Source: Bacteroidales bacterium UBA1208 (GTDB lineage Bacteria; Bacteroidota; Bacteroidia; Bacteroidales; P3). Taken from it: a stretch of DNA of 64,000 nucleotides. The notes beneath the pieces are model-generated. The model saw only the letters and a program-made list of their open reading frames with translations, did not search any database and was not told the origin of the DNA. The DNA is taken from assembly GCA_002309955.1 (NCBI GenBank), contig DBXQ01000102.1, positions 32,096 to 96,095 of the forward strand, in the 5' to 3' direction. The translations under genes and the position numbers were made by a program. Of this stretch, positions 1 through 64,000 are shown in pieces; positions within the stretch are counted from its first letter, which is position 1, and every line of letters starts with the position of its first letter.

Positions 1-464
1 GTGGTTGCGAGAAATTGGAGTCGCTCACCCTTCCCAGCGATTTTACCACAGCAAGTGTTACGACAATGGAAGGTATGTTTAAAAATTGTAAAAAGTTTAC
101 GACACTCGACCTTTCCCAATTCAACACTGCCAATGTAAAAGTTATGGCACAGATGTTTTACAATTGTGAAAAAATGCAGGAACTCAGATTGGGTACTGAT
201 TTCACCATGGCCACTGTTGAGGCGAACCTTGGTAATTACGATTCCCAGAACAATCTCATAGGAAGATATGGGAATATGTTCTATTTTACAGGCAAAACTG
301 CAAACGGGAATCCGTCGCAGAGATGTACGGTCTATTGTACATCGGACGTGCAAGAGTTTTTTGCAGACGATAGGGATGGCGTTATAAATCAAACTTATAG
401 TCATATTGCTGTGAATAATGCCCATGCTGATTATTGCATATTTACAGATATTGTATCCCAATAA
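1..464 (+). CDS. BspA-type leucine-rich-repeat surface protein, C-terminal part (5' end upstream of window)
   Basis: The frame is open back to position 3 (GCEKLESLTLPSDF...). The listed TTG at 15 is probably internal. Repeated F..C..L..LDLS.FNT..V..M..MF..C units resemble DUF285/BspA LRRs. A hairpin terminator follows the stop. Confidence 0.6.
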   Translation, partial: GCEKLESLTLPSDFTTASVTTMEGMFKNCKKFTTLDLSQFNTANVKVMAQMFYNCEKMQELRLGTDFTMATVEANLGNYDSQNNLIGRYGNMFYFTGKTANGNPSQRCTVYCTSDVQEFFADDRDGVINQTYSHIAVNNAHADYCIFTDIVSQ

Positions 465-489
465 GTACTTTTCTGATAACAGATATTTG

Positions 490-527
490 CGAGGGTGTCC
501 TGAAAGACGGGACACCCTCGTCGTTTT
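490..527 (+). terminator. Rho-independent terminator
   Basis: cgagggtgtcc / ggacaccctcg form an 11-bp perfect stem with an 9-nt loop, followed by tcgtttt. Confidence 0.6.
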
Positions 528-703
528 ACGGACACGCCGAAAAAAGACTTCATGAATGCAGGCATTCGGCCTATACAAAACGTGATGTAATTGGGGGAAG
601 TTGGCCTTTTCAATGCGGTTACGATACAAATTGTACCAGCGTTTTTTTATGCATGGGAAATGAAAAAAACATACCATTTAACATTTATTTAAAAAAAGTT
701 TCG

Positions 704-711
704 TATATTTG
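704..711 (+). promoter_or_regulatory. Bacteroidota -7 promoter box (TAnnTTTG)
   Basis: TATATTTG lies 43 nt upstream of the ATG at 754. Confidence 0.45.
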
Positions 712-753
712 CAAATCCATTTTATCATTCAATAACGTAAAACCTATTATATC

Positions 754-1095
754 ATGACACTGCGAGAAATAGTAGAAAAACTAAACGCTACGGTGTATCT
801 CGGTGAAGACCGTTTGGACGAAGATGTGACCACTGCATTTGCATCCGACTTGATGAGTGATGTGTTGACGCTGAAAGATACGCCCATGCTCATAACGGGA
901 CTCTGCAATGTGCAAACTATTAGAACGTGCGATATGGCTACGCTCGACATTGTGGTTTTTGTGCGAAACAAAAAGCCGACAGCCGATATGGTGGAACTGG
1001 CCGAGGACAACGATATGGTGCTGATTGCTACCAGTTATTCGATGTTCAAGACTTGTGGTCTGTTGTTTGATGCTGGCATTCAGCCTTTGTATTAA
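754..1095 (+). CDS. DRTGG domain protein (hydrogenase-associated regulatory module)
   Basis: 113 aa, MTLREIVEKLNA..VYLGED.LDEDVT.AFASDLMSDVL. It is paralogous to the ORF at 40212-40547 and is the first gene of a three-gene co-directional cluster. Confidence 0.7.
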   Translation: MTLREIVEKLNATVYLGEDRLDEDVTTAFASDLMSDVLTLKDTPMLITGLCNVQTIRTCDMATLDIVVFVRNKKPTADMVELAEDNDMVLIATSYSMFKTCGLLFDAGIQPLY

Positions 1096-1113
1096 TTGAA
1101 TCTTTTTTGAGAT

Positions 1114-1527
1114 ATGCATCAAGAATATACTGTTATTGAAGGCGATTTTACGAATGCCGGTACTGCATCGAGTTCTGTTAAGAAAACATTGAAGCAGTTG
1201 GGGGTAGCCCCTCCGATTGTGAAACGTGTAGTTGTAGCACTTTACGAAGCTGAAGTCAACGCCATTGCCCATGCCTATGGCGGTAAGGTGTTGGTGGATA
1301 TTGAGGCTGACAAAATCCATATGGTTGTGGCCGACAAGGGTCCTGGAATACCCGACATCGCGCAAGCCATGCAGGAAGGTTACTCTACGGCACGGCCAGA
1401 GGTGCGCGATATGGGATTTGGCGCAGGAATGGGGTTGCCCAACATGCAGAAGAATGTCGATGTGCTTAACGTCACCAGTGAGGTTGGTGTTGGCACAACG
1501 GTTGACATGATTGTAAATTTCGTTTAA
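1114..1527 (+). CDS. GHKL-type ATPase / SpoIIAB-like anti-sigma-type serine kinase
   Basis: N-box EAEVNAIAHA, G1 box DKGPGI and G2 box GFGAGMGL. The protein is small (137 aa), a single HATPase_c-like domain. Confidence 0.7.
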   Translation: MHQEYTVIEGDFTNAGTASSSVKKTLKQLGVAPPIVKRVVVALYEAEVNAIAHAYGGKVLVDIEADKIHMVVADKGPGIPDIAQAMQEGYSTARPEVRDMGFGAGMGLPNMQKNVDVLNVTSEVGVGTTVDMIVNFV

Positions 1528-1548
1528 CCGCATAATACTGAAGTACTC

Positions 1549-2922
1549 ATGTTTTACCATGCCCTTGAAATTGATGACGGCAATTGTATTGGCTGTTCGC
1601 GTTGCATGAAAATCTGTCCTACCGAGGCTATCCGCATCAGCAACGGTAAGGCGTTTATCATGGAAGACCGCTGTATAGACTGTGGCAAGTGTCACCAAGC
1701 ATGTCCGGTCGATGCTATTTTTATCAAGCAAGACGACTTCAAGATGGTGCATGAGTTTCCGCATTCGGTGGCATTGTTGCCAGCTGTGTTTTTGGGTCAG
1801 TTTCCTGACGATATCCGTGTGTCGCGGATTTATGCCGCCTTGAAGGATCTTGGGTTTAAACATGTCTTTGAGGTGGAGTCGGCAGCAAGCATTTATGCCG
1901 ATGCCAAGCATCGGTATGCCCGTGAACACCAGGACGACGAGCCGTTGATTTCCAGTTTTTGTCCGGCCATTGTGCGGTTGATACAAATCAAGTATCCTTC
2001 GTTGGTGAGCAATATCATGCCGGTGAAGGCTCCGCTCGACATTTCGGCTATGTATGTTTTGAAACTGTTGACCGAGGAGCGCGGTGTGCCACGTGAGGAG
2101 ATCGGGTTGTTCTATGTAACCCCGTGTGCCGCCAAGATTGCAGCTGTCAAGGCTCCCGTGGGGGAGAAACGCTCTATTATAGACGGGGTTATTAATATGG
2201 ACTCGCTCTTTAACAAGGTTTACCGCAAAATCAAGGAACAAGGCAAGGGCTATTCATATACTGCTTTGCAGACTCCTCAGCTTTCGGCTGATGCTATCCT
2301 CTCCACCTTGACTAATGGCGAACGGCGCATCTGTTTGGCTAAGCGTTCCTATGCTATCGATGGTATAGAGAATGTGATGGATTTTCTTGACAAGCTGGAA
2401 AACGATGAGGTGGAGGGTGTAGAATTTCTGGAGTTGAGGGCTTGTGACCAGAGTTGCGCAGGTGCCTTGCTGTCGTGCGAGAACCGGTTTCTTTGTGGCG
2501 AGCGTATGTATGCCCGTGCTCGAAAAGCGGCTGAGCGTGAACGCAACGGCGAGGTGGCCAGGGCTCGTGAGATGGATGCCTATAAGGATTATCTCATTGA
2601 GAACGCCTTCGCCGAGCCGGCACAGGCTCGCTCGATGCTGACATTGGACAAGGATCTTGCCAAAGCATATCAGAAATTGGAGAGAATCAATAAACTGAAG
2701 ATGTATCTGCCACAGGTGGATTGTGGCATGTGCGGTGCACCTACATGCGAAGCTTTTGCCACCGATGTGGTATGCAAACAGGTCGGACTGACACGTTGCG
2801 TCTTTTATCAGCGCCATTTGGAGCGTCTTGACGACATTACACGGCAAGAGTGCCTCGCTGCCACCCGCTCCGTCTGGGGTGAGGATCCTATCGGCGACAA
2901 TGAACCGCCCGACGTGAAATGA
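1549..2922 (+). CDS. [FeFe]-hydrogenase-like protein, putative sensory/regulatory (2x[4Fe-4S] + degenerate H-cluster domain + C-terminal Cys cluster)
   Basis: Two CxxCxxCxxxCP motifs sit at the N-terminus. The H-cluster motifs are SSFCP (TSCCP in HydA), TPCAAK (MPCLAKK) and ELRACDQSCAG (EVMACPGGCIGG). The C-terminus carries CGMCGAPTCEAF..C..C. Confidence 0.8.
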   Translation: MFYHALEIDDGNCIGCSRCMKICPTEAIRISNGKAFIMEDRCIDCGKCHQACPVDAIFIKQDDFKMVHEFPHSVALLPAVFLGQFPDDIRVSRIYAALKDLGFKHVFEVESAASIYADAKHRYAREHQDDEPLISSFCPAIVRLIQIKYPSLVSNIMPVKAPLDISAMYVLKLLTEERGVPREEIGLFYVTPCAAKIAAVKAPVGEKRSIIDGVINMDSLFNKVYRKIKEQGKGYSYTALQTPQLSADAILSTLTNGERRICLAKRSYAIDGIENVMDFLDKLENDEVEGVEFLELRACDQSCAGALLSCENRFLCGERMYARARKAAERERNGEVARAREMDAYKDYLIENAFAEPAQARSMLTLDKDLAKAYQKLERINKLKMYLPQVDCGMCGAPTCEAFATDVVCKQVGLTRCVFYQRHLERLDDITRQECLAATRSVWGEDPIGDNEPPDVK

Positions 2923-2993
2923 CTGATTTGATATTGGAATGTCGGTGAGGGTTTGTTTCATTTATACCCTTCACCGGTTGCCGAAGAGATAAA

Positions 2994-3035
2994 AAGAGAA
3001 GGCAAAACTCGATGGTTTTGCCTTCTCTTGTTTTG
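2994..3035. terminator. Bidirectional hairpin terminator between convergent genes
   Basis: aagagaaggcaaaac / gttttgccttctctt form a 15-bp stem, flanked by an A-run on the left and a T-run on the right. Confidence 0.7.
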
Positions 3036-3047
3036 TATTTGGATTTG

Positions 3048-4388
3048 TTACAAGAATAAGTAGCGGGCGATGAAGAGTACGGCCAAAATCCACATGGTGA
3101 CGGAAATTTTCTTGGCTTTGCCGCAGAGGGCGTTAATAAGGACGTAGGAGATCATGCCAATGAGGATGCCGTCGCTGATACTGTAGCAGAGGGGCATGAG
3201 GATGATGGTGAGGAATGCAGGGATAGACTCACTGTAGTCGTCAAGGTCAATCTGCTTGATGGGGCTGAGCATCATAAGACCAACGATGACCAGTGCAGCA
3301 GTAGTGGCAGCAGAGGGGATGTGGGTGAAGATGGGGGCAAAGAAGATAGCGATGATAAAGCAACAGACCGTTGAAAAAGCGGTGAGGCCGGTACGACCAC
3401 CGGCACCGACACCAGCGGCACTCTCCACATAAGTGGTAGTGGTAGAAGTGCCGAGGCAGGCTCCGCAAGTGGTGGCAACGGCGTCGGCCATGAAGACTTT
3501 GTTGATGCCGTCGATGTTGCCTTTCTCGTCGACCATGCCGGCTTTCTGGGAGACACCGATAACAGTTCCCATGGTGTCGAACATGTCAATAAAGAGGAAG
3601 GTGAAGAGCACAACGAGCATGTCGAGTGAAAGTATCTCATTCCATTGGAACTGGAAGAAGATGGGTGCGACCGAAGGAGGCACGTCGACCACTTTGTCGA
3701 ATACTGTGAGGGCACCGTAGGTGACAGTGCCGTCAGCTCCGGGAATCTGCCAAATGGGGAGCATGCCCAGAAGAGCGGTGGCGATAATGCCTATGAGAAT
3801 ATTGCCGGGAACCTTGAGGATGAGGAGTACAGCGGTGATGACAATGCCGATGATGGCCAAGAGCGCTGTGCCGTGGCAGATGTTGCCCAGTCCGACCAAT
3901 GTGGCGTCGTTGTCGACGATGATGCCGCCGTTCTTCAGTCCGATGAAGGCGATGAAGAGACCGATACCAGCACCGATGGCGTGACGTAGGTTCATGGGAA
4001 TGGCATCAACAATCCATTGGCGCACTTTGGTGAGGGTGAGGATGATGAAAATAATGCCTTCAAGGAAGATGGCTGTCAGGGCGAACTGCCATGAGTGTCC
4101 CATGCCGATACAGACACCGAACACAAAGAAGGCGTTGAGACCCATGCCGGGAGCCAGAGCGAAAGGTTTTTTGGCATAGATGGCCATGACCAAGGTACCG
4201 ATGATGGCGGCCAAAGCCGTTGCTGTGAACACAGCGTTGGTGGGCATGCCTTGGTCTGCCAAAGCGCTGAAAATGCCAGGGTTCACAGCCAGAATATATG
4301 CCATGGCCAAGAAGGTGGTAATACCTGCCACTATCTCGGTTCTGACGTTATGTACTGCGGAATCGAATCCGAATAACTTCTTTAACAT
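3048..4388 (-). CDS. NCS2/AzgA-family purine (adenine/guanine/hypoxanthine) permease
   Basis: 446 aa, polytopic. The N-terminus MLKKLFGFD....VRTEI.AG.TTFLAMAYILAVNP is typical of AzgA/PbuG-type permeases. Confidence 0.85.
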   Translation of the reverse strand: MLKKLFGFDSAVHNVRTEIVAGITTFLAMAYILAVNPGIFSALADQGMPTNAVFTATALAAIIGTLVMAIYAKKPFALAPGMGLNAFFVFGVCIGMGHSWQFALTAIFLEGIIFIILTLTKVRQWIVDAIPMNLRHAIGAGIGLFIAFIGLKNGGIIVDNDATLVGLGNICHGTALLAIIGIVITAVLLILKVPGNILIGIIATALLGMLPIWQIPGADGTVTYGALTVFDKVVDVPPSVAPIFFQFQWNEILSLDMLVVLFTFLFIDMFDTMGTVIGVSQKAGMVDEKGNIDGINKVFMADAVATTCGACLGTSTTTTYVESAAGVGAGGRTGLTAFSTVCCFIIAIFFAPIFTHIPSAATTAALVIVGLMMLSPIKQIDLDDYSESIPAFLTIILMPLCYSISDGILIGMISYVLINALCGKAKKISVTMWILAVLFIARYLFL

Positions 4389-4431
4389 AATGTTTTGGTA
4401 TTATCCTTAATATTTGATTTTAGTATTCGTC

Positions 4432-5208
4432 TTAGAAAGCCCATTTGATGCCTGCGCAGGGAGCCACGTTGAAGCCTTTGTTGAGGGCGAAGTCGGCACC
4501 GCTGTGCCATCCACCGGCAAAGTTGTAGGCCAGTTCCACTTCGCCGCCAATCATCAGGTGATTGCAGCCAAAGTGCTGACCGATGTTGTACCAAATCTGG
4601 GGTTCGGAGAGGATGACCAGCTTGGTGTTGTCCCATTTCAGGTTGTTGTCAACACCCCAGTTGACGTTTTCTCCCCAAACATCGAGGAAACCACTGAACG
4701 TAAGACCTTTCACGCCAAAGAGGTTCTGCATGCCCCACACAAAGGTGAACTGGATGGGAATGTCGCTAACTTTGTCGAAGGGACGGAGGGCAGCGGGCGT
4801 GTTGTTAAGGTCTTTCTGTCCGCTGATGCGCTTGTACATCAGTTCGAAGGTGAAAGTGTTGGTGTAGCTCTCATTGTGGAGGAAGTACTCAATACCGAAC
4901 AACCATGCGTTGCTGGCGAACTGTCCGCCGTTCCACTCCACATGGAGGCTGAGGGGTGCGAGGGGTGTGTGTTGCCACAAGTTGATGGCACGGGCTATCT
5001 CGGTGTAGTAGCCAGTGGGTGCGAGAGCGTCGGTGGGATGGTAGATGTCGTTGAAGAAGAAGGTGCTACCGAAATCGTCGCTCTTAAACATTTCGAGAGT
5101 GGTAGTGAGGTGACCGCGATTGAAGTCATACATCTCTTGAATGTTGGTCTGGGCTTTTGCTCCGACCACTGCCAGCAGCATGGCTGCAAGGAATACTACT
5201 TTTTTCAT
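4432..5208 (-). CDS. Tsx-like / DUF5020-type outer-membrane beta-barrel (nucleoside channel candidate)
   Basis: I start it at the internal ATG (5206-5208), which gives the signal peptide MKKVVFLAAMLLAVVGAKAQ. The sequence is rich in aromatic beta-strand patterns and ends in IKWAF. It is adjacent to the purine permease. Confidence 0.6.
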   Translation of the reverse strand: MKKVVFLAAMLLAVVGAKAQTNIQEMYDFNRGHLTTTLEMFKSDDFGSTFFFNDIYHPTDALAPTGYYTEIARAINLWQHTPLAPLSLHVEWNGGQFASNAWLFGIEYFLHNESYTNTFTFELMYKRISGQKDLNNTPAALRPFDKVSDIPIQFTFVWGMQNLFGVKGLTFSGFLDVWGENVNWGVDNNLKWDNTKLVILSEPQIWYNIGQHFGCNHLMIGGEVELAYNFAGGWHSGADFALNKGFNVAPCAGIKWAF

Positions 5209-5282
5209 GGTGGTACTTTTTTGGTTGATAATAATTGGATTATAAAATATTTTTAACATTTTAATCCCGCTAAAAGACACTG

Positions 5283-5290
5283 CAAATATA
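5283..5290 (-). promoter_or_regulatory. Bacteroidota -7 promoter box
   Basis: TATATTTG on the minus strand, about 75 nt upstream of the start at 5208. Confidence 0.4.
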
Positions 5291-5394
5291 CAAAGAAAAA
5301 ATGATGCTGCCAAATTTTTAACATTTTGGGGAAAGTGTGTGCTGCCCGAAATATATGAATGTCTGTGTCGTTCGTCTGTCGTAAGCCCGAATCT

Positions 5395-5560
5395 ATCCCT
5401 TGGTTCGCTCATCCATCGTTCGTTTTACCTTCAGCGAGGAATAAGTGATGGTACAAAGAGCAGGGAAGGGTGGTTGAAGGAACAGGGGTGGGGTTGGTTG
5501 GAGCCGGGTAGGTGTGTTCTGTCTGGCGGGGAATGGCCGCTTTGGATTTGGCAGGCCTCT
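5395..5560 (+). repeat. Degenerate copy of the G-rich part of the dispersed repeat family
   Basis: Shares catccatcgtt..., gggaagggtggttgaagga and caggggtggggttgg with the repeat copies at 13.8, 38.8 and 53.0 kb. The G-rich strand is the + strand. Confidence 0.35.
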
Positions 5561-5592
5561 CCGGAAAGAGAAAGCAGAAGTGTGGCAAGTGA

Positions 5593-7530
5593 CTATTGGC
5601 CGTGGGTTTCCTGTTGTTCTTTATCGGAGGCAGGGGGTGGGAGGGTGATGAAATCGCCGTGGGCTTGGAAGTGCTCGATGAGTTGGGCATAGAAGCGGTG
5701 TCGGGAGAGGGTCTCGGCGTTGCCGACGACGATGAGTTTCATGCGGGCACGGGTGATGGCCACGTTCATGCGGCGCAGGTCGTGGAGAAATCCGATGGTG
5801 CCCTGATCGTTGTCGCGAACCATGCTGATAATGATAACGTCGCGTTCCTGACCCTGGAAGCCGTCGACACTGTTGACTGAGATTTGGCCTCGCAGGGTGC
5901 GGAAGTATTTCTGCCATTTGAGTAGGCGCCGTATTAAGCGCACTTGGGCTCGGTAGGGCGATATGATGCCGAAGTCGATGCGTTCGTCTTGAATGCGGGT
6001 GATGCCTATCATTTCGATATAGTCGCGCAACAGATGGATGAGCAGGCGCGCCTCTTCGGCATTTGAGCGGCTTAGTGTCCGGCTTTGTTTTTCGCCGAAT
6101 TGGCATTGCGAGGTGTCCACCCAAGTGAGAGGGGTGTCGAGTGGCGAGACGAGTCGGTCGGCCACTTGGGGTGCCGCAATAAGTTGGTTGTGGTAGAACC
6201 AGCGCGAGGGGAAGGCCATGATGTCTCGGTTCATACGGTACTGGGTGTTGAGTAGCGAGACACACTGCTGTTTGTGTTGTGCCACTTTTTGCATTAGGGT
6301 GTGATCCAGCCCTCCATGTGCGGCTTCGGGACATTTGATGGTGGGTGGAAGCTGTTGGTGGTCGCCGCTGAAAACAACACGGTCGGCTTTTAATATGGCG
6401 GCCCAGCAGGCGGGTTCGAGGGCTTGGGCGGCCTCGTCAATGAAGAGGGAGGAGAACCGACGGTGGTCAAGGATGCGATAGGCGCTTCCTATGAGGGTGC
6501 AGGAGACCACACGGGCTTGGTTGAAGAGGTCGGTCTGGATTCGGATTTCGAGTTCGGTGGCTCGTGAGCGCAATTTGGCAAGACGGGCTTTCCGTTCGCG
6601 CGACAGGTTGCTGTTCTCGTTGCTTCCGTGCAGGGTGCGCCGAATGTTCCATAGTTCGGAGTAGTCGGGGTGGTCGGCATAGCGGCGTTCAAAACTGCAT
6701 TGAAGCATTTCGTCGCTCATACGCAAGGGATTGCCAATGCGGAGTACGTTCACTCCACGGTGTGACAATTGTTCGCTAATCCAGTCGACGGCAGCGTTGC
6801 CCGGGGCGCAGACCATTACTTGGGTTTCGCGCTGAAGGGTCTCGATGATGGCTTCGACAAGGGTGGTTGTCTTGCCGGTTCCCGGAGGGCCGTGGATGAT
6901 GGCCACTTCTTGTGATTCAATCACTTTTTGCACGGCTTCTTGCTGGCTGGTGTTGAGCCACGGGAAGTTGAGCCGTGGCAGGCGACGGAAGTTGGGAGCA
7001 AGGGAGCCGATGAGTGTGTCGCGCAAGTGGATGAATTTCTCGTTGTCGCTGCGTATGGCTGTGCTGATGGCGTCGAGCATCACTTGGTAGCTGGTGGTGT
7101 CGATGCTGGTCTGGATGCCCAGAAGTTTGGTTTGGGCGGTGGCGCGGATTGATTGGAGCGACGATCGGTTGGGTATGGCCACGGTGAGCACCCCAACGCC
7201 TACTTGTTCAATGAAAAATTGAAAGGGCAGTTGGCGGATTTTGCGGTTGCTGTCGCTGAGGGTAAAGAATGCAACGGGTTTACCTGGTTCGAATTCACTG
7301 TCTACCTCGTCGTCCGCAACTTCGTAGGTGACTGTGATGACCAGCTGGTCGAGTGTGTTGTATGTTGTGTTTCCAAGGGTTACAGGATATCGACAGGAGG
7401 CTTCCTGCACTTGATTGGCGTAGTTGTCGCTGGCAAGGGTGCGGGCGTAGGCTTCCTGTTCGTATTTTATCTCCAAGTGGAGAAGGTCGGCCTGTTTTTG
7501 CAGTTGGGTGATAGGTGAGAGATGTTCCAT
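5593..7530 (-). CDS. Superfamily-1 helicase, DNA2/Upf1 (AAA_11/AAA_12)-like
   Basis: Walker A HGPPGTGKTTT, DEAAQ, GDHQQLPPT and the C-terminal VDGFQGQERDVIIIS...NVAITRAR motifs. Confidence 0.8.
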   Translation of the reverse strand: MEHLSPITQLQKQADLLHLEIKYEQEAYARTLASDNYANQVQEASCRYPVTLGNTTYNTLDQLVITVTYEVADDEVDSEFEPGKPVAFFTLSDSNRKIRQLPFQFFIEQVGVGVLTVAIPNRSSLQSIRATAQTKLLGIQTSIDTTSYQVMLDAISTAIRSDNEKFIHLRDTLIGSLAPNFRRLPRLNFPWLNTSQQEAVQKVIESQEVAIIHGPPGTGKTTTLVEAIIETLQRETQVMVCAPGNAAVDWISEQLSHRGVNVLRIGNPLRMSDEMLQCSFERRYADHPDYSELWNIRRTLHGSNENSNLSRERKARLAKLRSRATELEIRIQTDLFNQARVVSCTLIGSAYRILDHRRFSSLFIDEAAQALEPACWAAILKADRVVFSGDHQQLPPTIKCPEAAHGGLDHTLMQKVAQHKQQCVSLLNTQYRMNRDIMAFPSRWFYHNQLIAAPQVADRLVSPLDTPLTWVDTSQCQFGEKQSRTLSRSNAEEARLLIHLLRDYIEMIGITRIQDERIDFGIISPYRAQVRLIRRLLKWQKYFRTLRGQISVNSVDGFQGQERDVIIISMVRDNDQGTIGFLHDLRRMNVAITRARMKLIVVGNAETLSRHRFYAQLIEHFQAHGDFITLPPPASDKEQQETHGQ

Positions 7531-7598
7531 AAAGTTCCCTGTTAACGATGATTGAATAAAAATATTTTATAATGATTTGCTCAATCAAATAAATTGTG

Positions 7599-7606
7599 TA
7601 TCTTTG
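7599..7606 (+). promoter_or_regulatory. Bacteroidota -7 promoter box for the hydrogenase operon
   Basis: TATCTTTG, 113 nt upstream of the ATG at 7719. Confidence 0.5.
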
Positions 7607-7718
7607 CAGTGTACCCTGTACTTCGTGTATGGAGTATAGTATTATGTTTATCAATTATTTAAATTAATTATCAAGAAAATATTAATCCAAAATTAATCCA
7701 AAAATAAGGAGTTTTCAT

Positions 7719-8114
7719 ATGACAAAAGTAAAATCATTAGCTGACCTCAAAGCCATGAGAGAGAAGCTTCAGTCGAATCTGGATATTCGCGAGAAAGCAG
7801 AAAATCCCGAGTCGCTTGTGCAAATCAAAGTCGCTATGGCCACATGCGGTATTGCTGCTGGTGCCAAGCAAGTTATGGAACACATGATGGCGAAGGCTGA
7901 AGAGCTCAAGATTGCCGCTGTTTTTACACAGACAGGTTGCATGGGCTATTGCCATGCCGAGCCCACACTGGAAGTACGCGTTCCAGGTAAGGACCCCATC
8001 GTTTTCGGTCACGTAGACAACAATCGTGCTGACGAGATTTTGACCAAATATGTCATGAATGGCGAATTGGTCGAGGGTATCATTCCTGTCAATTACGAAA
8101 CTATAGACAAATAA
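7719..8114 (+). CDS. Thioredoxin-like [2Fe-2S] ferredoxin-domain protein (hydrogenase operon)
   Basis: 131 aa, with Cys pattern MATCGIAAGA ... TGCMGYCHAEP. It is the first gene of a four-gene operon. Confidence 0.8.
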   Translation: MTKVKSLADLKAMREKLQSNLDIREKAENPESLVQIKVAMATCGIAAGAKQVMEHMMAKAEELKIAAVFTQTGCMGYCHAEPTLEVRVPGKDPIVFGHVDNNRADEILTKYVMNGELVEGIIPVNYETIDK

Positions 8115-8129
8115 TACGGAGGACACACT

Positions 8130-9944
8130 ATGGCAAAGTACAAAATGCATGTTCTCATCTGTGGCGGTACTGGATGTAAGTCCAGCAACAGCTTGGATAT
8201 CATCGAAAACTTCCACACGATTCTTAAAGAGAAGAACCTTCAGGACGAGGTTCAGGTCATTAAGACCGGTTGCTTCGGTTTCTGCGAAAAAGGTCCTATC
8301 GTCAAGATTATGCCTGACAATACGTTCTACACTCAGGTTAAACCCGAAAATGTGCGTCGTATTGTTGAAGAACACCTTATCAAAGGCCGTAAAGTTCCCG
8401 AGCTGCTTTACATGAACCCCGAAAACAAGGAGCATGTCGCAGACTCGAAACACATGGATTTCTACAAGAAACAGATTCGTATTGCATTGCGTAACTGCGG
8501 TTTTGTAGATCCCGAAAACATTGAAGAGTGCATCTCCCGTGGCGGTTATGAAGCTTTGGCTAAATGTTTGACCGAGATGACTCCCGAACAAGTTATCGCT
8601 GAGGTGAAAGCCTCTGGTCTTCGTGGTCGTGGTGGTGCCGGTTTCCCCACTGGTTTGAAATGGGAACTCTGTGCCAAGAACAAGGCTGATCAAAAATATG
8701 TCATTTGCAATGCTGACGAGGGTGACCCCGGCGCTTTCATGGATCGTTCCATTTTGGAAGGCGACCCCAACAGTATCGTTGAAGCTATGGCCATCTGCGG
8801 CTACGCTATCGGAGCCAGCAAAGGTCTTGTCTATATCCGTGCTGAATACCCCCTCGCTATCGAGCGTTTGAAGATTGCGATCAACCAAGCTCGCGAATAC
8901 GGTCTCCTCGGTGAAGACATTCTCGGAACAGGTTTCAATTTCGATATTGAGCTCCGCTATGGTGCCGGTGCATTCGTTTGCGGTGAAGAGACCGCTCTGA
9001 TTCACTCAATGGAAGGCCAGCGTGGCGAACCCACCCTTAAACCTCCGTTCCCCGCTGTCAGCGGCTACATGGGCAAGCCCTCTAACGTGAACAACGTCGA
9101 GACTTTCGCCAATGTCCCCGTCATCATCACCAAGGGTGCTGAGTGGTTCAACAAAATCGGTACCGAGAAATCTAAAGGTACCAAGGTCTTCGCTCTTGCA
9201 GGCCAGATTAACAATGTGGGTCTGATTGAGGTTCCCATGGGTATCACTCTCCGTGAGATTATTTATGAAATTGGTGGTGGTATTAAAGACGGTCGTCAGT
9301 TCAAAGCTGTCCAGACCGGTGGTCCTTCCGGTGGTTGCTTGACTGCCAAGCACCTTGACACCGCTATTGATTACGATAGCCTTGTTGCAGCCGGTTCTAT
9401 GATGGGTTCTGGCGGTATGGTCGTTATGGACGAGACCAGCTGTATGCCCGCTATCGCCAAGTTCTATCTTGAGTTCACCTGTGAAGAGAGCTGCGGTAAG
9501 TGCTCTCCCTGCCGTATTGGTAACAAGCGTCTGTGTGAAATCCTTGAGAAGATCACTGACGGACGTGGCACCATGGAAGACCTTCAGGAACTCCGCAACT
9601 TGGCAGCCGTTATTAAAGATACCGCCCTCTGCGGTCTTGGTCAGACTTCACCCAACCCCGTACTCTCAACCCTCGACAACTTCTGGGATGAGTATGTTGA
9701 GCACGTTGTCGACAAGAAATGCCGTGCCGGTGTCTGCAAGAAACTCATGAGTTATGTCATCGACCGCGAGAAGTGCATCGGTTGTGGCAAGTGCGCCAAG
9801 GGATGCCCCGTTGAGGCTATCACCCGTACCGACTACACCGCTCCTGGACATAAGCTGGCTTCGATGGTTATCGACAGTACCAAGTGTATCAAGTGCGGTG
9901 CATGTATCAACAATTGTAAATTTGGTGCCATTTCTATTCAATAA
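8130..9944 (+). CDS. hydB: NuoF-like NAD(P)H-binding flavoprotein subunit of bifurcating [FeFe]-hydrogenase
   Basis: GLRGRGGAGFPTGLKW, NADEGDPGAFMDR, SCGKCSPCR, and two C-terminal 4Fe-4S motifs (CIGCGKCAKGCP, CIKCGACINNC). Confidence 0.9.
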   Translation: MAKYKMHVLICGGTGCKSSNSLDIIENFHTILKEKNLQDEVQVIKTGCFGFCEKGPIVKIMPDNTFYTQVKPENVRRIVEEHLIKGRKVPELLYMNPENKEHVADSKHMDFYKKQIRIALRNCGFVDPENIEECISRGGYEALAKCLTEMTPEQVIAEVKASGLRGRGGAGFPTGLKWELCAKNKADQKYVICNADEGDPGAFMDRSILEGDPNSIVEAMAICGYAIGASKGLVYIRAEYPLAIERLKIAINQAREYGLLGEDILGTGFNFDIELRYGAGAFVCGEETALIHSMEGQRGEPTLKPPFPAVSGYMGKPSNVNNVETFANVPVIITKGAEWFNKIGTEKSKGTKVFALAGQINNVGLIEVPMGITLREIIYEIGGGIKDGRQFKAVQTGGPSGGCLTAKHLDTAIDYDSLVAAGSMMGSGGMVVMDETSCMPAIAKFYLEFTCEESCGKCSPCRIGNKRLCEILEKITDGRGTMEDLQELRNLAAVIKDTALCGLGQTSPNPVLSTLDNFWDEYVEHVVDKKCRAGVCKKLMSYVIDREKCIGCGKCAKGCPVEAITRTDYTAPGHKLASMVIDSTKCIKCGACINNCKFGAISIQ

Positions 9945-9989
9945 ATGTTATTAGTCTGACTTGTTCGACAAAAAAATAAATAAAGAAAA

Positions 9990-11756
9990 ATGATTAATCT
10001 CACAATAGATAATAAAGCGATTCAAGTTCCCGAAGGCACCACCATTCTGAAGGCTGCCCGTATGAACGGTATCGATATTCCCACCCTTTGCCATTTTGAG
10101 CTTGATGGGATGAATTTTGAAAACAAACCCGGTGGATGCCGCGTGTGTGTTGTCGAGGTGAAAGGCCGCCGCAATCTGGCTCCCGCCTGTGCCACTGATG
10201 TGATGGAAGGCATGGAAGTGCTTACCCATAGCGCCCGCGTCATCAACGCCCGTAAAACTGTCGTCGAGCTTATCCTCAGCGACCACCCGAACGACTGTCT
10301 CCAGTGCGAGAAAAACGGTGACTGCGAACTGCAGAGCCTGACCAAACGTCTCGGAATCAAGGAAATCCCCTTCAAGGGAGCTACCTCCACCTATCGTAAG
10401 GACAGCACCCTCAGCGTTTACCGCGATATGGATAAGTGCGTCATGTGCCGTCGCTGCGAGTCGATGTGCAACAAATTCATGTCTGTGGGTGCTTTGAGCG
10501 GTGTCAACCGTGGTTTCCAGGCAGTTGTCGCTCCCGCTTTCGAGCAGAATCTCGGTGACAGCAGCTGCGTCAACTGCGGCCAGTGCGTACAGGTGTGCCC
10601 CGTGGGTGCCCTCACCCTCGTTGACAACATCAGTGATGTTCTCAAAGCCATTGCCGATCCTACCAAGAAAGTCGTTGTCCAGACTGCTCCTGCAGTCCGC
10701 GTGGCTCTCGGTGAGGAATTTGGCATGAAACCCGGTGAAATCGTTACCGGTAAAATGGCTGCTGCTCTCCGTCGTCTTGGTTTCGATCAGGTGTACGACA
10801 CCGACTGGAGTGCTGACCTTACCATCATGGAAGAGGGTACCGAGCTTCTCGGCCGCCTGAAGAAAGCCCTTGCCGGCGAAGAGGTGAAACTGCCTATGTT
10901 CACATCCTGCTGCCCCGCCTGGGTCACCTTCTACGAGAAGAACTTCCCCGATCTGCTTGAATATCCTTCGACCGCCAAGTCGCCTCAGGGTATGTTCGGT
11001 GCTGTGGCTAAGAACTACCTTGCTCCCAAACTGGGTGTGAAACGCGAAGACCTCGTGGTCGTCTCTATCATGCCTTGCCTTGCCAAGAAGAGCGAGCGCG
11101 CTCGTGAGGAACTGGCCGTCAACGGTGACAGCGATGTCAACTACACCCTCAGCACCCGCGAGCTGGCTCACATGATTCGCCAGTGCAACCTCAACCTCAA
11201 CGACATGCCCGAGGAAGACTTCGACAGCCCGCTTGGTCAGTCCACAGGTGCTGCTGTCATCTTCGGTGCCACCGGTGGTGTTATGGAAGCTGCCCTCCGT
11301 ACCGCCTACGAGCTGCACACCGGCAAGACCCTGCCCAAGGTCGAGTTCCACGAGACCCGCGGTTTCGACGGCGTGAAGGAAGCTACCATCGATATCGACG
11401 GCTTCCCCCTGAAGATTGCTGTCGTCTACAGCCTTGCCAATGCCCGCAAGATGATGGAGCAGGTGCGTCAGGGCAACCCCAACGGCTACCACTTCATTGA
11501 GGTGATGGCATGCCCCGGCGGTTGCATCGGTGGTGCCGGTCAGCCCTATCACCATGGTAACAGCGAGATTATCCGCAAGCGCATGGAGGCCATCTACCGC
11601 GAGGACGAGGGCAAGCCCATCCGCAAGAGCCACGAGAATCCCGAGATCCTTGCTATCTACGAGGAATACTACGGTGAACCTTGCGGCCACCTCAGCCACG
11701 AGCAGCTGCACACCCACTACTTCGACAAATCCGACAAAGTGGAGGCAACAAAATAA
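9990..11756 (+). CDS. hydA: [FeFe]-hydrogenase catalytic subunit
   Basis: N-terminal 2Fe-2S and 4Fe-4S Cys motifs. The H-cluster signatures are FTSCCPAWV, MPCLAKKSE and EVMACPGGCIGGAGQP. Confidence 0.92.
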   Translation: MINLTIDNKAIQVPEGTTILKAARMNGIDIPTLCHFELDGMNFENKPGGCRVCVVEVKGRRNLAPACATDVMEGMEVLTHSARVINARKTVVELILSDHPNDCLQCEKNGDCELQSLTKRLGIKEIPFKGATSTYRKDSTLSVYRDMDKCVMCRRCESMCNKFMSVGALSGVNRGFQAVVAPAFEQNLGDSSCVNCGQCVQVCPVGALTLVDNISDVLKAIADPTKKVVVQTAPAVRVALGEEFGMKPGEIVTGKMAAALRRLGFDQVYDTDWSADLTIMEEGTELLGRLKKALAGEEVKLPMFTSCCPAWVTFYEKNFPDLLEYPSTAKSPQGMFGAVAKNYLAPKLGVKREDLVVVSIMPCLAKKSERAREELAVNGDSDVNYTLSTRELAHMIRQCNLNLNDMPEEDFDSPLGQSTGAAVIFGATGGVMEAALRTAYELHTGKTLPKVEFHETRGFDGVKEATIDIDGFPLKIAVVYSLANARKMMEQVRQGNPNGYHFIEVMACPGGCIGGAGQPYHHGNSEIIRKRMEAIYREDEGKPIRKSHENPEILAIYEEYYGEPCGHLSHEQLHTHYFDKSDKVEATK

Positions 11757-11818
11757 ATTGAATAATAGGATCTATAAGTCCTACAAGACCTATCGGTTCT
11801 ATCTAAAAAAAAAGAATT

Positions 11819-12298
11819 ATGGCAAACATCAAGTTATCTGAAGAGAAAATAAATATCATCAAGGAGATTGCCAAATCGTTTGGCAATAAGCCGGGAGAGG
11901 TTATCAATGTCCTCCATCAGGTGCAGGGCAAGTTTGGTTATCTGCCTGCCGAGGTTCAGGAAATCGTTGCTCACGAGTTGGGTATTCCCGTCTCGCGTGT
12001 TTATGGCATTGTGTCCTTCTACAGTTTCTTCACCATGGAGCCCAAGGGTAAGCACCCCATTGACATCTGCTTAGGTACTGCTTGTTACGTCCGTGGTGCC
12101 GAGAAGGTGCTCGACGCATTCAAACGCGCCCTCAATGTCGAGGTTGGCAAGTGCACTTCCGACGGCAAGTTCTCACTGAACACCCTCCGTTGTGTCGGTG
12201 CCTGTGGTCTGGCTCCTGTAGCCATGGTTGGCGACAAGGTCTATGGCCGTCTCACTCCCGACCTGGTGCCTGGCATCATTGCTGAGTACAATGACTAA
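11819..12298 (+). CDS. hydC: NuoE-like [2Fe-2S] subunit of [FeFe]-hydrogenase
   Basis: 159 aa, with CLGTACYVRG ... CVGACGLAP, the thioredoxin-like 2Fe-2S pattern. Confidence 0.88.
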   Translation: MANIKLSEEKINIIKEIAKSFGNKPGEVINVLHQVQGKFGYLPAEVQEIVAHELGIPVSRVYGIVSFYSFFTMEPKGKHPIDICLGTACYVRGAEKVLDAFKRALNVEVGKCTSDGKFSLNTLRCVGACGLAPVAMVGDKVYGRLTPDLVPGIIAEYND

Positions 12299-12323
12299 CC
12301 TTCATTAATAGGTTTAAGAGCCA

Positions 12324-12354
12324 AAGCCCCTGCGCTCTGTAGGGGCTTTTTTTA
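12324..12354 (+). terminator. Rho-independent terminator of the hyd operon
   Basis: aagcccct / aggggctt stem followed by a T7 run. Confidence 0.7.
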
Positions 12355-12362
12355 TTCCTGTC

Positions 12363-12917
12363 ATGTCTCTTACACAACAACCCCAATGGGTGGCCGCCTA
12401 CACCTCTCCGCGTGCCGAAAAGACCGTCACCCAACGCATTGCCGCCGAACTGCAGTTAGAGATCTATCTCCCCTTGCACCGTGTTCTGCGCAAGTGGTCT
12501 GACCGTGTCAAGAGTGTTGAGATTCCCCTCATTCCCTCCTATACTTTCATTAAGATGCGTGAGTGCGACCTTTGGCAAGTACGCGAAATCAAGGGAGTAT
12601 GTGGATTTGTCTCTTTCCCATCCACGGGGATTGCAGTCATTTCAGAGACAGACATGCAGAGCCTGCGCCGTTTTGCCGAATCGAAAGCCGAGGTCTATAT
12701 AAACAACATAGACCAATTGCGGGTAGGTGCTCATGTCAAGGTGGTTGATGGCGAATTCGTCGGCATGGAAGGTGTCATCGTAGGCGACAACCATAATGGC
12801 AACTTTGCTGTTGAGATTTCGGGTCTCAATCTCTATCTCTCGGTTGCCATTCAGCAGGAGCTGCTACAGCCCATTGCTCCACCCAAACCCAAGCCTGTGG
12901 GTTTGTTATATAAGTAA
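12363..12917 (+). CDS. UpxY-family (NusG-like) transcription antiterminator
   Basis: NGN-like N-terminus W.A.YT.PR.EK.V...I......E.YLPL......WSDR.K..E.PLIPSY.F, and a KOW-like segment GAHVKVVDGEFVGMEGVIV. Confidence 0.7.
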   Translation: MSLTQQPQWVAAYTSPRAEKTVTQRIAAELQLEIYLPLHRVLRKWSDRVKSVEIPLIPSYTFIKMRECDLWQVREIKGVCGFVSFPSTGIAVISETDMQSLRRFAESKAEVYINNIDQLRVGAHVKVVDGEFVGMEGVIVGDNHNGNFAVEISGLNLYLSVAIQQELLQPIAPPKPKPVGLLYK

Positions 12918-13541
12918 ATCCTTCATTCCTATTTTAGGTACATAGTGCACGCCTTCTTCGCGGTAGTAGGCGTGGCTTTCTTCGGGAGCAATTGGCTTTA
13001 GTTCAATCTTTTCTATGCCTTTTCCTATGGCTATAATCAGCAGGGGGGTCAACGGCAGTTCCAATTCTGTAGCTATCTGGGTCGGATTAAATGCCCCTAT
13101 TGTCAGTCCGTTCAATCCCATTTCCACAGCTTTCAGCAACATGCTCTGAATAGCAATACCTAAGTCTATATCAATCATCTTGTTCTCCTCCTGTGTGGAG
13201 CATACAATGATGAATGCCTCAGGTTCCGTACCAGGAAACGGCAGGTGTAACTCAGGCAGAGCGGCACCCATCTTTATGTTACGCAGTACCTTCTCGGCTC
13301 CCGTGTCTTTGGTTACTAATCTGAAACGAAGTACCTGTTGGTTGCGGGCTGAAGGCACTTTGTTGCAAACCCCCACAATGCGTTCCAGTTCTTCGCGTTT
13401 CACCACATAATCCTTGTTGTAGCCGCGGTAGCTCCGATTGCGAAGCAGTAATTCGTCAAGGGTATGTCCCACCCGTTTTACTTTGGTGCGTCCGGCACCG
13501 AATACCTCTTCATATCGTTTTTCTAAGTAGTTGTCTGCCAT
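12906..13541 (-). CDS. Nitroreductase-family protein
   Basis: I start it at the internal ATG (13539-13541): MADNYLEKRYEEVFG..., followed by RSYRGY and SARNQQ motifs. It overlaps the convergent UpxY gene by 12 nt. Confidence 0.8.
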   Translation of the reverse strand: MADNYLEKRYEEVFGAGRTKVKRVGHTLDELLLRNRSYRGYNKDYVVKREELERIVGVCNKVPSARNQQVLRFRLVTKDTGAEKVLRNIKMGAALPELHLPFPGTEPEAFIIVCSTQEENKMIDIDLGIAIQSMLLKAVEMGLNGLTIGAFNPTQIATELELPLTPLLIIAIGKGIEKIELKPIAPEESHAYYREEGVHYVPKIGMKDLLI

Positions 13542-13593
13542 ATTGTGTTTATTATTAATGTGTTGCCATTGGAGTGGCAGCGGTTTGAAAATA

Positions 13594-13601
13594 CAAATAT
13601 A
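13594..13601 (-). promoter_or_regulatory. Bacteroidota -7 promoter box
   Basis: TATATTTG on the minus strand, about 53 nt upstream of the start at 13541. Confidence 0.4.
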
Positions 13602-13663
13602 AACAAAATTCCCGAAATAAACACACTCTTTCAAGAACTTGTCATTAGCTGGCACGATACATT

Positions 13664-14224
13664 AACCCAAATCAGTCATCAGGCTAAGAATGCCTTCGGT
13701 GGAGGCCAAAGCAGAGATTTGTGAAACGGAAAGGATAATAATAACCGTTTTATTCAGTTTTTCGTCTTGATGACTGGCAGGGGTTCTGCCCCTTTTCCTT
13801 CGCTCCTCGTTCCTCAGTTCTCCCATCGTTCTCCCATCGTTCTCCCATTTCAGAAGGAGAACTGAGGAAGAACGGAGGTCGAAGGGTGGGTGAAGGAGTG
13901 AACCAAAGACAGTGCGAAAGGAAATTAGGCGCAGGTTGGGGAGGATTCGCGGAAAGTGGCATAGGTTGAAAAGGAATGACGGAAATGATGGCACCGCTTT
14001 GGGTGTGCCTTGACAATGGAAAGCCGGAGTATCTAAAGGGGACTTCGATGAATCGCCTTGAAAGAGCATAACAAATATAGCCCAATGGCATTGCCTTGGG
14101 TATATAATCACGCACTATAAAGGCAAAAGCAGATAGAACCCACCTAAAAACAATTCGGTGTATACAAGTCGATGTGATATGTGTCGGAGCAATATCTATA
14201 TAATGCCTCATGACCGATTGGGAA
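13664..14224 (+). mobile_element. MITE-like non-autonomous element, full-length copy A
   Basis: The left end aacccaaatcagtcatcagg and the right end cctcatgaccgattggg are imperfect inverted repeats. Both match the 20-bp TIR of the small element at 54224-54422. There is no credible ORF. The conserved hairpin core lies at 13812-13867. Confidence 0.6.
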
Positions 14225-14309
14225 TCAATGGTCAAACGCCGAAGAACAGGTGATGGAAGATGGGTCAGGCGATGGGGGGAGGGAAATGTGCGACGGGTTG
14301 TTAATACAT

Positions 14310-15386
14310 CTACTGGAGGGTAGCGGAGTTGGTTGCATAGTTGCGCCAACGTTCCAAGGCCGAGGCCATATCGTCGGGTAGAGGACTTTCGAAATGCAGA
14401 TGTTGGCCGGAGGTGGGATGATCAAACCCCAGTATTTGGGCGTGGAGGGCTTGGCGTGGCAGTGTCCTGAAAGTGTTCTCTACAAACTGTTTGTAGCGTG
14501 TAAAGGTGGTGCCTTTCAGTATGCGGTCACCACCGTAGGCGGCATCGTTGAAGAGGGGATGTCCTATGTGGCGCATATGGGCGCGGATTTGATGTGTACG
14601 ACCGGTTTCGAGGATGCATTCCACCAAGGTGACATAGCCGAAGCGTTCTATCACCCGCCAGTGTGTCACGGCGTGTTTGCCCCGTTCGGGGTCGTCGGTC
14701 ACGTGCATTACGCGGCGATCCTGCGGTGAGCGTTCCAGATTGCCGTCAATGGTGCCCTCATTTTGGTCAAAATTGCCCCATACCAGTGCATTGTATTTCC
14801 TTTCGATGGTGTGGTTGAAGAATTGTTTTGCCAACACTGCCTGAGCATCCTCGTTTTTGGCAATGAGTAGAAGCCCCGATGTGTCTTTGTCGATGCGGTG
14901 TACCAAGTAGGGCTGTACGGGTTGTCCGTTGGAGAGGGTCTTGCCTTGATAGTAGTATAAAAGTCCGTTGAGCAGTGTGCCGTTGATGTTGCCGTGGCCG
15001 GGGTGTACCACAAGTCCGGCTTGTTTGTCGATTACCAACACATCGTCGTCTTCGTAAACGGCTTTGAAGGGCACTGGCTCGGGGATTAGTTCGATTTCGT
15101 GCGGGGGTTGCGGCAGCAGTACGCTGATGATGTCGCAGGGCTTTATTTTGTAGTTTGATTTGGCAGCCTTGTTGTTCACCAATACGCAGCCGGCATGTGC
15201 AGCGGCCTGGATTTTGGTGCGCGAAATACCTTCAAGCCGCATTTGCAGGTATTTGTCCAGGCGCATCATTTCCTGGCCTTTGTCTACTTGTATGCGGTGG
15301 TGTTCAAACAATTCGGGTTCGCCCAGTTCAATGTCCTCTTGCTGTATGGGGTTGGACAGGGGGGTGTCTGAGGAGGGTGTTGACAT
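14310..15386 (-). CDS. rluD: 23S rRNA pseudouridine synthase, RluA/RluD family
   Basis: S4-like N-terminal region (RLDKYL), the catalytic HRIDKDTSGLLL motif, and a conserved C-terminus HQIRAH. Confidence 0.88.
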   Translation of the reverse strand: MSTPSSDTPLSNPIQQEDIELGEPELFEHHRIQVDKGQEMMRLDKYLQMRLEGISRTKIQAAAHAGCVLVNNKAAKSNYKIKPCDIISVLLPQPPHEIELIPEPVPFKAVYEDDDVLVIDKQAGLVVHPGHGNINGTLLNGLLYYYQGKTLSNGQPVQPYLVHRIDKDTSGLLLIAKNEDAQAVLAKQFFNHTIERKYNALVWGNFDQNEGTIDGNLERSPQDRRVMHVTDDPERGKHAVTHWRVIERFGYVTLVECILETGRTHQIRAHMRHIGHPLFNDAAYGGDRILKGTTFTRYKQFVENTFRTLPRQALHAQILGFDHPTSGQHLHFESPLPDDMASALERWRNYATNSATLQ

Positions 15387-15432
15387 GACGGTGGTATAGA
15401 GGGGGTTTAAAGGGTTTCGGATGGGTTTTTGT

Positions 15433-17301
15433 TTAGGGTTCGATGATGATTTTTTGTGCCGGGTCTGTGCCTATGCGTACCAGATAGAGGCCGGAGGGAA
15501 GGGGTTGGGTGATGGTTTGGGATGGCCCGTCGGGGGGTCGTGACAGGTATATCGGCTGCCCTTTGATGTTGTAGATGGTGATGGGTGCGGACTGATGGGT
15601 TTCTACGACAATGCGGTTGTCCTGCACATGTATGCGGTTGTTTGTTTGTTCCGGTTGTATGGTGGCAAGGGTGGCGCTGTGGCCGAATGCGGGACGCAGC
15701 ATCAGGGAGCCTCGCAGTATGGTGTTCTGCCATTCGGTGCCGGTGAGGTAGAAGATGTGTGCAGAGGCGTCGTTGTTGCGGTCGAACCCCAGATTGATGT
15801 AGTCGGCCGATGTCTGCTGCAGCCCTACATAGATGGTGCCGGAGCAGATCAGGGGCTCTTCGAGCAGGTATCGGACATAGCGGTTGAAGCCTTCGAAGAG
15901 TGGGCTGCGGCGGTCGCAGTCTCGGTAGATGATGTTGCCGGGGTGGCCGTTGTTGTCGTCCCACACGGTGATATAGAAACGGATGTTGTTGTTTCCGTTG
16001 GCATAGGCGCGGTTGAAATAGAGGTGCAGGGCGGTGAGGGTGTCTTCTGTGTTAAGGGTGAAGCGGCATGCCAGTCGGACATCGGGCGAGGTGGAGTTAA
16101 GTCCGTAGCCGTTTTCGGGAGTGCCGTCGTCGTAGGCGTAGTAGTTGTCGAATATTTGTGTAAAGACGATAGTGTCGTTTTGAGGGTGGTTGTCTCCGCT
16201 AACGCCTTCGCGCAATCCATGGACTACGGTGTAGGAGGTGGGTCGGTGGTCGGTGGCTACGGGCAGGGTGAGGTCGAGTGGCGGCATGGCATGGGCTGCT
16301 GCGGTTTGATAGGAGTGGTTGCGCCAGTAAACGGGAGTGTTTTCCAGTCCTCCGTTATAGGTGGTGAGTGTTTGACCATTGTTGTCGTAGACGGTGTAGC
16401 TGTAGGTGGTGGCCAACTCTTCGGTGAAACGGTTGGTGATGGTGAGTGGCAGGGAGTCGCGCATGTCGGAGAGGGTGAACTGTCTTGCGGGCATGGCTTG
16501 GTAGTGCCGTAGCAGTGAGGGGGCGGGGTTGACAAAGGCCACGTCGCGCGAGGCGGTGTCGGCTTTGTGTCGGCCGACGTTAAGACTTATATAGTCGATA
16601 TTCCATTGGTCGGCATTGCTCAGCAGGCCGGGTTTATTGTTGTTGTCCAAGCTGCAAAGATTGTAGAAGCGGAATTGAAAGCCGGCTCTGAGGTATCGGG
16701 TGTCGCGGATGGGGATGTCGTGGAATTGCCAATAGGAGCCGGTGTGGGCAAATAGGGTATCGGCAGGATAGCCCCGGGTAGACCATACTCGTTCCCAGCA
16801 GCTGTCGGTGGGATTGAAGAATTCGAGTATGAGTGAGTCCTGTTTTTCGGGTGTGTCGCCTATGCGTTCCCACATGTTGCCGTATCCTCCTCCGGGAAGG
16901 TAGAAGAAACTCAGGTAGATGGAGTCGCTTGGGGAGATGGGACGCGAATAGGGGTGGAAGAGAGAGTCAAGCCTGATAGGACGCGACAATAAGGTGTCGC
17001 CGGTGAAGAGTTGTCCAGTTGCGGTGGGATATAGGTCTCCCTCTTCGTCGAAAGCGTCGAGGGTAGCCATGCCGATGGTGGGAGGGAGGGGTGCGTAGCC
17101 TTGGTTGACAAATGTGCCGCCCAGATACCATAGCGAGCGGGACATGGCAGGTGAGGAGAAGTCGTCGAAGAATGGCAGTTCTACAAGGGTGTCGTTTTTG
17201 GGTTGGGGTGTGTGCTGCCGACACAAGGGGAGTAGCACTTCTTGTGCGGCAAGGGTGTTGCCGAGCAAGAAAAGCAGCAGTATGGCGACGATGCGTTGCA
17301 T
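15433..17301 (-). CDS. Secreted protein with T9SS C-terminal sorting domain
   Basis: I start it at ATG 17299-17301, which gives the signal peptide MQRIVAILLLFLLGNTLAAQ. The C-terminus ...PSGLYLVRIGTDPAQKIIIEP is a type-A CTD pattern. Confidence 0.65.
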   Translation of the reverse strand: MQRIVAILLLFLLGNTLAAQEVLLPLCRQHTPQPKNDTLVELPFFDDFSSPAMSRSLWYLGGTFVNQGYAPLPPTIGMATLDAFDEEGDLYPTATGQLFTGDTLLSRPIRLDSLFHPYSRPISPSDSIYLSFFYLPGGGYGNMWERIGDTPEKQDSLILEFFNPTDSCWERVWSTRGYPADTLFAHTGSYWQFHDIPIRDTRYLRAGFQFRFYNLCSLDNNNKPGLLSNADQWNIDYISLNVGRHKADTASRDVAFVNPAPSLLRHYQAMPARQFTLSDMRDSLPLTITNRFTEELATTYSYTVYDNNGQTLTTYNGGLENTPVYWRNHSYQTAAAHAMPPLDLTLPVATDHRPTSYTVVHGLREGVSGDNHPQNDTIVFTQIFDNYYAYDDGTPENGYGLNSTSPDVRLACRFTLNTEDTLTALHLYFNRAYANGNNNIRFYITVWDDNNGHPGNIIYRDCDRRSPLFEGFNRYVRYLLEEPLICSGTIYVGLQQTSADYINLGFDRNNDASAHIFYLTGTEWQNTILRGSLMLRPAFGHSATLATIQPEQTNNRIHVQDNRIVVETHQSAPITIYNIKGQPIYLSRPPDGPSQTITQPLPSGLYLVRIGTDPAQKIIIEP

Positions 17302-17302
17302 G

Positions 17303-18190
17303 TTACCAGTCCCAGCCTTCGTCAAAGTCCATGTCTTCTTCGGTGGTGTAATAGTCGTCGTATTCGTCATAGGGGGTGGTGAAGATTTGTGTGGAGTCGA
17401 CCTTGAAGTTGGAGATGATACGTTCTATATCGGCTTCGGTGGCGTCGCAGTACCACACTTCGACTGCGGTGCCCAGAGGGTAGCGCGTAACACCGGTGTA
17501 GTCTGGATAGAGTTTATAGCATACGGCACTGTTGCGGTCGGTGACTTCATCCCAGTGTTCTATGCCTACATTGAGCGAGGCGGAAAGAATTCCGCGGCGT
17601 GTTTTGGCGGGAGCCTGTCCGATGACGAAGGGGACGCGGGTTCCCACGGGTTTTTCGCCAATGCCTACAGTGAGGTCGACGGCTGCTCCTTGATCCATTT
17701 TTTCACCTGCGTATACCATTTTGCCTTTGCAGGTGGCTTCGAGAATCATGTTTCGGTATGGACTGTCAACAAACTTAAGCTTTCCACAGCGCAGGCCAGA
17801 TGCTTCGAGTGCGGAAACAGCACTGCGCACAGTCATGCTGGACAGCTCGGGTAGCACTACGTCTGCAGGAGTATATGTGCTGACGGTGACGTAGACTTTG
17901 CGATGGGTTTTGACCATGGTGCCGGGTTTGGGGTCTTGTTGCAGCACTATGCCGCCTTCTTTCTCGGCATCATAGACAGAGTCGATGATTACATAGGTGA
18001 AGCTTAAGGGGTTGTCCTTTTTGAGCTGGGAAAGGGATATGCCATAGTAGTCGGGCAGCTCGTATTCTTTTCCCTGACGGGCAATGGCTTTGATAAGCAG
18101 GAATGCCAGTACCACAATAATGACTGACACAGCAAGCATATATAGCAAATGCTTGATGAGGGGGTGCCGTTTGAAGAAGTTATTGCTCAT
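17303..18190 (-). CDS. PASTA domain-containing membrane-anchored protein
   Basis: N-terminal TM helix (LLYMLAVSVIIVVLAFLLI) followed by repeated PASTA-like units (..V..Q.P..G..V.....V.L.VS). Confidence 0.7.
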   Translation of the reverse strand: MSNNFFKRHPLIKHLLYMLAVSVIIVVLAFLLIKAIARQGKEYELPDYYGISLSQLKKDNPLSFTYVIIDSVYDAEKEGGIVLQQDPKPGTMVKTHRKVYVTVSTYTPADVVLPELSSMTVRSAVSALEASGLRCGKLKFVDSPYRNMILEATCKGKMVYAGEKMDQGAAVDLTVGIGEKPVGTRVPFVIGQAPAKTRRGILSASLNVGIEHWDEVTDRNSAVCYKLYPDYTGVTRYPLGTAVEVWYCDATEADIERIISNFKVDSTQIFTTPYDEYDDYYTTEEDMDFDEGWDW

Positions 18191-18259
18191 AATTGTATGT
18201 AATAACGCTGGACGTGGTGTTTTATTGTTCGGTGCAGGCAGAGTTTTTGCCAGTGGCGG

Positions 18260-19594
18260 TCAAGACACAATCTCGCCTTTGAGGGTGGCAGCGGTGCAGT
18301 CGGTGACTTTTACGTTGATGTATTGTCCGGGTTGTGCATTGCGACGGTCGAAAACGATGACTTTGTTTTGGCTATTGCGGCCAAAGAGTTGTTCTTTGCT
18401 GCGGTGCGACACGCCCTCTACCAATACTTCAAAGGTCTTGCCTATTTCTTTGCGGTTGTTTTCGAGTGCAATCTGTCCTTGCAAGGCGATGATTTCTTCG
18501 AGACGCCGGGTTTTCTCGGCTTCGGGGATATCGTCTTGCAGGTGTTTGGCGGCGTAGGTGTCGGGACGCATGGAGAATTTGAACATGTAGGCGTAGTCGT
18601 AGCGCACTTTGCGGAACATGTCGAGGGTCATTTGGTGTTCCTCCTCGGTTTCGGTGCAGAATCCGGCGATGACATCGGTTGTGATGGAGCAGTCGGGCAT
18701 GTAGCGGCGGATGGCTTCGATGCGGTTCAGGTACCATGCAGAGTCGTAGTGGCGGTTCATGAGTTTCAGCATACGGTCGCTGCCGCTCTGTACGGGCAGG
18801 TGGATACATTTGCATATGTTGCTATGCGAGGCCATTACTTCAAGGAGTTTGTCGCTGAGGTCTTTTGGGTGCGAGGTGGCGAAACGGACACGGAGCAGAG
18901 GGCTTATTTCGGCTACGCGATGCATCAGTTCAGGAAAATCAACGGAGGTGGAGCTGTCGGCTGGGTTGTGGAAACGGTAGGAGTTGACATTTTGTCCCAG
19001 TAGGGTTACTTCTTTATAGCCTTGTTCGAAAAGTGAGCGAGCTTCGGCGATGATGGTTTCGGGGTCGCGGCTGCGTTCGCGCCCACGGGTGTATGGCACT
19101 ACGCAGTAGGCACAATAGTTCTGGCATCCTCGCATGATGGAAATATAGGCCGATATGCCATTTGAGCCCAGACGTACGGGTTCGATGTCGGCATAGGTCT
19201 CGGTAGTGCTGAGTTCGGTTTCGGCTGCTTTGACTCCTCCTTGGCGTACTTGTTTAAGAAGGCTGGGAAGTTGACGGTAGGCGTCGGGACCTACTACGAA
19301 ACTGACGTTCTCCTCTTCTACCATCAATTGGCTTTGCAAACGTTCGGCCATGCAGCCCAGTATGCCTATGCGCAGTTGTTTGTGGCGCAGTTGCAGGGCT
19401 CGCAATTCGTGTAGGCGTTTTCGGATGCGTTGCTCGGCGTTGTCGCGGATGGCGCAGGTATTGATGAGTATGTAGTCGGCTTGTTCAATGTCGTTCACAA
19501 CAATGTGCCCCTCTTTTTGGAGCAAGGAGGCAACAATTTCACTGTCGGCAAAGTTCATTTGGCAGCCGTAGGTTTCGATGTAGATGTTGGACAT
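18260..19594 (-). CDS. miaB: tRNA-i6A37 methylthiotransferase
   Basis: MSNIYIETYGCQMNFADSE, the radical-SAM motif CQNYCAYCVVP, and a C-terminal TRAM domain. Confidence 0.92.
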   Translation of the reverse strand: MSNIYIETYGCQMNFADSEIVASLLQKEGHIVVNDIEQADYILINTCAIRDNAEQRIRKRLHELRALQLRHKQLRIGILGCMAERLQSQLMVEEENVSFVVGPDAYRQLPSLLKQVRQGGVKAAETELSTTETYADIEPVRLGSNGISAYISIMRGCQNYCAYCVVPYTRGRERSRDPETIIAEARSLFEQGYKEVTLLGQNVNSYRFHNPADSSTSVDFPELMHRVAEISPLLRVRFATSHPKDLSDKLLEVMASHSNICKCIHLPVQSGSDRMLKLMNRHYDSAWYLNRIEAIRRYMPDCSITTDVIAGFCTETEEEHQMTLDMFRKVRYDYAYMFKFSMRPDTYAAKHLQDDIPEAEKTRRLEEIIALQGQIALENNRKEIGKTFEVLVEGVSHRSKEQLFGRNSQNKVIVFDRRNAQPGQYINVKVTDCTAATLKGEIVS

Positions 19595-19661
19595 GTATGT
19601 TTAGGATAATGATAAAGTGTTAATTTTCTGCGCATGTGGTTGGAGGGACATGCTATTGCTG

Positions 19662-22600
19662 TTAGGGGATGATGACTTTGGTGGCGGGCAATGTGCCAAT
19701 GCGTACAATATAGAGTCCTGGCCGCAGGGGTTGGGTTTCGGTACGGAGGGTTTCCGTGCTTTGTAGGCTGCCGCGTTGCAGTAAGAGCTGTCCCATGATG
19801 TTGTATATGGTCACAGGCAGATTTGCTGGAGATTCGGTGACGATGCATTGGCCCAGCGTATAGACTTTGGTGAAGAAGGCAGGGATGGGATTGTCAATGT
19901 TTTCGGGACGACCTTGGGCAAAGGTTGCAGTGATGGTGGCATTGCCAGTGATGGTGATGGAGTGGGGGTTGTCAGTGGCTCCGTCGGACCATTGCACAAA
20001 GTGGTAGCCTTCGTTTGGGAGGGCTCCCAGTTGAACCACGGTGCCTTTTGGAAAGATGCCGTTACCGGCGGCAGCACCCATGGTGGGATTGGCAGAGCGA
20101 ACGGCAAGTTGGTAGTAGGAGGTGGTATCGTAGTAGTATTGTTCGTGGATGACGATGTAGAAGGTGTCGTGTTCGTCACGGGGCATCCAAAGGGTATCGC
20201 GTGTGGTGACCGTAATGGTATCAATATGGCTTACCCAAAGGGTGTCGTGCAGAGTGATGTTTACAGTTTGATGGATAGTACGCCATACGGTGTCGCGCAA
20301 CACGATGGTGTCGTGGATAAGAATTAGTGATTTAGATCGAATGTCAGAGCCTTTGGCAAAGTAGGCGTTGAAGAGGATGTCGCTGTTGACGGTGATGGTT
20401 CGGGGATTGTCGGTGTTGCCGTCCATCCAATGGCTGAAATGGTAGCCGGGATAGGCCAGTGCGGCAATCTCGAGCCGTGTCCCTTTTAGGAAGAATCCGC
20501 TGCCCGAGGTATTGCCTCGGGTTATCTCGTTGGGCAGTACGGCTACCTCATAGGTGCTGGGTTGGAAGAAGGTAGTATCGAGTACGGTCTGTTCTACAGT
20601 GTCGATGAGCGAGAAGAAAAGCGTATCGTAGACGGTGGTGTATAGGGTATCGTGATAGGAGTGGGTCAGAGTGTCGTGTATCCAGTGGATGAGGGTGTCG
20701 TAAACGATATGGTCAAGGGTGTCGTGGACAGAAATGTAGACGGTGTCGCGTATTATAGTATCGGAACCCAGGGTATCGTATACCGTGATATCGTCGACAA
20801 AGAGGTGGTATTTGTAGTTGGAATAATAGTTGATGGCTACATAGCGGGCTTCGGCGGGAACGGTGACCACGCTTTGCTGCCAGTCATTCGTTGAGACAGC
20901 GACATCGGCGATGGTGTTGGTGAAAGATTCGACAGCGTTGTTGGTGGTAGAGTATTGTATTTTGAAGTTTTCGGTTGAGTTGTGGGAACGACGGTACCAA
21001 AAACTCATCTGTAAGGGACGGGTATGCTGCAGGCAGGGGGATATGAGGTATTGGTTATAGTCGGAGGCAGTGTAAAAGCTGGAGAAGCGGAACTGATAGT
21101 TGCCGCTATGGGGGTATATGCTGTTTTCGGTTCCAGTGACACCCAGTTCTTGGAGATTTTCAGTGCTGATGCTTTCGGTCGTCCAACAGCCGTTGTCGCC
21201 CTCTTCAAAACCCTGTTCCAAAGGGAATGTGTGTACTGTACCGCAGGCAGGATTGCCATTGGGATTGAAAGTGAAGGTGACACTGCTGTTATTGGTACCG
21301 GAGAGATGAATGTTGGTGATTCTGAAAGAAGAATCGGGGGTGCCGTCGCAAAGATAGGGGTAGGGGTTGGTGCCGATATGGAAGGCATGTCGGCTGGAAA
21401 TTCCCAAGGCGGCTTGCGCAATAGTGCCGTTGACAGTGTCAATGTTGCTGTTGGGACGGAAGAGCCATAGTTGATGAGGAATGGAATAAAAATTAAAGTT
21501 AGCGTTATCGGCAGTGCTTCTGTCGTTATAGCGCCATATCAGAAGTCCTTGGTTTGGAATAGATGCGTCGAAGGTGTCGGCATTGTTGCGGTATTCAAGT
21601 ATGTACCACTGATGGGGTGCTGCCGCAGCGATTTTTACAGCATTGTTGGGACCTGAAGCCAGTGATTGAAGGGTGTATTCACCCGAATCCTCGATGAGGG
21701 GGATGCTGTCTATCCAATTTAGATAGTGGTATTTGAAGAACGAATTGGTTTGTTGTGGGGGAGTCTGGTTGCTGTTCATCAAATCCCATGCACCTCCAGG
21801 CGACACATTGGTGTAGCTGTCGTAATGATAAAGGTCGGGGGCACCCAAAGTGTGTGTCATTTCGTGACACAAGGTGCTTACGCTGAAGTAGTGCGACCCG
21901 CTTCCTGCCAACTGCAGATTATAGGTCCAGATTCGTTTGTTGCCAAGGGTTACAGTGCGGTCGTAGAGAGACCATTTATGAGGCCAAAGTAGGTCGTTCC
22001 AAGCGGTAAACGTGCCGCTCACTATAAAACATATGTTATCCACTTTGCCATCGTTGTCCATGTCGAGATTGGGCAAGGATGACACTGCACAGTTGGCATT
22101 GATCCAGCTGACGGCATTCTGCAAGAGGGTGAATTCGCGGTTGCGCCTTGATGTGTCGTTGGTGTAGCCTATCGGATTGGTGACAGCGTTGTATGGTTTA
22201 AAATAATTGCGTACATGCATGTCCTGATAGGAAAGCACAAAGTCGGCGCTTGGGGTCGGCAAATAATGGGTCACTACCCGCAGGTTACCGTAGCTGGTGT
22301 AGTGGAAGTAATTGAAAAGAGACTCGTTGCCAGCTGTGCTGTCGTTGAACATGGAGTCAATAGTACTGAAAGAGGAAGACGTACAAGTGTCTTCATCGGC
22401 AAAACGGATAAAAATGACTATGTTGTTCAGTATCCCGTGGTTGGCTCCGCTGGTCTTGGGTGCAACAGACAGTGAATCCTCTGGCACTTTCCAGGCGTCG
22501 TGGCGGCTGCGCAGATAACGCTTAGTGGGCATCAGGTTGGGACGCAGTCCAGCCTTGGCGGGGTCGTCACGTCCCGGCAGCAGGGTGGTGGCACAGAGAC

Positions 22601-22871
22601 CCTCGGGAATCACACCCACCTGCAGTGGGTCGACCATGGGGTCTGTATCGGTGCTCTGTCCGGCATAGACATACTGTCTGGTTTGTGGGTTTTGAACTAT
22701 TGTGAAACCTTCCGAATCGTGGAGCCAATGATAAAACTCATCGCCACTGACAAAACAATGTAGTGTGTCGCCATTGGGCTGAACCACTGTTGTGGGTGCA
22801 AACCGCACAGGTGCGGCCATGCACCATGCCCACAAGGTCAAACTAAAGATAAGGAATAATAATTTGCGCAT
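19662..22871 (-). CDS. M6 (immune inhibitor A)-like zinc metalloprotease with T9SS C-terminal domain
   Basis: Signal peptide, HEMTHTLGAPDLYHY (HExxH) at aa 336-350, two DT-repeat blocks each followed by a GYHF..W.DG.TDNP..IT domain, and the C-terminus LYIVRIGTLPATKVIIP. Confidence 0.7.
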   Translation of the reverse strand: MRKLLFLIFSLTLWAWCMAAPVRFAPTTVVQPNGDTLHCFVSGDEFYHWLHDSEGFTIVQNPQTRQYVYAGQSTDTDPMVDPLQVGVIPEGLCATTLLPGRDDPAKAGLRPNLMPTKRYLRSRHDAWKVPEDSLSVAPKTSGANHGILNNIVIFIRFADEDTCTSSSFSTIDSMFNDSTAGNESLFNYFHYTSYGNLRVVTHYLPTPSADFVLSYQDMHVRNYFKPYNAVTNPIGYTNDTSRRNREFTLLQNAVSWINANCAVSSLPNLDMDNDGKVDNICFIVSGTFTAWNDLLWPHKWSLYDRTVTLGNKRIWTYNLQLAGSGSHYFSVSTLCHEMTHTLGAPDLYHYDSYTNVSPGGAWDLMNSNQTPPQQTNSFFKYHYLNWIDSIPLIEDSGEYTLQSLASGPNNAVKIAAAAPHQWYILEYRNNADTFDASIPNQGLLIWRYNDRSTADNANFNFYSIPHQLWLFRPNSNIDTVNGTIAQAALGISSRHAFHIGTNPYPYLCDGTPDSSFRITNIHLSGTNNSSVTFTFNPNGNPACGTVHTFPLEQGFEEGDNGCWTTESISTENLQELGVTGTENSIYPHSGNYQFRFSSFYTASDYNQYLISPCLQHTRPLQMSFWYRRSHNSTENFKIQYSTTNNAVESFTNTIADVAVSTNDWQQSVVTVPAEARYVAINYYSNYKYHLFVDDITVYDTLGSDTIIRDTVYISVHDTLDHIVYDTLIHWIHDTLTHSYHDTLYTTVYDTLFFSLIDTVEQTVLDTTFFQPSTYEVAVLPNEITRGNTSGSGFFLKGTRLEIAALAYPGYHFSHWMDGNTDNPRTITVNSDILFNAYFAKGSDIRSKSLILIHDTIVLRDTVWRTIHQTVNITLHDTLWVSHIDTITVTTRDTLWMPRDEHDTFYIVIHEQYYYDTTSYYQLAVRSANPTMGAAAGNGIFPKGTVVQLGALPNEGYHFVQWSDGATDNPHSITITGNATITATFAQGRPENIDNPIPAFFTKVYTLGQCIVTESPANLPVTIYNIMGQLLLQRGSLQSTETLRTETQPLRPGLYIVRIGTLPATKVIIP

Positions 22872-22922
22872 CGTATGACTTTAATATTAGTGTTTAAAAT
22901 ATATTACTTCAATCCGTATTAT

Positions 22923-24203
22923 TCAACGCGAGCGTCCTATGGCAACTAAACGATCGTAGCGGTCGTTGGCACCACGGTAATAGACAAAGGCTGTGTAGCG
23001 ATTAGGGGTTTCGAAATGGTCGCCTTCCAGCACATTGGTGGCTCCCTCGGTTTCGCCTACGGGTACGAACAAAAGCTGGTAGGAATAGTATCCCTGTTTC
23101 AGGTGCAGCCGCAGGGTGTAGGCTTTCAGATCCGGACGGTATTCCATGCGAGAATGCTCATCTAAGCACCAGTTGGTGAGTTCGCCGGCCACATGCACAC
23201 TCCCGTTCATAAACGGGTAGCGCATGGGCAGTAAGAAATGGACCCACACATAGTCGGCTTCGGTCTGCTTGTTGGTGCGATCCCAAACGTTCACTTTCAT
23301 GCCTCCGCAGAGAACTTCCTCCGCTATGAAATTGGCTTTCGATCGGTCTTCGAGGGGTTTCAGCGTGGCATACCATTCGCCGCCATAGTCGGCTATCTGT
23401 GCCACATTATAGGTGGCTGTGCGAATATTGCTTATATCAAACCATCTGAAAGTGTTGCCGCAGGCAAACACATTTTCGGGTTTATGGCGGTAGCACAGCG
23501 AACTCCCTTCGAAACCGCCGAAAGGAAGCCATCGCATATTGTCTGTACGACCGTTTTGCTGCACCAATACATGGCACCACGCTGGATTAAGCGTCGGCCA
23601 CGGAACGTCGCCACGGTAATCGCGGTTCTCCGACACCGTCACATCCACTTCACGGCGCTCCCTCACGCTGCCCCCGTCGTAAGGACTCACCACCGCCACA
23701 TCGGCTTTTAGGCTACCCTCAGTCACATAAAATCTCCGGGTAAACAAAATGCGGTCAGGCTCCTCTTGGTCGAAAACAGTCACTACATAATTCCCCGACA
23801 CCAACAATTGGCTATGCTTGCCAGGGATGTATTGAAAATAATTAACATAGTCGGTCAGTGTGGTGAACGAACTGTTGTAACCTTCTATGGCTTCCTCTTC
23901 AAATCCGTTTATATATTCGTAGGGATCCAGTTCGTCGCGTTGCCAACGGCTGTCGCAATGCTCTATACGGTAACGGTAACTCCCCACCTCAGCATCCAGA
24001 ACATCGAAACGCAACAGTAGCCGGTCTTCGCTACCTAACGACAAGACAGGGGATTCTCCCTCCACACCGCCGCGGCACAACACTACCGTCTTCACCTGCG
24101 CAGACCAGATAGAGTCAGTCACTATTTGGGCATACAAACCCAATCCTTCCGACAGTGGGAGCAATACTAATAATATGAGAAACAATATAATATATTTATT
24201 CAT
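22923..24203 (-). CDS. Secreted protein, possibly DUF5103 / T9SS plug-like (low-confidence family call)
   Basis: I start it at ATG 24201-24203 (MNKYIILFLILLVLLPL...). The motif YRYRIEHCDSRWQRDEL matches my recollection of DUF5103. I could not verify this. Confidence 0.45.
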   Translation of the reverse strand: MNKYIILFLILLVLLPLSEGLGLYAQIVTDSIWSAQVKTVVLCRGGVEGESPVLSLGSEDRLLLRFDVLDAEVGSYRYRIEHCDSRWQRDELDPYEYINGFEEEAIEGYNSSFTTLTDYVNYFQYIPGKHSQLLVSGNYVVTVFDQEEPDRILFTRRFYVTEGSLKADVAVVSPYDGGSVRERREVDVTVSENRDYRGDVPWPTLNPAWCHVLVQQNGRTDNMRWLPFGGFEGSSLCYRHKPENVFACGNTFRWFDISNIRTATYNVAQIADYGGEWYATLKPLEDRSKANFIAEEVLCGGMKVNVWDRTNKQTEADYVWVHFLLPMRYPFMNGSVHVAGELTNWCLDEHSRMEYRPDLKAYTLRLHLKQGYYSYQLLFVPVGETEGATNVLEGDHFETPNRYTAFVYYRGANDRYDRLVAIGRSR

Positions 24204-24232
24204 ATAAACAAAGAAAGCACAAAATGCCTCTG

Positions 24233-24240
24233 CAAAGATA
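24233..24240 (-). promoter_or_regulatory. Bacteroidota -7 promoter box
   Basis: TATCTTTG on the minus strand, 30 nt upstream of the start at 24203. Confidence 0.45.
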
Positions 24241-24531
24241 CGAATAAAAATTAAAACCATCAAAAATAAGCACGAAAGAGCTTTTTGTAAAGGTGACGAA
24301 AGTCCCCACTGGGGGATTTCAATTGTGAAGAGGAAAAAATGAAAGCCCATCTTCAATACGCAGAATACACTCCGTCAATAGTTGTTCTATGTTGATTCAC
24401 CGTAGAACAACCGTCCCGAAAATGTCATCGGAACACAAGTGCGTTTCCTTCTGTCGTAGGTTCCTTAATGAGCGATTTGGATTTTAAGGGGAATGTTGAA
24501 CAGCTGGAGAAGTTTGTTTAATGTATCAAAT

Positions 24532-24557
24532 AAAAAAGCCTGCATTTCTGCGGGCTT
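24532..24557 (-). terminator. Likely the original tRNA-Val terminator, now displaced by the insertion
   Basis: The minus strand reads agcccgcagaaatgcaggct followed by TTTTTT. It sits immediately outside the left att repeat. Confidence 0.5.
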
Positions 24558-24806
24558 TCTATTTTGGTGGTCTGTGGCAGACCACTAAACACCGATACAA
24601 TTTATTGTGTTTCAGTGTTTGCAGCCGTTGAAAAACTTATCGAGTAACAAACGGGAAACAAAATTGTACCTTTATAGGCTTTCGGGCTGCTGTTTTTAAC
24701 TCTCAAAAACGGTGCAAAAATACAACTTTTTTCTCAATATTGCATAACTTCATCCAATATAAACAAAGAAAGCCCCGAATAGGGGCTGTTCTATGCGTGT
24801 GGGTGG

Positions 24807-25112
24807 TTATTCCTCGTCTTTGGGAATGTCCTCACCTCGTGCAAGCATTGCCAACCTCTCAACAAGCGGTCTATTCCTCGCCCTCAAATCTTGCAAATCT
24901 GCACTCACTGCCTGTTGCTTGGGGACTACATACTGCATCAGCCTTTCGAACATCTGTACTCGCTCTTTGGGTTCTAATGCTTTCAAATCTTCCTCAATCT
25001 GCTCTCGGTTGTTATCAATCAGTGCAGAAATCCATTCTCGCATGTTCTGCGTTACTTTGTTTGGTGTTCCCTTTGGTCTGCCATTGGGATTGTTGGTGTG
25101 TCCTTTTTCCAT
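24807..25112 (-). CDS. Small phage/element-associated protein (DUF5681-like, tentative)
   Basis: The N-terminus MEKGHTNNPNGRPKGTPNK is the NPNGRPKG signature I associate with DUF5681. Confidence 0.5.
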   Translation of the reverse strand: MEKGHTNNPNGRPKGTPNKVTQNMREWISALIDNNREQIEEDLKALEPKERVQMFERLMQYVVPKQQAVSADLQDLRARNRPLVERLAMLARGEDIPKDEE

Positions 25113-25134
25113 ATCTGTAAATCTTTGTTGTTTT

Positions 25135-25142
25135 CAAATATA
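25135..25142 (-). promoter_or_regulatory. Bacteroidota -7 promoter box
   Basis: TATATTTG on the minus strand, 23 nt upstream of the start at 25112. Confidence 0.4.
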
Positions 25143-25188
25143 CTTTTTTGTTCTTATCGCTCGTGCGTTTTTTTTGCCCAATTATCGA

Positions 25189-25240
25189 GCATAGTTTATA
25201 AGCATAGTTTATAAGCATTATTTATAAGCATTATTTAAGG
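25189..25240. repeat. Four tandem 13-bp repeats (iteron-like)
   Basis: gcatagtttataa | gcatagtttataa | gcattatttataa | gcattatttaagg. Confidence 0.85.
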
Positions 25241-25325
25241 TCGGGATTTTCTTGAACGTTGCTCTGTGCCTTTTTCACATTTATCCAGCACAATTATTAC
25301 GTTTACTTCGTTGCAAATAATGTAT

Positions 25326-26051
25326 TCATATTCCTAACAATGCTTTTACTCTCTTTTCGGCTGCATCAGTATTTTGTTTCAGCCTTTTCTTCTTGAATGA
25401 CGGACTTGCCCGAATTGCATACTCAATTACATTTTCCATTGATACATTAGGCTTGGTGGTGAAATAGAACCCTCTTGTGTGTTTGCTATAAATTTTCACA
25501 TTATGGAATGTCATTTGCAATTCGGCTCTCAACTTATTTGCGTAATATTCGGTAAAGTACCCTTGCAAACCACATGTCCCTATCGTTTCCGATTTCTCTA
25601 AATCTGCCCAAGAGGGATAACCGGCCATTCTCGCCCACATCAGTTTGTTGTTGGCTTTTGACACTCCATTGCTTGCACCCTCAATACTTTTCAATGCACA
25701 ATAGCCTAAAAACTTCACCTTGTCCCATTCTCTCAAATCGTCTTTACCAGCCCCAATAATCATATCCCTTTTGATTGATACACAACAATGCTTTTCTTGT
25801 ACAGGACAATTCTTATTCAGTTCTACAAGTATCTTTGCGTTTTTGGGGAAATCCCTAAAACCACAATCAAAATACATGTCGTTTTCCTCATAACTTTTAA
25901 GAACATCCTCCACATTTTTTTTGCTAATGTATGGTACAAGTCTGTTTTCGTCAATCTCTCTTACAATACACCACCTTGCCGTATTGAATAAACTGCTGGG
26001 CTTAGCCATATAGTTACGCAATAGCTCTATCGGAAATGTCAAGTAGTGCAT
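25326..26051 (-). CDS. Hypothetical protein (element cargo)
   Basis: 241-aa ORF, co-directional with its neighbours, overlapping the upstream gene by 13 nt. I recognise no motif. Confidence 0.55.
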   Translation of the reverse strand: MHYLTFPIELLRNYMAKPSSLFNTARWCIVREIDENRLVPYISKKNVEDVLKSYEENDMYFDCGFRDFPKNAKILVELNKNCPVQEKHCCVSIKRDMIIGAGKDDLREWDKVKFLGYCALKSIEGASNGVSKANNKLMWARMAGYPSWADLEKSETIGTCGLQGYFTEYYANKLRAELQMTFHNVKIYSKHTRGFYFTTKPNVSMENVIEYAIRASPSFKKKRLKQNTDAAEKRVKALLGI

Positions 26052-26512
26052 ACGAATGTTTTGTTATACCATTCAACAAAACTTTCAAAGTCCTTTGCAA
26101 TGTAGTACATACCCCCAGCACGTTCAATGTCGGCCTGGTACTTGCGTTGTGCATCGCTCTGGCGGTCGGCTCCTATCTTCACTTCAATTTTGACACTTCG
26201 CCCACAGATTGTTGCCGAAATATCTGCCGTGCCTTTCGTCATGTGCGACTTGCCAAACATATAATTGCCATTTGCCTGTTTTATCGGTCTCCCCATGATA
26301 TTGACACGTTCAGCCTGCCAACCACGCAACATGATGAAATCAATAATGCACCTCGTTAGTCCGTTGGCTGTGGTGTCGGTGTATGTGGGCTTTGGAAAGT
26401 AGGCTGCAACTCCAAACGGAGTTTGTTCTGCATGTCGTTTTAATTCGGGGTGCATTTCGATTGAGCGTTGCCACATGTCCAACTCTAATTGTTTGACTGC
26501 ATCACTCTTCAT
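26039..26512 (-). CDS. VRR-NUC / PD-(D/E)xK-like nuclease (tentative)
   Basis: I start it at ATG 26510-26512 (MKSDAV...). The motif GTADISATICGRSVKIEVKIGADRQSDAQRKYQADIERAGG fits D...E.K...Q of VRR-NUC. Confidence 0.5.
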   Translation of the reverse strand: MKSDAVKQLELDMWQRSIEMHPELKRHAEQTPFGVAAYFPKPTYTDTTANGLTRCIIDFIMLRGWQAERVNIMGRPIKQANGNYMFGKSHMTKGTADISATICGRSVKIEVKIGADRQSDAQRKYQADIERAGGMYYIAKDFESFVEWYNKTFVCTT

Positions 26513-26753
26513 AGTGTCCTCCTTTCGTTGTGAGGTGCTGGGAAATCCAATACACTTTGTAGTGTGATTTGGTCTTGGGGTTGGTACGCCAAATGTCCTG
26601 CACATCGGCTCCACCCGCAATACCGTTTTGGAAATCGGCTCTCAGTTGGCTAATAATCTTCCGTGCATCACCTGTGTTCGCCAATCGGTTCAGTTCTATA
26701 GCCGTAAACCTGCCACCCTCCAAGAGGTTTTTTATTAGAGATTGTTTTGTCAT
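26502..26753 (-). CDS. Small putative DNA-binding protein
   Basis: I start it at ATG 26751-26753, which forms an ATGA overlap with the upstream gene. The HTH-like segment is FTAIELNRLANTGDARKIISQLR. Confidence 0.45.
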   Translation of the reverse strand: MTKQSLIKNLLEGGRFTAIELNRLANTGDARKIISQLRADFQNGIAGGADVQDIWRTNPKTKSHYKVYWISQHLTTKGGHYEE

Positions 26754-27055
26754 TTCCGACCTCCTTTCCTCGGATTGTTCAACACATAGGCTGCTGCCAT
26801 TTGTTCTAACTCCTGTTGGCTGCTCACCTTGTTTTGTAGCAACCATGCGTTGATGTCCTCACGCTTGAAGAAAAGCATTTTTCCACCGCCTTTTGCAAAA
26901 GGTATTCGCCTTTCGTGTGTCAGTTTGTAGATGTAACCTTTCGACAAACCCGTGTACGCTGCCACATCGTCAATGTTGAACACGTCTTTTGCACCCATGA
27001 GGGATATTTGTTTTATCTCCTCTAACTTTGCCATGATTTCGATATTTTCGTTCAT
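26750..27055 (-). CDS. Excisionase-family helix-turn-helix protein
   Basis: I start it at ATG 27053-27055. The motif DDVAAYTGLSKGYIYKLTHERRIPFAK.GGKMLFFKREDINAWL is an HTH_17-type excisionase pattern. Confidence 0.65.
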   Translation of the reverse strand: MNENIEIMAKLEEIKQISLMGAKDVFNIDDVAAYTGLSKGYIYKLTHERRIPFAKGGGKMLFFKREDINAWLLQNKVSSQQELEQMAAAYVLNNPRKGGRK

Positions 27056-27161
27056 GTCTTTTGTTTTATTTATTATGGCAATCTCAGCATCTGCAACTAT
27101 GCGTATTGCCTTCGGATTTCTCACTTGCAGGGTTGCAGTCTCTGCCGCTTGAAATCGAGTG

Positions 27162-27169
27162 CAAAAGTA
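27162..27169 (-). promoter_or_regulatory. Bacteroidota -7 promoter box
   Basis: TACTTTTG on the minus strand, about 107 nt upstream of the start at 27055. Confidence 0.35.
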
Positions 27170-27246
27170 CAACAAAAGAAAAGAAAAACACTTGCTATAT
27201 CTCTTGATAGCAAGTGAATATTATTAATTGATTGTTAAGTATTTAT

Positions 27247-28365
27247 TTAGAATTTACTTATAGCAAACACCTTTATAATTACTCTACATTCGTTATCATC
27301 GTTATATTCTTTTGGTGGTATGGGTTTATAGGATTGCAGACGGGTTTCGTTAAATAAATCCTCAAACAATCCCCATGTTTTGAGAGGAAACCCCATTCTA
27401 TTTTTTCTTAAGTCTAATACTTCAATTGCATGGTCGGCAAAACATTTCAAACTATATTTATTTTTCCTCCACTTCCAATGTTTTCCCTCGCTCATCTCGA
27501 TATACCCCAATTCGGCAAACTTGGCAAACATCGCCTTTGCTTTTGGCGTTGTCAGTCGTGGGTCTATTGTGAACGGCTCGTTCTCTTCACTTTGATATAG
27601 GCTCAAATAGTCCTCCAACTCGGCTTTCTCTGTGCGTAATGCCCACCACAAGTAAACTGCATGAATTGCCGTGTTCAGTTTCTCGGTCGCTGCATTAATA
27701 CTCTGCTCAGCCTGCACTCGCTCACCTCTTCTTTCCTCAAACTCTTCGGGCAGTCCGATACTTTCCCACTCTATGGGATATAACCGCAACACATCTCTTT
27801 CTTGCTGGGTGATATTGCTATAACTTGCATCTATCAATCCCATACATAACCTATAAAGGAAACTATCCCTATACTCGTACCATACAGAATAATACCCTCC
27901 CAACTTATACTCCCCATTACAATACCCATTCCCCATATACACCCATTTTTCCTCAAATGTCACCCTGTTTCCCCGATTGTATCCGCCCACCATCCATGTG
28001 TTTACACCGTTTTCATCTGTTTGTTTCCACTTGCTACTATAATATTCGCCTCGCACCTCTTTACACTTCTCTTCTCTCTCTTCTGCTTGCTCGGGAGTTT
28101 CTTTATCGTATGTGTCAAAATAGTCTTTTGCCTCTATAAAATAGCTTATCTCGTCCTTGTGGTCGGATAGCTTTGTAAAATCCTCATAACTAAATCGCTT
28201 TTGCCCCACCCCACACTTTTCGGCAATGTCAAACAATGTTGGCTCGCTGCTCTGCATCTGTCGGCATAGGTTTTTCAGCCCATTTAGTCGTTGCTGCTCG
28301 TCCGTTTGGTTCAACACGTTCATTGCCAATCTCTCAAATCTGCTTAATGTTTCTGCATTCATCAT
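27247..28365 (-). CDS. Hypothetical protein (element cargo, 372 aa)
   Basis: A long ORF directly downstream of the integrase. It is acidic and Trp/Tyr-rich, and I recognise no motif. Confidence 0.55.
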   Translation of the reverse strand: MMNAETLSRFERLAMNVLNQTDEQQRLNGLKNLCRQMQSSEPTLFDIAEKCGVGQKRFSYEDFTKLSDHKDEISYFIEAKDYFDTYDKETPEQAEEREEKCKEVRGEYYSSKWKQTDENGVNTWMVGGYNRGNRVTFEEKWVYMGNGYCNGEYKLGGYYSVWYEYRDSFLYRLCMGLIDASYSNITQQERDVLRLYPIEWESIGLPEEFEERRGERVQAEQSINAATEKLNTAIHAVYLWWALRTEKAELEDYLSLYQSEENEPFTIDPRLTTPKAKAMFAKFAELGYIEMSEGKHWKWRKNKYSLKCFADHAIEVLDLRKNRMGFPLKTWGLFEDLFNETRLQSYKPIPPKEYNDDNECRVIIKVFAISKF

Positions 28366-28378
28366 TTACCCCTCCATA

Positions 28379-29551
28379 TTAAAGCTCGTTCAACAGGTTC
28401 ACCGCATCCACTTTCTTTTTATCCACTATCTTTGCATATATCTGAGTTGTCGCAACCTCGGAATGTCCCAACAGCTTGCTGACGGTGTAGAGGTCTGCCC
28501 CCTTAGTCAATAGGGTTGTGGCGTATGTGTGGCGTGCTGTGTGTAATGTCAGGTTCTTGTTTATCCCTGCCCGTTCTGCCCATGCTTTCAATGTGCGGTT
28601 CATGGCTGGCTCTGTCGGTATGTCGGCAAATACAAGCCCGCTGACGGGCTTTTCTCCCTGTTGCGGTAGAAACTCCCGTGCCTTGCTTGATAGGGGCAAA
28701 TAGAGGGGTGTTTGCGTTTTCTGCTGGCGTATGGTGATAGTCCATTGTTCGCCCTGCTGGTTTATGTCAGCCCACCGCAACGCCTTAACGTCCGATATAC
28801 GCAAACCGCAATAACACATAAAGAGGTACGCCCGTCTTGTTTCCTCGCTGGCTGTCGGGGTGTTCTCTAACAACTTCAACTCATCAATAGTAAGATACGC
28901 CCGTGTGCTTTCGGGTACTTTGATTTTGTCCGCATCTGCCAACATATCACACGGGTTTTTGTTTATTACGCCCTCCCTCACTGCCTCGGACAATGCAAAC
29001 CTCAAACATTGGTAACGCTTTTGTGCTGTGCTGGCTGCTAAATGCTGCCCCGTGTTCTGCACATTACGCCCGATAACGTAACCCGTACGCAAATACTCTA
29101 TAAAGCCCTTGCAAAATTCGGTGTCCACGTCCGACACTCTCACACGTTCACCAGCGTATTGTCTCAACAGGTCTGCGGTGTTCTCTATCGTACGCCCCCA
29201 CGTGTGGCGGTTGGCTGCTGTGCTGGCTCTCTGCTCTGCCTGTTCGGCACAATGCATCATCCAATCCGACAACAGAATTTTCGACTGCCAAACACGCTTT
29301 AATCCCGCCTCTTCGGCTATGATTACCCGTGTACGCTCTGCTTTGATAGCGTTTGCAGCGTTCAGCACCTCCAAGTTATGCAGCTTGTCAAAGGGTGTTT
29401 TTTCGGGTATTAGATAGAGTTTCAAAAATTCATATTCCCTTTGCCCGTCTTTGTAATAGTCCAAATACAGCGACACATTCCCGTTTGACAGTCTTTTTTC
29501 TCTCAAACGTACCGTTTCTTTCGCCTTGCTGGCAACTTTTTTTCTCGGCAT
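28379..29551 (-). CDS. Tyrosine site-specific integrase (phage integrase family with N-terminal arm-binding domain)
   Basis: N-terminus RLREKRLSNGNVSLYLDYY.DG.REYEFL. The catalytic region is HTARHTYATTLL...LLGHSEVATTQIYAKIV. Confidence 0.9.
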   Translation of the reverse strand: MPRKKVASKAKETVRLREKRLSNGNVSLYLDYYKDGQREYEFLKLYLIPEKTPFDKLHNLEVLNAANAIKAERTRVIIAEEAGLKRVWQSKILLSDWMMHCAEQAEQRASTAANRHTWGRTIENTADLLRQYAGERVRVSDVDTEFCKGFIEYLRTGYVIGRNVQNTGQHLAASTAQKRYQCLRFALSEAVREGVINKNPCDMLADADKIKVPESTRAYLTIDELKLLENTPTASEETRRAYLFMCYCGLRISDVKALRWADINQQGEQWTITIRQQKTQTPLYLPLSSKAREFLPQQGEKPVSGLVFADIPTEPAMNRTLKAWAERAGINKNLTLHTARHTYATTLLTKGADLYTVSKLLGHSEVATTQIYAKIVDKKKVDAVNLLNEL

Positions 29552-29582
29552 ACTCGATAAGATTTAATTTTGTTTCCGATTG

Positions 29583-29590
29583 CAAAGATA
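29583..29590 (-). promoter_or_regulatory. Bacteroidota -7 promoter box for the integrase
   Basis: TATCTTTG on the minus strand, 32 nt upstream of the start at 29551. Confidence 0.45.
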
Positions 29591-29727
29591 CAAACTTTTT
29601 TTCATTCGAGTAACAAACGAGTAACAAAAATGTACCTTATAACATCAAAACAAGGTAAAATAACACCCAAAACTGCAACGGCTGTAATTCAGTATATTAA
29701 CTATGAAAATCAATACTTTATGGCATT

Positions 29728-29750
29728 AAAAAAGCCCCTTAATTGGGGCT
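29728..29750 (-). terminator. Element-borne terminator just downstream of the reconstituted tRNA-Val
   Basis: The minus strand reads agccccaattaaggggct followed by TTTTT. Confidence 0.55.
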
Positions 29751-29756
29751 TCTGTG

Positions 29757-29831
29757 TGGTCTGTGGCAGATTCGAACTGTCGACCTCTTCCGTGTGAAGG
29801 AAGCGCTCTGAACCAACTGAGCTAACAGACC
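29757..29831 (-). tRNA. tRNA-Val (anticodon CAC)
   Basis: Hand-folded cloverleaf: acceptor ggtctgt/acagacc, D-arm agctcagttggttcagagc, anticodon stem cttcc/ggaag with loop TTCACAC, T-arm gacag-ttcgaat-ctgcc. Confidence 0.9.
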
Positions 29832-29877
29832 TTTTACAAAACAAGCGGAGGCCTTTGACCTCCGTGTTGCTCTTGTG

Positions 29878-29952
29878 TGATCTGTACAAGATTTGAACTT
29901 GTGACCTCTTGCCTGTCAAGCAAGCGCTCTAAACCAACTGAGCTAACAGATC
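29878..29952 (-). tRNA. tRNA-Val (anticodon GAC)
   Basis: Acceptor gatctgt/acagatc, anticodon stem cttgc/gcaag with loop TTGACAG, T-arm acaag-ttcaaat-cttgt. Confidence 0.9.
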
Positions 29953-29987
29953 ATTTTTTTGGCACTTTTCTCTCTCGAAAAGCGGTT

Positions 29988-29995
29988 GCAAAAGT
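29988..29995 (-). promoter_or_regulatory. Bacteroidota -7 promoter box for the tRNA-Val pair
   Basis: TACTTTTG on the minus strand, 36 nt upstream of the tRNA 5' end at 29952. Confidence 0.45.
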
Positions 29996-30224
29996 ACGAA
30001 CATTTTTTTGATTGACAAAATTTTTTTTCTCAAAAAGATACAACATGCTGATTATAAATGCTACTTTTTTGCTCGGCTTCTCTTGTAAGACTCTGTAAAA
30101 AGCCTCTTGAGCCCCTTGTTTTATGCTTTTTTCGCCTTTGTTGTTCTCATTTTTTCTACAAGTGAACGTTATGCTTTGGATTTCACTGCATATCGCTCAA
30201 TAGGGAGCGGTTGCCGCAGTGTTT

Positions 30225-30890
30225 CTATTTTGAGGTGTGGAGGAATGCTTGGATATCCCAGAAATGTTGTGCCACTTCAGGAAGTTGGCTGTCGGGGGCA
30301 TTCCACCATTGGCGTTGTAAGAGGGCTTGTATGGTATCGGGGTCGAAGCGGTATTTGATTACATGGGCTGGGACGCCAACAGCTATGGCATAAGGAGGAA
30401 TGTCGCGGGTGATGACAGCACCGGCACCTATGACGGCTCCGTCGCCTATGGTGACCCCATCGAGAATGAAAACGTTTGCCCCAATGTATACGTCATTGCC
30501 TATGTTGGTCTGTTTGGTTTCGGTAAACTGGGGTTCTGGGGAGAGTGTGACACCGTTCTGTTTGGCGGGGGAGTAGAACATGGGGTGGGTAGAGACTCCC
30601 GCTGTGGGGTGTAGCCCTTGGCCACAGCATAGGTTGGGACCGATAGAACAGAACTTACCGATAGTGGTGTTGGCGACAAGGGCGTGGCGGGAGAGATAGG
30701 TGTAGTCGCCTATGGCGACGTTGTGCAGGATGTAGGGCGGGTTGAGTTGTGTATGGCGACCCAGGGTGCAGCGTGCCCGTTCCGAGCGCACAAGCGAATA
30801 GCCGACGCTTTTACCCGATGGTATAATTGGGCGGTCAAGCCATCGGCCAAAAAGCTTCTGAATGCGGTACTTTATTTTGAGGTTCGCCAT
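30225..30890 (-). CDS. Hexapeptide-repeat xenobiotic O-acetyltransferase (CatB/Vat-like)
   Basis: Left-handed beta-helix repeats ([31 protein letters not shown]) and the XAT-type C-terminus [18 protein letters not shown]. Confidence 0.8.
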
Positions 30891-31840
30891 GGTCCTTGAT
30901 GATGGAGAATTTTTTTGACTTTTTTGTTAATCAGATGATAGAGGATGTGGCCTTTTGTCCAGTTGCCACGCGATGATTCGAAGTAGCTGAAATGGAATGA
31001 CCGGTCGGCATTGCGTTGTATGGAATGGTCGGCGGGATGGACGAGGGGGAGGATCGGTTGGGTGGGAATGTTGTCGATGATGTTTCCCTGTCCCGATGGG
31101 TGGGTGGCGTCGACAACGGTGCCTATGTTGGAAGAGAGGTTGACATTGGGGATTATCCCTTTCCCGTGATGGAGCCAGATGGCCATGAGAAACTGCATGT
31201 CCCAGCTGGAGTTGCCGACACCGTCTTTGTGTACTTCGTCCAGGCGGTCGCACCAGTATTCCCGTTCAAGGATGCCGCATCCGTAGCGTCGCAAGGCACG
31301 TGCAAGGGTGCAGCGTGATACATGGAAGAGACGAAGGTCGAAGAGGTTCCATGCACGTCGCCACGATGCCCAAGCGCAGAGATTGCGATTCATCATGGAG
31401 AAATAGTAGCTCTCGGGATTGGGGCGTTGTTTGTCGACATTCATGCTACCGATAGCCATGACCGATGGGTCGTCAGCATAGCGTTGGAGGAGTTGTTGGG
31501 CGTAGGAGAAGAAGTCGGGATGGGGAATGGCATCGTCTTCGAGGATAATGCCGCTCTCAATCTGAGAAAAGAACCATGTGAGAGCGTCGGCGGGTCCGGG
31601 GCCGCAGCCAAGATTATGAGGGGAGTACCGTGTGTGGAGCCGTGTAGAAGATTCTGCCGTAAGTTGGTCGATGACCTCTCGCACCTGAGCCAGACGCGAA
31701 GGGTCATCGGGGTGGTCTGGGCGGGGACCGTCTTGGAAGACGTATAGGTCGGCAGGTGCTTGTTGCATGATGATAGATAGCACCTGCCTTGTGAAGTCAG
31801 GGCGGTTGAAGTTAATAAGGAGTATAGGGGTGTTGAACAT
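30872..31840 (-). CDS. GT-A-fold nucleotide-diphospho-sugar transferase-like protein
   Basis: [18 protein letters not shown]......[10 protein letters not shown] and EDD acidic motifs. It overlaps the downstream acetyltransferase by 19 nt. Confidence 0.5.
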
Positions 31841-31849
31841 CGGGGATCG

Positions 31850-33721
31850 TCATTTCTTTTTCGAGAAGCCGAAGTTGGGGAGTTCGACACTGCGGAAAGC
31901 AGAGAGAATGGGATTGGCAGTCTGGGGAGCACGGCCGTAAATCTCTGCAATGAGATTTTTATATTTGTCCATGAGTATGTTACGCTTAATCTTCAGTGTG
32001 GGGGAAAGGAGACCGTTGGCCGATGTCCACTCGTCGGAGACAAGACGGAAACTCTTGATTTGTTCGTGTGCGGCAAAGTCGCGGTTGATTAGGTCGATGA
32101 CTGTTTTGTATTTTTCTTTGGTTTGAGGAAGCGCAAGGAGTTGGTTGTTGTCACGGTAATGTAGTTTGTGTTTGAGTGCCCAGTAGTGGAGCGTGTTGAA
32201 GTTAGGCGATATAATGACACCTACACTCTTTTCGTTCTCACCTACAACCATGGCTTGTTCGATATATTCGGACTCGCGGAGTTTGTTTTCAAGCAACTGC
32301 GGAGCGATATATTTGCCTGCGGAAAGTTTGAAAATGTCTTTCTTTCGGTCAGTGATGCGCAGGTAGCGCGGTCCTGTTATGCCGCCCACAAACTGTCCGA
32401 CATCTCCGGTATGGAACCATCCGTCGGAGTCGATGACCTGTGCTGTGTATTCGGGGTCTTTGTAATAGCCCAACATGACGTGAGGCCCGCGGGTGAGAAT
32501 CTCGCCATCGTCGGCCAGTTTGACTTCCACACCGCTGAGTACTGGTCCCACGGTGCCGATGCGGACGTAGCCGTCGGCAGGGTTGTTGACAGCGATGACG
32601 GGCGAAGTCTCAGACAGACCGTAGCCTTCGTAGATATTGATGCCAGCGGCAGCGAAAGTGCGGATGATGCGGGGTTGGATGCTGCTTGAGCCCGTGATGA
32701 CAATAAGCCGGTTGCCACCGAAACGTTCGCGCCAGTGACGATAAACAAGACGTTCGAAGAAGAACTGTGAAATCTGATAGCCCAGTGACACTTTCTTAAA
32801 GAGGGTGTAGTCGTAGCGGGCACCGTGCTTGAACGCCCGTGTGTAGATGGTTTTCTTGATTCCGGTGAAGTCTTTGCCAGCAGCATAAAGTTTGTCATAT
32901 ACCATCTCAAGTACCCGGGGAACGGCACAGAACCCGTTGGTGTGTATCTCAGCCATGTTCTGCTGTAGGGTACCCATGTTCTCGGCATAGTATATGGAGA
33001 CGCCTTTAAGCTGGAAGTGGTAGTTCATGCTGCGCTCGTACATGTGGTTGAGGGGAAGGAACGAGAGCACGCGGCTGTCAGAGGTCATGGGGTTGACTTT
33101 CTCGTGCGCAACGAAGTTGCTGCAGATGTTGCGGTGGGAGAGCATGACGCCTTTGGGTTGGCCGGTGGTGCCAGAGGTGTAGATAAGGGTGACCCAGTCG
33201 TCGGGCTGTATGGTGTCCTTAAGATGTGCGATGATGGGACTGTTTTTCTCGCGGCTGGCGATACCGGCTTTAAGGATTTCGAGTGTGCGTGGGTATCCTT
33301 CAATGGCAGCGAGGGTATAGATTTGGGGCTTTACCTCCATCTTGTCGACGGCAGGCAAGATGCGCTTCAGTAGCACATTGTTGCTTACGAGGATGAACTT
33401 GGCTTCACTGTGGGTGAAGATGTGCAGGTAGTTGTCAGGACTCAGGGTAGGGTAGACCGGGACATGTATCATGCCGGCAAGAGCAAGAGCCATGTCGATG
33501 AAATTCCATTCGGGACAGTTGCCTGAGATAGTGATGACTTTGTCGCCAGGTTGCAGGCCAAGTTCTAAAAGTCCGCAAGCCATATAGTGGGCGTATTTAT
33601 AATAGTCGTGGGTGCTGTATTTCACCCATTCGCCTTTTTCTTTTCCTGCCAGAATATCGGGCTTGTCAGGGTATGAGGTGACAAGGTGGTCAAGCAGGTC
33701 GAAGGTACGCGTTATTTCCAT
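31850..33721 (-). CDS. Long-chain fatty acid-CoA ligase (AMP-forming)
   Basis: AMP-binding motif IYTSGTTGQPKGVMLSHRN, plus GYGLSETS, TGD and KRNIL motifs. Confidence 0.85.
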   Translation of the reverse strand: MEITRTFDLLDHLVTSYPDKPDILAGKEKGEWVKYSTHDYYKYAHYMACGLLELGLQPGDKVITISGNCPEWNFIDMALALAGMIHVPVYPTLSPDNYLHIFTHSEAKFILVSNNVLLKRILPAVDKMEVKPQIYTLAAIEGYPRTLEILKAGIASREKNSPIIAHLKDTIQPDDWVTLIYTSGTTGQPKGVMLSHRNICSNFVAHEKVNPMTSDSRVLSFLPLNHMYERSMNYHFQLKGVSIYYAENMGTLQQNMAEIHTNGFCAVPRVLEMVYDKLYAAGKDFTGIKKTIYTRAFKHGARYDYTLFKKVSLGYQISQFFFERLVYRHWRERFGGNRLIVITGSSSIQPRIIRTFAAAGINIYEGYGLSETSPVIAVNNPADGYVRIGTVGPVLSGVEVKLADDGEILTRGPHVMLGYYKDPEYTAQVIDSDGWFHTGDVGQFVGGITGPRYLRITDRKKDIFKLSAGKYIAPQLLENKLRESEYIEQAMVVGENEKSVGVIISPNFNTLHYWALKHKLHYRDNNQLLALPQTKEKYKTVIDLINRDFAAHEQIKSFRLVSDEWTSANGLLSPTLKIKRNILMDKYKNLIAEIYGRAPQTANPILSAFRSVELPNFGFSKKK

Positions 33722-33829
33722 AATAATGTTTTCCTTTGTTTTTAAAATAGTGTCATTCTTGTTGTTAGGTCGTGCAATCTACTTTTTGGAGGGTTGCAGT
33801 GCTTCTACAAAAGAAGACATTTGAAGTTG

Positions 33830-33837
33830 CAAAGATA
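33830..33837 (-). promoter_or_regulatory. Bacteroidota -7 promoter box
   Basis: TATCTTTG on the minus strand, about 109 nt upstream of the start at 33721. Confidence 0.4.
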
Positions 33838-34020
33838 CGAAGTTTTGATAAATTATTATGCAAAGAGGGGGAAATAATGCTGTTTTTTTCAATTTGGGAT
33901 ATGATAAAAATGTGATAATTAGGTTGTAGAGGCTTCTTGGACTTTAGATTTATAGAGGAAGCAGGTGGATTGGATTTCTGTTTTTTGGTTTTTTTATTTT
34001 TTGGAGTTAATGTTTTTTTG

Positions 34021-34028
34021 TATTTTTG
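34021..34028 (+). promoter_or_regulatory. Bacteroidota -7 promoter box for the trk operon
   Basis: TATTTTTG, 59 nt upstream of the ATG at 34087. Confidence 0.45.
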
Positions 34029-34086
34029 CAGGTTCGTAACAAAACGGGAGACAGCTTGTCTCCTGTTGCTAAAATATGGATTGTCA

Positions 34087-35427
34087 ATGAATATAATCAT
34101 CGCAGGCGATGGCGAAATGGGGTTCCATCTGGCACGGTCGCTGACAGATTTGAACCATAATGTAACGGTGGTGGATCCGAATTCAGAGCTGCTGAAGCGG
34201 TTGGAAAAGGATACGGATTTGCTCACCATAGCAGGGTCGTCTACTTCGCCGCAGGTATTGGCCGATGCCAATGTAGGCGACTGTGACCTCTTCGTCTCCG
34301 TGTTGCACGAAGAGAGTATCAATCTGATGAGCTGTGTGTTGGCCAAACGGATGAAAGCCAAACGCACGGTGGCCAGAATCAGTAATGCCGAACTCTTGGC
34401 ACCCAAGCATCGCGACATGTTCCGCGAGATAGGTGTGGATGAACTGGTGTGCCCCGAGCGCATTGCTGCCAAGGAAATCACCAATCTGCTGAACAATTCA
34501 GTGGCGACGGAGTTCTTCGACTTCAGCGGAGGGCTGTTGACCATGTATCTGATACGCATCGATGCCGACTCCACAGTGACGGGTCACAGTGTGCAGGAAT
34601 TGGTGCAGATGTACAACACGCTCCATGCCCGTGTGGTTGCTATCCTGCGTGGAGGCGAAACCATCATCCCCCATGCAGGGTTGGTCTTCCAGCATGGCGA
34701 CCTGGCATACCTCATCAGCCGTCCCAACCAGTTGGAGACTATCCGTCGTGTGCTGGGCAAAGAGGATGTGGCTGTCAAGCGAGCCATGATTGTTGGAGCC
34801 GGACGTGTAGGGCGCTATGCCGCCATGACATTAGAAGACCGCATTGGGATTACCCTCTTCGAAGAATCACGTCCCCGTTGCGAAGAGGCAGCTTCCCTGT
34901 TGCAACGCACGTTGGTAATCAACGGCGACGCTACCGATATCGAACTGTTGAAAGACGAAGGACTCCAAACAACCGATGCCTTCATCGCTGTGACCGACTC
35001 TTCGGAGACCAACATCCTCACCTGCCTCCATGCCAAGAAACTGGGGGTAAAACGTACCATCGCCTTGGTCGAAAACACCGGGTTCATCACCCTTTCGCAG
35101 GATATCGGCATAGACACCATCATCAACAAGAAACTGATTACCGCCAGCTATATCTCTCGATTCATAGTCCGTGGCGATGCGGTGAGCAGCAAATGGCTCA
35201 GTGGCACCAATGCGGAGTTGATAGAGTTCAATGTCGGCAAATGGTCGCCAGCCACACGCCATCTCATCCGCGACCTTCCGTTGCCCAAAGGAGCCACCAT
35301 CGGCGGCATAATCAGGGGCAACGAGACTATCTTCCCCACCCGCGACACCCAGATCAAGGCAAAAGACAAAGTGGTTGTCTTCGCCCTGCCCAAGGCTATG
35401 GAACAGGCGGCAAAACTCTTCTCCTAA
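34087..35427 (+). CDS. trkA: Trk potassium-uptake system NAD-binding subunit
   Basis: I start it at the internal ATG 34087: MNIIIAGDGEMGFHLA (Rossmann GxGxxG). A second RCK-N repeat reads AMIVGAGRVG. 446 aa. Confidence 0.9.
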   Translation: MNIIIAGDGEMGFHLARSLTDLNHNVTVVDPNSELLKRLEKDTDLLTIAGSSTSPQVLADANVGDCDLFVSVLHEESINLMSCVLAKRMKAKRTVARISNAELLAPKHRDMFREIGVDELVCPERIAAKEITNLLNNSVATEFFDFSGGLLTMYLIRIDADSTVTGHSVQELVQMYNTLHARVVAILRGGETIIPHAGLVFQHGDLAYLISRPNQLETIRRVLGKEDVAVKRAMIVGAGRVGRYAAMTLEDRIGITLFEESRPRCEEAASLLQRTLVINGDATDIELLKDEGLQTTDAFIAVTDSSETNILTCLHAKKLGVKRTIALVENTGFITLSQDIGIDTIINKKLITASYISRFIVRGDAVSSKWLSGTNAELIEFNVGKWSPATRHLIRDLPLPKGATIGGIIRGNETIFPTRDTQIKAKDKVVVFALPKAMEQAAKLFS

Positions 35428-35509
35428 ATCTTCTTCGACTTCAACCTTGTAAAACCCTACCGCCATTCGTCCAAAAAAACATATCAAGGCCGTTCGTCTG
35501 AATCAGGTA

Positions 35510-36979
35510 GTGCGTCGGTTCAACTGGCGTCTCATAGCCCATGTGACGGGTGTGTTGCTGCTTTACGTGGCGGCAGGCATGCTGTTGCCCATTGCTGTCT
35601 CCATCTATAGCCAAGACGGAATGCAATTTGCCTTGGCTCTGTCGGGGCTGCTCATACTTATGTCGGGATTGTTTCTCCGCAACATGGTGGGGAAAAAAGC
35701 GGAATATGTTTTGCGCGAAGATGAAAGCTACTGGCTCACAGTGGCGGTGTGGGTCGTATTGCCCCTGTTCGGCACCTTGCCTTACCTCTTTACCGGCACG
35801 ACAGCATCATTCACCGATGCCGTATTCGAGTCTTTCAGCGGATTCACCACCACAGGTTCTTCGGTGGTGGCCATGCCCGAGAACCTCCCGCCTTCGGTGC
35901 TTACTTACCGGGCTTTGACCCAATGGTTGGGCGGACTGGGACTGCTGCTTTTCGTAGTGGCACTATTGCGTAGGCTGGGACTCAGTGCAGGCACACTCTA
36001 CGAAGCCGAATTCTCCGGCACTCAGCAACGCAAACTGCATCCCCGTTTGGCCAAAAGCGTCACCCGCATGTGGAGCATCTACGGACTTTTCACCGTCGCC
36101 ATGAGTGTAGTGCTGACAATGCAAGGCGTTAATGTTGTGGATGCATTCTGTACAGCCTGTAGCACCGTTTCCACGGGTGGCTTCCTGACCAACAGCATGG
36201 GCATAATGGCCTTGGGCAATGGGGCAGTCACCACGGTGACAGTCTTCATGTTCTTCAGTGGAGTCAATGTGGCTGTGCTATACCGTATCTTCACATTCAA
36301 ATGGCGACACCTTTGGAGCGATGGCGAATTGCGAACCTATGTCGTGCTGTTCATTGCGGCCGTGACAGTATGCACAGTGGCTTTCTTCGCCGAAGGCAAC
36401 GGGTTGTACGATTCCGCACGCTACAGTGTGTTCCACATCGCCTCGACCATGTCCACCTGCGGCTTCTATATGCCGACCCCTCGTTATTGGTCGTTCTTGG
36501 TCAGTGTACTGACATTCATATTGATAGTAGTGGGAGCCATGTCTGGCAGCACCGGTGGCGGCATAAAGCTGCGCCGAGTCATCATCATGGTGAAATATGT
36601 GGCCAACTATTTTAACTGTATGATACACCCCAATGCTATCTACCGAGTCAAACTGAATGGCCAGCTGGTGGAGAAAGACTACATCAGCAAAGTCTTCGCC
36701 TTCGTGTTCCTTTACATTGTATTCATTGTAGCCGGGGGCTTTGTACTGACAATCTGCGGCTGTTCAATACCCGATGCTATCTGCATGGCAGCGGCCAACA
36801 TCAGCAATCTGGGTCCCTCGCCGCTTATCAACTCATTGGGTGGCAGCCTTAACTACGCGCTGCTTCCCGCCTTGGCCAAATGGATATTGGCAGTCTTGAT
36901 GCTGGCCGGTCGTGTAGAACTCTTCGCGCTCCTCGCCATTGTCTCACCAGCCTACTGGCGAATAAGGTTAAAAAGATAA
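35510..36979 (+). CDS. trkH: TrkH-family potassium transporter (paralog 1, GTG start)
   Basis: Polytopic, with selectivity-filter-like segments SGFTTTGSS, STVSTGGF, ASTMSTCGF and SGSTGGGIK. Confidence 0.88.
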   Translation: MRRFNWRLIAHVTGVLLLYVAAGMLLPIAVSIYSQDGMQFALALSGLLILMSGLFLRNMVGKKAEYVLREDESYWLTVAVWVVLPLFGTLPYLFTGTTASFTDAVFESFSGFTTTGSSVVAMPENLPPSVLTYRALTQWLGGLGLLLFVVALLRRLGLSAGTLYEAEFSGTQQRKLHPRLAKSVTRMWSIYGLFTVAMSVVLTMQGVNVVDAFCTACSTVSTGGFLTNSMGIMALGNGAVTTVTVFMFFSGVNVAVLYRIFTFKWRHLWSDGELRTYVVLFIAAVTVCTVAFFAEGNGLYDSARYSVFHIASTMSTCGFYMPTPRYWSFLVSVLTFILIVVGAMSGSTGGGIKLRRVIIMVKYVANYFNCMIHPNAIYRVKLNGQLVEKDYISKVFAFVFLYIVFIVAGGFVLTICGCSIPDAICMAAANISNLGPSPLINSLGGSLNYALLPALAKWILAVLMLAGRVELFALLAIVSPAYWRIRLKR

Positions 36980-37030
36980 ACAAATTAATCTACAAGTTAA
37001 TACATAAGCATCATTGATATAAAGTACATA

Positions 37031-38461
37031 TTGCGGTTTTTGGGCATTGTGCTCATGGTCGAGGGACTCATGATATTGAGTTGCCTCATACCCGCATTGC
37101 ATTTCTCCGACGGCACCTGGGAACAGATAGCCCTCTCGGGATTGTTTACCTTTTTCGTCGGACTGCTGCTCAAAGTCCGATTCCGTCGGGCACGAACCAT
37201 GCACAACCGTCGCATGGCCTATCTGCTGGTGGTCTTGATGTGGGTCGTATTAGGCCTTTTCGGCACCCTGCCCTTCCTCACCACAGGCACACTCATCCAT
37301 TTCCCCGACGCCTTGTTTGAATCTATGTCGGGCATTACCTCCACCGGGGCCACCGTCTTCTCGGCAGTCGAATGGCTTCCCTCGTCCATTCTCCTGTGGC
37401 GCAGCATGACCCAGTGGTTCGGTGGCTTTGGCATAGTGTTGCTTGTCCTTGCCCTTGTGCCCTCCATGGGAATCAACAAATACAGCCTCTACACAGCTGA
37501 AGCCTCTGGAGCCGACAATACTGGCAAACAGTCCTCAACCATGGGCTCCACCGTGCGTCACACCCTCGGTGTTTACATTCTCCTTACCTTCCTCTTCATC
37601 TTCCTGCTCTACAAAAGCGGTATGCACATCTGGGACGCTGTCAACATCACCTTCACCAACATCTCCTCGGGCGGATTCTCCATCTACAACAACAGCCTCC
37701 AAGGTCTTACCCACCTGCAGCAATACATCGTCGCACTGGCCATGCTCCTCAGCGGTGTCAACTTTGCCCTGCTTTTCAACTTCTTCACCTTCCGTTGGGA
37801 TAAGCTCAGCCACAAACTTGAACAGTTCCTTTTCTATCTCTGCACCGTAGTCGCAGCCTCTCTGTTCGTAATCTGCGCATTGGTCTTCGCCATGGGCTAC
37901 AGCTGGGGCGACGCCATCCGCAATGGCTTGGTGCAGACCATCAGCGTCATAACCACTTCCGGCTCCCTTGTTGCCGACACCTCGCAATGGTGGGTGCCCG
38001 TCTCCTTCCTCTTCGTTGTATTGTCCCTCTGCGGTGCAATGGCTGGCTCCACCACGGGCGGACTCAAAGCCATGCGCGTACTTATACTGGTGAGGCACGT
38101 GCGCAAGATACTGCGCGACCGCCTGCACCCCCAGTCTGTCAACCCCGTCAGGCTTAACGGCAAACCTGTCTCGTCACACATCGTCACCAACGTGATGGTC
38201 ATCTTCATGGTCTTTGTGATGGTCATCTTCATCGGCATCATGCTGCTTATGCTCAGCGGCATCAATGCTACCGAATCCATCGGAGCGGTCATTGCCTGCA
38301 TCACCGGGTATGGTCCCGGGCTCGGTATCAGCGGTGGCTTTGGCTGTTATGCCCATTTCACCACTCCCGCCAAACTCATCTGCTCACTCCTCATGCTAAT
38401 GGGGCGCCTCGAATGTCTCACTGTACTTATCCTCTTCATCCCCGCTTTCTGGAAGAAATAA
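37031..38461 (+). CDS. trkH: TrkH-family potassium transporter (paralog 2, TTG start)
   Basis: Same architecture: SGITSTGAT, NISSGGF, ITTSGS and AGSTTGGLK. No in-frame ATG or GTG lies upstream before the stop at 36998. Confidence 0.85.
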   Translation: MRFLGIVLMVEGLMILSCLIPALHFSDGTWEQIALSGLFTFFVGLLLKVRFRRARTMHNRRMAYLLVVLMWVVLGLFGTLPFLTTGTLIHFPDALFESMSGITSTGATVFSAVEWLPSSILLWRSMTQWFGGFGIVLLVLALVPSMGINKYSLYTAEASGADNTGKQSSTMGSTVRHTLGVYILLTFLFIFLLYKSGMHIWDAVNITFTNISSGGFSIYNNSLQGLTHLQQYIVALAMLLSGVNFALLFNFFTFRWDKLSHKLEQFLFYLCTVVAASLFVICALVFAMGYSWGDAIRNGLVQTISVITTSGSLVADTSQWWVPVSFLFVVLSLCGAMAGSTTGGLKAMRVLILVRHVRKILRDRLHPQSVNPVRLNGKPVSSHIVTNVMVIFMVFVMVIFIGIMLLMLSGINATESIGAVIACITGYGPGLGISGGFGCYAHFTTPAKLICSLLMLMGRLECLTVLILFIPAFWKK

Positions 38462-38557
38462 AATTGAATGCGTTAATCCGTGAATCGATTGAGTCCGTTA
38501 ATTCGTTAACTTGTGAATTGATATACTCATTCACATGTCAACACATTCATGCAGTCG

Positions 38558-38985
38558 ACCCAAATCGGTCATTAGGCTAAGCAGGTCTCTGGCAGAGGCC
38601 GTCCAGAAGCAAAGCGGTGACATGTGGAATGAAAAGTCTTATAATGACCGTTTTATTCTGTTCCCCGTCTCGATGACCGATAGGAACCCGGCTGCACTTC
38701 CTTCGCTCCTTAGTCCTCAGTTCTCCCATCGTTCTCCCATCGTTTTCCCATATCAGAAGGAGAACTGGGGTATAACGGAGGTCGATGGGTGGGTGAACGA
38801 GCAAATCAGGGGCGGTGCGAAAGGGACCCGGGTGCAGGTTGGGGAGGATTCGCGGGAAATGGTGTGTGTTGAAAAGGAATGACGGAAATGGCGGCGCTGC
38901 TTTTGTTATGTCCGGACAACGAGAAGCCGAAGTAACCCAAAGGGGACTTCTATGAACCGCCCTGAAATGGTATATCGAATATAGT
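38558..38985 (+). repeat. Dispersed repeat copy B (left TIR present, right end missing or diverged)
   Basis: It begins acccaaatcggtcattaggctaag and is collinear with copy A through gggacttc.atgaa.cgcc.tgaaa. The hairpin core lies at 38715-38770. Confidence 0.6.
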
Positions 38986-39056
38986 CAGTTGATAAGTTGA
39001 TATGTTTATCCGTTGATACGTGGTTCGCATCGTTAAACATATCAACATTCACACAT

Positions 39057-39719
39057 TCAAAAGCTATAGTGCATGGGATGCAGATTCTTTACCCGTATGG
39101 TCTTGAGCAACTGGAGCGGGCCGCGAAGCATCTCCTGACCCAAGCGGGGGTCGACAGGGAACATGGCATGATCCAGCTCGGGATAGTCGCGCTTGATGTC
39201 GCGGAGGATGGAAAGGAAAAGTTTCTCCATCTGGTCGGGAGTAACCCTGACACGGTCTATGTCGGAAGGGTCGGAACTCATGGGGAAATACCAATTATTG
39301 CAATCGCCGGCATGAAAGAGTGTCGTGCCGTCGCGAAGTTTGAGCACAGTGCAGACCCCTACATCTGTTGAGCGGTAGGAAGTAAGCAGGAAATGGGGCG
39401 TCTCGACGTGCTCGCCGAAACGCAATATGGCCAGCGGAAGCGTCTTGTCGATACGACGGCGGCGCACTGTGTCGTACGATGGCAGCAAGTGCCACCCCGC
39501 ATGCGCGGCACACCAGCCTGCAATCTCTGGGTTATAATGGTCCTCATGGAAATGCGAGACGATGAAATAAACCTCCTTCCCCTCAGCGTTGTCCAAAAGA
39601 AGTTTCAATTCGCCTTGGGGGTCGCGCCAATAATCGAAGACGATAAGGCAATCCTCCTCTTCGGCCACAAAACAGCTGTGTCGGATATAGTGTAGCTGCA
39701 TAGCGGAACGCAGGTTCAA
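39057..39719 (-). CDS. MBL-fold metallo-hydrolase
   Basis: SHFHEDH (HxHxDH) motif. 220 aa. Confidence 0.7.
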   Translation of the reverse strand: MNLRSAMQLHYIRHSCFVAEEEDCLIVFDYWRDPQGELKLLLDNAEGKEVYFIVSHFHEDHYNPEIAGWCAAHAGWHLLPSYDTVRRRRIDKTLPLAILRFGEHVETPHFLLTSYRSTDVGVCTVLKLRDGTTLFHAGDCNNWYFPMSSDPSDIDRVRVTPDQMEKLFLSILRDIKRDYPELDHAMFPVDPRLGQEMLRGPLQLLKTIRVKNLHPMHYSF

Positions 39720-40117
39720 GGTTTGGGGACGAAGTCAATCATAATAGCCCGTTCGTCGAAATGGATGTCCTTCAGGGTAATGCGGTCGAACACGGGTGAG
39801 AGTTGCGGACTCTTGCCCAAGGCAAGCATCAAGCGGTTGCCGTCGAGAATGTCAAGCAAGTCAGCCCCCAGCTGTTTCTTGAACTGGCCGAGAGCCGTGC
39901 GCACCATAAACTCGATGCCTGCTCCCCCTCCGTAAGAAAGGAAGATATCGCTGCCGTTGATACGGTCCACATTGATATCCAGCCCTACGGCACCCATCAA
40001 AGGCACTTTGTATGATATGCGGAGGGTGTGAGGGCCGCCGAAGGCAAGGGGAAGTTCTTTTCCGGTCTTTTCGAGAATGAGTTGTGAGACTTCGCTATAG
40101 GTAAGATTGAATTGCAT
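39716..40117 (-). CDS. Hypothetical protein
   Basis: I start it at ATG 40115-40117 (MQFNLTYSEV...). A 4-nt overlap with the downstream MBL gene suggests co-translation. Confidence 0.5.
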   Translation of the reverse strand: MQFNLTYSEVSQLILEKTGKELPLAFGGPHTLRISYKVPLMGAVGLDINVDRINGSDIFLSYGGGAGIEFMVRTALGQFKKQLGADLLDILDGNRLMLALGKSPQLSPVFDRITLKDIHFDERAIMIDFVPKP

Positions 40118-40176
40118 GGAATGTCGTTTTTTATAGTTTTTTTCGGCAGAATAACGTGTAATTGGAAAAAAAATTG

Positions 40177-40184
40177 TATTTTTG
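40177..40184 (+). promoter_or_regulatory. Bacteroidota -7 promoter box
   Basis: TATTTTTG, 28 nt upstream of the ATG at 40212. Confidence 0.45.
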
Positions 40185-40211
40185 CACATTGAAATAAAAT
40201 CAATATAGACT

Positions 40212-40547
40212 ATGAAAGTTAAGGAACTTGTAGAGAAATTGAATTTAAAGGTGCTGTCGGGTGCCGAAGGACTGGATCGCGAAATAGAGGGCTGCTACGT
40301 GTCGGATTTGCTCAGCGATGTGATGGGCAACGCCGAGATGGGCAATGTGTGGGTGACGCTGCAGGTGCATAAGAATGTGATGGCTATCGCCTCGTTGAAG
40401 GAATTGGCCTGTGTGATTTTGGTGAAAGGACAGACTGCCTCGGAGGACACGCTGGAGCAGAGCAACGAGGAAGGTATCCCGTTTCTCAGCACCACCATGG
40501 AGACTTTTGAGACGGCAGGCAAGATATACGAGTGCCTGAAAGGATAA
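40212..40547 (+). CDS. DRTGG domain protein (second copy)
   Basis: MKVKELVEKLNLKVLSGAEGLDREI.GCYVSDLLSDVMG. It is clearly paralogous to 754-1095. Confidence 0.7.
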   Translation: MKVKELVEKLNLKVLSGAEGLDREIEGCYVSDLLSDVMGNAEMGNVWVTLQVHKNVMAIASLKELACVILVKGQTASEDTLEQSNEEGIPFLSTTMETFETAGKIYECLKG

Positions 40548-40621
40548 TAAAGTTTCGAGGGTTAAGGAGACATGATAAAAGCTTCTTGATGCTTGAATCT
40601 TGATTCATAACATCCGCAAAG

Positions 40622-41395
40622 ATGACTCCGTTTAAGGCCGACTTGCATATTCACACGGTGCTGTCGCCCTGTGGCGATTTGGAGATGAGCCCGTCGGCCA
40701 TCGTCCAACGGGCGTTGGCGCGCGGGCTGGACATGATTGCCATCAGCGACCACAATACCACAAGGCAGGTGAAGGTGACACAGAAAATAGGGCGCGACAA
40801 CGGCCTGTTTGTGTTGGGTGGTGTCGAGGTGACCTCGCAGGAAGAGGCTCACTGTTTGGCTTATTTCGAAACCGATGAACAACTGGACGAGTTCCAGGAG
40901 TTCTTGGATGCCCATTTGCCGCCTATCCCCAACGACGAGGATCGTTTCGGCTATCAGCTTATCGTGGACGAGAACGATGAGATTGTGGGGGAGGAGGAGT
41001 ACCACTTGCTTAACGGCATTGATGTGGATATCGACGGTATATATGAGGAGGTGCACCGTATTGGTGGTTTGTTTGTTCCGGCGCATGTGAACAAGGGCAC
41101 CACTTCGTTGACCAGCCAGTTGGGTTTTGTCCCCCCGGATTTAAGGGCAGACGGGCTGGAGATAAACCGTTTCACCACGAAGGAGGAGATGCTGAAGAAA
41201 TTCGCTTATTTGAAGCGGTTTAATTTCATCACCGACAGCGATGCGCATTTTATTGACAACATCGGCGACGTGTATAATGTGATATATATGGAACACCGCA
41301 CGTTTGATGAGTTCCGCAAGGCACTGAAAGGCGAGGATGGCCGCTATATAGACACAATGGCTTTCCGCACAGCACCGCTGAAGAAGATATTATAG
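40622..41395 (+). CDS. PHP-domain phosphoesterase
   Basis: ADLHIHTVLSPCGD, AISDHNT and a later DSDAH metal-ligand motif. Confidence 0.8.
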   Translation: MTPFKADLHIHTVLSPCGDLEMSPSAIVQRALARGLDMIAISDHNTTRQVKVTQKIGRDNGLFVLGGVEVTSQEEAHCLAYFETDEQLDEFQEFLDAHLPPIPNDEDRFGYQLIVDENDEIVGEEEYHLLNGIDVDIDGIYEEVHRIGGLFVPAHVNKGTTSLTSQLGFVPPDLRADGLEINRFTTKEEMLKKFAYLKRFNFITDSDAHFIDNIGDVYNVIYMEHRTFDEFRKALKGEDGRYIDTMAFRTAPLKKIL

Positions 41396-41493
41396 ATTTG
41401 ATGATGTAGGGCGGATGGGGAATCTGCTATGGTGTGGTGATTGTGCACGGTCGGAAGCGCCTGCTAAGTCTGGCAGTCCCACTTTTTTCGGTA

Positions 41494-41967
41494 TTATTCG
41501 TTGTGGTAGGGTTCGTGATGTAGGATGGTGAAGGCACGGTAGAGTTGTTCAACAAAGAAAAGCCGTACCATCTGGTGGTTGAAGGTCATCTGGGAGAGGG
41601 AGACTTTGTCGTGTGCGGCGGTGTAAACCGAGGGGGCGAAACCGAAAGCTCCACCAATGACAAAGACAAGATTGCGGATGCCGGCGTTCATCTGTTTTTG
41701 CAGATACTGGGAGAATCCCACGGAGGTATGTTCTTTGCCGTGTTCGTCAAGGAGGACGATGCGGTCAGCTCCTTCCAGACGTTTGAGCAGCAAGAGGGCT
41801 TCGCGTTCTTTTATTTCTTCGGCCGACGCTCCTTTTTGGTCTTTCAAGGCAGGGATGACTTCGATTTCGAAGTTGACATAGTGACGCAAGCGTTTCACGT
41901 AGATGTCAATGCCTTCCTGTAGGTAGGGCTGGTCGGTCTTCGATATGACAATTAATTTAATGTTCAC
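41494..41967 (-). CDS. rlmH: 23S rRNA (pseudouridine1915-N3)-methyltransferase
   Basis: 157 aa SPOUT fold, with Y..R.......E..E and a C-terminus ..LY RAFTILHHEPYH. Confidence 0.9.
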   Translation of the reverse strand: MNIKLIVISKTDQPYLQEGIDIYVKRLRHYVNFEIEVIPALKDQKGASAEEIKEREALLLLKRLEGADRIVLLDEHGKEHTSVGFSQYLQKQMNAGIRNLVFVIGGAFGFAPSVYTAAHDKVSLSQMTFNHQMVRLFFVEQLYRAFTILHHEPYHNE

Positions 41968-41985
41968 AGTTTGGGTCTCCTTTTT

Positions 41986-42918
41986 TTAGTTCTCCACTTT
42001 CTTTTTTAGCAAATGGCGTATCAACGGGTGGCGGTAATGAACCACACGTGGGTAGGTGACGGGATGTGCGCCGTAAAGACTGTATGAGAAGGCGATTCCG
42101 GCATCCATGCTTCCTTCAAAGTCGAAGGCTTTGGTGCGGGTACATAGCCGTTGGATAATCATCCAGAAGAGGAGCGGGGAGGCTCCGTTGTGGTGTCCTT
42201 GGGGGTTGAGAGCAGACAGGAGAGAATAAGCACATTGTTTGTCGTAAGCAACAAAGCGTGCAGCGTGTAGCCGACCTGCTTCGTCACGCACTCCAAGTAG
42301 TATGCCTTGACTGCGGGAGAGTGCTGAATGAATGGTCCGGGAGATAAACGTCTCCGACAAAGTGTCTTTCTGGCCACGCGATTCCCAATACTTGACGTGG
42401 AAACGGGCAAAGGCTTCGGGAGTAAGGTCGTCGACAGGCGACAAGACCTTGGCGGCACGATGGATGGGACGTTGGCGACGTTGTTTGTCGAAACCGTCGA
42501 ACACTGCTTGAGGGTTGGATATGTCTTCTATGCGGTAGGTGCGGCGTTCGGTGTATTCAAAGCCTTTCCAACATGGCAACCCGTTCACAGACGGGGAAAA
42601 GTTCTGTGCAAAGAACAAGAAATTGTGTTGGTGCAGTGCTGTTGACAGTTGTTGTGAGGCTTGTTCGATGTCGGCATCCTGACGATACCACGGGCCGTTG
42701 TATTGTGTCAGCTGCGGCTGGAGTACATATTTCATGCCCCATCGTGAGCCTTCTAAATAGGGTAAGGCTGCGACAATTTCCCCACCGGGACTGTAGGCCA
42801 ATGCTACATCCCATTGTTTCCCATCGCATACGGTATTCATCCACCAATATTGCAAAAACAGAGGAATCACGGATTCCTCTGTCTTGCACAATTCTTTGTA
42901 TTTTTCTTTGTTGTTCAA
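41986..42918 (-). CDS. FemAB-like / GNAT-superfamily acyltransferase (tentative)
   Basis: 310 aa. The N-terminus ...IPLFLQYWWMN.VC.GKQWDV resembles Bacteroidales proteins annotated GNAT (Acetyltransf_6). I could not verify this. Confidence 0.45.
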   Translation of the reverse strand: MNNKEKYKELCKTEESVIPLFLQYWWMNTVCDGKQWDVALAYSPGGEIVAALPYLEGSRWGMKYVLQPQLTQYNGPWYRQDADIEQASQQLSTALHQHNFLFFAQNFSPSVNGLPCWKGFEYTERRTYRIEDISNPQAVFDGFDKQRRQRPIHRAAKVLSPVDDLTPEAFARFHVKYWESRGQKDTLSETFISRTIHSALSRSQGILLGVRDEAGRLHAARFVAYDKQCAYSLLSALNPQGHHNGASPLLFWMIIQRLCTRTKAFDFEGSMDAGIAFSYSLYGAHPVTYPRVVHYRHPLIRHLLKKKVEN

Positions 42919-42989
42919 ATTTGTTGATTTGCGGATTTGTGGACTTCCCGTGCCGGTGGAGGGTATAGGAATCGGAGAGGATGTGTGGC

Positions 42990-44063
42990 TTATTGGATGA
43001 CTACGGTGACGCGGTTGTTTGCCATGCGTCCGCTGAGGGTGTTGTTGTCGCCCACGGGGTCGTCTTCGCCTTTGTAAAGCACTTCGATGCGGTGTTCGTC
43101 AATGCCGCGCAATACCAGGGCTTTCTTCACTTCGACGGCACGTTGGCGCGAGAGACCTGTATTGTAGGTTTCTGTTCCTACGTTGTCGCAATAGCCTGTC
43201 ACAAGCACTTCGAGACCTTTCTCCTGTTTCAGATAGGCAGCCAATTCGTCCAACTCGGATACGTAGGATGCTTGTATTGTTGCATCGTTAGGGAAGAATT
43301 TGATTTCGGGGAATGACTTGGAGCCTTGAGCTGCGCTGGGCAACAGGTCGATCTTCTTGGAACTGAAGTCGAATATCAGTCCCACGCGGATGAGATCGTC
43401 GGTGGGTTGTTCTTCGAGATAGTAGGCTTCGTCTTTCCAGTAACGCCAGTCGATTTCGGCCACTTTGTAGCTTACTTTGTTTTTCATCTGTTTTTCGATG
43501 AGGATGTCGCGGAAGTAGTCGAGCGAAATGACGGCTTCCATTTGGGCTTTTGCCACCAGTTCGTCGCGCAGGTCTTGGTCTTTAACCGAGGGGTTGACGG
43601 CAAAGACAGCGCAGAGGTGCATGGGTATACGGCCGGCACTGGAGAGGTAGTCCATCACAGGGTCTAATTTGCCCCAGTCGCGCTCTTTGTCACGTTCCCA
43701 TTTGAGGGTACGGAACCGGTTGTAGTCATAGTCGATGAAATAAAAGGTCTTGGCATCGAAAGAGGTGAATTTCCAAACTGTGTCATAGGCAGACTCGCGC
43801 ACTTTGTGTTTGCCCGAGGGGTCTATGATGGGTTCGGTTTTCTTGCCTTTTTTGTTTGCAGCGGTGTTGGTGACTTGCTCGTAGAGGCCACCAAGGGTGG
43901 GGTGCCAGCTGGTGTCAACTGTGCGACCGAGCCATTGACGTTTGTTTTCGCCGTCTTTGGCTATGTCTGTTGTGGGTCTCTTTTTACGATACTGAGCCTG
44001 AACGTTGTTGGCCGGTATGAGCAGCAGCACAGCCACAAAGATTATTAAAAAATGTTTCTTCAT
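42990..44063 (-). CDS. OmpA-family protein
   Basis: Signal peptide MKKHFLIIFVAVLLLIPANNVQAQ. The C-terminal OmpA_C motif is VTGYCDNVGTETYNTGLSRQRAVEVK..L...G......I......GEDDP...N.T..GRMANNRV. Confidence 0.8.
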   Translation of the reverse strand: MKKHFLIIFVAVLLLIPANNVQAQYRKKRPTTDIAKDGENKRQWLGRTVDTSWHPTLGGLYEQVTNTAANKKGKKTEPIIDPSGKHKVRESAYDTVWKFTSFDAKTFYFIDYDYNRFRTLKWERDKERDWGKLDPVMDYLSSAGRIPMHLCAVFAVNPSVKDQDLRDELVAKAQMEAVISLDYFRDILIEKQMKNKVSYKVAEIDWRYWKDEAYYLEEQPTDDLIRVGLIFDFSSKKIDLLPSAAQGSKSFPEIKFFPNDATIQASYVSELDELAAYLKQEKGLEVLVTGYCDNVGTETYNTGLSRQRAVEVKKALVLRGIDEHRIEVLYKGEDDPVGDNNTLSGRMANNRVTVVIQ

Positions 44064-44199
44064 TGTTGTTTGTTTATCTGTTGATGTGTTTATCTGTTTT
44101 TCACGGGTTTTAAGTTTTAAAGGTTATAGAGGTGTGCTGACCTTTTTGACTTTAAACCTTTTCAACCTTTCGAACCCTTATAACGCAGCAAAGGCGATT

Positions 44200-44877
44200 T
44201 TATTGTTGTGGGTCGAAAAGTGAACCGTTTTCGCACACGAGCATGCGCGACTGGAATTTGTCGATCATCATGAAATCGTGCGAGGAAATGAGCATTGTCG
44301 TCCCTGTTTGCTGGTTGATGTTGACCAAGAGTTGCATGATGTCGGACGAGGTAGCGGGGTCAAGGTTCCCTGTAGGCTCGTCGGCAAGGATGAGGCTTGG
44401 ATTGTTTATCAATGCACGGGCTATGCCCACCCGTTGTTGTTCGCCTTCGGAGAGTTGGAATACGGAAGCATGGGCTTTGTCTTCTATTCCTACGGCTTTT
44501 AATGTATTTGTTATTTGTGTTTCCATCTCAGACCGTTTCCAACCGGTGGCTTGCAGTACGAACGAGAGGTTGTCGTGTACGTTTCGGTCTTTTAGCAGAC
44601 GGAAATTTTGGAAGACAACACCCACTTTGCGGCGTAGCATGGGGATGTGGCGGTGTTTGATGTGCATAAGGTCGTAGCCGCATACACTGGCCTCCTCTCC
44701 GCTTTCAATATCGTGGTCGGCATAGAGTGTTCGGAGAAGCGAAGTCTTCCCCGCACCGCTCCTTCCAATGAGATAAACGAACTCACCGGGCTTTACAGTC
44801 AGGTTGACATGAGTGAGGAGTGGACCGTCTTCATGGCTGATAGCCACATCCTTTAGCGATATGATAGGTGTTTCCAT
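44200..44877 (-). CDS. ftsE: Cell-division ABC ATPase FtsE
   Basis: Walker [12 protein letters not shown], signature LSEGEQQRV, Walker [13 protein letters not shown]. 225 aa. Confidence 0.85.
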
Positions 44878-44897
44878 AGTGACTATTTTTCAAATTG

Positions 44898-44905
44898 CAA
44901 AAGTA
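44898..44905 (-). promoter_or_regulatory. Bacteroidota -7 promoter box
   Basis: TACTTTTG on the minus strand, 21 nt upstream of the start at 44877. Confidence 0.4.
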
Positions 44906-45366
44906 CTATTTTTTTTCCTATAAAAGGAAAAGTGCATGTCTTTTTTTTCACGTATGGTTGTTGATTGTCGAAAGAGACATTCTTGCTTTAGATCTGTTTG
45001 CCCTTCATTGGGTGAGTCAAGGGTTGTAAAGCGTGTTCTTGAACCCGAAAAAATCATAATTGTTGTTAAAATAGTGTAACAAAATCGTTTTTTTGTGTCT
45101 TATTGGGCAAAAAGGCAATGCAATCAAAGAAAGTTAAAAATATTTAAATAGTGTTAAACAGGGGTATCAAAAACGGGGGTAAGGACTCTTTATAGCGTGA
45201 GGGGGCGAAAAAAGTTGATGTGTTTAACGACTTGCATAATATCAATGTATCATCGGATAACATATCAGCAGGTAAGCATGGAGAAACGATAACGAACGAA
45301 ATAATTTCGAGGATCCTTTAAAAATAAAAATAGTAAACAATTGATGAACAATAAAAATCACCAACA

Positions 45367-48300
45367 ATGAAAAGCATAAGATTATTTTTATGTCTGACCC
45401 TGTTTTTGTCAGGCTTTGCATGGGGACAAGCACCTACGTCGGATACTATCCTCATTGGTGACACGACGCACATGTATCTAACACCCGGCAACTTCCGGCT
45501 GCCCTGCGTGCACTTCTCTACCAGCTATACCCAACAACTGGTACAAAAAAGCGAACTGAACGGAGAGGCGATGATTACTGGTATCGACCTCTACTGCGGT
45601 ACGCCGAGTAGCATAGGCTGCCCGGGATGCACCATTTATCTGGCCAACACCTACGTCTCCAGCATGGGGGTGGGAATGGTGGGCTTCGGCCCCTTGTTCC
45701 AGCAGGTGTTGGTGGACTCGCTTGTCTGTACTCAGGGCTGGAACCACTACGAATTCGACACGCCTTTCCACTATACCGGCCTCGGCAACTTGATTATTGC
45801 TGCGGACTGCCCGAATGGTTGGAGTGGGGGCAATTTCTATTGTGACCAGAGGGGTATCCTTGATTCAAGGTATACATACACACGTTTGGCCGATATTACT
45901 CCGTCCACCATCACTACGGCTATGTCTGGACGCAATATTATGCGACTGCACACCCAGACTGTTTCCACAACAGTCCCCACTTGTCCGGCACCCACGCTGA
46001 GGGTGGACTCGCTTGGCTCTACGGCAGTGAAGATGATATGGAGTCCCGGCTATCAGGATACGTCGTGGACAGTGGAATGCATCACCGACGGTGACACGGC
46101 TTGGCGTAATAGTGGCTTGGTGTGGGGCGATACGACGTACACTATGACTGGCCTTACCCCCAATACCAATTACACATTCCGTCTCACTTCTTTTTGCACC
46201 GACACCTTTAGCACGGTGCTGAAGCATGTGCTTACCAACTGCACCCCGACGGTGTTGCCATACGCCGAGAATCTGGAGAGTTCGTGGTCCATTCCCAACT
46301 GCTGGTTTGTTGCGCCCGGCACGGAAGGGGATGTGCCGATTGTTTCTTCAAGGTTCAGTCATACGGGATCGCATGCATTGCATCTGAAGGGCGGTGCTGT
46401 GGTGCTGCCTGAATTCGATGCGGCACCCGACAGTCTGGAGCTATACTTTTGGGCCAAGAGTAATGGCGGCTCCAATCGTAACCTGTATGTAGGCTTGGTG
46501 ACTGACCCGTTGGACATGTCTTCCTTTGTGCCATTGGACACGGTGTCATGCTACTCGAGTTGGATTCCGGTAGCGGTTCGGACGAACCGTTACTCCCGGT
46601 CATCGGGACGTCTGGCCATTGTTACCGCCGGCCCATTGAACACCCATTTGTACATTGACGACATAGAGGTGAGCCACATTGTGCCCTGCGAGGCACTGTC
46701 GGTGGCAACAGTGGACTGGAAGACCGACACAGCTGCATTAGTACGCTGGGTGGACACCGTAGGAGCGGTCTATTATGATGTGGCATACGGACCAACTGGT
46801 TTTGTGCCGGATTCTACTACTATCGTCACTGATGTGCGTACCGACAGTTTGCTGTTGACAGGTCTGACACCCTATACACAGTACGATGTGTATGTGCGTC
46901 CCGAGTGCGGAAGCTTCACTACGCACTGGTCGCCAGTGATGACTTTCCGCACTTTCTGCACCCCGTTGGACACACTGCCCTACTTCGATAACTTCGACTC
47001 CTATACTGGCAATCCCAAGCCTCCCGCAATCCCCTGTTGGCGTGGGCACGCGGGTATGAACACCTGCGTGGTGACCTATACCCTCAGCCATTCCGGCTCG
47101 CAGGTCTTGCGGTGGGACTACGAAGATAACCAGTACGCTGTTCTTCCGTCCATCAACACTGCGGCCAACCCACTCCGCACCTTGCAGCTCTCCTTCTGGG
47201 CTTGCAACGATATGTACAATGACACGGATGTCCGCCTCTTGGTAGGAGTAATGACCGACCCAGATGTGGACTCCACTTTCCATGCAATCGACACCGTAAC
47301 CATTACTGGGGTTGATTGGCACCGCTACGATATACCTCTCAGCTCCTATACCGGCACAGGTGCCTATATTACGTTGAGAAGTATCTCCGACTCCTATCGT
47401 TATGCTTATATTGATGATTTAATGATTGATTTGTTACCACCCTGCCCGAGCGTGACGGGAATGGCTGTTACAGGCCTTACTGCCACCTCGGTGACGGTGG
47501 GGTGGGATCCAGTGTCCGGTGCTGATAGTGGTACGGTGTGGCAGACATTTATCGACACCGCTGCCACGGCGACACCTGTATCCGACACATCAGTCCTTTA
47601 TTCATCAGCTTATACTTTTTCCGGACTTACGACCGAAACGCCCTATTATGTGTGGGTTCGTGCCATCTGTCCCAAGGGTGACACCTCGGCATGGGAAGGC
47701 CCCATGCAGGTAGTCCCCGGCATCTGGAACATGCGTGCCAACCGTAGCGACACCCTCACCATGTGCGGAGTGACACTCTACGACGACGGTGGCTCCAATG
47801 GCGATTTCACCTCCCAGCATTCCTCGTTGGTCATCCTGCCCGACATGCCCGGCCATCTGGTCAGCATTAGCGGCTATTGCAACATCGGCGGGAGTTCCTC
47901 CCTCACCATCTACGACGGTGTCGGCACCTCGGGCCGTCCCCTTTGGGTCAGGACCCTCAACTACAGTTCAGCCATCAACTTAGGTCCCATCATTTCCGAG
48001 ACGGGCGCCCTCACCATCGATTTCGATGGCTACACTCCTTTCTCCATGTACTACGAGGGTTTTGAGCTGCAAGTCAGCTGTGTCCCCGACACCTGCATCA
48101 TCCATCAGCTGATGCTCAACCCCACAGTGCCCGCCTCCGATTCCACTCTCGCGCTCACATGGCAGTGCAACGGTGCTTCATCCTACGAGGTGGAATACGG
48201 CTCTGTAGGCTTCACTCCCGGCACGGGAACAAGTGTCTCCACAGCCACTAACAGCCTTGCCATCATCGGCCTCACCAGCCTTGCCCGTTGCGAGGTGCAT

Positions 48301-50058
48301 GTGCGCAGCATCTGTGGCGCAGGCGACACGGGTGCTTGGGTCACTGGTATCTTCAATACCCTGCCTTGCAGCAATGCCGTCTATCGCGAGAACTTCGACT
48401 CCACCATTTGGGAAGAATCCCATCCGATGCTTCCTATCGGTTCCAATGTATTCGATTATAGCTTTACCCAGACCATTGTCGACTCCGCTTTCCTTGCCGG
48501 TCTTGAGGACGGCATTACCGCCTTGGCGTTCCGCCCAATCAACCATACCATGGGCGACCACCAGAACAATGTCACCGTCTATTTAGCCAATGTGCCGGAC
48601 ACCGCCTTCGGCAACGGTCCCATCGTACCCAATGCCGGATACCGCTTTGTCAAGGTAATCGACTCTGCCAATTTCAGCCATCTTGGCACCTCCGATTGGC
48701 AGTTTATTCCCTTCGACTATCCCTTCATGTGGGATGGACACCAGAATCTTCTGGTTACCGTGCTTAACGAGGATGGCGGCGGACTCCGTACTGAATATGC
48801 CAGCCACTACCGCTATTCCGATCTCCGAAACAACGTCTATCGCAGTTTCTGTTTCTATTCCGAATATCCCATCAATATCGACAGCGTCGACTCCTACACC
48901 TACCCCTATTACCAGGGTTACGGCGACTGGAACACAGGCGACCTTCGCTTCTACACCAACACCTGCGACCTACCGCTGTGTGCCACACCGGTTGTGGATA
49001 CTGTGTCCACAGGTTATGAGTCCGCCACTGTTACATGGAGCGGCTATAGTAACGACTACCAACTGACGTATCCCGGATCAGGGATTGTCTCTACCACAGG
49101 CAACAGCTATACACTTACAGGTCTCCAATCCGCCACTACCTATCAGGTGTCGCTGCGGCAGAACTGCAGTGCCGATAGCCTCGGCTTCTCCGACTGGGTC
49201 ACCGTCGAGTTCACCACCGACAGCTTCCTTTGTCCCCCTCCCGACAGCCTGACCGTTTACGATATTACCTTCAATACGGCCACATTCAACTGGCTTGCCA
49301 ACGAGGAAGATACCCTTTGGCAACTCGAAGTGTGGACTCCCGGTAACAGGCACGTCAGCTATTCTGTTGCAAGACCTCCTTTCACCATTGAAAACCTCAG
49401 CCCTGGCACCGAGTTCTACGCCTATGTCCATGGCTACTGCGGAAGCGCGAACCAGATAGCAGGCCAGTGGAGCGACACCCTCATGTTCTCCACCTCTATC
49501 TGCCACGACGTGACCAACCTGCATGCCACAGAGGTAACCCCCACCTCAATAGCCTTGGCTTGGGACTCCGTGCCCGGAGCGCAAGACTATACTGTTGAGT
49601 ACTACCCAGTGAACGACCAATCCCATGCTATTACAGTGCTATCCGTGGACACAAACTATTTTGTAGCCACCGATCTCAGCCCGCGCACTAACTATGAATT
49701 CATCGTGCGTTCGCGTTGCACTGACGATATTGTCTCTGAAGGTACAAACATCACCCTTCGCACCCTCGACGAAGTCGGGATTGCCCACACTGATTCTGCT
49801 CACCTCCGCTGCCTGCTCTCCCCCAATCCCGCCAAAGGCACTACAACTATCCGCATCCAAGGGTGGAATCCAAGCGAAGGGAACGAACTGACATTGACCG
49901 TCTCCGACCTCTCCGGCCGTGACCTCTTGAAACGTGTAGTTGAGTGCCATGGCAACTGCCGTGTCACCATCGACCTCTCCGACCTTGCCGCCGGAGCCTA
50001 CTTCGTCCGCATCAAGGGACAAAACAGCACAGCCGTAAGACGTCTGATAGTGAACTAA
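45367..50058 (+). CDS. Very large secreted protein with multiple fibronectin-III-like modules and a T9SS C-terminal domain
   Basis: Signal peptide MKSIRLFLCLTLFLSGFAWGQ. At least 7 FN3-like ends of the form (L/T)GL.P.T.Y...(V/L)R..C. The C-terminus is AGAYFVRIKGQNSTAVRRLIVN. Confidence 0.75.
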   Translation: MKSIRLFLCLTLFLSGFAWGQAPTSDTILIGDTTHMYLTPGNFRLPCVHFSTSYTQQLVQKSELNGEAMITGIDLYCGTPSSIGCPGCTIYLANTYVSSMGVGMVGFGPLFQQVLVDSLVCTQGWNHYEFDTPFHYTGLGNLIIAADCPNGWSGGNFYCDQRGILDSRYTYTRLADITPSTITTAMSGRNIMRLHTQTVSTTVPTCPAPTLRVDSLGSTAVKMIWSPGYQDTSWTVECITDGDTAWRNSGLVWGDTTYTMTGLTPNTNYTFRLTSFCTDTFSTVLKHVLTNCTPTVLPYAENLESSWSIPNCWFVAPGTEGDVPIVSSRFSHTGSHALHLKGGAVVLPEFDAAPDSLELYFWAKSNGGSNRNLYVGLVTDPLDMSSFVPLDTVSCYSSWIPVAVRTNRYSRSSGRLAIVTAGPLNTHLYIDDIEVSHIVPCEALSVATVDWKTDTAALVRWVDTVGAVYYDVAYGPTGFVPDSTTIVTDVRTDSLLLTGLTPYTQYDVYVRPECGSFTTHWSPVMTFRTFCTPLDTLPYFDNFDSYTGNPKPPAIPCWRGHAGMNTCVVTYTLSHSGSQVLRWDYEDNQYAVLPSINTAANPLRTLQLSFWACNDMYNDTDVRLLVGVMTDPDVDSTFHAIDTVTITGVDWHRYDIPLSSYTGTGAYITLRSISDSYRYAYIDDLMIDLLPPCPSVTGMAVTGLTATSVTVGWDPVSGADSGTVWQTFIDTAATATPVSDTSVLYSSAYTFSGLTTETPYYVWVRAICPKGDTSAWEGPMQVVPGIWNMRANRSDTLTMCGVTLYDDGGSNGDFTSQHSSLVILPDMPGHLVSISGYCNIGGSSSLTIYDGVGTSGRPLWVRTLNYSSAINLGPIISETGALTIDFDGYTPFSMYYEGFELQVSCVPDTCIIHQLMLNPTVPASDSTLALTWQCNGASSYEVEYGSVGFTPGTGTSVSTATNSLAIIGLTSLARCEVHVRSICGAGDTGAWVTGIFNTLPCSNAVYRENFDSTIWEESHPMLPIGSNVFDYSFTQTIVDSAFLAGLEDGITALAFRPINHTMGDHQNNVTVYLANVPDTAFGNGPIVPNAGYRFVKVIDSANFSHLGTSDWQFIPFDYPFMWDGHQNLLVTVLNEDGGGLRTEYASHYRYSDLRNNVYRSFCFYSEYPINIDSVDSYTYPYYQGYGDWNTGDLRFYTNTCDLPLCATPVVDTVSTGYESATVTWSGYSNDYQLTYPGSGIVSTTGNSYTLTGLQSATTYQVSLRQNCSADSLGFSDWVTVEFTTDSFLCPPPDSLTVYDITFNTATFNWLANEEDTLWQLEVWTPGNRHVSYSVARPPFTIENLSPGTEFYAYVHGYCGSANQIAGQWSDTLMFSTSICHDVTNLHATEVTPTSIALAWDSVPGAQDYTVEYYPVNDQSHAITVLSVDTNYFVATDLSPRTNYEFIVRSRCTDDIVSEGTNITLRTLDEVGIAHTDSAHLRCLLSPNPAKGTTTIRIQGWNPSEGNELTLTVSDLSGRDLLKRVVECHGNCRVTIDLSDLAAGAYFVRIKGQNSTAVRRLIVN

Positions 50059-50088
50059 ACAATCGAAGAAACCTTGTCGTAACCGACA

Positions 50089-50136
50089 AAGGGGCTGTGG
50101 CCACAGAGGTGCAAAACCTCCAGGCTACAGCCCCTT
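50089..50136 (+). terminator. Hairpin downstream of the FN3 gene (no clear U-tract)
   Basis: aaggggctgt / acagcccctt form a 10-bp stem around a 28-nt loop. Confidence 0.35.
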
Positions 50137-50174
50137 GCCCTGTCCCACGAGCCCTCATCCTAACCCCTCATCCC

Positions 50175-50355
50175 GCCCTTCCCTCGTTCGTTATTCCTCA
50201 GTTCTCCCATCGTTCTCCCATCGTTCTTCCTCCACAGAAGGAGAACTGAGGTAGAACTGTGGCCATAGCAAAGCCGAACGAGCGACCCAAATGCGTCAAT
50301 ACATGACGGCCTCTTTTGTGATAAAAGGACTTCTATAAATTGCCTTGTAGAGGCA
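50175..50355 (+). repeat. Dispersed repeat copy C (internally deleted)
   Basis: It contains the identical hairpin core (50196-50251) and the distal aggacttctataaattgccttg segment, but lacks the G-rich middle part. Confidence 0.5.
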
Positions 50356-50829
50356 AACTCTCAATAACCCCGCACTGCGAGTGTGGGGATTATCATGCAA
50401 GTATAACTCAGCGTGTCGGTGACATGCGCTCTCAAAATTGAATTAATACAACTTCTAATTATTCAAATAAATCATTGCAAAGCAATAAAGCAATGTTGAT
50501 TCACAGGATTTTTCTTTTTAAACACGAATTTTCATCAATATGTCATTAATTTAATGGTTATTACATGATGATTCAAGTCAACCTCATAACAATGTGGTTG
50601 GCATGTTTAGAAATCCCTTCAATAGAACCCATCATAATATTAACCATTTGCAAGTGATAGAAACAATCCCGACCTCTCCGCATCCCACGTCTCATTCCCC
50701 TCACTATAACCTCTATTTTGATAGTGTTTGTGTGAAAAAGATATATTCTAATTAGATGGTGTTCATTATATTTGTATAAAGAATCTTATCACAATTATTA
50801 AAAAAGGTGTCCGTATTGAAAAAAAAGCG

Positions 50830-50837
50830 TATATTTG
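50830..50837 (+). promoter_or_regulatory. Bacteroidota -7 promoter box upstream of the AT-rich two-gene cassette
   Basis: TATATTTG, about 205 nt upstream of the ATG at 51043. Confidence 0.4.
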
Positions 50838-50864
50838 CACCTTGTAAATGATGTAAGTATCAAT

Positions 50865-50900
50865 TTTTATAGATAGGTACAATTTTATAGATAGGTACAA
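50865..50900. repeat. Perfect 18-bp tandem duplication
   Basis: ttttatagataggtacaa occurs twice back to back (50865-50882 and 50883-50900). Confidence 0.85.
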
Positions 50901-51042
50901 GAGGAAGATATATATTTTTAACATGAATGGCGAAAAATAGGAGTACATAATTTCGCATGTAAGTAATAATTTGACATTAATAGAATGATGATACATTTGG
51001 ATATATATTATAAATCAAATAACCCACTAAAGAAGGTATAAA

Positions 51043-51525
51043 ATGTGTACAGATAATTCGCAAAAAGAAATTAATATTGCAAAAATGAGCGATGAAAAGA
51101 TTAAACATCTTGAATTTATCCAAGATGTAATCACACGTATGGCGCACAATTCTTTTATGATTAAGAACTGGTGCATAACAGTTACAGTTGCTTTGCTGGC
51201 AATTGCATCGAAGATAGACAATGTGGTTTTTGTAATAGTTTCCATATTTACAACTATTATGTTTTGGATATTAGATAGTTATTATATTCAGCAAGAGCGT
51301 AAATTTAGAGTTCTATATGATGATGCTATTGCACCAGACTTCCCTGTGTTCAAAATGAGTCCATCAAAAGAATTGTTGTCTTTGCCAAAGAACAAAAAGA
51401 ATCTTAATTTCTGGCGAGTATTCTTTTCAAAAACAATAGTGATGCTATATCCGACACTAATTGTAATGGTTCTTTTTGTTTCGAGTTTAACTAAATTTGG
51501 TATTATTCATACTGCTATTGACTAA
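51043..51525 (+). CDS. Small membrane protein, three predicted TM helices (candidate effector)
   Basis: 160 aa. An amphipathic N-terminus KIKHLEFIQDVITRMAHNSFMIKNW is followed by hydrophobic spans CITVTVALLAIASKI, VVFVIVSIFTTIMFWIL and IVMLYPTLIVMVLFVSSL. An alternative start is ATG 51085. Confidence 0.6.
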   Translation: MCTDNSQKEINIAKMSDEKIKHLEFIQDVITRMAHNSFMIKNWCITVTVALLAIASKIDNVVFVIVSIFTTIMFWILDSYYIQQERKFRVLYDDAIAPDFPVFKMSPSKELLSLPKNKKNLNFWRVFFSKTIVMLYPTLIVMVLFVSSLTKFGIIHTAID

Positions 51526-51559
51526 TAGTAATGATTCCTGTTTCAATTCTAACTAAAAA

Positions 51560-52492
51560 ATGAAATGTAATATGGAAAAAGTTTTTATTAGTTATCGTTC
51601 TACTAACGCAGAGCAACTCTTTAGAAATGGATGTCCAGTATTGCGCCAAGGTTCAACCTGTGATTGTTTAAAAGCCGAACATTGTTCAGTAGGAGATTGT
51701 GAATTTAAGAGGGTTGCTATTTTTGCTAATCGACAAAAATATGATTGTAAGGTAGTGCCACCGATGTTTATGCTTCCTCCACATACAATACTAAGTCCCA
51801 TGGGTTTCTACAAAAATTTGAGGGAGTTAAAACGACTCATTTCTGTCAGCGATATTTTTGTTAGATTTGAGATACAGGAAGATAGTTATTGGACTACCAT
51901 GGAACTGGAAATATGGAAGGTCTATTCTCATCATAATAGATTTTTCAATGTGTGGTTAGATCAAACTGGGGCTACTTCATATAATGAACAATTATTTAAA
52001 GAAATCAGTAAAGATGAAAAAAGATATTATCAGCGATTATTATTTTATACAGATGTGGATAACTGGCACACCCATGCATGGGGACGATTCTCCGATTGTT
52101 TTATAAACGTATGTCCAAATTGTGGAAAGTTGACCTTGTTTAGTGATAAGGCATTAGAGCACTTAATCTGTATTCAGGGTAAAATACATTGTACTCATTG
52201 CAATAATGCACAGTTTGAATTTACACATGTGAAAGGAGCTGGCGGTCTCGTACGATATAAATATTCGGGAGACTATCATTTTTCGAACATACTTTTTCCT
52301 GAAATTGTTAATACTATATTATTAAATTCAAAATTCGATGAGTTAAAAGACATGCACTTAATATGTATGTCTTATGAATCTTTCCCAGATAAAATCGCAA
52401 TGATTAAGGCCGGAAGTATTTTGATTGATGAGGTAAAAAAGGTATTAACTAATGGTGGTACGTTGGAATTACGAACATTTCAGGATAAATAA
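51560..52492 (+). CDS. TIR-like domain protein with Cys-rich insert and C-terminal zinc ribbon
   Basis: KVFISYRS (TIR beta-A strand) at aa 7-14. ISVSDIFV...DSYWTTMEL (S.W...EL, Glu115) lies at aa 94-116. The Cys cluster is C25/C34/C36/C42/C47. CPNC...CTHC lies at aa 186-215. The gene starts 34 nt after the TM gene. Confidence 0.6.
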   Translation: MKCNMEKVFISYRSTNAEQLFRNGCPVLRQGSTCDCLKAEHCSVGDCEFKRVAIFANRQKYDCKVVPPMFMLPPHTILSPMGFYKNLRELKRLISVSDIFVRFEIQEDSYWTTMELEIWKVYSHHNRFFNVWLDQTGATSYNEQLFKEISKDEKRYYQRLLFYTDVDNWHTHAWGRFSDCFINVCPNCGKLTLFSDKALEHLICIQGKIHCTHCNNAQFEFTHVKGAGGLVRYKYSGDYHFSNILFPEIVNTILLNSKFDELKDMHLICMSYESFPDKIAMIKAGSILIDEVKKVLTNGGTLELRTFQDK

Positions 52493-52616
52493 AGGAAGAT
52501 TCATATTTTTGTTTATTTACAATCTTATCCTAAGATTATGGAATAATGCATAACCACTTTATCAATTAAAGGAGGTGACATTATATTGTTGGATTTTTGA
52601 TACTTATTTTTTTAAG

Positions 52617-52736
52617 GTTACCTATAATATTAGAAACTTGAAAAAACAGGGTGTCTTCCGCCGTATCGAACCTAACAAAGGGGGACACTGGGAAGTGGTA
52701 ACACCCGAAACGAAAGACTATGCACTTAACAAATAA
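52617..52736 (+). pseudogene. Remnant of the C-terminus of an AlbA_2/RecG-like ATP-dependent regulator (tentative)
   Basis: An in-frame peptide ..TYNIRNLKKQGVFRRIEPNKGGHWEVVTPETKDYALNK* has no usable upstream gene body (stop at 52551-52553) and is followed by a terminator. Confidence 0.35.
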
Positions 52737-52740
52737 GTTT

Positions 52741-52779
52741 AAGCCACGGCAAGACCTTGCGTTTGTTGTGGCTTTTTTA
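52741..52779 (+). terminator. Terminator-like hairpin
   Basis: aagccac ... gtggctt stem followed by a T6 run. Confidence 0.5.
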
Positions 52780-52990
52780 TTTTTAAATGCTACCCAATTT
52801 CCTTAAAACTCATCCTCCATTCGGATATTGGCGCCATTTCTCCCTCTTCAAATTTCCTTTTGTATTTTCCTCTATCTTGACTTAGTGGGGTATCTTGGTG
52901 TTGTTAGGTCTTGTTGAGGGTGAGATTTTTAAAAAGATGTAGTTGTTTGGTTTTTGTGTATAATTAATTATTTATCAGTATTTTAAATGC

Positions 52991-53160
52991 ATTAGTGGTT
53001 GTATGAAGGGTGGGATGGGGGTAAAAAAGGCTGTGGTGGGGTTGTGTGTGGGGTGTTTTGTGTGGAGAGGGGAGTGGGTTTGGCGGATGGTTGATGTTTT
53101 GTTGCGACGATGAAGGACGGGATAGGAAGGTATAGGAGGGTTGCGGATAGATGTGGAATT
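52991..53160 (+). repeat. Extreme G+T-rich, C-depleted tract related to the G-rich part of the dispersed repeat
   Basis: I count only six C in 170 nt. It has many G3-5 runs (gggtgggatggggg, ggtggggttgtgtgtgggg, gaggggagtggg) and shares gaagggtggg / ggtggggtt with copies A and B. Confidence 0.5.
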
Positions 53161-53178
53161 GATGAAAAATAGCTGAGC

Positions 53179-53186
53179 TATCTTTG
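53179..53186 (+). promoter_or_regulatory. Bacteroidota -7 promoter box
   Basis: TATCTTTG, 138 nt upstream of the ATG at 53324. Confidence 0.45.
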
Positions 53187-53323
53187 CAGCGTCTTCGAAG
53201 GGAGGACGGAGGCTGTTGACGGTTAGCGCGCGGAACCGGGAAGCAGCGGAGTAGCCCTGAGAGGATGCGGAGTCCACTAACAAACCCGAGTAAGGAACGG
53301 GCGGACTCCGAAGAAGAAATGTT

Positions 53324-54208
53324 ATGGCTATTTTTTCAGGTATTGTCTCCCGTTTGAGAGGGAGTGTGGGTCAGTTGACTTTTGTCCGCATAGGCGGCAA
53401 GACTGTGGTCAGAGAGAAGGTTGAGAAGAAGGCGGTTCCTGTCCGCACCCGTCGACAGATGCGCCACCGTGTGATGTGGGCCAATCTGGTGAATCTGTAC
53501 CGTGCTTTCACGGGCAATCTTCATCCCAGTTTTGAGAACAAGGGTCGCGGCCGGAGTGACTACAATGAGTTTATGAGTGTGAACCTCGGTTCCAACAAGG
53601 TGGCATTGCCTGCCGACGAAGCCCGTCAGGGTGGATGTGTGGTGGCCGAATATCAGGTGACCCGTGGTTCGCTGCCCAGTGTGGGTGTGGAGATTGGCGA
53701 TGGTGGAGTGCCTGTGACTGACATCAATCTGGGCGGTCTGACCATCGGTGCGAGTACTACGCTGAAGGCGTTCAGCCAGGCTATTGTTGAGCACAATCCA
53801 GAATGGGCTCACGGTGACCAGCTGACGGTGTTTGTCGCCCATCAGTTGCAAGATTCGTTGACGAATGTGCCCCGTGTCTCGATTGAAGGGGTGGAGATTA
53901 CGCTCGACCTGTATGATGAGACCACGATTTTGGGTGATTTGGTAGATGCCAATTTCTTCAGTTCTGAAGATGGGAAACTGGCTCTTGGCGGTTCAGTGAT
54001 TGGCGGTGTGGCTGTTGTGCACAGCCGTCTTACCCAAAGCGGCACCAAGGTGTCGACCCAGTTTTTCGTGCTGAACAATCCTTTGGCTGTCAACTATCAG
54101 GGACAGGAGGCTGTTGAGGCAGCCATACAAAGCTATGGCGGATTGAATGCTGATGCGTTCTTGACACCGAATGTTGATGGTTTGGTGGCTGGTGTGACGA
54201 TGCCGTAG
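53324..54208 (+). CDS. Hypothetical protein with a basic N-terminal arm (possibly DUF6266-like, unverified)
   Basis: 294 aa, no signal peptide. The N-terminus is G.VSRLRGSVGQLTFVRIGGKTVVREKVEKKAVPVRTRRQMRHR. Its G+C is like that of the host. Confidence 0.55.
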   Translation: MAIFSGIVSRLRGSVGQLTFVRIGGKTVVREKVEKKAVPVRTRRQMRHRVMWANLVNLYRAFTGNLHPSFENKGRGRSDYNEFMSVNLGSNKVALPADEARQGGCVVAEYQVTRGSLPSVGVEIGDGGVPVTDINLGGLTIGASTTLKAFSQAIVEHNPEWAHGDQLTVFVAHQLQDSLTNVPRVSIEGVEITLDLYDETTILGDLVDANFFSSEDGKLALGGSVIGGVAVVHSRLTQSGTKVSTQFFVLNNPLAVNYQGQEAVEAAIQSYGGLNADAFLTPNVDGLVAGVTMP

Positions 54209-54223
54209 GGCGTTTGTGGCTTA

Positions 54224-54422
54224 AACCCAAATCGGTCATTAGGCCGACTATTATATTCTTTCTCGCTTTTTCAGGTCTGTTTATGCCATATCAGCATTTC
54301 TTTCGGCATCTTGGCCATATCCCTGTCTCGCCGTAGCCCGCTACGTCTTCGCCAGCGATATGGTCAATCTGCTCGAAACAAATACTAATCTGTCATAAAC
54401 CCTAATGACCGATTTGGGTTAA
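54224..54422. mobile_element. Short MITE with perfect 20-bp terminal inverted repeats
   Basis: aacccaaatcggtcattagg (54224-54243) and cctaatgaccgatttgggtt (54401-54420) are exact reverse complements. There is no ORF. The termini match copies A and B. Confidence 0.7.
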
Positions 54423-54507
54423 AGGATGGGGGTGCCCTGTTCTTCCTATCGGGAAACGCGAGAATGTGTGCTGGCTCCCCCTCCTGTTTAGCATGACAAA
54501 CCAGTGA

Positions 54508-54559
54508 CAGAATTCCAAAAGGATGGCAGGGTGCGTACTGTTGTTCTTTTGGAATTCTG
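54508..54559. terminator. Long hairpin downstream of the minus-strand operon
   Basis: cagaattccaaaag / cttttggaattctg form a 14-bp perfect stem. Confidence 0.5.
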
Positions 54560-54578
54560 TGTTTGTATTGATGCAGGT

Positions 54579-55400
54579 TTAGAATGGATTCCGGAAGCGG
54601 TAGATGCGATTGTCGGCGGGAGATGGGGTGTTGAAGCTGATGTAGATCCAGCCATCGGCTATGTCAATGCCTTCAGGTTCGAGGCCAATGGTGTTGAGGT
54701 CGAGGGTGTAGACTTCGCGGCCGGTAGCGAGATGGATGATGTGAAGCCAGTAGTTGCCTGGGCTGTCGCCATCGGGGAGATAGGCATAGCCGTTTTTGAT
54801 TTTGCTGCCTTGGGCTACTTTGACACAGTTGATGGGTATGGTTTGCAGGACATCGTCGTCGGTAAGGACAACTTCTTTGGTATGGATTCCGGGCAGACGG
54901 AATTTTTTGAGTGACATAGGACCGCCTTTCCGTCCGCCATAGGCATAGAGATAGTTGCTGTCGGCATCAAGGCACCAGTCCTGTGCGATGGGGAATGCGT
55001 CGCTGAGGTATGTGATACGTTGGACTATGGTTGAGGCAGAAGGGGAGATGCGGGTGACGAGGCAGGCTTTGTCGCCGAAGCAGCTGGAGATGTAGAGCAG
55101 GGGGTAGGGGTCGCCGTAGGGGCGGAGGGATGAGAAGGAGGCGTTGTTGCAATGGGTGGTGTTGCCTTCGAGCTGGAGGGATGCAACAGCTGTCTGTTTG
55201 GCAAGGTCGAGGATGAGACATTGCCCGCGGTCGCGAAGCATGACGGCATGGTTGCGATAGATGGCCATTCCTTGTGCGCTTCCACGCAAGTGGACAGAAT
55301 CGGGAAGCCACAGCGATAGTTGTTCCATCACAGGCTGTTGGGCTGTGACGGAAAGCGGGAAGAGCAACAGGAGGAGTGCTCGGATAGGGATGGTTTTGAT
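54579..55400 (-). CDS. Secreted hypothetical protein (last gene of the B12-regulated locus), start codon uncertain
   Basis: The ORF-track start is TTG at 55367. However, an in-frame signal peptide IKTIPIRALLLLLLFPLSVTAQQ begins at ATC 55398-55400, with no ATG or GTG available. Confidence 0.55.
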   Translation of the reverse strand: MKTIPIRALLLLLFPLSVTAQQPVMEQLSLWLPDSVHLRGSAQGMAIYRNHAVMLRDRGQCLILDLAKQTAVASLQLEGNTTHCNNASFSSLRPYGDPYPLLYISSCFGDKACLVTRISPSASTIVQRITYLSDAFPIAQDWCLDADSNYLYAYGGRKGGPMSLKKFRLPGIHTKEVVLTDDDVLQTIPINCVKVAQGSKIKNGYAYLPDGDSPGNYWLHIIHLATGREVYTLDLNTIGLEPEGIDIADGWIYISFNTPSPADNRIYRFRNPF

Positions 55401-55412
55401 GGGAGGGGGATG

Positions 55413-56276
55413 TTAGAATGTGTAATTAAAGCCTACACGTATCCAGTTTCGGTTGGAGCTGATGGGAGAGCCGTTGATGCCGAAGCCAATCTCGTTGGAA
55501 TGGGCAGTGATGTCGGTGGTGGTGATGCGAGAGAGAACACGGGGAGTGGTGGTGTAGTCATATTCTTCGACAACGATAGTCTTTTTGTAGATGGTGTGGT
55601 CGACACTGAAAGCCAGAATGTCGAGATAGAGGTCGACATAGCATTTGGGTGAGAGCTGCCAACTAAGACCAGGGACAATTTTGCAGCCGATAGAGGTGGA
55701 AGATTCGGGGATGCTGTAGGAGGTGTCGATAGTATAGTGAAGTTCGCGGCGATACCAATCGAGGAATTCGTGGCGATGGGCGATGTTGACTTGGCTGAAA
55801 TAGGCATCGAGTTCGGCAAAGAAGGCGATGTCGCCTAATAGGATGAGTTCATAGCGAAGATAAGGTGCGATGGTGAATTGGGTGCGGTATTGCGTGAAGT
55901 TTGCAACAAGACTGTCGTAGGGAGGGAGGATGCGGATATTTTCGAAATTGGGATGGCGCAGTTTGAATTCCTCCATGGAGAAGTCGCCTTTTGTGCGGGA
56001 ATAGCCGAACATGGCAGAGACACCAAACTGGATTTTGCCCAGTTGGTAGCCGAATTTGGCACCGATTGACAGGGAAAGGGGTTTGTTGTTTCTGAAACTA
56101 CCGGTATCGATGATGGTGGTATCTAAGCCCGTAAGAGGACTGGGACCATCGTAACGTGATTCGAACGAGGAGGAACCTTGCGAGAAGGAACCGCCCAACT
56201 GCGCACTGACGACGAACTGGGCATGTGCCAGCTGGACAGTGGCGAGGAGGAAAAGAGTGAGGAGTATCTTTTTCAT
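55413..56276 (-). CDS. Outer-membrane beta-barrel protein (porin-family, paralog 2)
   Basis: Signal peptide MKKILLTLFLLATVQLAHAQ, alternating beta-strand pattern, and C-terminus NWIRVGFNYTF. Confidence 0.7.
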   Translation of the reverse strand: MKKILLTLFLLATVQLAHAQFVVSAQLGGSFSQGSSSFESRYDGPSPLTGLDTTIIDTGSFRNNKPLSLSIGAKFGYQLGKIQFGVSAMFGYSRTKGDFSMEEFKLRHPNFENIRILPPYDSLVANFTQYRTQFTIAPYLRYELILLGDIAFFAELDAYFSQVNIAHRHEFLDWYRRELHYTIDTSYSIPESSTSIGCKIVPGLSWQLSPKCYVDLYLDILAFSVDHTIYKKTIVVEEYDYTTTPRVLSRITTTDITAHSNEIGFGINGSPISSNRNWIRVGFNYTF

Positions 56277-56289
56277 GATTCAGAAAGAC

Positions 56290-57141
56290 TTAGAATGTGA
56301 AATAGAAACCTGCGCGTACCCAGTTGTTTACACCTTGTTGGGTGAGGAGTGGGGTGCCCGTTAGGCCACCCTTGATTTCGGTGGATTGGGAAGTGGTGGT
56401 ATTGGCGGTGTAGGTCCAACCTTCAAGTTGTCCCATACCGCTGATTTGGAATTGGTATTTGAGGTCGACACGTTCGGTGGTGGTGCGAGTAAAAGCAAAG
56501 GAAAGGAAGTCCATGTATAGCTCGACGCCACAGTTTTTGGAGAGTTGCCAGGTGAGACCAGGAATTATTCGGGCACCCATTTCGACAGAAGAGCGGGGAA
56601 TAGGAATGGCATTGGAGTCGATGGTAAAGCCGATAGCGGGATTGGCTATGATATAGTTTTCGACGTGTGCTTGTTCGATAACCGGATTTAAGGTGGCGGT
56701 GTAGAAAAGGTTGAGTTCAACAAAAAGGGAAATATCGCCAGCCGTCAAGACATCGTAGCGGAAGTAGGGAGCGATGGTGTAGGAGGCATATTTGGTGCTC
56801 ATAAAGCCTTTGGAAGCCCAAGAGGGAAACTGGGAGCTTGCCATGGGAATGATGGTTGGGTCAAGAGGTTGATTTTCGAGGGTGTACATAGAATAAGACC
56901 CGGATACACCAACTTGTGCTTTGCCGAACTTGTAACCGAGTTTCAGACCTGCGGTGAGGTTGGAAGTGGCGATGGGGAAGATGGTGGTGTCGTTTTCGGA
57001 ACTGGTGGCGACGGAAACTTGAGAGTGGATGTTGGTGTCACCTGAGAACTTGCTGCCCCCAATGTTGGCACTAATAATAAATTGTGCATTGGCTGAGAAA
57101 GCGAAGACTGCCAAGGCGAGAGCGAGAAATATCCTTTTCAT
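56290..57141 (-). CDS. Outer-membrane beta-barrel protein (porin-family, paralog 1)
   Basis: Signal peptide MKRIFLALALAVFAFSANAQ and C-terminus NWVRAGFYFTF. It is collinear with the neighbouring paralog. Confidence 0.7.
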   Translation of the reverse strand: MKRIFLALALAVFAFSANAQFIISANIGGSKFSGDTNIHSQVSVATSSENDTTIFPIATSNLTAGLKLGYKFGKAQVGVSGSYSMYTLENQPLDPTIIPMASSQFPSWASKGFMSTKYASYTIAPYFRYDVLTAGDISLFVELNLFYTATLNPVIEQAHVENYIIANPAIGFTIDSNAIPIPRSSVEMGARIIPGLTWQLSKNCGVELYMDFLSFAFTRTTTERVDLKYQFQISGMGQLEGWTYTANTTTSQSTEIKGGLTGTPLLTQQGVNNWVRAGFYFTF

Positions 57142-57171
57142 TTATAATATTTTATTGTTTCAGAATGAATA

Positions 57172-57224
57172 ATCTTTGCATGTTCAGACTATGTTTTTGG
57201 ACATAGTTTTGAACATGCAAAGAT
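57172..57224. repeat. Imperfect palindrome that overlaps a -7 box (57218-57225, minus strand)
   Basis: atctttgcatgttca(gac)tatgt ... acata(gttt)tgaacatgcaaagat. The right arm contains TATCTTTG on the minus strand, upstream of the start at 57141. Confidence 0.6.
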
Positions 57225-57256
57225 ACAACTTTTTTTTTAATTACAAAAAAAGTTTG

Positions 57257-58318
57257 TCAGAAGACTACTTTTGAAGAAAGGATTCCGCCTTCGACTTTGT
57301 GGAGCAGGGTGCCGTCGGGACGGAAAGTGTAGAGGTCGGCATTGGCATTGTAGGGGCTGTTGGAGATGTAGAGGTTGCCGGAGGCGGGGTCGATGTTGAT
57401 GCTGTAGGCGTAGGGCATATCGGAGCTATATTGCTGAAGAATAGGCTGAGCTTGCATGGTGGAAAGATCGACTTTGTAGAAGTTGGCGGAAGGGTGATAT
57501 TGGGCATCGTAGGATGTGTTGTAGAGGTAGACGTTGTTGTCATGAATGTCGAAGTTGGTAGCAGCGACGGGAAGGGGTTGGTGTGAGCCATCGGAGACAT
57601 TGACTATTAGGGTTTGGGCGGGATTGGCATCATAGTCGCCTGCGCATGATACAATGAAGCGATGGGAGTCGAGGGCTTTGATTTTGCCAGGGTTGTGTCC
57701 AACATTGATTTTGTGGGTCTCGGTAAATGATGGGAGGTTGACAACGGAGACAGTGCTGTCATAGACGGAGTTGCCGTTGGCATCGTATTGCCAGCAGTTG
57801 CAGACGTATATATTGTCGCCAATGATGCAGAGTTGTTCAGGTTGCATGCCACTTAGGGGACAAGAGGCTTCGATTAGGAGGGAGAGGGTGTCGATGCATA
57901 CAATGGTTTTGTCGTAGCAGGAGACATAGATTTTGCCGTTGTGAGGCACGATGTAGCGCGGGCCACGGTTGCCCATGTCGATTTGTTTGATGCTTTTGCC
58001 GGAGACAGGGTTGATGACTTCGATGGTGTTGGAAGTGAATACCGTGGCATATAGCTTGTTGCCATAATGGATGAGGTCTTGGGCGAGGTCGCCAATGCCT
58101 CGTCGGTTGTTGCTGCTGAACCAGTCGAGGGTGATATTGCCGTTGTCTAAGTTGATGAGGCTGATTTCGGCATCGTTGCCACCCCAGGAGCCTTCGCTGA
58201 GGAGGTATGCGGATTTTGGGGTGGAATCGGTTGGTTCGGGGTCGGGTTGCGGGTCTTTTTTGCATCCTGTGGTGAGAAGTGCAGAAAGCATCAGCAGAAT
58301 AAATACATTGTGTTTCAT
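57257..58318 (-). CDS. Surface lipoprotein, YncE-like/DUF5074-type beta-propeller (BtuG-type accessory candidate)
   Basis: I start it at ATG 58316-58318: MKHNVFILLMLSALLTTGCKKD (lipobox). The motif YLLSEGSWGGNDAEISLI....G...D.F...N.R.IGD.AQD is a propeller-blade pattern. It lies directly downstream of the TonB receptor. Confidence 0.6.
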   Translation of the reverse strand: MKHNVFILLMLSALLTTGCKKDPQPDPEPTDSTPKSAYLLSEGSWGGNDAEISLINLDNGNITLDWFSSNNRRGIGDLAQDLIHYGNKLYATVFTSNTIEVINPVSGKSIKQIDMGNRGPRYIVPHNGKIYVSCYDKTIVCIDTLSLLIEASCPLSGMQPEQLCIIGDNIYVCNCWQYDANGNSVYDSTVSVVNLPSFTETHKINVGHNPGKIKALDSHRFIVSCAGDYDANPAQTLIVNVSDGSHQPLPVAATNFDIHDNNVYLYNTSYDAQYHPSANFYKVDLSTMQAQPILQQYSSDMPYAYSINIDPASGNLYISNSPYNANADLYTFRPDGTLLHKVEGGILSSKVVF

Positions 58319-58353
58319 GTTCTGTTGTTTGTTGATTAATGATTTATAGTTGA

Positions 58354-60372
58354 TTAAATGATCCATGTTAATCCGAAGCGGTAGTTGCGTCCCATCATGG
58401 GGTAACTCTTCACCACTTCATATTGTATGTTGAAGAGATTGAGGATTTGCAACTTTGCTTTGAGTTGGGTTTTGCCGATGTCGAAGGAGCGGCTAAGGGT
58501 AACACTTTGGTCGGCGTAGCCCGGGACACGGGAGGCAGGTGTATTCTGCTGTTTGGCGAAGCGTTCGCCGACCAGCATGAGAGAAAGGCCTATATCGACC
58601 CAAGGAGTAGAGGCGGTGAGAGTGGCATTGCCGCTGTGACGAGGCGTGTAGGGAATTTGGTGCCCATAGGTTTTGTTGGAGGGGTCGGTGCGATCGACAG
58701 CATATTGGTAAGAGTAACCGATACTGATGTCGATGCGAGTGCGGGGAAAGGTGTAGTTTTGGAAGGTGGCATTGGCGGTAAGATCGAGTCCTAAGATTTC
58801 TACTTTTCCCAAGTTAATCATTGACCAAAGGTACATGTTTTGCATCGGTATGGCTACAATCTTGTCGCTGACACGATTGATGTATAGGTCGGCGGTGGAG
58901 GTGTAAGCAGCCACAGCCTCTTTGAGGTGAATGGGGTCGCTTTGGTATGTGAGGCCGATGTTATGCTGGAGTGCTTTTTCGGGTTTGAGCGAATGCCCCA
59001 CAGTGTAGTAATAAAGTTCATTGAAGTTAGGAACCCGATAATTCTCTTTGAAGAAATAGCGGAAAGTGAAGTGGTGGAGAGGGTAGGAGATACCCAGATA
59101 GGGCGAGAGCCGTTTGTACGGGGAAGAGGTGACGGCTGATTCGTAGTCGTGAATCCATGTGCCAAGGAGGTTGGCGTTGGCACGGAGGTCGTTGAGGAAT
59201 GGAATAAGATGTGCTTTGTATTCGAGAGAGAGGGCACCCAAGGCAGAGAGACGGAGCACATCGTTATGGAGGTTGAGGTTGCTGAGGAGGTGGTTGGCAG
59301 ATTCGTCTGCGGAAAGACTTATTGACAAGAAATCATTGTGGTATCGCAGGGCTTGGGAGAGGTAACCTTCCTGTTGTTGGTATTGATTGCGAAGAGTACC
59401 GATGGTGTGTACGGCTGTATCGACATAGATGTCTTCGCTCATCTGGTATTTGCTCAGTAGTTGGAAGTCCCATTGGTGACCAGTATGGCGAAAGCGGGCT
59501 TGGGTGAAAAAGAGTTGCTCTTCGCTATGTTCAGACCCTCTTGCAGAATAATAAATCACGGGGCCTGGCAGGGCATGATAACCATTCATGTAGTGTGCTT
59601 TGATGTGCAGGCGGTTGTGGCTGTCGATGCGGAAAAAATAGTTAAGGTCGGCGGTGCCGATGTTGATGTGGGAATTTGTTCTCCGCTCGTGAGAGCAGCT
59701 ATCGGTGCGTCCGGGTGTGTAGTAAAGTGTGAAAGGATAGTTGCCGTCGGAGTGGAGAAAGTTGCTCCAGAAGGAAAGGGACATGCGGCGTCCAATCTGT
59801 TGTTCGTAAGAGAGTGTAGGGGAGATGAGTCCGAAGGAGCCACCCTCAAGGCCAAGACGGAGGTTGAAGGGTCGGGAGCCGAACTCGGGTTCGTGGGTTT
59901 CCATATTGATAATGCTGCCAGCCGAATGGGCGCGTGCAGAGTTGAGAGCGTTGTCCATTTGTCCGTTTGAGAGGGATATGTAGCTACTGTTGCCGAGCAT
60001 GTAACGCCCGAGATCGACTTGTCCGTTCTGGCAGTCGGTGACAGCAACCCCGTCGATGGTGAGGGTACTGAATTGGCTGCCGAGACCACGTGCGGAGACG
60101 GTCTTTATTCCCCCGATGCCGCCATAGTCTTTGATTGATACGCCTACCATGCGGCGCAGGACATCGCTGAGTTGGGCGTCGCCCAATTGTTCCATCTTTT
60201 CCGAAGAAGCCACTTGAGTGGGTGTTTGGGTCTTGATGGTCTCAGGGCGGCTATTTGTTTGGATGACGGTGACTGGGGGTAGTGTGACAGCTCGCCGTGT
60301 GGTATCTTGTGCTGATACGGTGGCTTGAAAGAGGTTTAATAATATAAGTAATAATATTATATATTGTTTCAT
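58354..60372 (-). CDS. btuB: TonB-dependent receptor, BtuB-like (cobalamin/corrinoid)
   Basis: Signal peptide, plug-domain motifs (DVLRRMVGVSI, TLTIDGV), a 672-aa barrel, and a cobalamin riboswitch immediately upstream. Confidence 0.8.
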   Translation of the reverse strand: MKQYIILLLILLNLFQATVSAQDTTRRAVTLPPVTVIQTNSRPETIKTQTPTQVASSEKMEQLGDAQLSDVLRRMVGVSIKDYGGIGGIKTVSARGLGSQFSTLTIDGVAVTDCQNGQVDLGRYMLGNSSYISLSNGQMDNALNSARAHSAGSIINMETHEPEFGSRPFNLRLGLEGGSFGLISPTLSYEQQIGRRMSLSFWSNFLHSDGNYPFTLYYTPGRTDSCSHERRTNSHINIGTADLNYFFRIDSHNRLHIKAHYMNGYHALPGPVIYYSARGSEHSEEQLFFTQARFRHTGHQWDFQLLSKYQMSEDIYVDTAVHTIGTLRNQYQQQEGYLSQALRYHNDFLSISLSADESANHLLSNLNLHNDVLRLSALGALSLEYKAHLIPFLNDLRANANLLGTWIHDYESAVTSSPYKRLSPYLGISYPLHHFTFRYFFKENYRVPNFNELYYYTVGHSLKPEKALQHNIGLTYQSDPIHLKEAVAAYTSTADLYINRVSDKIVAIPMQNMYLWSMINLGKVEILGLDLTANATFQNYTFPRTRIDISIGYSYQYAVDRTDPSNKTYGHQIPYTPRHSGNATLTASTPWVDIGLSLMLVGERFAKQQNTPASRVPGYADQSVTLSRSFDIGKTQLKAKLQILNLFNIQYEVVKSYPMMGRNYRFGLTWII

Positions 60373-60394
60373 AAATGTAATTTACAAACCTTTC

Positions 60395-60585
60395 CTCGAG
60401 GTCGGTTAAATTAGCGATTTGGCAGGTCTTCTGACTTGTCTCACGATTTTTTTAAGCCTTCCCATGCCGAATGGTAGCACAGTGGCATTGCAATAAAAAA
60501 ATCGTTGCAACGGACTTACAGCAGCGGGACTGTTGCCGACTTTCACGGCATTCCCTATTCACGCCTTAGTGGCGACCAAATCGGC
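60395..60585 (-). promoter_or_regulatory. Cobalamin (B12) riboswitch
   Basis: The minus strand reads aatAGGGAAtgccGTGaAAgTCggcaaCAGtCCCGCtGCTGTaag ... GCCACTGtg...ggcatGGGAAGGC ... aGTCAGAAGACCTGCC (B12 box at 60421-60435). Confidence 0.8.
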
Positions 60586-60587
60586 TG

Positions 60588-60595
60588 CAAAATTA
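60588..60595 (-). promoter_or_regulatory. Bacteroidota -7 promoter box for the riboswitch-btuB operon
   Basis: TAATTTTG on the minus strand, just upstream of the riboswitch. Confidence 0.45.
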
Positions 60596-60766
60596 CAAAG
60601 AAAAATTGACATGATAGAAAAAAACGAATCAGGAATATTCTTGGGCGCAGGAGTGCTGTGGTAATGTCCCATCTGAGAAGTATCAGCTAAAATGTTAAAT
60701 ACTATTAATTGTTGTAAGATTTGGAAGAGTGCTTCGTTATTGTAATAAACATAAAAACATAGAGAG

Positions 60767-61204
60767 ATGAAGAAAACAATGTTGTTGTATATTTTAGCGG
60801 CAATGGTCGTAGTTGTGACAGGCGTTTTAGCCTGCGGGAAAACAGAAAAGAATGTCGATGTGAGAGTTGCTCAGGTGTCGACGACAGATTGTGGCACACA
60901 TGCTGAAGGATTAGGGGCAAAAGACTTAGATGGCGGGGAGCAATATCTGCTTTCTTATTATGGTAGAGCATTACATGTAACACATGTGAACTGGGTTGTG
61001 CCGTGTGACTTTCACAATGTGCGGGTAACGGTGGCAGTGGAGGAAGACACAATCGTGATTGACGAGTCGAATGAAGGAGGAGAGGTGGATTGTATTTGTA
61101 GGGTTGATAATAGGTATTGGATAGAAAATGTTGCGCAAGGAATGTACACTATCATTTTCAAGGTGGGCGGTGAAGAACATCATCGTTGTGCGTACAATAT
61201 GTAA
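60767..61204 (+). CDS. Hypothetical lipoprotein
   Basis: MKKTMLLYILAAMVVVVTGVLACGK (lipobox). 145 aa with several Cys. Confidence 0.55.
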   Translation: MKKTMLLYILAAMVVVVTGVLACGKTEKNVDVRVAQVSTTDCGTHAEGLGAKDLDGGEQYLLSYYGRALHVTHVNWVVPCDFHNVRVTVAVEEDTIVIDESNEGGEVDCICRVDNRYWIENVAQGMYTIIFKVGGEEHHRCAYNM

Positions 61205-61380
61205 GTATGATTTCGTGAGTGGCAGAAGTCTACATATATGAAGTAATAGTTGTTATAGAATTGATTTGCAGATTGATGGTCGAATATATGGCGTTTTTTT
61301 TTATTTTGATGGGTACACAATAAAAATTACAGAAAGAGCGTTATGTAATATCCGTATATGAAGTGCGGATATTGTGATAT

Positions 61381-64000
61381 ATGGCAAAGAACGCAGAGAA
61401 TGAATCCCCCTTGATGAAGCAGCATGCAGAGATGAAACGTAAGTTTCCTGATGCAATGTTGTTGTTCCGTGTAGGCGATTTTTATGAGACATTTGGAGAA
61501 GATGCCCGCAAAGCATCGCAGATACTGGGTATCACTTTGACTCGTAAAGCGAGTGGAGGTGGTGGATATACCGATTTGGCTGGGATACCATATCATGCAG
61601 TCGACCAATATTTGCCTCGTTTGGTGAGAGCAGGATTGCGTGTGGCCATTTGTGAGCAATTGGAAGACCCTAAGACAGTGAAAGGTTTGGTAAAACGTGG
61701 TATCACTGAGTTGGTGACACCAGGTGTGTCATACAACGATATGGTGTTGGATGTAAAGGAGAACAATTTCTTATGTGGTCTTCATTTGGGAGACAAGATT
61801 CATGGCATTTCGTTTCTTGATGTCTCAACGGGAGAGTTTTTTGTGGCGCAGGGAGATTTAGCTTATATCGATAAATTGATGCAGAATTTTCATCCTTCCG
61901 AGGTTGTGCTGCAACGGAAGAAACTGCACTGGTTTCTGGACCATTTCGCGGAGAAATATTATACCAATACTTTTGATGACTGGGTTTTTACAAGCGATTT
62001 TGCCAATGAGTTATTGATGAAACAATTTGGCACCACGTCGTTGAAGGGATTCGGAGTGGAAGAATTGACAGAGGGTGTAATAGCTGCAGGTGCCGCTCTT
62101 TATTATTTACAAGATACACAGCACGACCGCACACAACATATTTGTTCAATCAACCGTATAGAGGAGGGAAGATATGTTTGGCTGGATAAATTTACTGTGA
62201 GGAATTTAGAGTTGGTCTTTTCCCCACATGACAATGCACGCACGCTCCTTGATGTTCTGGATCAAGCCGTCACTCCTATGGGGTCACGACTGCTACGCAG
62301 ATGGATTGTTATGCCGCTAAAGGAGCGTTCGGCCATAGAGGAGCGTCTGCATGTGGTAGATATTTTGGTACGTAACCGCGACATGGCTACTCAGTTGCTT
62401 CCTCAGATTCAGATGGTAGGGGATTTGGAACGCCTCATTTCAAAAGTGTCTGTTGGACGGATTAACCCCCGAGAATTGCAGCAGTTGAAGCGCTCGCTAA
62501 TGGCAATAGCTCAAATTCAGCAACTCTGTTTAAAGGTTGATGACGAAGCGTTCCATCGGATAGCAGAACGCCTAAACCCTTGTCAAAATATTTATGAGCG
62601 TATTGACAGGGAAATTAAAGAAGACCCGCCTGCGAAAATGGATAAGGGAGGAGTGATATCCGCTGGTGTCAACGACGAACTTGATGAATTGCGTTCATTG
62701 GCAGGATCAGGTAAGGAATGTTTGATGGAGATTCAGCGTCGAGAGAGTGAACGTACCGGTATTCCGTCGCTGAAAGTCGGATTCAACAATATTTTCGGCT
62801 ATTATCTCGAGGTCACTAATACTCATAAAGACAAAGTACCTCCCGATTGGACCCGCAAACAGACTCTCACTAATGCAGAACGTTATATCACACCTGAGTT
62901 AAAGGAATATGAGGAAAAGATATTAGGGGCTGAAGAACGCATTCTTACGCTCGAAGCGCAATTGTATGGGCAGCTGCTTTCCGACTTGATGGCTTATCTT
63001 GAACCCATTCAATATAATGCTCAGTTGGTGGCAAGATTAGATTGTCTGCAAGGATTCGCTGAAGTGGCTTTGGCTAATAATTATTGCCGTCCTGTCTTGT
63101 CGGACGATACTGTCATCGACATAAAAGAAGGCCGTCACCCCGTCATTGAGACTCAATTGCCTCTTGGTGAGCAGTACGTAAGTAATAATGTCTTTCTTGA
63201 TTGCAATACCCAGCAGATAATAATTATCACGGGTCCCAATATGTCTGGTAAATCAGCTTTGCTTAGACAGACAGCACTCATCGTTCTGATGGCTCAGATC
63301 GGGTGTTACTGCCCTGCCAAGGAAGCTCACGTAGGTATAGTGGACAAAATTTTCACCCGTGTGGGTGCGTCAGACAATATTTCTTCGGGAGAATCGACGT
63401 TTATGGTAGAGATGAACGAAACAGCGAGTATCCTTAATAATATATCTGACAGGAGTCTTGTACTGCTTGATGAAATTGGGCGAGGAACATCAACCTACGA
63501 TGGTATTTCCATAGCATGGGCTATTACCGAATATCTCCACAATTATCCCAAGGCGCGTGCCAAAGTGATGTTTGCCACCCATTACCATGAACTTATAGAG
63601 ATGGCAGATCAGTACGAACGGATTCAAAACTATCATATTTCTGTACGTGAAGTGGCCAATAAGGTTATTTTCCTTCGGAAACTGGAGATGGGTGGGAGCG
63701 AGCACAGTTTTGGCATTCATGTGGCGCGGATGGCAGGTATGCCGGCGCAGGTTTTAAAGCGTGCAAACAGTATGCTTGAGCTGCTCGAATCGAAGAGTGA
63801 AAAGATATCAGATTTGAATCCAAAAATAGAAAAAAAGAAGAAAAATGAGGCTAAAAATAGCCCTGATGCAGGCTATCAACTTAGTTTTATTCAGCTTGAT
63901 GACCCAACATTGTTAGAAATTCGAGACAAATTGTTGGATATTGATATTGATTCACTTACACCAATAGAAGCTTTATTGAAGTTGAATGAGATAAAAAATA
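61381..64000 (+). CDS. mutS: DNA mismatch repair protein MutS (3' end just beyond the window)
   Basis: Hand translation gives [56 protein letters not shown]... Walker A is [13 protein letters not shown] (near 63233), followed by [12 protein letters not shown]. The frame is open to 64000. It is absent from the ORF track because no stop falls in the window. Confidence 0.93.

Follow-up and report, generated by a model that had tools for sequence, protein, structure and literature searches.

Type V Thoeris is a phage defense system enriched in Bacteroidota and organized as a two-gene operon, in which a TIR protein (ThsB) is paired with a three-helix membrane protein of about 140 aa (ThsF), the latter being the toxic, signal-responsive component of the validated system (Yirmiya et al., bioRxiv 10.64898/2025.12.03.692087). 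The same preprint gives DUF2270 as the name of the ThsF-type effector, reports 3′cADPR as the type V signal in one tested case, that of Bacillus thuringiensis, and finds this molecule toxic to cells with only one of the two type V systems tested, which leaves the signal unsettled even within type V. Other members of the Thoeris group follow a related logic. Type II (ThsB and a Macro-TM protein) and type VII (ThsB and a SLATT protein) also combine a TIR signal producer with a membrane-spanning effector that kills by damaging the membrane, and type III joins several TIR genes to a SLOG effector. In addition, PADLOC-DB v2 lists a candidate system, PDC-M50, made up of PDC-M50A and PDC-M50B.

Here, we describe a two-gene cassette from a rumen/gut Bacteroidales genome, located in a stretch of 64 kb that was analyzed as a whole and that we refer to as the window. 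With a probability of roughly three in four, we take it to be an anti-phage operon of type V Thoeris that was acquired horizontally and has a divergent sensor. All coordinates are those of the window, and every feature lies on the forward strand except the islet itself, to which no strand is assigned.

The cassette occupies an AT-rich islet (50350..52900) of about 31 to 32% G+C in a surrounding region of ~50 to 55% G+C. In 300-nt windows, G+C is 0.26 to 0.35 across ~50350-52900 and 0.51 to 0.58 in the flanks. Positions 50400-52740 have 31.6% G+C versus 49.6% for the remainder of the window, and no other 2.3-kb stretch of the window has G+C as low. The sharp compositional break described in the initial annotation is therefore real, and its hand counts of 14/60 and 35/60 G+C were reproduced exactly. 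Homologous cassettes have 31 to 34% G+C in every host, including hosts with flanks of up to 49 to 56% G+C. Two ORFs of substantial size are all that the islet contains. As had been reported, they are co-directional, with 34 nt between them: ORF-A, or thsF (51043..51525, 160 aa), and ORF-B, a thsB-like gene (51560..52492, 310 aa). An alternative start of ORF-A at 51085 is equivalent to the one used by most ThsF homologs, and in public gene calls and homologs ORF-B begins at 51572 (MEKVFISYRS, 306 aa).

Judging by sequence comparison, ORF-A is the type V Thoeris membrane effector ThsF. It displays three hydrophobic segments (residues ~43-57, 60-79, and 128-149; Kyte-Doolittle 19-mer peaks of 2.06 to 2.19), in agreement with the three helices proposed for it earlier, and it matches all four PADLOC PDC-M50A models (best E value, 2.2e-39). 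Over its full length it aligns with the phage-validated effector of B. thuringiensis DAR 81934 (BLASTP, 35% identity, E value 3e-25; hhalign, 99.8% probability). This 141-aa protein, from a system that we located starting from its published TIR sequence, itself matches PDC-M50A at 1.8e-48. PF10028 (DUF2270) gives sub-threshold matches to 9 of the 45 ThsF family members. The first weak match of ORF-A had been Pfam 8xMP (PF24838), which only 2 of the 45 family members match and which was dropped for DUF2270/ThsF; a search of the literature on “8xMP” and “PDC-M50” found nothing relevant.

The initial annotation had presented the pair as a candidate undescribed defense system. ORF-A is, however, a homolog of type V Thoeris ThsF, and its family is already the PADLOC-DB candidate PDC-M50A, so a locus that seemed new from its letters would be a type V Thoeris and the claim of a new defense system is to be dropped. 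Its broader proposal, a horizontally acquired two-gene defense-type cassette with a Thoeris-like logic, in which a membrane protein accompanies a TIR-like protein with a catalytic-type Glu, agrees with our results, as does its statement that neither protein contains a SIR2, SLOG, or Macro domain, these effector domains of type I (SIR2-SLOG) and type II (Macro) Thoeris giving no match in ORF-A or ORF-B. No CD-NTase or pyrimidine cyclase model, as would point to CBASS or Pycsar, matched either of the two substantial ORFs. The cassette differs from type II and type VII in that it has no Macro or SLATT domain and in that ThsF is a separate, much smaller family, and from type III in having one TIR-like gene and no SLOG. 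In gene order it is thsF-thsB whereas the Bacillus system is thsB-thsF, and both orders are seen among homologs. The PDC-M50A models match both ORF-A and the validated Bacillus ThsF, but ORF-B matches neither PDC-M50B nor any ThsB model, whereas TIR partners of other ThsF homologs do; going by these model matches, a detection rule that needs both PDC-M50 genes would presumably miss the cassette.

The ThsB also departs from type V as described: it belongs to a rare clade undetected by TIR models and has, besides a zinc ribbon, a Cys-rich insert in the TIR and an additional C-terminal domain. ORF-B has no hydrophobic segments by hydropathy. At E ≤ 1 it does not match Pfam TIR_2 (PF13676), TIR (PF01582), or ThsB_TIR (PF08937), nor any PADLOC model, those of TIR, ThsB, and PDC-M50B included; NCBIfam gives nothing meaningful, and a PDB sequence search with ORF-A and ORF-B as single proteins gives nothing. 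Profile comparison is more informative. Once distant relatives are added to the alignment, and only then, the N-terminal part of the ORF-B family matches a set of 12 Thoeris TIR domains with 97.3% probability (hhalign; E value 2.4e-11, 104 columns), and E115 of ORF-B is placed on the TIR catalytic Glu. Three other TIR sets give 33 to 55% probability in the same register, and the controls (reversed, shuffled, and ThsF) do not exceed 0.6%. The close family alone (alignment A1) reaches only 13 to 29% against the TIR sets, since the match is broken in two by the Cys-rich insert. Pfam TIR_2 is matched at the corresponding positions by 11 of 41 distant relatives (best E value, 6e-6), and eight relatives scored individually against it obtain 15 to 22 bits, all under the 28-bit gathering cutoff. 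The best PDB sequence matches of the ORF-B profile (L6, TLR2, and Cat1) are all TIR domains. Finally, a relative with 37% identity to ORF-B is the fourth gene of a ThsB-SLOG (LD_cluster3)-ThsB operon of the type III kind, and this context suggests that the ORF-B superfamily serves as ThsB with more than one type of effector. On the profile comparison, the invariant motifs described below, and the operon context of this relative, we read ORF-B as a divergent ThsB-type TIR.

Structural comparison is less clear, and the earlier description of the 310-aa protein as TIR-like is upheld by hhalign but not by Foldseek or by any curated model. The AF2 model of the N-terminal domain (pLDDT 91.9) has a beta-alpha order that fits a flavodoxin-like or TIR-like layout. 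Searched with Foldseek against the PDB, it has no TIR protein among its 50 best matches, while the full-length model recovers, as TIR structures, only TIR-APAZ (SPARTA) chains, and these weakly (E value of about 0.7). The best matches, none of them significant, are instead the Atg7 C-terminal domain, CARF domains (Csa3 and Cad1), and nucleoside-hydrolase folds (DNPH1, BcmB, and MilB). Together with the failure of every curated TIR model to reach threshold, these could indicate that ORF-B is a non-TIR, Rossmann-like zinc-binding protein, for example a nucleotide-binding, nucleoside-hydrolase-like, or CARF-like sensor, which forms a non-Thoeris defense pair with ThsF. We consider this improbable, since the structural matches are all weak (TM 0.3 to 0.45, high rmsd) and reflect only a generic Rossmann-like fold, whereas every sequence-profile test points to TIR with clean negative controls, the TIR motif positions are invariant, and all other known partners of ThsF are TIR proteins.

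With ORF-B taken as a divergent ThsB, its TIR-like domain would span 51572..52075 (residues ~5-172 of the 310-aa reading), with the E115 codon at 51902-51904. The motifs KVFISYRS and S109-x-W-x-x-x-E115, which had prompted the TIR call, are both present, and invariant or nearly so across the ORF-B family are KVFISYRS, D108-S109-x-W111-T112-x-x-E115, CPxCG (185-189), and CTxC (211-214), FxSYR and S-x-W-T-x-x-E115 being strictly invariant. In the aligned N-terminal domains of the whole superfamily (29 sequences), F9, S11, R13, T112, and E115 are invariant. Within the TIR-like domain lies the Cys-rich insert (51629..51739, residues ~24-60), which shows as an insertion when remoter relatives are aligned and may bind metal; C25, C34, C42, and C47 in it are invariant in the close family. 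The domain is followed by a four-Cys zinc-ribbon motif, C185-P-x-C188-G ... C211-T-x-C214 (52112..52201), which does not vary in alignment A1 and hardly varies in the wider superfamily; the insert and the ribbon had both been recognized in the initial annotation. The C-terminal alpha/beta domain (52202..52489) is conserved with distant relatives, is not matched by sequence in Pfam, PADLOC, NCBIfam, or the PDB, and is presumably the portion of ThsB that acts as sensor.

From the validated Bacillus system we infer an anti-phage function for the cassette and the following mechanism. A phage cue would be sensed by the C-terminal part of ORF-B, comprising the zinc ribbon and the C-terminal domain, and perhaps also by the Cys-rich insert. 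The TIR domain would then, via Glu115, convert NAD+ to a cyclic ADP-ribose-type signal, which would dock on a ring-shaped ThsF oligomer at its cytoplasmic, Arg/Lys-rich face. This oligomer would breach the inner membrane, and the infection would be aborted.

In a different arrangement of the same two proteins, the TIR would be the killing effector, depleting NAD+ once triggered, and the role of the membrane protein would be that of sensor, anchor, or second effector, with no diffusible signal. NAD+-depleting effectors are common among bacterial TIRs (bioRxiv 10.64898/2025.12.03.692087), ORF-B retains the catalytic-type Glu, and Foldseek gives no specific ThsB-like match for it. However, the toxic, signal-responsive part of the validated homologous system is ThsF. 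Canonical TIR genes adjoin other ThsF homologs in 3 of 3 loci sampled, and the TIR clades that partner ThsF are many and unrelated to each other, as would be expected if one effector could work with signal producers that replace one another. The ORF-B relative mentioned above is likewise located among ThsB genes, with a SLOG effector adjoining, and we therefore think it unlikely that ORF-B does the killing.

That the cassette is a non-defense or decayed passenger, either a small membrane protein and a zinc-finger protein that serve another function or a pair of inactive genes, would accord with a source genome that has no defense genes near the cassette but is highly improbable, given that both ORFs are intact, that across 42 to 100% identity the pair is conserved and its catalytic and Cys residues do not vary, that several assemblies of the same species retain it, that SIR2-TIR and nSTAND genes adjoin the cassette at the locus of one relative (L009, the only locus where defense neighbors were seen), and that a defense effector role has been validated for ThsF homologs (bioRxiv 10.64898/2025.12.03.692087).

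The type V reading is also consistent with the distribution of the pair. ThsF lies directly upstream of an ORF-B homolog in all eight lineages examined, the two genes overlapping by 4 nt at one extreme and lying 46 nt apart at the other, and the co-occurrence in other genomes expected of a functional unit is thus observed. The ORF-B family is small, with 9 clusters among 5.8 billion proteins, or 49 representatives when distant relatives are counted. In a set of 126 ThsF sequences, the nine that come from ORF-B-type loci group in a clade with no other members. Tentatively, and with considerable doubt, we propose that ORF-B and its few relatives constitute a previously unrecognized ThsB clade, with a four-Cys, probably metal-binding module inside the TIR and a zinc ribbon plus new C-terminal domain as phage sensor, which is missed by Pfam, PADLOC, and probably DefenseFinder. 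In this proposal the ThsB co-diversifies with its own ThsF clade, and the signal or trigger of the pair may therefore differ from the 3′cADPR of the tested Bacillus system. The clade as such is invisible to curated TIR models, extremely rare in public data, and locked to its own ThsF lineage. Thoeris censuses that start from TIR detection will undercount systems of this kind, while an effector-first search with ThsF finds them, and the Cys-rich TIR insert and the zinc-ribbon domain emerge as candidates for a new phage-sensing module.

The neighboring genes in the source genome encode an FN3/T9SS surface protein, unknown proteins, a TonB receptor, and MutS, so the defense island or hot spot suggested in the initial annotation is not found there. 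The downstream 294-aa gene has a counterpart with 74% identity in two Bacteroidales MAGs, where an AT-rich stretch is absent and neither ThsF nor ORF-B occurs within 10 kb; the exact insertion junction is not definable from this islet-free comparison because the FN3 gene of these MAGs lies elsewhere, inverted. Inverted or direct repeats bounding the islet amount to short matches that are probably due to chance, and no ORF-B relatives occur in IMG/VR viral contigs or PLSDB plasmids. On the left, the islet is flanked by a partial copy (50150..50367; core hairpin, 50190-50257) of a dispersed intergenic repeat with no Rfam family match, of which the window contains two longer copies (13707-14080 and 38610-38984), in line with the repeat noted there originally. 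Of the two elements described on the right, the terminator is borne out by an intrinsic-terminator-like hairpin and T run (52741..52784; hairpin itself, 52741-52774), while the gene remnant is less certain: a short ORF (52575..52736), possibly left over from the C-terminal wHTH of a Fic-family or wHTH regulator gene, only weakly matches the C-terminal wHTH of Fic-family proteins (tblastn, 71% over 21 aa, E value 9e-3).

The likely promoter region extends over 50767..50999. The TAnnTTTG box at 50830, described earlier as the single such box ahead of the two genes, does exist, but it is one of three in the 300 nt upstream (50767, 50830, and 50992), and it carries little weight because this motif, common in AT-rich DNA, occurs eight times on the forward strand of the AT-rich stretch. 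The same region contains a perfect 18-nt tandem duplication at 50865-50900.

Between ~50350 and 52900, G+C content falls to 0.26 to 0.35 (300-nt windows), compared with 0.51 to 0.58 on both sides. The interval 50400-52740 has 31.6% G+C versus 49.6% for the remaining window, and is the lowest-G+C 2.3-kb stretch within these 64 kb. The sharp compositional break described in the initial annotation is real, and its hand counts (14/60 and 35/60) are reproduced exactly. As had also been described, this AT-rich islet holds two substantial ORFs, both on the plus strand with 34 nt between them: ORF-A (51043-51525, +, 160 aa), with three hydrophobic segments, and ORF-B (51560-52492, +, 310 aa), with none. 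Public gene calls and all homologues start ORF-B at MEKVFISYRS (51572, 306 aa). ORF-A homologues mostly start at the equivalent of Met15 (51085), and since an N-terminal extension resembling that of the long ORF-A is present in two relatives, the long form may be real in the window.

The cassette had been proposed as an undescribed defense system. It is not new, as ORF-A is by homology the effector of a published one. Type V Thoeris consists of a TIR protein and a membrane effector with three helices, the latter annotated DUF2270 and renamed ThsF by the authors; the system protected Bacillus subtilis against phage, is enriched in Bacteroidota, and in Bacillus thuringiensis DAR 81934 uses 3'cADPR as the signal (Yirmiya et al., December 2025 preprint, 10.64898/2025.12.03.692087). 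ORF-A matches the four PDC-M50A models of PADLOC nearly end to end (best E value, 2.2e-39) and has only subthreshold matches in Pfam. To test identity rather than mere resemblance, we recovered the validated B. thuringiensis system, tracing its TIR sequence (Table S1 of 10.64898/2025.12.03.692087) via an identical database protein to the locus. The gene directly downstream of this TIR gene encodes a 141-aa protein that matches PDC-M50A (1.8e-48), aligns over its full length with ORF-A (35% identity; E value, 3e-25), and matches the ORF-A family profile with 99.8% probability. On the strength of the PDC-M50A match and this homology to a validated effector, we therefore assign ORF-A as ThsF.

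ThsF homologues comprise at least 285 clusters, and a canonical TIR gene (ThsB_TIR or TIR_2) adjoins the homologue on all three long contigs that were sampled. At one such site (L021/L022, 3268-10214), ThsF and canonical ThsB genes are inserted into a type I restriction-modification operon, between its hsdS and hsdR genes; integrase genes are found nearby. Invariant residues of ThsF, including R18, K27, R72, K73, and R75, are concentrated in an N-terminal amphipathic helix and a QERKFRxLYD loop. Weak matches to PF10028 (DUF2270), the most frequent Pfam family here, occur in 9 of 45 family members. These direct matches are all subthreshold, and the phage-validated ThsF of B. thuringiensis (L023, 4773-5198) has no Pfam hit recorded in the precomputed table, so the DUF2270 label seems to depend on remote similarity.

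ORF-B matches no Pfam, PADLOC, or NCBIfam model, and no PDB sequence. Its family comprises nine clusters (42 to 100% identity) among 5.8 billion proteins, and a profile search recovered 49 proteins among 1.84 billion representatives. All motifs quoted in the initial annotation (KVFISYRS, S109-x-W111-x-x-x-E115-L, CPxCG, and CTxC; 310-aa numbering) are present, and are invariant or nearly so across the family. Distant relatives lack the Cys-rich segment and otherwise align end to end with ORF-B (hhalign probability, 99.9%; 245 columns), which shows that residues ~24 to 60 are an insertion.

The claim that this second protein carries a TIR domain is borne out by profiles. Pfam TIR_2 is matched at the expected N-terminal position by 11 of 41 ORF-B relatives (best E value, 6e-6), and eight relatives scored individually all fell under the gathering score. 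An alignment of 38 N-terminal domains, with ORF-B first, matched 12 Thoeris TIR domains (Table S1 of 10.64898/2025.12.03.692087) with 97.3% probability (E value, 2.4e-11; 104 columns). In this register FISYR corresponds to the beta-A motif and SDIFVRFE...DSYWTTME to the beta-C/alpha-C motif, and E115 is aligned to the catalytic Glu; F9, S11, R13, T112, and E115 are invariant among 29 aligned N-terminal domains. Three further TIR sets gave 33 to 55% probability in the same register, and controls (reversed, column-shuffled, and ThsF) at most 0.6%. The top matches in PDB profile searches are TIR domains (flax L6, TLR2, and Cat1; E values, 0.04 to 0.4). AlphaFold2 models are confident, most so for the N-terminal domain alone (pLDDT, 91.9), whose strand-helix order is compatible with a flavodoxin-like or TIR-like layout. 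Against a TIR fold, Foldseek searches of the models against PDB returned only weak matches (TM, 0.3 to 0.45), to the Atg7 C-terminal domain, CARF, and DNPH1/BcmB/MilB. No TIR was among the top 50 for the N-terminal model, and the sole TIR matches of the full-length model were weak TIR-APAZ chains (E value, ~0.7). We count the profile evidence as positive, and it supports TIR homology at the profile level, with a conserved catalytic-type Glu.

The two genes are strictly linked. ThsF lies immediately upstream of every placeable ORF-B relative of at least 42% identity, in 8/8 lineages including the window, with a spacing that ranges from an overlap of 4 nt to a gap of 46 nt. Among 126 ThsF sequences in a neighbor-joining tree, an exclusive clade is formed by the nine that come from ORF-B-type loci (partner seen directly for seven; one is the window's own protein, and one has no partner seen). 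The pair has thus been inherited, and has diversified, as a unit. A 37%-identical ORF-B relative is the last gene of a type III-like Thoeris operon (L031, 994-4877) encoding ThsB (389 aa), SLOG LD_cluster3 (203 aa), ThsB (189 aa), and the ORF-B-like protein (324 aa), where it fills a ThsB slot. At L034 (4980-5960) the ORF-B-like gene is broken up into two ORFs, which suggests either a frameshift or a misassembly.

As Thoeris types are defined by effector (10.64898/2025.12.03.692087), we classify the cassette as a type V Thoeris system; to the PADLOC candidate PDC-M50 it belongs on the effector side only. What is new is the ThsB clade, which is very rare, escapes curated TIR and ThsB models, and is bound to a ThsF lineage of its own; it has a four-Cys insert in the TIR, a zinc ribbon, and a C-terminal domain of no assigned family. 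In practical terms, the chief lesson is that Thoeris systems overlooked by TIR-first searches are recovered by starting from the effector. By analogy with the Bacillus system, ORF-B would sense infection via its zinc ribbon and C-terminal domain, perhaps also the Cys-rich insert; its TIR would convert NAD+ to a cADPR-type signal, and ThsF would bind this signal and disrupt the membrane, aborting infection. One of two tested type V systems did not respond to 3'cADPR (10.64898/2025.12.03.692087).

Cassette G+C is 31 to 34% in every host, even where core flanks reach 49 to 56%, which fits a mobile defense module. In one genome (L009/L010, 5757-9245), genes for a SIR2-TIR fusion (461 aa) and then an nSTAND1 NTPase (694 aa) lie directly upstream of the homologous cassette and form a small defense cluster; another homologous cassette adjoins a tyrosine recombinase gene. 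Searches of viral contigs and plasmids yielded no ORF-B relatives. Three co-directional genes directly precede thsF at L013 (339-2631), encoding 259 aa with DUF7477 and 203 and 273 aa of no family, and could be accessory or unrelated. The suggested defense-island setting does not apply in the window's genome, since nothing stands out among the cassette's neighbors there (an FN3/T9SS protein, unknown proteins, a TonB receptor, and MutS). In two related Bacteroidales MAGs the islet is missing from the vicinity of the orthologous 294-aa gene; disrupted synteny in both prevents the exact junction from being drawn.

The repeat reported at the left flank (50150-50367) is an incomplete copy of a ~370-nt dispersed intergenic repeat, of which two fuller copies lie at 13707-14080 and 38610-38984; its conserved core is hairpin-forming (GTTATTCCTCAGTTCTCC / GGAGAACTGAGGTAGAAC) and matches no Rfam family. 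At the right flank, the terminator is seen as a terminator-like hairpin (52741-52774), and the supposed gene remnant is a 53-aa ORF that has only weak similarity to Fic-family proteins, at their C-terminal wHTH. A TAnnTTTG box does occur at 50830 and carries little weight, being one of three within 300 nt and a motif common in such AT-rich DNA. Between these boxes, upstream of thsF, lies a perfect 18-nt tandem duplication (50865-50900; TTTTATAGATAGGTACAA twice), which may represent an operator or have arisen by slippage. A strongly G/T-rich stretch (52880-53130; GC skew up to 0.75), with no assigned ORF or RNA family, separates the islet from the 294-aa gene. Elsewhere, the window contains a second, milder low-G+C stretch (~23600-25800; ~40% G+C), a cobalamin riboswitch (60404-60595, -; 106.8 bits), and a tRNA gene (29878-29952, -), 121 nt from which lies a tRNA-like copy of 81% similarity (29748-29835).

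What the first reader, a model, noticed from the sequence alone, without database searches (positions are those of the whole stretch)
51560..52492. Unusual TIR-like architecture: Cys5 insert inside the TIR core plus a CxxC...CxxC zinc ribbon and an unassigned C-terminal domain
A roughly 30-aa Cys-rich stretch lies between the beta-A strand (aa 7-14) and the S.W...EL catalytic-type motif (aa 109-116): C25PVLRQGSTC34DC36LKAEHC42SVGDC47. Canonical TIR domains have no such stretch.

Downstream, C186PNC189 ... C212THC215 forms a classic zinc-ribbon spacing. About 95 further residues have no motif I recognise.

A metal- or redox-gated TIR, or one that senses nucleic acid through the ribbon, would be new.
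Basis: seen in the sequence. Interest (0 to 1): 0.7.

Follow-up and report, generated by a model that had tools for sequence, protein, structure and literature searches.

The report
Divergent zinc-finger TIR in Thoeris-like operon
The gene encodes a very divergent, cysteine-rich relative of the TIR "sensor" proteins of Thoeris anti-phage systems, paired with a small membrane protein that normally partners such TIRs. It is therefore an unusual variant of a known kind of bacterial immune system, not a new kind.

Summary
The ORF (51560-52492, +, 310 aa; likely start M5 at 51572) and its cysteines are real. Four of the five insert cysteines (C25, C34, C42, C47) are kept in 21/21 insert-bearing homologues. 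The ribbon cysteines are kept in 60-61 of 61 homologues and Glu115 in 61/61.

No curated TIR model reaches its cut-off, and the fold search shows only a generic flavodoxin-like fold. TIR homology rests on profile-profile alignment to bona fide ThsB TIRs (88% probability, P=3e-6) and on gene context.

The upstream gene (51043-51525) is a 3-TM protein of the PADLOC candidate family PDC-M50A. In 80 other genomes this family is usually flanked by ThsB/TIR genes. It corresponds, by inference, to the type V Thoeris effector ThsF.

Relatives of the 310-aa protein sit next to three other Thoeris effector types:
- SIR2-SLOG
- Macro
- SLATT

Relatives next to Macro effectors lack the Cys insert and carry a C-terminal TM helix.

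Best reading: a two-gene, type V-like Thoeris system. Its ThsB-type TIR has gained a probable Cys4 zinc knuckle in the βA-αA loop, in a family that also has a zinc ribbon and a C-terminal domain. Metal or redox gating is untested. This is a new variant of a known kind, of moderate interest.

The parts
51043..51525 (+). Operon partner: a small membrane protein with three hydrophobic segments. It is 160 aa as called, and probably starts at M15 (51085), giving 146 aa. It belongs to PADLOC family PDC-M50A and is the predicted ThsF-like effector.
   Evidence: PADLOC PDC-M50A, E=2.2e-39. Hydrophobic segments lie at aa 23-68 and 112-145, counted from M15. A homologous gene sits directly upstream of the TIR-like gene in loci L002, L014 and L016 at 45-73% identity. 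In 80 other genomes the adjacent gene is ThsB_TIR or TIR_2.
51265..51309 (+). Conserved cytosolic motif FWxLDxYYxxQERKFR, just after the second TM segment of the partner protein. It is a candidate ligand or signal-binding site (inferred).
   Evidence: W61, D64, Y67, E71, R72 and R75 are invariant in 33 family members, as are H8, E10, Q13, R18 and K27 of the N-terminal helix.
51560..52492 (+). The gene in the finding: a 310-aa, soluble, Cys-rich TIR-like protein (likely start 51572, 306 aa). It is the predicted ThsB-type sensor and signal synthase.
   Evidence: ORF confirmed. No TM segment. The family is rare: 9 close and about 50-60 distant relatives among billions of proteins.
51572..52093 (+). 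N-terminal flavodoxin-like, TIR-like domain (aa 5-178).
   Evidence: AF2 model of the domain has pLDDT 84 with β-α-β-α-β-α-β topology. hhalign to ThsB TIRs gives 88% probability, P=2.9e-6. Foldseek is weak and generic: Csa3, MilB/BcmB, RPPT-TIR, ThsB.
51578..51595 (+). βA strand, VFISYR.
   Evidence: F9, S11 and R13 are invariant in 41 sequences. The strand aligns to βA 'iFiSh' of ThsB TIRs.
51611..51709 (+). Insertion of about 33 residues (aa 18-50) in the βA-αA loop, carrying C25, C34, C42 and C47. It is a probable Cys4 metal (zinc) knuckle.
   Evidence: Present in 21 relatives and a clean gap in about 40. The four Cys are kept in 21/21 and C36 in only 7. It is modelled as three short helices at pLDDT 82-88. 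Metal binding is inferred, not shown.
51884..51916 (+). Catalytic-type TIR motif S109-Y-W-T-T-M-E115-L-E-I-W119 at the start of αC.
   Evidence: T112 and E115 are kept in 61/61 and W119 in 60/61. E115 aligns with the conserved Glu of 'W..wEI' in ThsB TIRs.
52097..52270 (+). Zinc-ribbon module (aa 180-237). The knuckles are CPNC (52112-52123) and CTHC (52190-52201). Each lies between two predicted β-strands, and a helix separates the two hairpins.
   Evidence: C185 and C211 are kept in 61/61, C188 and C214 in 60/61. Secondary structure comes from the AF2 model. Members give many sub-threshold zinc-ribbon Pfam hits.
52292..52489 (+). C-terminal α/β region (aa 245-310) with the conserved HLICMSxExF motif. 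Function unknown. In the insert-less clade the end of this region is replaced by a TM helix.
   Evidence: H266, L267, I268, C269, S271, E273 and F275 are invariant in the close family. E273 is E or D in 57/61. C-terminal TM helices occur in clade 2. No structural match was found.
50300..53000 (.). Low-GC islet of about 31-41% GC in a roughly 54% GC neighbourhood. It holds only this two-gene unit.
   Evidence: Composition profile and per-segment GC. No tRNA gene or flanking long repeat was found.

Best explanation
The two co-oriented genes 51043-51525 and 51560-52492 form a Thoeris-like anti-phage signalling system of the 'TIR plus small membrane effector' kind. PADLOC lists this kind as candidate PDC-M50, and it is closest to type V Thoeris (ThsB + ThsF).

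**Proposed mechanism.**
1. The 310-aa protein is the ThsB-type component. Its N-terminal TIR-like domain, with E115 as catalytic Glu, would convert NAD+ into an ADP-ribose-derived signal when the protein detects phage infection.
2. The zinc ribbon, the C-terminal domain and the lineage-specific Cys4 knuckle next to the active-site loop are the non-catalytic parts that would sense or regulate.
3. The signal would bind the conserved charged cytosolic face of the oligomeric 3-TM partner. The partner then damages the membrane and aborts infection.
4. The predicted signal is 3'cADPR, because the closest contexts are ThsF-like and SIR2-SLOG effectors.

**Shown here.**
- The ORFs exist.
- The Cys and Glu residues are conserved.
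- The insertion is clade-specific.
- The family's N-domain profile aligns to ThsB TIRs.
- The operon partner is conserved.
- The partner family is associated with TIR genes.
- The TIR-like family is associated with four Thoeris effector types.

**Inferred, not shown.**
- Enzymatic activity
- Identity of the signal
- Zinc binding
- Effector mechanism
- Defence phenotype
For: **1. Partner identity.**
- The upstream gene is PADLOC PDC-M50A, E=2.2e-39.
- At least 447 genomic loci encode this family.
- In the best 80 loci, 48/66 downstream neighbours hit Pfam ThsB_TIR and 28/66 hit TIR_2. 41/66 hit PADLOC PDC-M50B and 42/66 a ThsB model.
- Of the upstream neighbours, 21/52 hit TIR_2 and 13/52 hit ThsB_TIR.
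- The window gene occupies exactly the downstream TIR slot.

**2. Conserved pairing.** The same TM-then-TIR-like pair occurs with P0007, P0009 and P0003, which are 42-60% identical to the window protein.

**3. Effector swapping within the TIR-like family.**
- P0059 follows a SIR2+STALD ThsA and a ThsB_TIR.
- P0017 follows a SLATT gene and a ThsB_TIR.
- The insert-less P0063 and P0043 are each followed by a ThsA_Macro gene: overlapping or abutting in L017 and L018, about 70 bp downstream in L019 and L020.

**4. TIR homology.**
- hhalign gives 88% probability, P=2.9e-6, over 91 columns, with motif-on-motif alignment. Controls gave P=0.15-0.99.
- TIR_2 is the Pfam family hit by most members, 11/41.
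- L6, L7 and Cat1 TIRs are the only hits that are neither zinc fingers nor zinc-binding proteins up to E=1 when the family profile is searched against PDB sequences.
- E115 and T112 are kept in 61/61.

**5. Link to type V Thoeris.**
- The TIR next to the TM gene in L057 is 87% identical to IMG gene 2523920137, which Table S1 of Yirmiya et al. lists as 'DUF2270 - Type V' (bioRxiv 10.64898/2025.12.03.692087).
- Homologues of the validated B. thuringiensis type V TIR are followed by TM-family genes on C. botulinum and Klebsiella plasmids.
- That paper reports three TM helices in ThsF, 3'cADPR signalling and enrichment in Bacteroidota.

**6. Defence-island signs.** The pair sits in a low-GC islet. 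In L001 and L002 it lies next to SIR2-TIR and nSTAND1 genes.
Against: - No curated TIR, ThsB or PDC-M50B model reaches significance on the window protein or on 10 relatives.
- The insert-bearing clade alone aligns to TIRs only weakly: P=0.037, or 0.045 with the insert deleted. Its TIR assignment is therefore transitive, through the insert-less clade.
- Foldseek's best matches are the Csa3 CARF domain and Atg7 (E of about 4e-3 to 1e-2, TM-score about 0.3). TIR and ThsB appear only at E of 0.26-0.37.
- The partner does not pass Pfam DUF2270. Only 5/33 and 2/10 members hit it, all sub-threshold, with a best E of 0.003.
- Yirmiya et al. warn that in unverified configurations the TIR may be an NAD-depleting effector rather than a signal producer.
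- There are no experimental data of any kind for this family.
Confidence: 0.62

Rival explanations
1. The TIR-like protein is itself the toxic effector, an NADase that depletes NAD+. The 3-TM protein is then a membrane anchor, sensor or regulator, not a signal-activated effector. No diffusible signal is involved.
For: The catalytic-type Glu is invariant. The partner has no recognised ligand-binding domain. Insert-less relatives carry their own C-terminal TM helix, which suggests that membrane localisation of the TIR matters in itself. Yirmiya et al. state this caveat explicitly for unverified configurations.
Against: The partner family is overwhelmingly paired with ThsB-type TIRs. It maps, by inference, onto ThsF, for which 3'cADPR-triggered toxicity was reported. 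Relatives of the TIR-like protein sit beside signal-receiving effectors with SLOG, Macro and SLATT domains.
Confidence: 0.15
2. The N-domain is not an enzyme. It is a Rossmann-like ligand-sensor domain of the CARF or SLOG type that receives a nucleotide signal, and the protein is a receptor or adaptor.
For: The top Foldseek hits are CARF proteins. Csa3 scores E=4e-3 with probability 0.87, and Cad1-CARF, Csm6 and a ring nuclease appear lower down. In the type I-like and type VII-like loci a canonical ThsB is also present, so a second role is conceivable.
Against: TM-scores are low, about 0.3, with rmsd of about 12 Å for the Csa3 hits. Sequence profiles point to TIR, not CARF. The FISYR and SxWTxxE motifs with an invariant Glu are TIR hallmarks. 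In the window locus no other signal producer is encoded.
Confidence: 0.07
3. One reading: the Cys4 insert is a metal- or redox-sensitive switch that gates TIR activity, or the zinc ribbon binds phage nucleic acid as the trigger. This is compatible with the best explanation as a refinement of its sensing step.
For: The insert lies in the βA-αA loop, beside the region that forms the TIR active-site pocket (the pocket location is general TIR knowledge). The four Cys are strictly conserved. Their spacing, C-x7-9-C-x7-10-C-x4-C, is not a classical CxxC knuckle.
Against: No evidence distinguishes a regulatory site from a purely structural zinc site. The insert-less clade evidently works without it. 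The ribbon has no detectable similarity to a nucleic-acid-binding family above noise.
Confidence: 0.1
4. The pair is not an immune system. It is a housekeeping or accessory membrane-associated protein pair of Bacteroidota with no role against phages.
For: No phenotype is known. In the window the neighbours are ordinary outer-membrane and T9SS cargo genes.
Against: The pair sits in a low-GC islet and its distribution is patchy across phyla. It occurs on plasmids and in prophage-like regions. It is consistently adjacent to TIR, SIR2, STAND and Thoeris genes.
Confidence: 0.05

Closest known systems
Type V Thoeris (ThsB TIR + ThsF/DUF2270 three-TM effector; Yirmiya et al. 2025, bioRxiv 10.64898/2025.12.03.692087)
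   Same: It is a two-gene unit made of a TIR-type protein and a small protein with three TM segments, about 140 aa here. The type is enriched in Bacteroidota. A TIR 87% identical to one listed as 'DUF2270 - Type V' lies next to a member of the window's TM family. Homologues of the validated B. thuringiensis type V TIR are followed by TM-family genes.
   Different: The window's TM protein does not reach the Pfam DUF2270 cut-off. The TIR is not any of the TIR clusters seen in the stored part of the paper's Table S1. It carries a Cys4 insert, a zinc ribbon and an extra C-terminal domain.
PADLOC candidate system PDC-M50 (A = small membrane protein, B = ThsB-like TIR)
   Same: The A component matches strongly, E=2.2e-39. 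The gene order, A then a TIR-type gene, is the same as in most of the 80 loci examined.
   Different: The B model does not hit the window protein or its relatives. Canonical B proteins are about 146-235 aa, average about 1.3% Cys and have no double CxxC.
ThsB proteins of type I, II and VII Thoeris
   Same: Relatives of the window protein occupy ThsB positions next to three effector types: SIR2-SLOG ThsA, Macro-domain (ThsA_Macro), and SLATT. They share the βA motif and the W-x3-E catalytic-type motif.
   Different: Pfam ThsB_TIR and TIR_2 and the PADLOC ThsB models are not met. Sequence identity to canonical ThsBs is about 13% over the aligned core. The zinc ribbon is absent from the canonical ThsBs examined.
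TIR / nucleoside 2-deoxyribosyltransferase-like N-glycosidase folds (MilB, BcmB, DNPH1)
   Same: The predicted N-domain matches these flavodoxin-like N-glycosidases with Foldseek probability 0.85-0.91. They are the enzymes whose structural similarity to TIR was used to identify the TIR catalytic Glu (Essuman et al. 2017, recalled from my own knowledge, not checked here).
   Different: E-values are only 0.08-0.3 and TM-scores about 0.35. There is no sequence-level relationship.

Membership tests
TIR domain superfamily | Passes a curated TIR profile (Pfam TIR, TIR_2, ThsB_TIR, TIR-like) at the gathering score. | tested here: not met
   The window protein has no TIR hit even at E of 1 or less. 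11/41 relatives hit TIR_2, all below the 28-bit cut-off, with a best E of 2.2e-4.
TIR domain superfamily | Profile-profile homology to bona fide TIR domains across βA to αC. | tested here: met
   hhalign of the family N-domain against 78 ThsB/TIR proteins gives 88% probability, P=2.9e-6, over 91 columns. The insert-less clade alone gives 92%, P=6.5e-7. Controls gave P of 0.15 or more. The window's own clade alone gives only P=0.04, so its membership is transitive.
TIR domain superfamily | Hydrophobic βA motif (F/Y-I/L-S-Y/H) and a conserved Glu four residues after Trp/Phe at the start of αC. | tested here: met
   VFISYR is at aa 8-13 and W111-x3-E115 follows. E115 is kept in 61/61. The motifs align on the TIR motifs.
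TIR domain superfamily | Flavodoxin-like α/β fold that specifically resembles solved TIR structures. | tested here: inconclusive
   The AF2 N-domain model has pLDDT 84 and alternating β/α elements. In Foldseek against the PDB, Csa3, Atg7 and MilB/BcmB rank above RPPT-TIR (E=0.26) and ThsB 9b7d (E=0.37). All TM-scores are 0.4 or lower.
TIR domain superfamily | NAD+ glycohydrolase or cyclase activity dependent on the Glu. | not testable with these tools
   This needs biochemistry.
Thoeris (ThsB + signal-activated effector) | A TIR gene in an operon with a known Thoeris effector family. | tested here: met
   For relatives, the neighbours are SIR2+STALD, ThsA_Macro and SLATT. For the window, the neighbour is a PDC-M50A/ThsF-like 3-TM gene.
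Thoeris (ThsB + signal-activated effector) | Infection-triggered synthesis of an ADPR-derived signal that activates the effector, and phage defence. | not testable with these tools
   This needs phage assays and LC-MS.
Type V Thoeris effector ThsF (Pfam DUF2270) | The partner passes PF10028 at the gathering score. | tested here: not met
   The window partner has no DUF2270 hit at E of 1 or less. 5/33 and 2/10 family members hit it, all sub-threshold, with a best E of 0.003 against a 25-bit cut-off.
Type V Thoeris effector ThsF (Pfam DUF2270) | A small protein with three TM helices encoded next to TIRs of the clusters used by validated type V systems. | tested here: met
   Three hydrophobic segments. 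Neighbouring TIRs include close homologues of the type V TIRs: 87% identity to a Table S1 'DUF2270 - Type V' entry, and 39-45% to the validated B. thuringiensis TIR.
PADLOC PDC-M50 | Both the A and the B component models are matched. | tested here: not met
   A is met at E=2.2e-39. B has no hit for the window protein or for 10 relatives.
Zinc ribbon | Two CxxC knuckles, each at the turn of a β-hairpin, with conserved Cys residues. | tested here: met
   CPNC 185-188 lies between strands 181-184 and 191-194. CTHC 211-214 lies between strands 208-210 and 217-223. The Cys residues are kept in 60-61/61. No curated ribbon model passes its cut-off. Zinc binding itself is not testable here.
CARF domain (considered as rival) | Sequence or profile similarity to CARF families, with CARF ligand-binding motifs. 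| tested here: not met
   No CARF family appears in Pfam or in PDB sequence searches. There is only a weak structural match, with TM-score about 0.3 and rmsd about 12 Å.

The most novel reading that the evidence does not exclude
The strictly conserved Cys4 module, inserted in the βA-αA loop beside the TIR active-site pocket, is a regulatory element and not just a structural zinc site. It could be a metal- or redox-sensitive switch, or the phage-sensing surface itself. In that case it would gate signal synthesis by a ThsB-type TIR, a mode of TIR control not described so far. The family's ability to pair with four different Thoeris effector types would then make it a natural system for studying how sensing and product specificity evolve.
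Probability: 0.12. Interest if true: 0.7.

Novelty: new variant of a known kind. Interest (0 to 1): 0.42.

Why it matters
Thoeris-type TIR signalling systems are being catalogued quickly, but the catalogues start from Pfam- or HHsearch-recognisable TIRs. This family is invisible to the Pfam, NCBIfam and PADLOC models. It is rare (dozens of sequences among billions) and comes almost only from metagenomes. Yet it sits in ThsB positions next to four effector types. This shows that the TIR sensor repertoire extends beyond what current models detect.

The family also provides a clean natural comparison: the same TIR scaffold with and without a Cys4 insertion next to the active-site loop, and with a fused TM helix or a separate membrane partner. 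If the insert or the ribbon proves to be the trigger-sensing or gating element, it would bear on an open question in Thoeris biology, namely how ThsB proteins recognise infection.

If it is only a structural zinc site, the finding is a useful but ordinary extension of a known system family.

Tried and rejected
**Direct annotation found nothing.**
- Pfam, NCBIfam and PADLOC gave nothing for the 310-aa protein.
- phmmer against PDB sequences gave only noise.
- A profile of the N-domain alignment that was weighted to one subclade found nothing in the PDB.

**Fold searches were not decisive.**
- The full-length model (pLDDT 76) and the N-domain model (pLDDT 84) gave only weak, generic Rossmann/flavodoxin matches in the PDB. 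They gave nothing useful in the viral library.
- I therefore do not claim a TIR fold from structure.

**Partner classification.**
- SLATT and 8xMP were considered for the partner. There is no SLATT hit, and the 8xMP and DUF3278 hits are weak only.
- A literature search for '8xMP' returned unrelated papers.

**Literature.**
- 'PDC-M50' is not mentioned in the held literature.
- No paper on a ThsB with a zinc ribbon was found.

**Table S1 of Yirmiya et al.**
- Motif strings of the family were absent from the stored part of the table.
- The stored file is cut off, so absence from the full table is not shown.

**Mobile-element boundaries.** There is no tRNA gene and there are no convincing flanking repeats. 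The sigma-70 promoter scan was at chance level and does not apply to Bacteroidota.

**Uninformative context.** The contig carrying P0010 was too short to be informative.
Full report
**1. Observation**

The ORF 51560-52492 (+) is present and encodes 310 aa. Gene callers and every homologue begin at M5 (MEKVFISY, nt 51572). That 306-aa protein is identical on 13 public contigs, including one NCBI metagenome-assembled genome.

Cysteines lie at positions 3, 25, 34, 36, 42, 47, 63, 180, 185, 188, 204, 211, 214 and 269. The motifs KVFISYRS (7-14) and S109-Y-W-T-T-M-E115-L are correct. Cys content is 4.5%, against a mean of 1.3% in 78 canonical TIR proteins that partner the same membrane-protein family.

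**2. The family**

The protein has only 9 relatives in a 5.8-billion-protein collection. A profile search of 1.84 billion cluster representatives found 49, and a second profile search found 31, none with a name or a Pfam domain. In an alignment of 61 members, two architectures appear.

- **Clade 1** includes the window protein and has 21 sequences, down to about 22% identity. It has an insertion of about 33 residues between βA and αA.
  - C25, C34, C42 and C47 are present in 21/21.
  - C36 is present in only 7, so the conserved unit is Cys4.
  - The spacing is C-x7-9-C-x7-10-C-x4-C.
  - Clade 1 has no TM segment.
- **Clade 2** has about 40 sequences of about 290-300 aa. It has a clean gap at the insert position, with an ordinary 'FISHRSxDYxKA' βA-αA junction. 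Most members examined carry a C-terminal TM helix.

Both clades share the following:

- the FISxR strand
- T112 and E115 (61/61) and W119 (60/61)
- the ribbon cysteines (C185 and C211 in 61/61; C188 and C214 in 60/61)
- a C-terminal strand-plus-Glu motif (E273 or D in 57/61)

The ribbon and the C-terminal region are therefore ancestral to the family. The Cys4 module is a later, lineage-specific insertion.

**3. Is it a TIR?**

Direct evidence is thin and should be stated as such.

- No Pfam, NCBIfam or PADLOC model hits the window protein or 10 relatives in PADLOC.
- The AF2 models are reasonably confident: full length pLDDT 76 and pTM 0.71, and N-domain pLDDT 84. They show an alternating β/α domain, with the insert modelled as three short helices at pLDDT 82-88.
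- Foldseek finds nothing better than E of about 4e-3 with TM-scores of about 0.3. The best hits are the Csa3 CARF domain and Atg7.
- These are followed by the N-glycosidases MilB and BcmB (probability 0.85-0.91), flavodoxin-like proteins, a plant TIR (7xoz, E=0.26) and ThsB (9b7d, E=0.37). The viral library adds only nucleoside 2-deoxyribosyltransferases and one TIR/WD40 protein at E above 0.1.

The fold is therefore flavodoxin/Rossmann-like, but structure does not single out TIR.

Sequence profiles do point to TIR.

- TIR_2 is the Pfam family hit by the most members (11/41, best E=2.2e-4, all below the cut-off).
- The family profile searched against PDB sequences finds L6 TIR (E=0.025), L7 TIR (0.075) and the CRISPR-associated TIR Cat1 (0.15). 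Up to E=1 these are its only hits that are neither zinc fingers nor zinc-binding proteins.
- hhalign of the family's N-domain against an alignment of 78 ThsB/TIR proteins, collected independently from the neighbourhoods of the partner gene, gives 88% probability and P=2.9e-6 over 91 columns. FISYR aligns on the TIR βA, and DSyWT..E on the TIR 's.Wi.wEI' motif, so E115 falls on the catalytic Glu.
- Controls all gave weak scores:
  - Reversed template: P=0.18
  - Unrelated TM-family alignment: P=0.16
  - Twenty column-shuffled templates: P=0.15-0.99
- Clade 2 alone gives 92% probability, P=6.5e-7. Clade 1 alone gives only a local match around the Glu motif (P=0.037, or 0.045 with the insert deleted).

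The window protein's TIR assignment is thus transitive. It is homologous to clade 2 by HMMER (E down to 1e-16, from a profile built from the window protein's nine closest relatives), and clade 2 is homologous to ThsB TIRs.

**4. Context, the decisive evidence**

**Upstream partner.**
- The gene 34 bp upstream (51043-51525; homologues start at M15, nt 51085) encodes a small protein with three hydrophobic segments. It matches PADLOC PDC-M50A at E=2.2e-39.
- The same pair, membrane gene then TIR-like gene, occurs with P0007, P0009 (a 4-bp overlap) and P0003.
- The partner proteins are 45-73% identical to the window's.

**The membrane-protein family.**
- This family is far commoner than the TIR-like family: 285 clusters in the protein collection and at least 447 genomic loci across many phyla.
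- In the best 80 loci, the gene immediately downstream hits Pfam ThsB_TIR in 48/66 cases and TIR_2 in 28/66.
- It hits PADLOC PDC-M50B in 41/66 and a ThsB model in 42/66.
- The gene immediately upstream hits TIR_2 in 21/52 cases and ThsB_TIR in 13/52.

So PDC-M50 is a 'small membrane protein + ThsB-like TIR' system, and the window gene sits in the TIR slot.

**The TIR-like family next to other Thoeris effectors.**
- P0059 (38% identical, with the Cys4 insert) follows a SIR2+STALD ThsA and a canonical ThsB.
- P0017 (with the insert) follows a SLATT gene and a ThsB_TIR.
- Clade 2 members P0063 and P0043 are each followed by a ThsA_Macro gene: overlapping or abutting in L017 and L018, about 70 bp downstream in L019 and L020.
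- In L001 and L002 the pair lies beside SIR2-TIR and nSTAND1 genes.

This effector swapping is the same signature that Yirmiya et al. (bioRxiv 10.64898/2025.12.03.692087) used to define new Thoeris types.

**5. Which known system?**

Yirmiya et al. describe type V Thoeris as follows:

- a ThsB TIR plus ThsF (Pfam DUF2270)
- ThsF is an effector with three membrane-spanning helices
- ThsF is modelled as a ring with positively charged inter-protomer pockets
- ThsF is triggered by 3'cADPR
- the type is enriched in Bacteroidota

The window's partner does not reach the DUF2270 cut-off. Only 5/33 and 2/10 family members hit it, sub-threshold, with a best E of 0.003. Two indirect links tie the family to type V.

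- The TIR next to the family member in Flavobacterium sp. SUN052 (L057) is 87% identical to IMG gene 2523920137, which Table S1 lists as 'DUF2270 - Type V'.
- On C. botulinum and Klebsiella plasmids, homologues (45% and 39.5% identical) of the experimentally validated B. thuringiensis type V TIR are directly followed by members of the family.

I therefore regard the partner as ThsF-like, with formal membership unproven.

The partner's invariant residues cluster in the N-terminal helix (H8, E10, Q13, R18, K27) and just after the second TM segment (W61, D64, Y67, E71, R72, R75). This would fit a cytosolic ligand site, but that is inference.

**6. Mechanism proposed**

On infection, the 310-aa protein's non-catalytic modules detect a phage cue. 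These are the ribbon, the C-terminal domain and perhaps the Cys4 knuckle. Its TIR domain then converts NAD+ to an ADPR-derived signal, and the signal activates the oligomeric 3-TM partner to breach the membrane.

The closest contexts of the window's clade are ThsF-like and SIR2-SLOG effectors, both reported to respond to 3'cADPR. 3'cADPR is therefore the best guess for the signal, held with low confidence.

The Cys4 module most likely binds zinc structurally. Its position in the βA-αA loop, next to the region that forms the TIR pocket, leaves a regulatory role open.

None of the following is shown here: activity, signal identity, zinc binding, effector mechanism or defence.

**7. Rivals**

- **The TIR as an NAD-depleting effector, with the membrane protein as anchor or sensor.**
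  - For: this is the caveat the paper itself raises.
  - For: it is supported by the fused TM helix of clade 2.
  - Against: the signal-receiving effectors found next to relatives.
- **A CARF-like receptor.**
  - For: it is suggested only by weak structural hits.
  - Against: the sequence profiles contradict it.
  - Against: no other signal producer is encoded in the window locus.
- **A non-immune role.** This is unlikely given the low-GC islet (31-41% GC against about 54%), the patchy distribution, carriage on plasmids and prophages, and the neighbours.

**8. Novelty and verdict**

The system type is known: PADLOC candidate PDC-M50, and type V-like Thoeris. What is new is the TIR subfamily:

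- it is undetected by current curated models
- it was not found in the stored part of the paper's TIR table, which is cut off when stored
- it is not described in the held literature
- it has a conserved zinc ribbon and C-terminal domain
- the window's clade has a Cys4 insertion in the TIR core loop

None of the 78 canonical TIR partners of the same membrane family has a double CxxC.

This is a new variant of a known kind, of moderate interest. The TIR call is supported indirectly. The 'gated TIR' idea remains untested.

Noticed in passing
window 50865-50900: A perfect 18-nt tandem direct repeat (TTTTATAGATAGGTACAA, two copies) lies about 145-180 bp upstream of the membrane-protein gene, in the AT-rich leader. 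It may be an operator or regulatory site for the operon.
   Followed up: no
window 51043-51084 and 51560-51571: Both genes probably start later than the longest ORF. Most homologues of the membrane protein begin at the equivalent of M15 (51085), although the two closest ones, like the called 160-aa gene, carry an N-terminal extension. All homologues of the TIR-like protein begin at the equivalent of M5 (51572).
   Followed up: partly
window 52575-52774: A 53-aa ORF (52575-52736) is followed by a strong terminator-like hairpin (52741-52774). It sits between the TIR-like gene and the next real gene and looks like a gene remnant inside the islet. It has only a weak Pfam hit (DUF1965, E=0.008).
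   Followed up: no
L018 5607-5975, L019 1993-2361, L020 1148-1516; and the contig carrying P0016 (no DNA held): A small DUF1232 (PF06803) gene sits directly next to members of the TIR-like family in two unrelated contexts. It is upstream of P0043, which also has ThsA_Macro downstream. It is 10 bp downstream of P0016. It may be a further associated membrane component or effector.
   Followed up: no
L017 1-12885: The clade 2 TIR-like gene and its ThsA_Macro partner (type II Thoeris-like) lie among phage genes: tail tape measure, Dam, an S24 repressor-type peptidase, UmuC-like IMS, DUF2586 and ClpP-type protease. The pair is therefore probably carried by a prophage.
   Followed up: no
L001/L002 1757-5245: Immediately upstream of the P0007 pair are a 461-aa SIR2_2+TIR_2 fusion protein and a 694-aa nSTAND1 NTPase. 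This is a defence-island neighbourhood.
   Followed up: no
L014 339-2631: Upstream of the P0009 pair are three co-oriented genes (259, 203 and 273 aa). Their N-termini look like signal peptides or lipoprotein signals, judged by eye, and they have no Pfam hit. It is unknown whether they belong to the system.
   Followed up: no
L102 2501-3745 (C. botulinum plasmid p6CSt) and L103 2501-3680 (Klebsiella plasmid): TIR plus PDC-M50A-family pairs are carried on plasmids, flanked by recombinase genes in L102. tblastn found the membrane-protein family on 140 plasmid records, many of them conjugative Klebsiella and Escherichia plasmids.
   Followed up: partly
window 24000-30000: A second stretch of lower GC (37-47%) with reversed GC skew holds several minus-strand ORFs of 140-390 aa. 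It was not examined.
   Followed up: no
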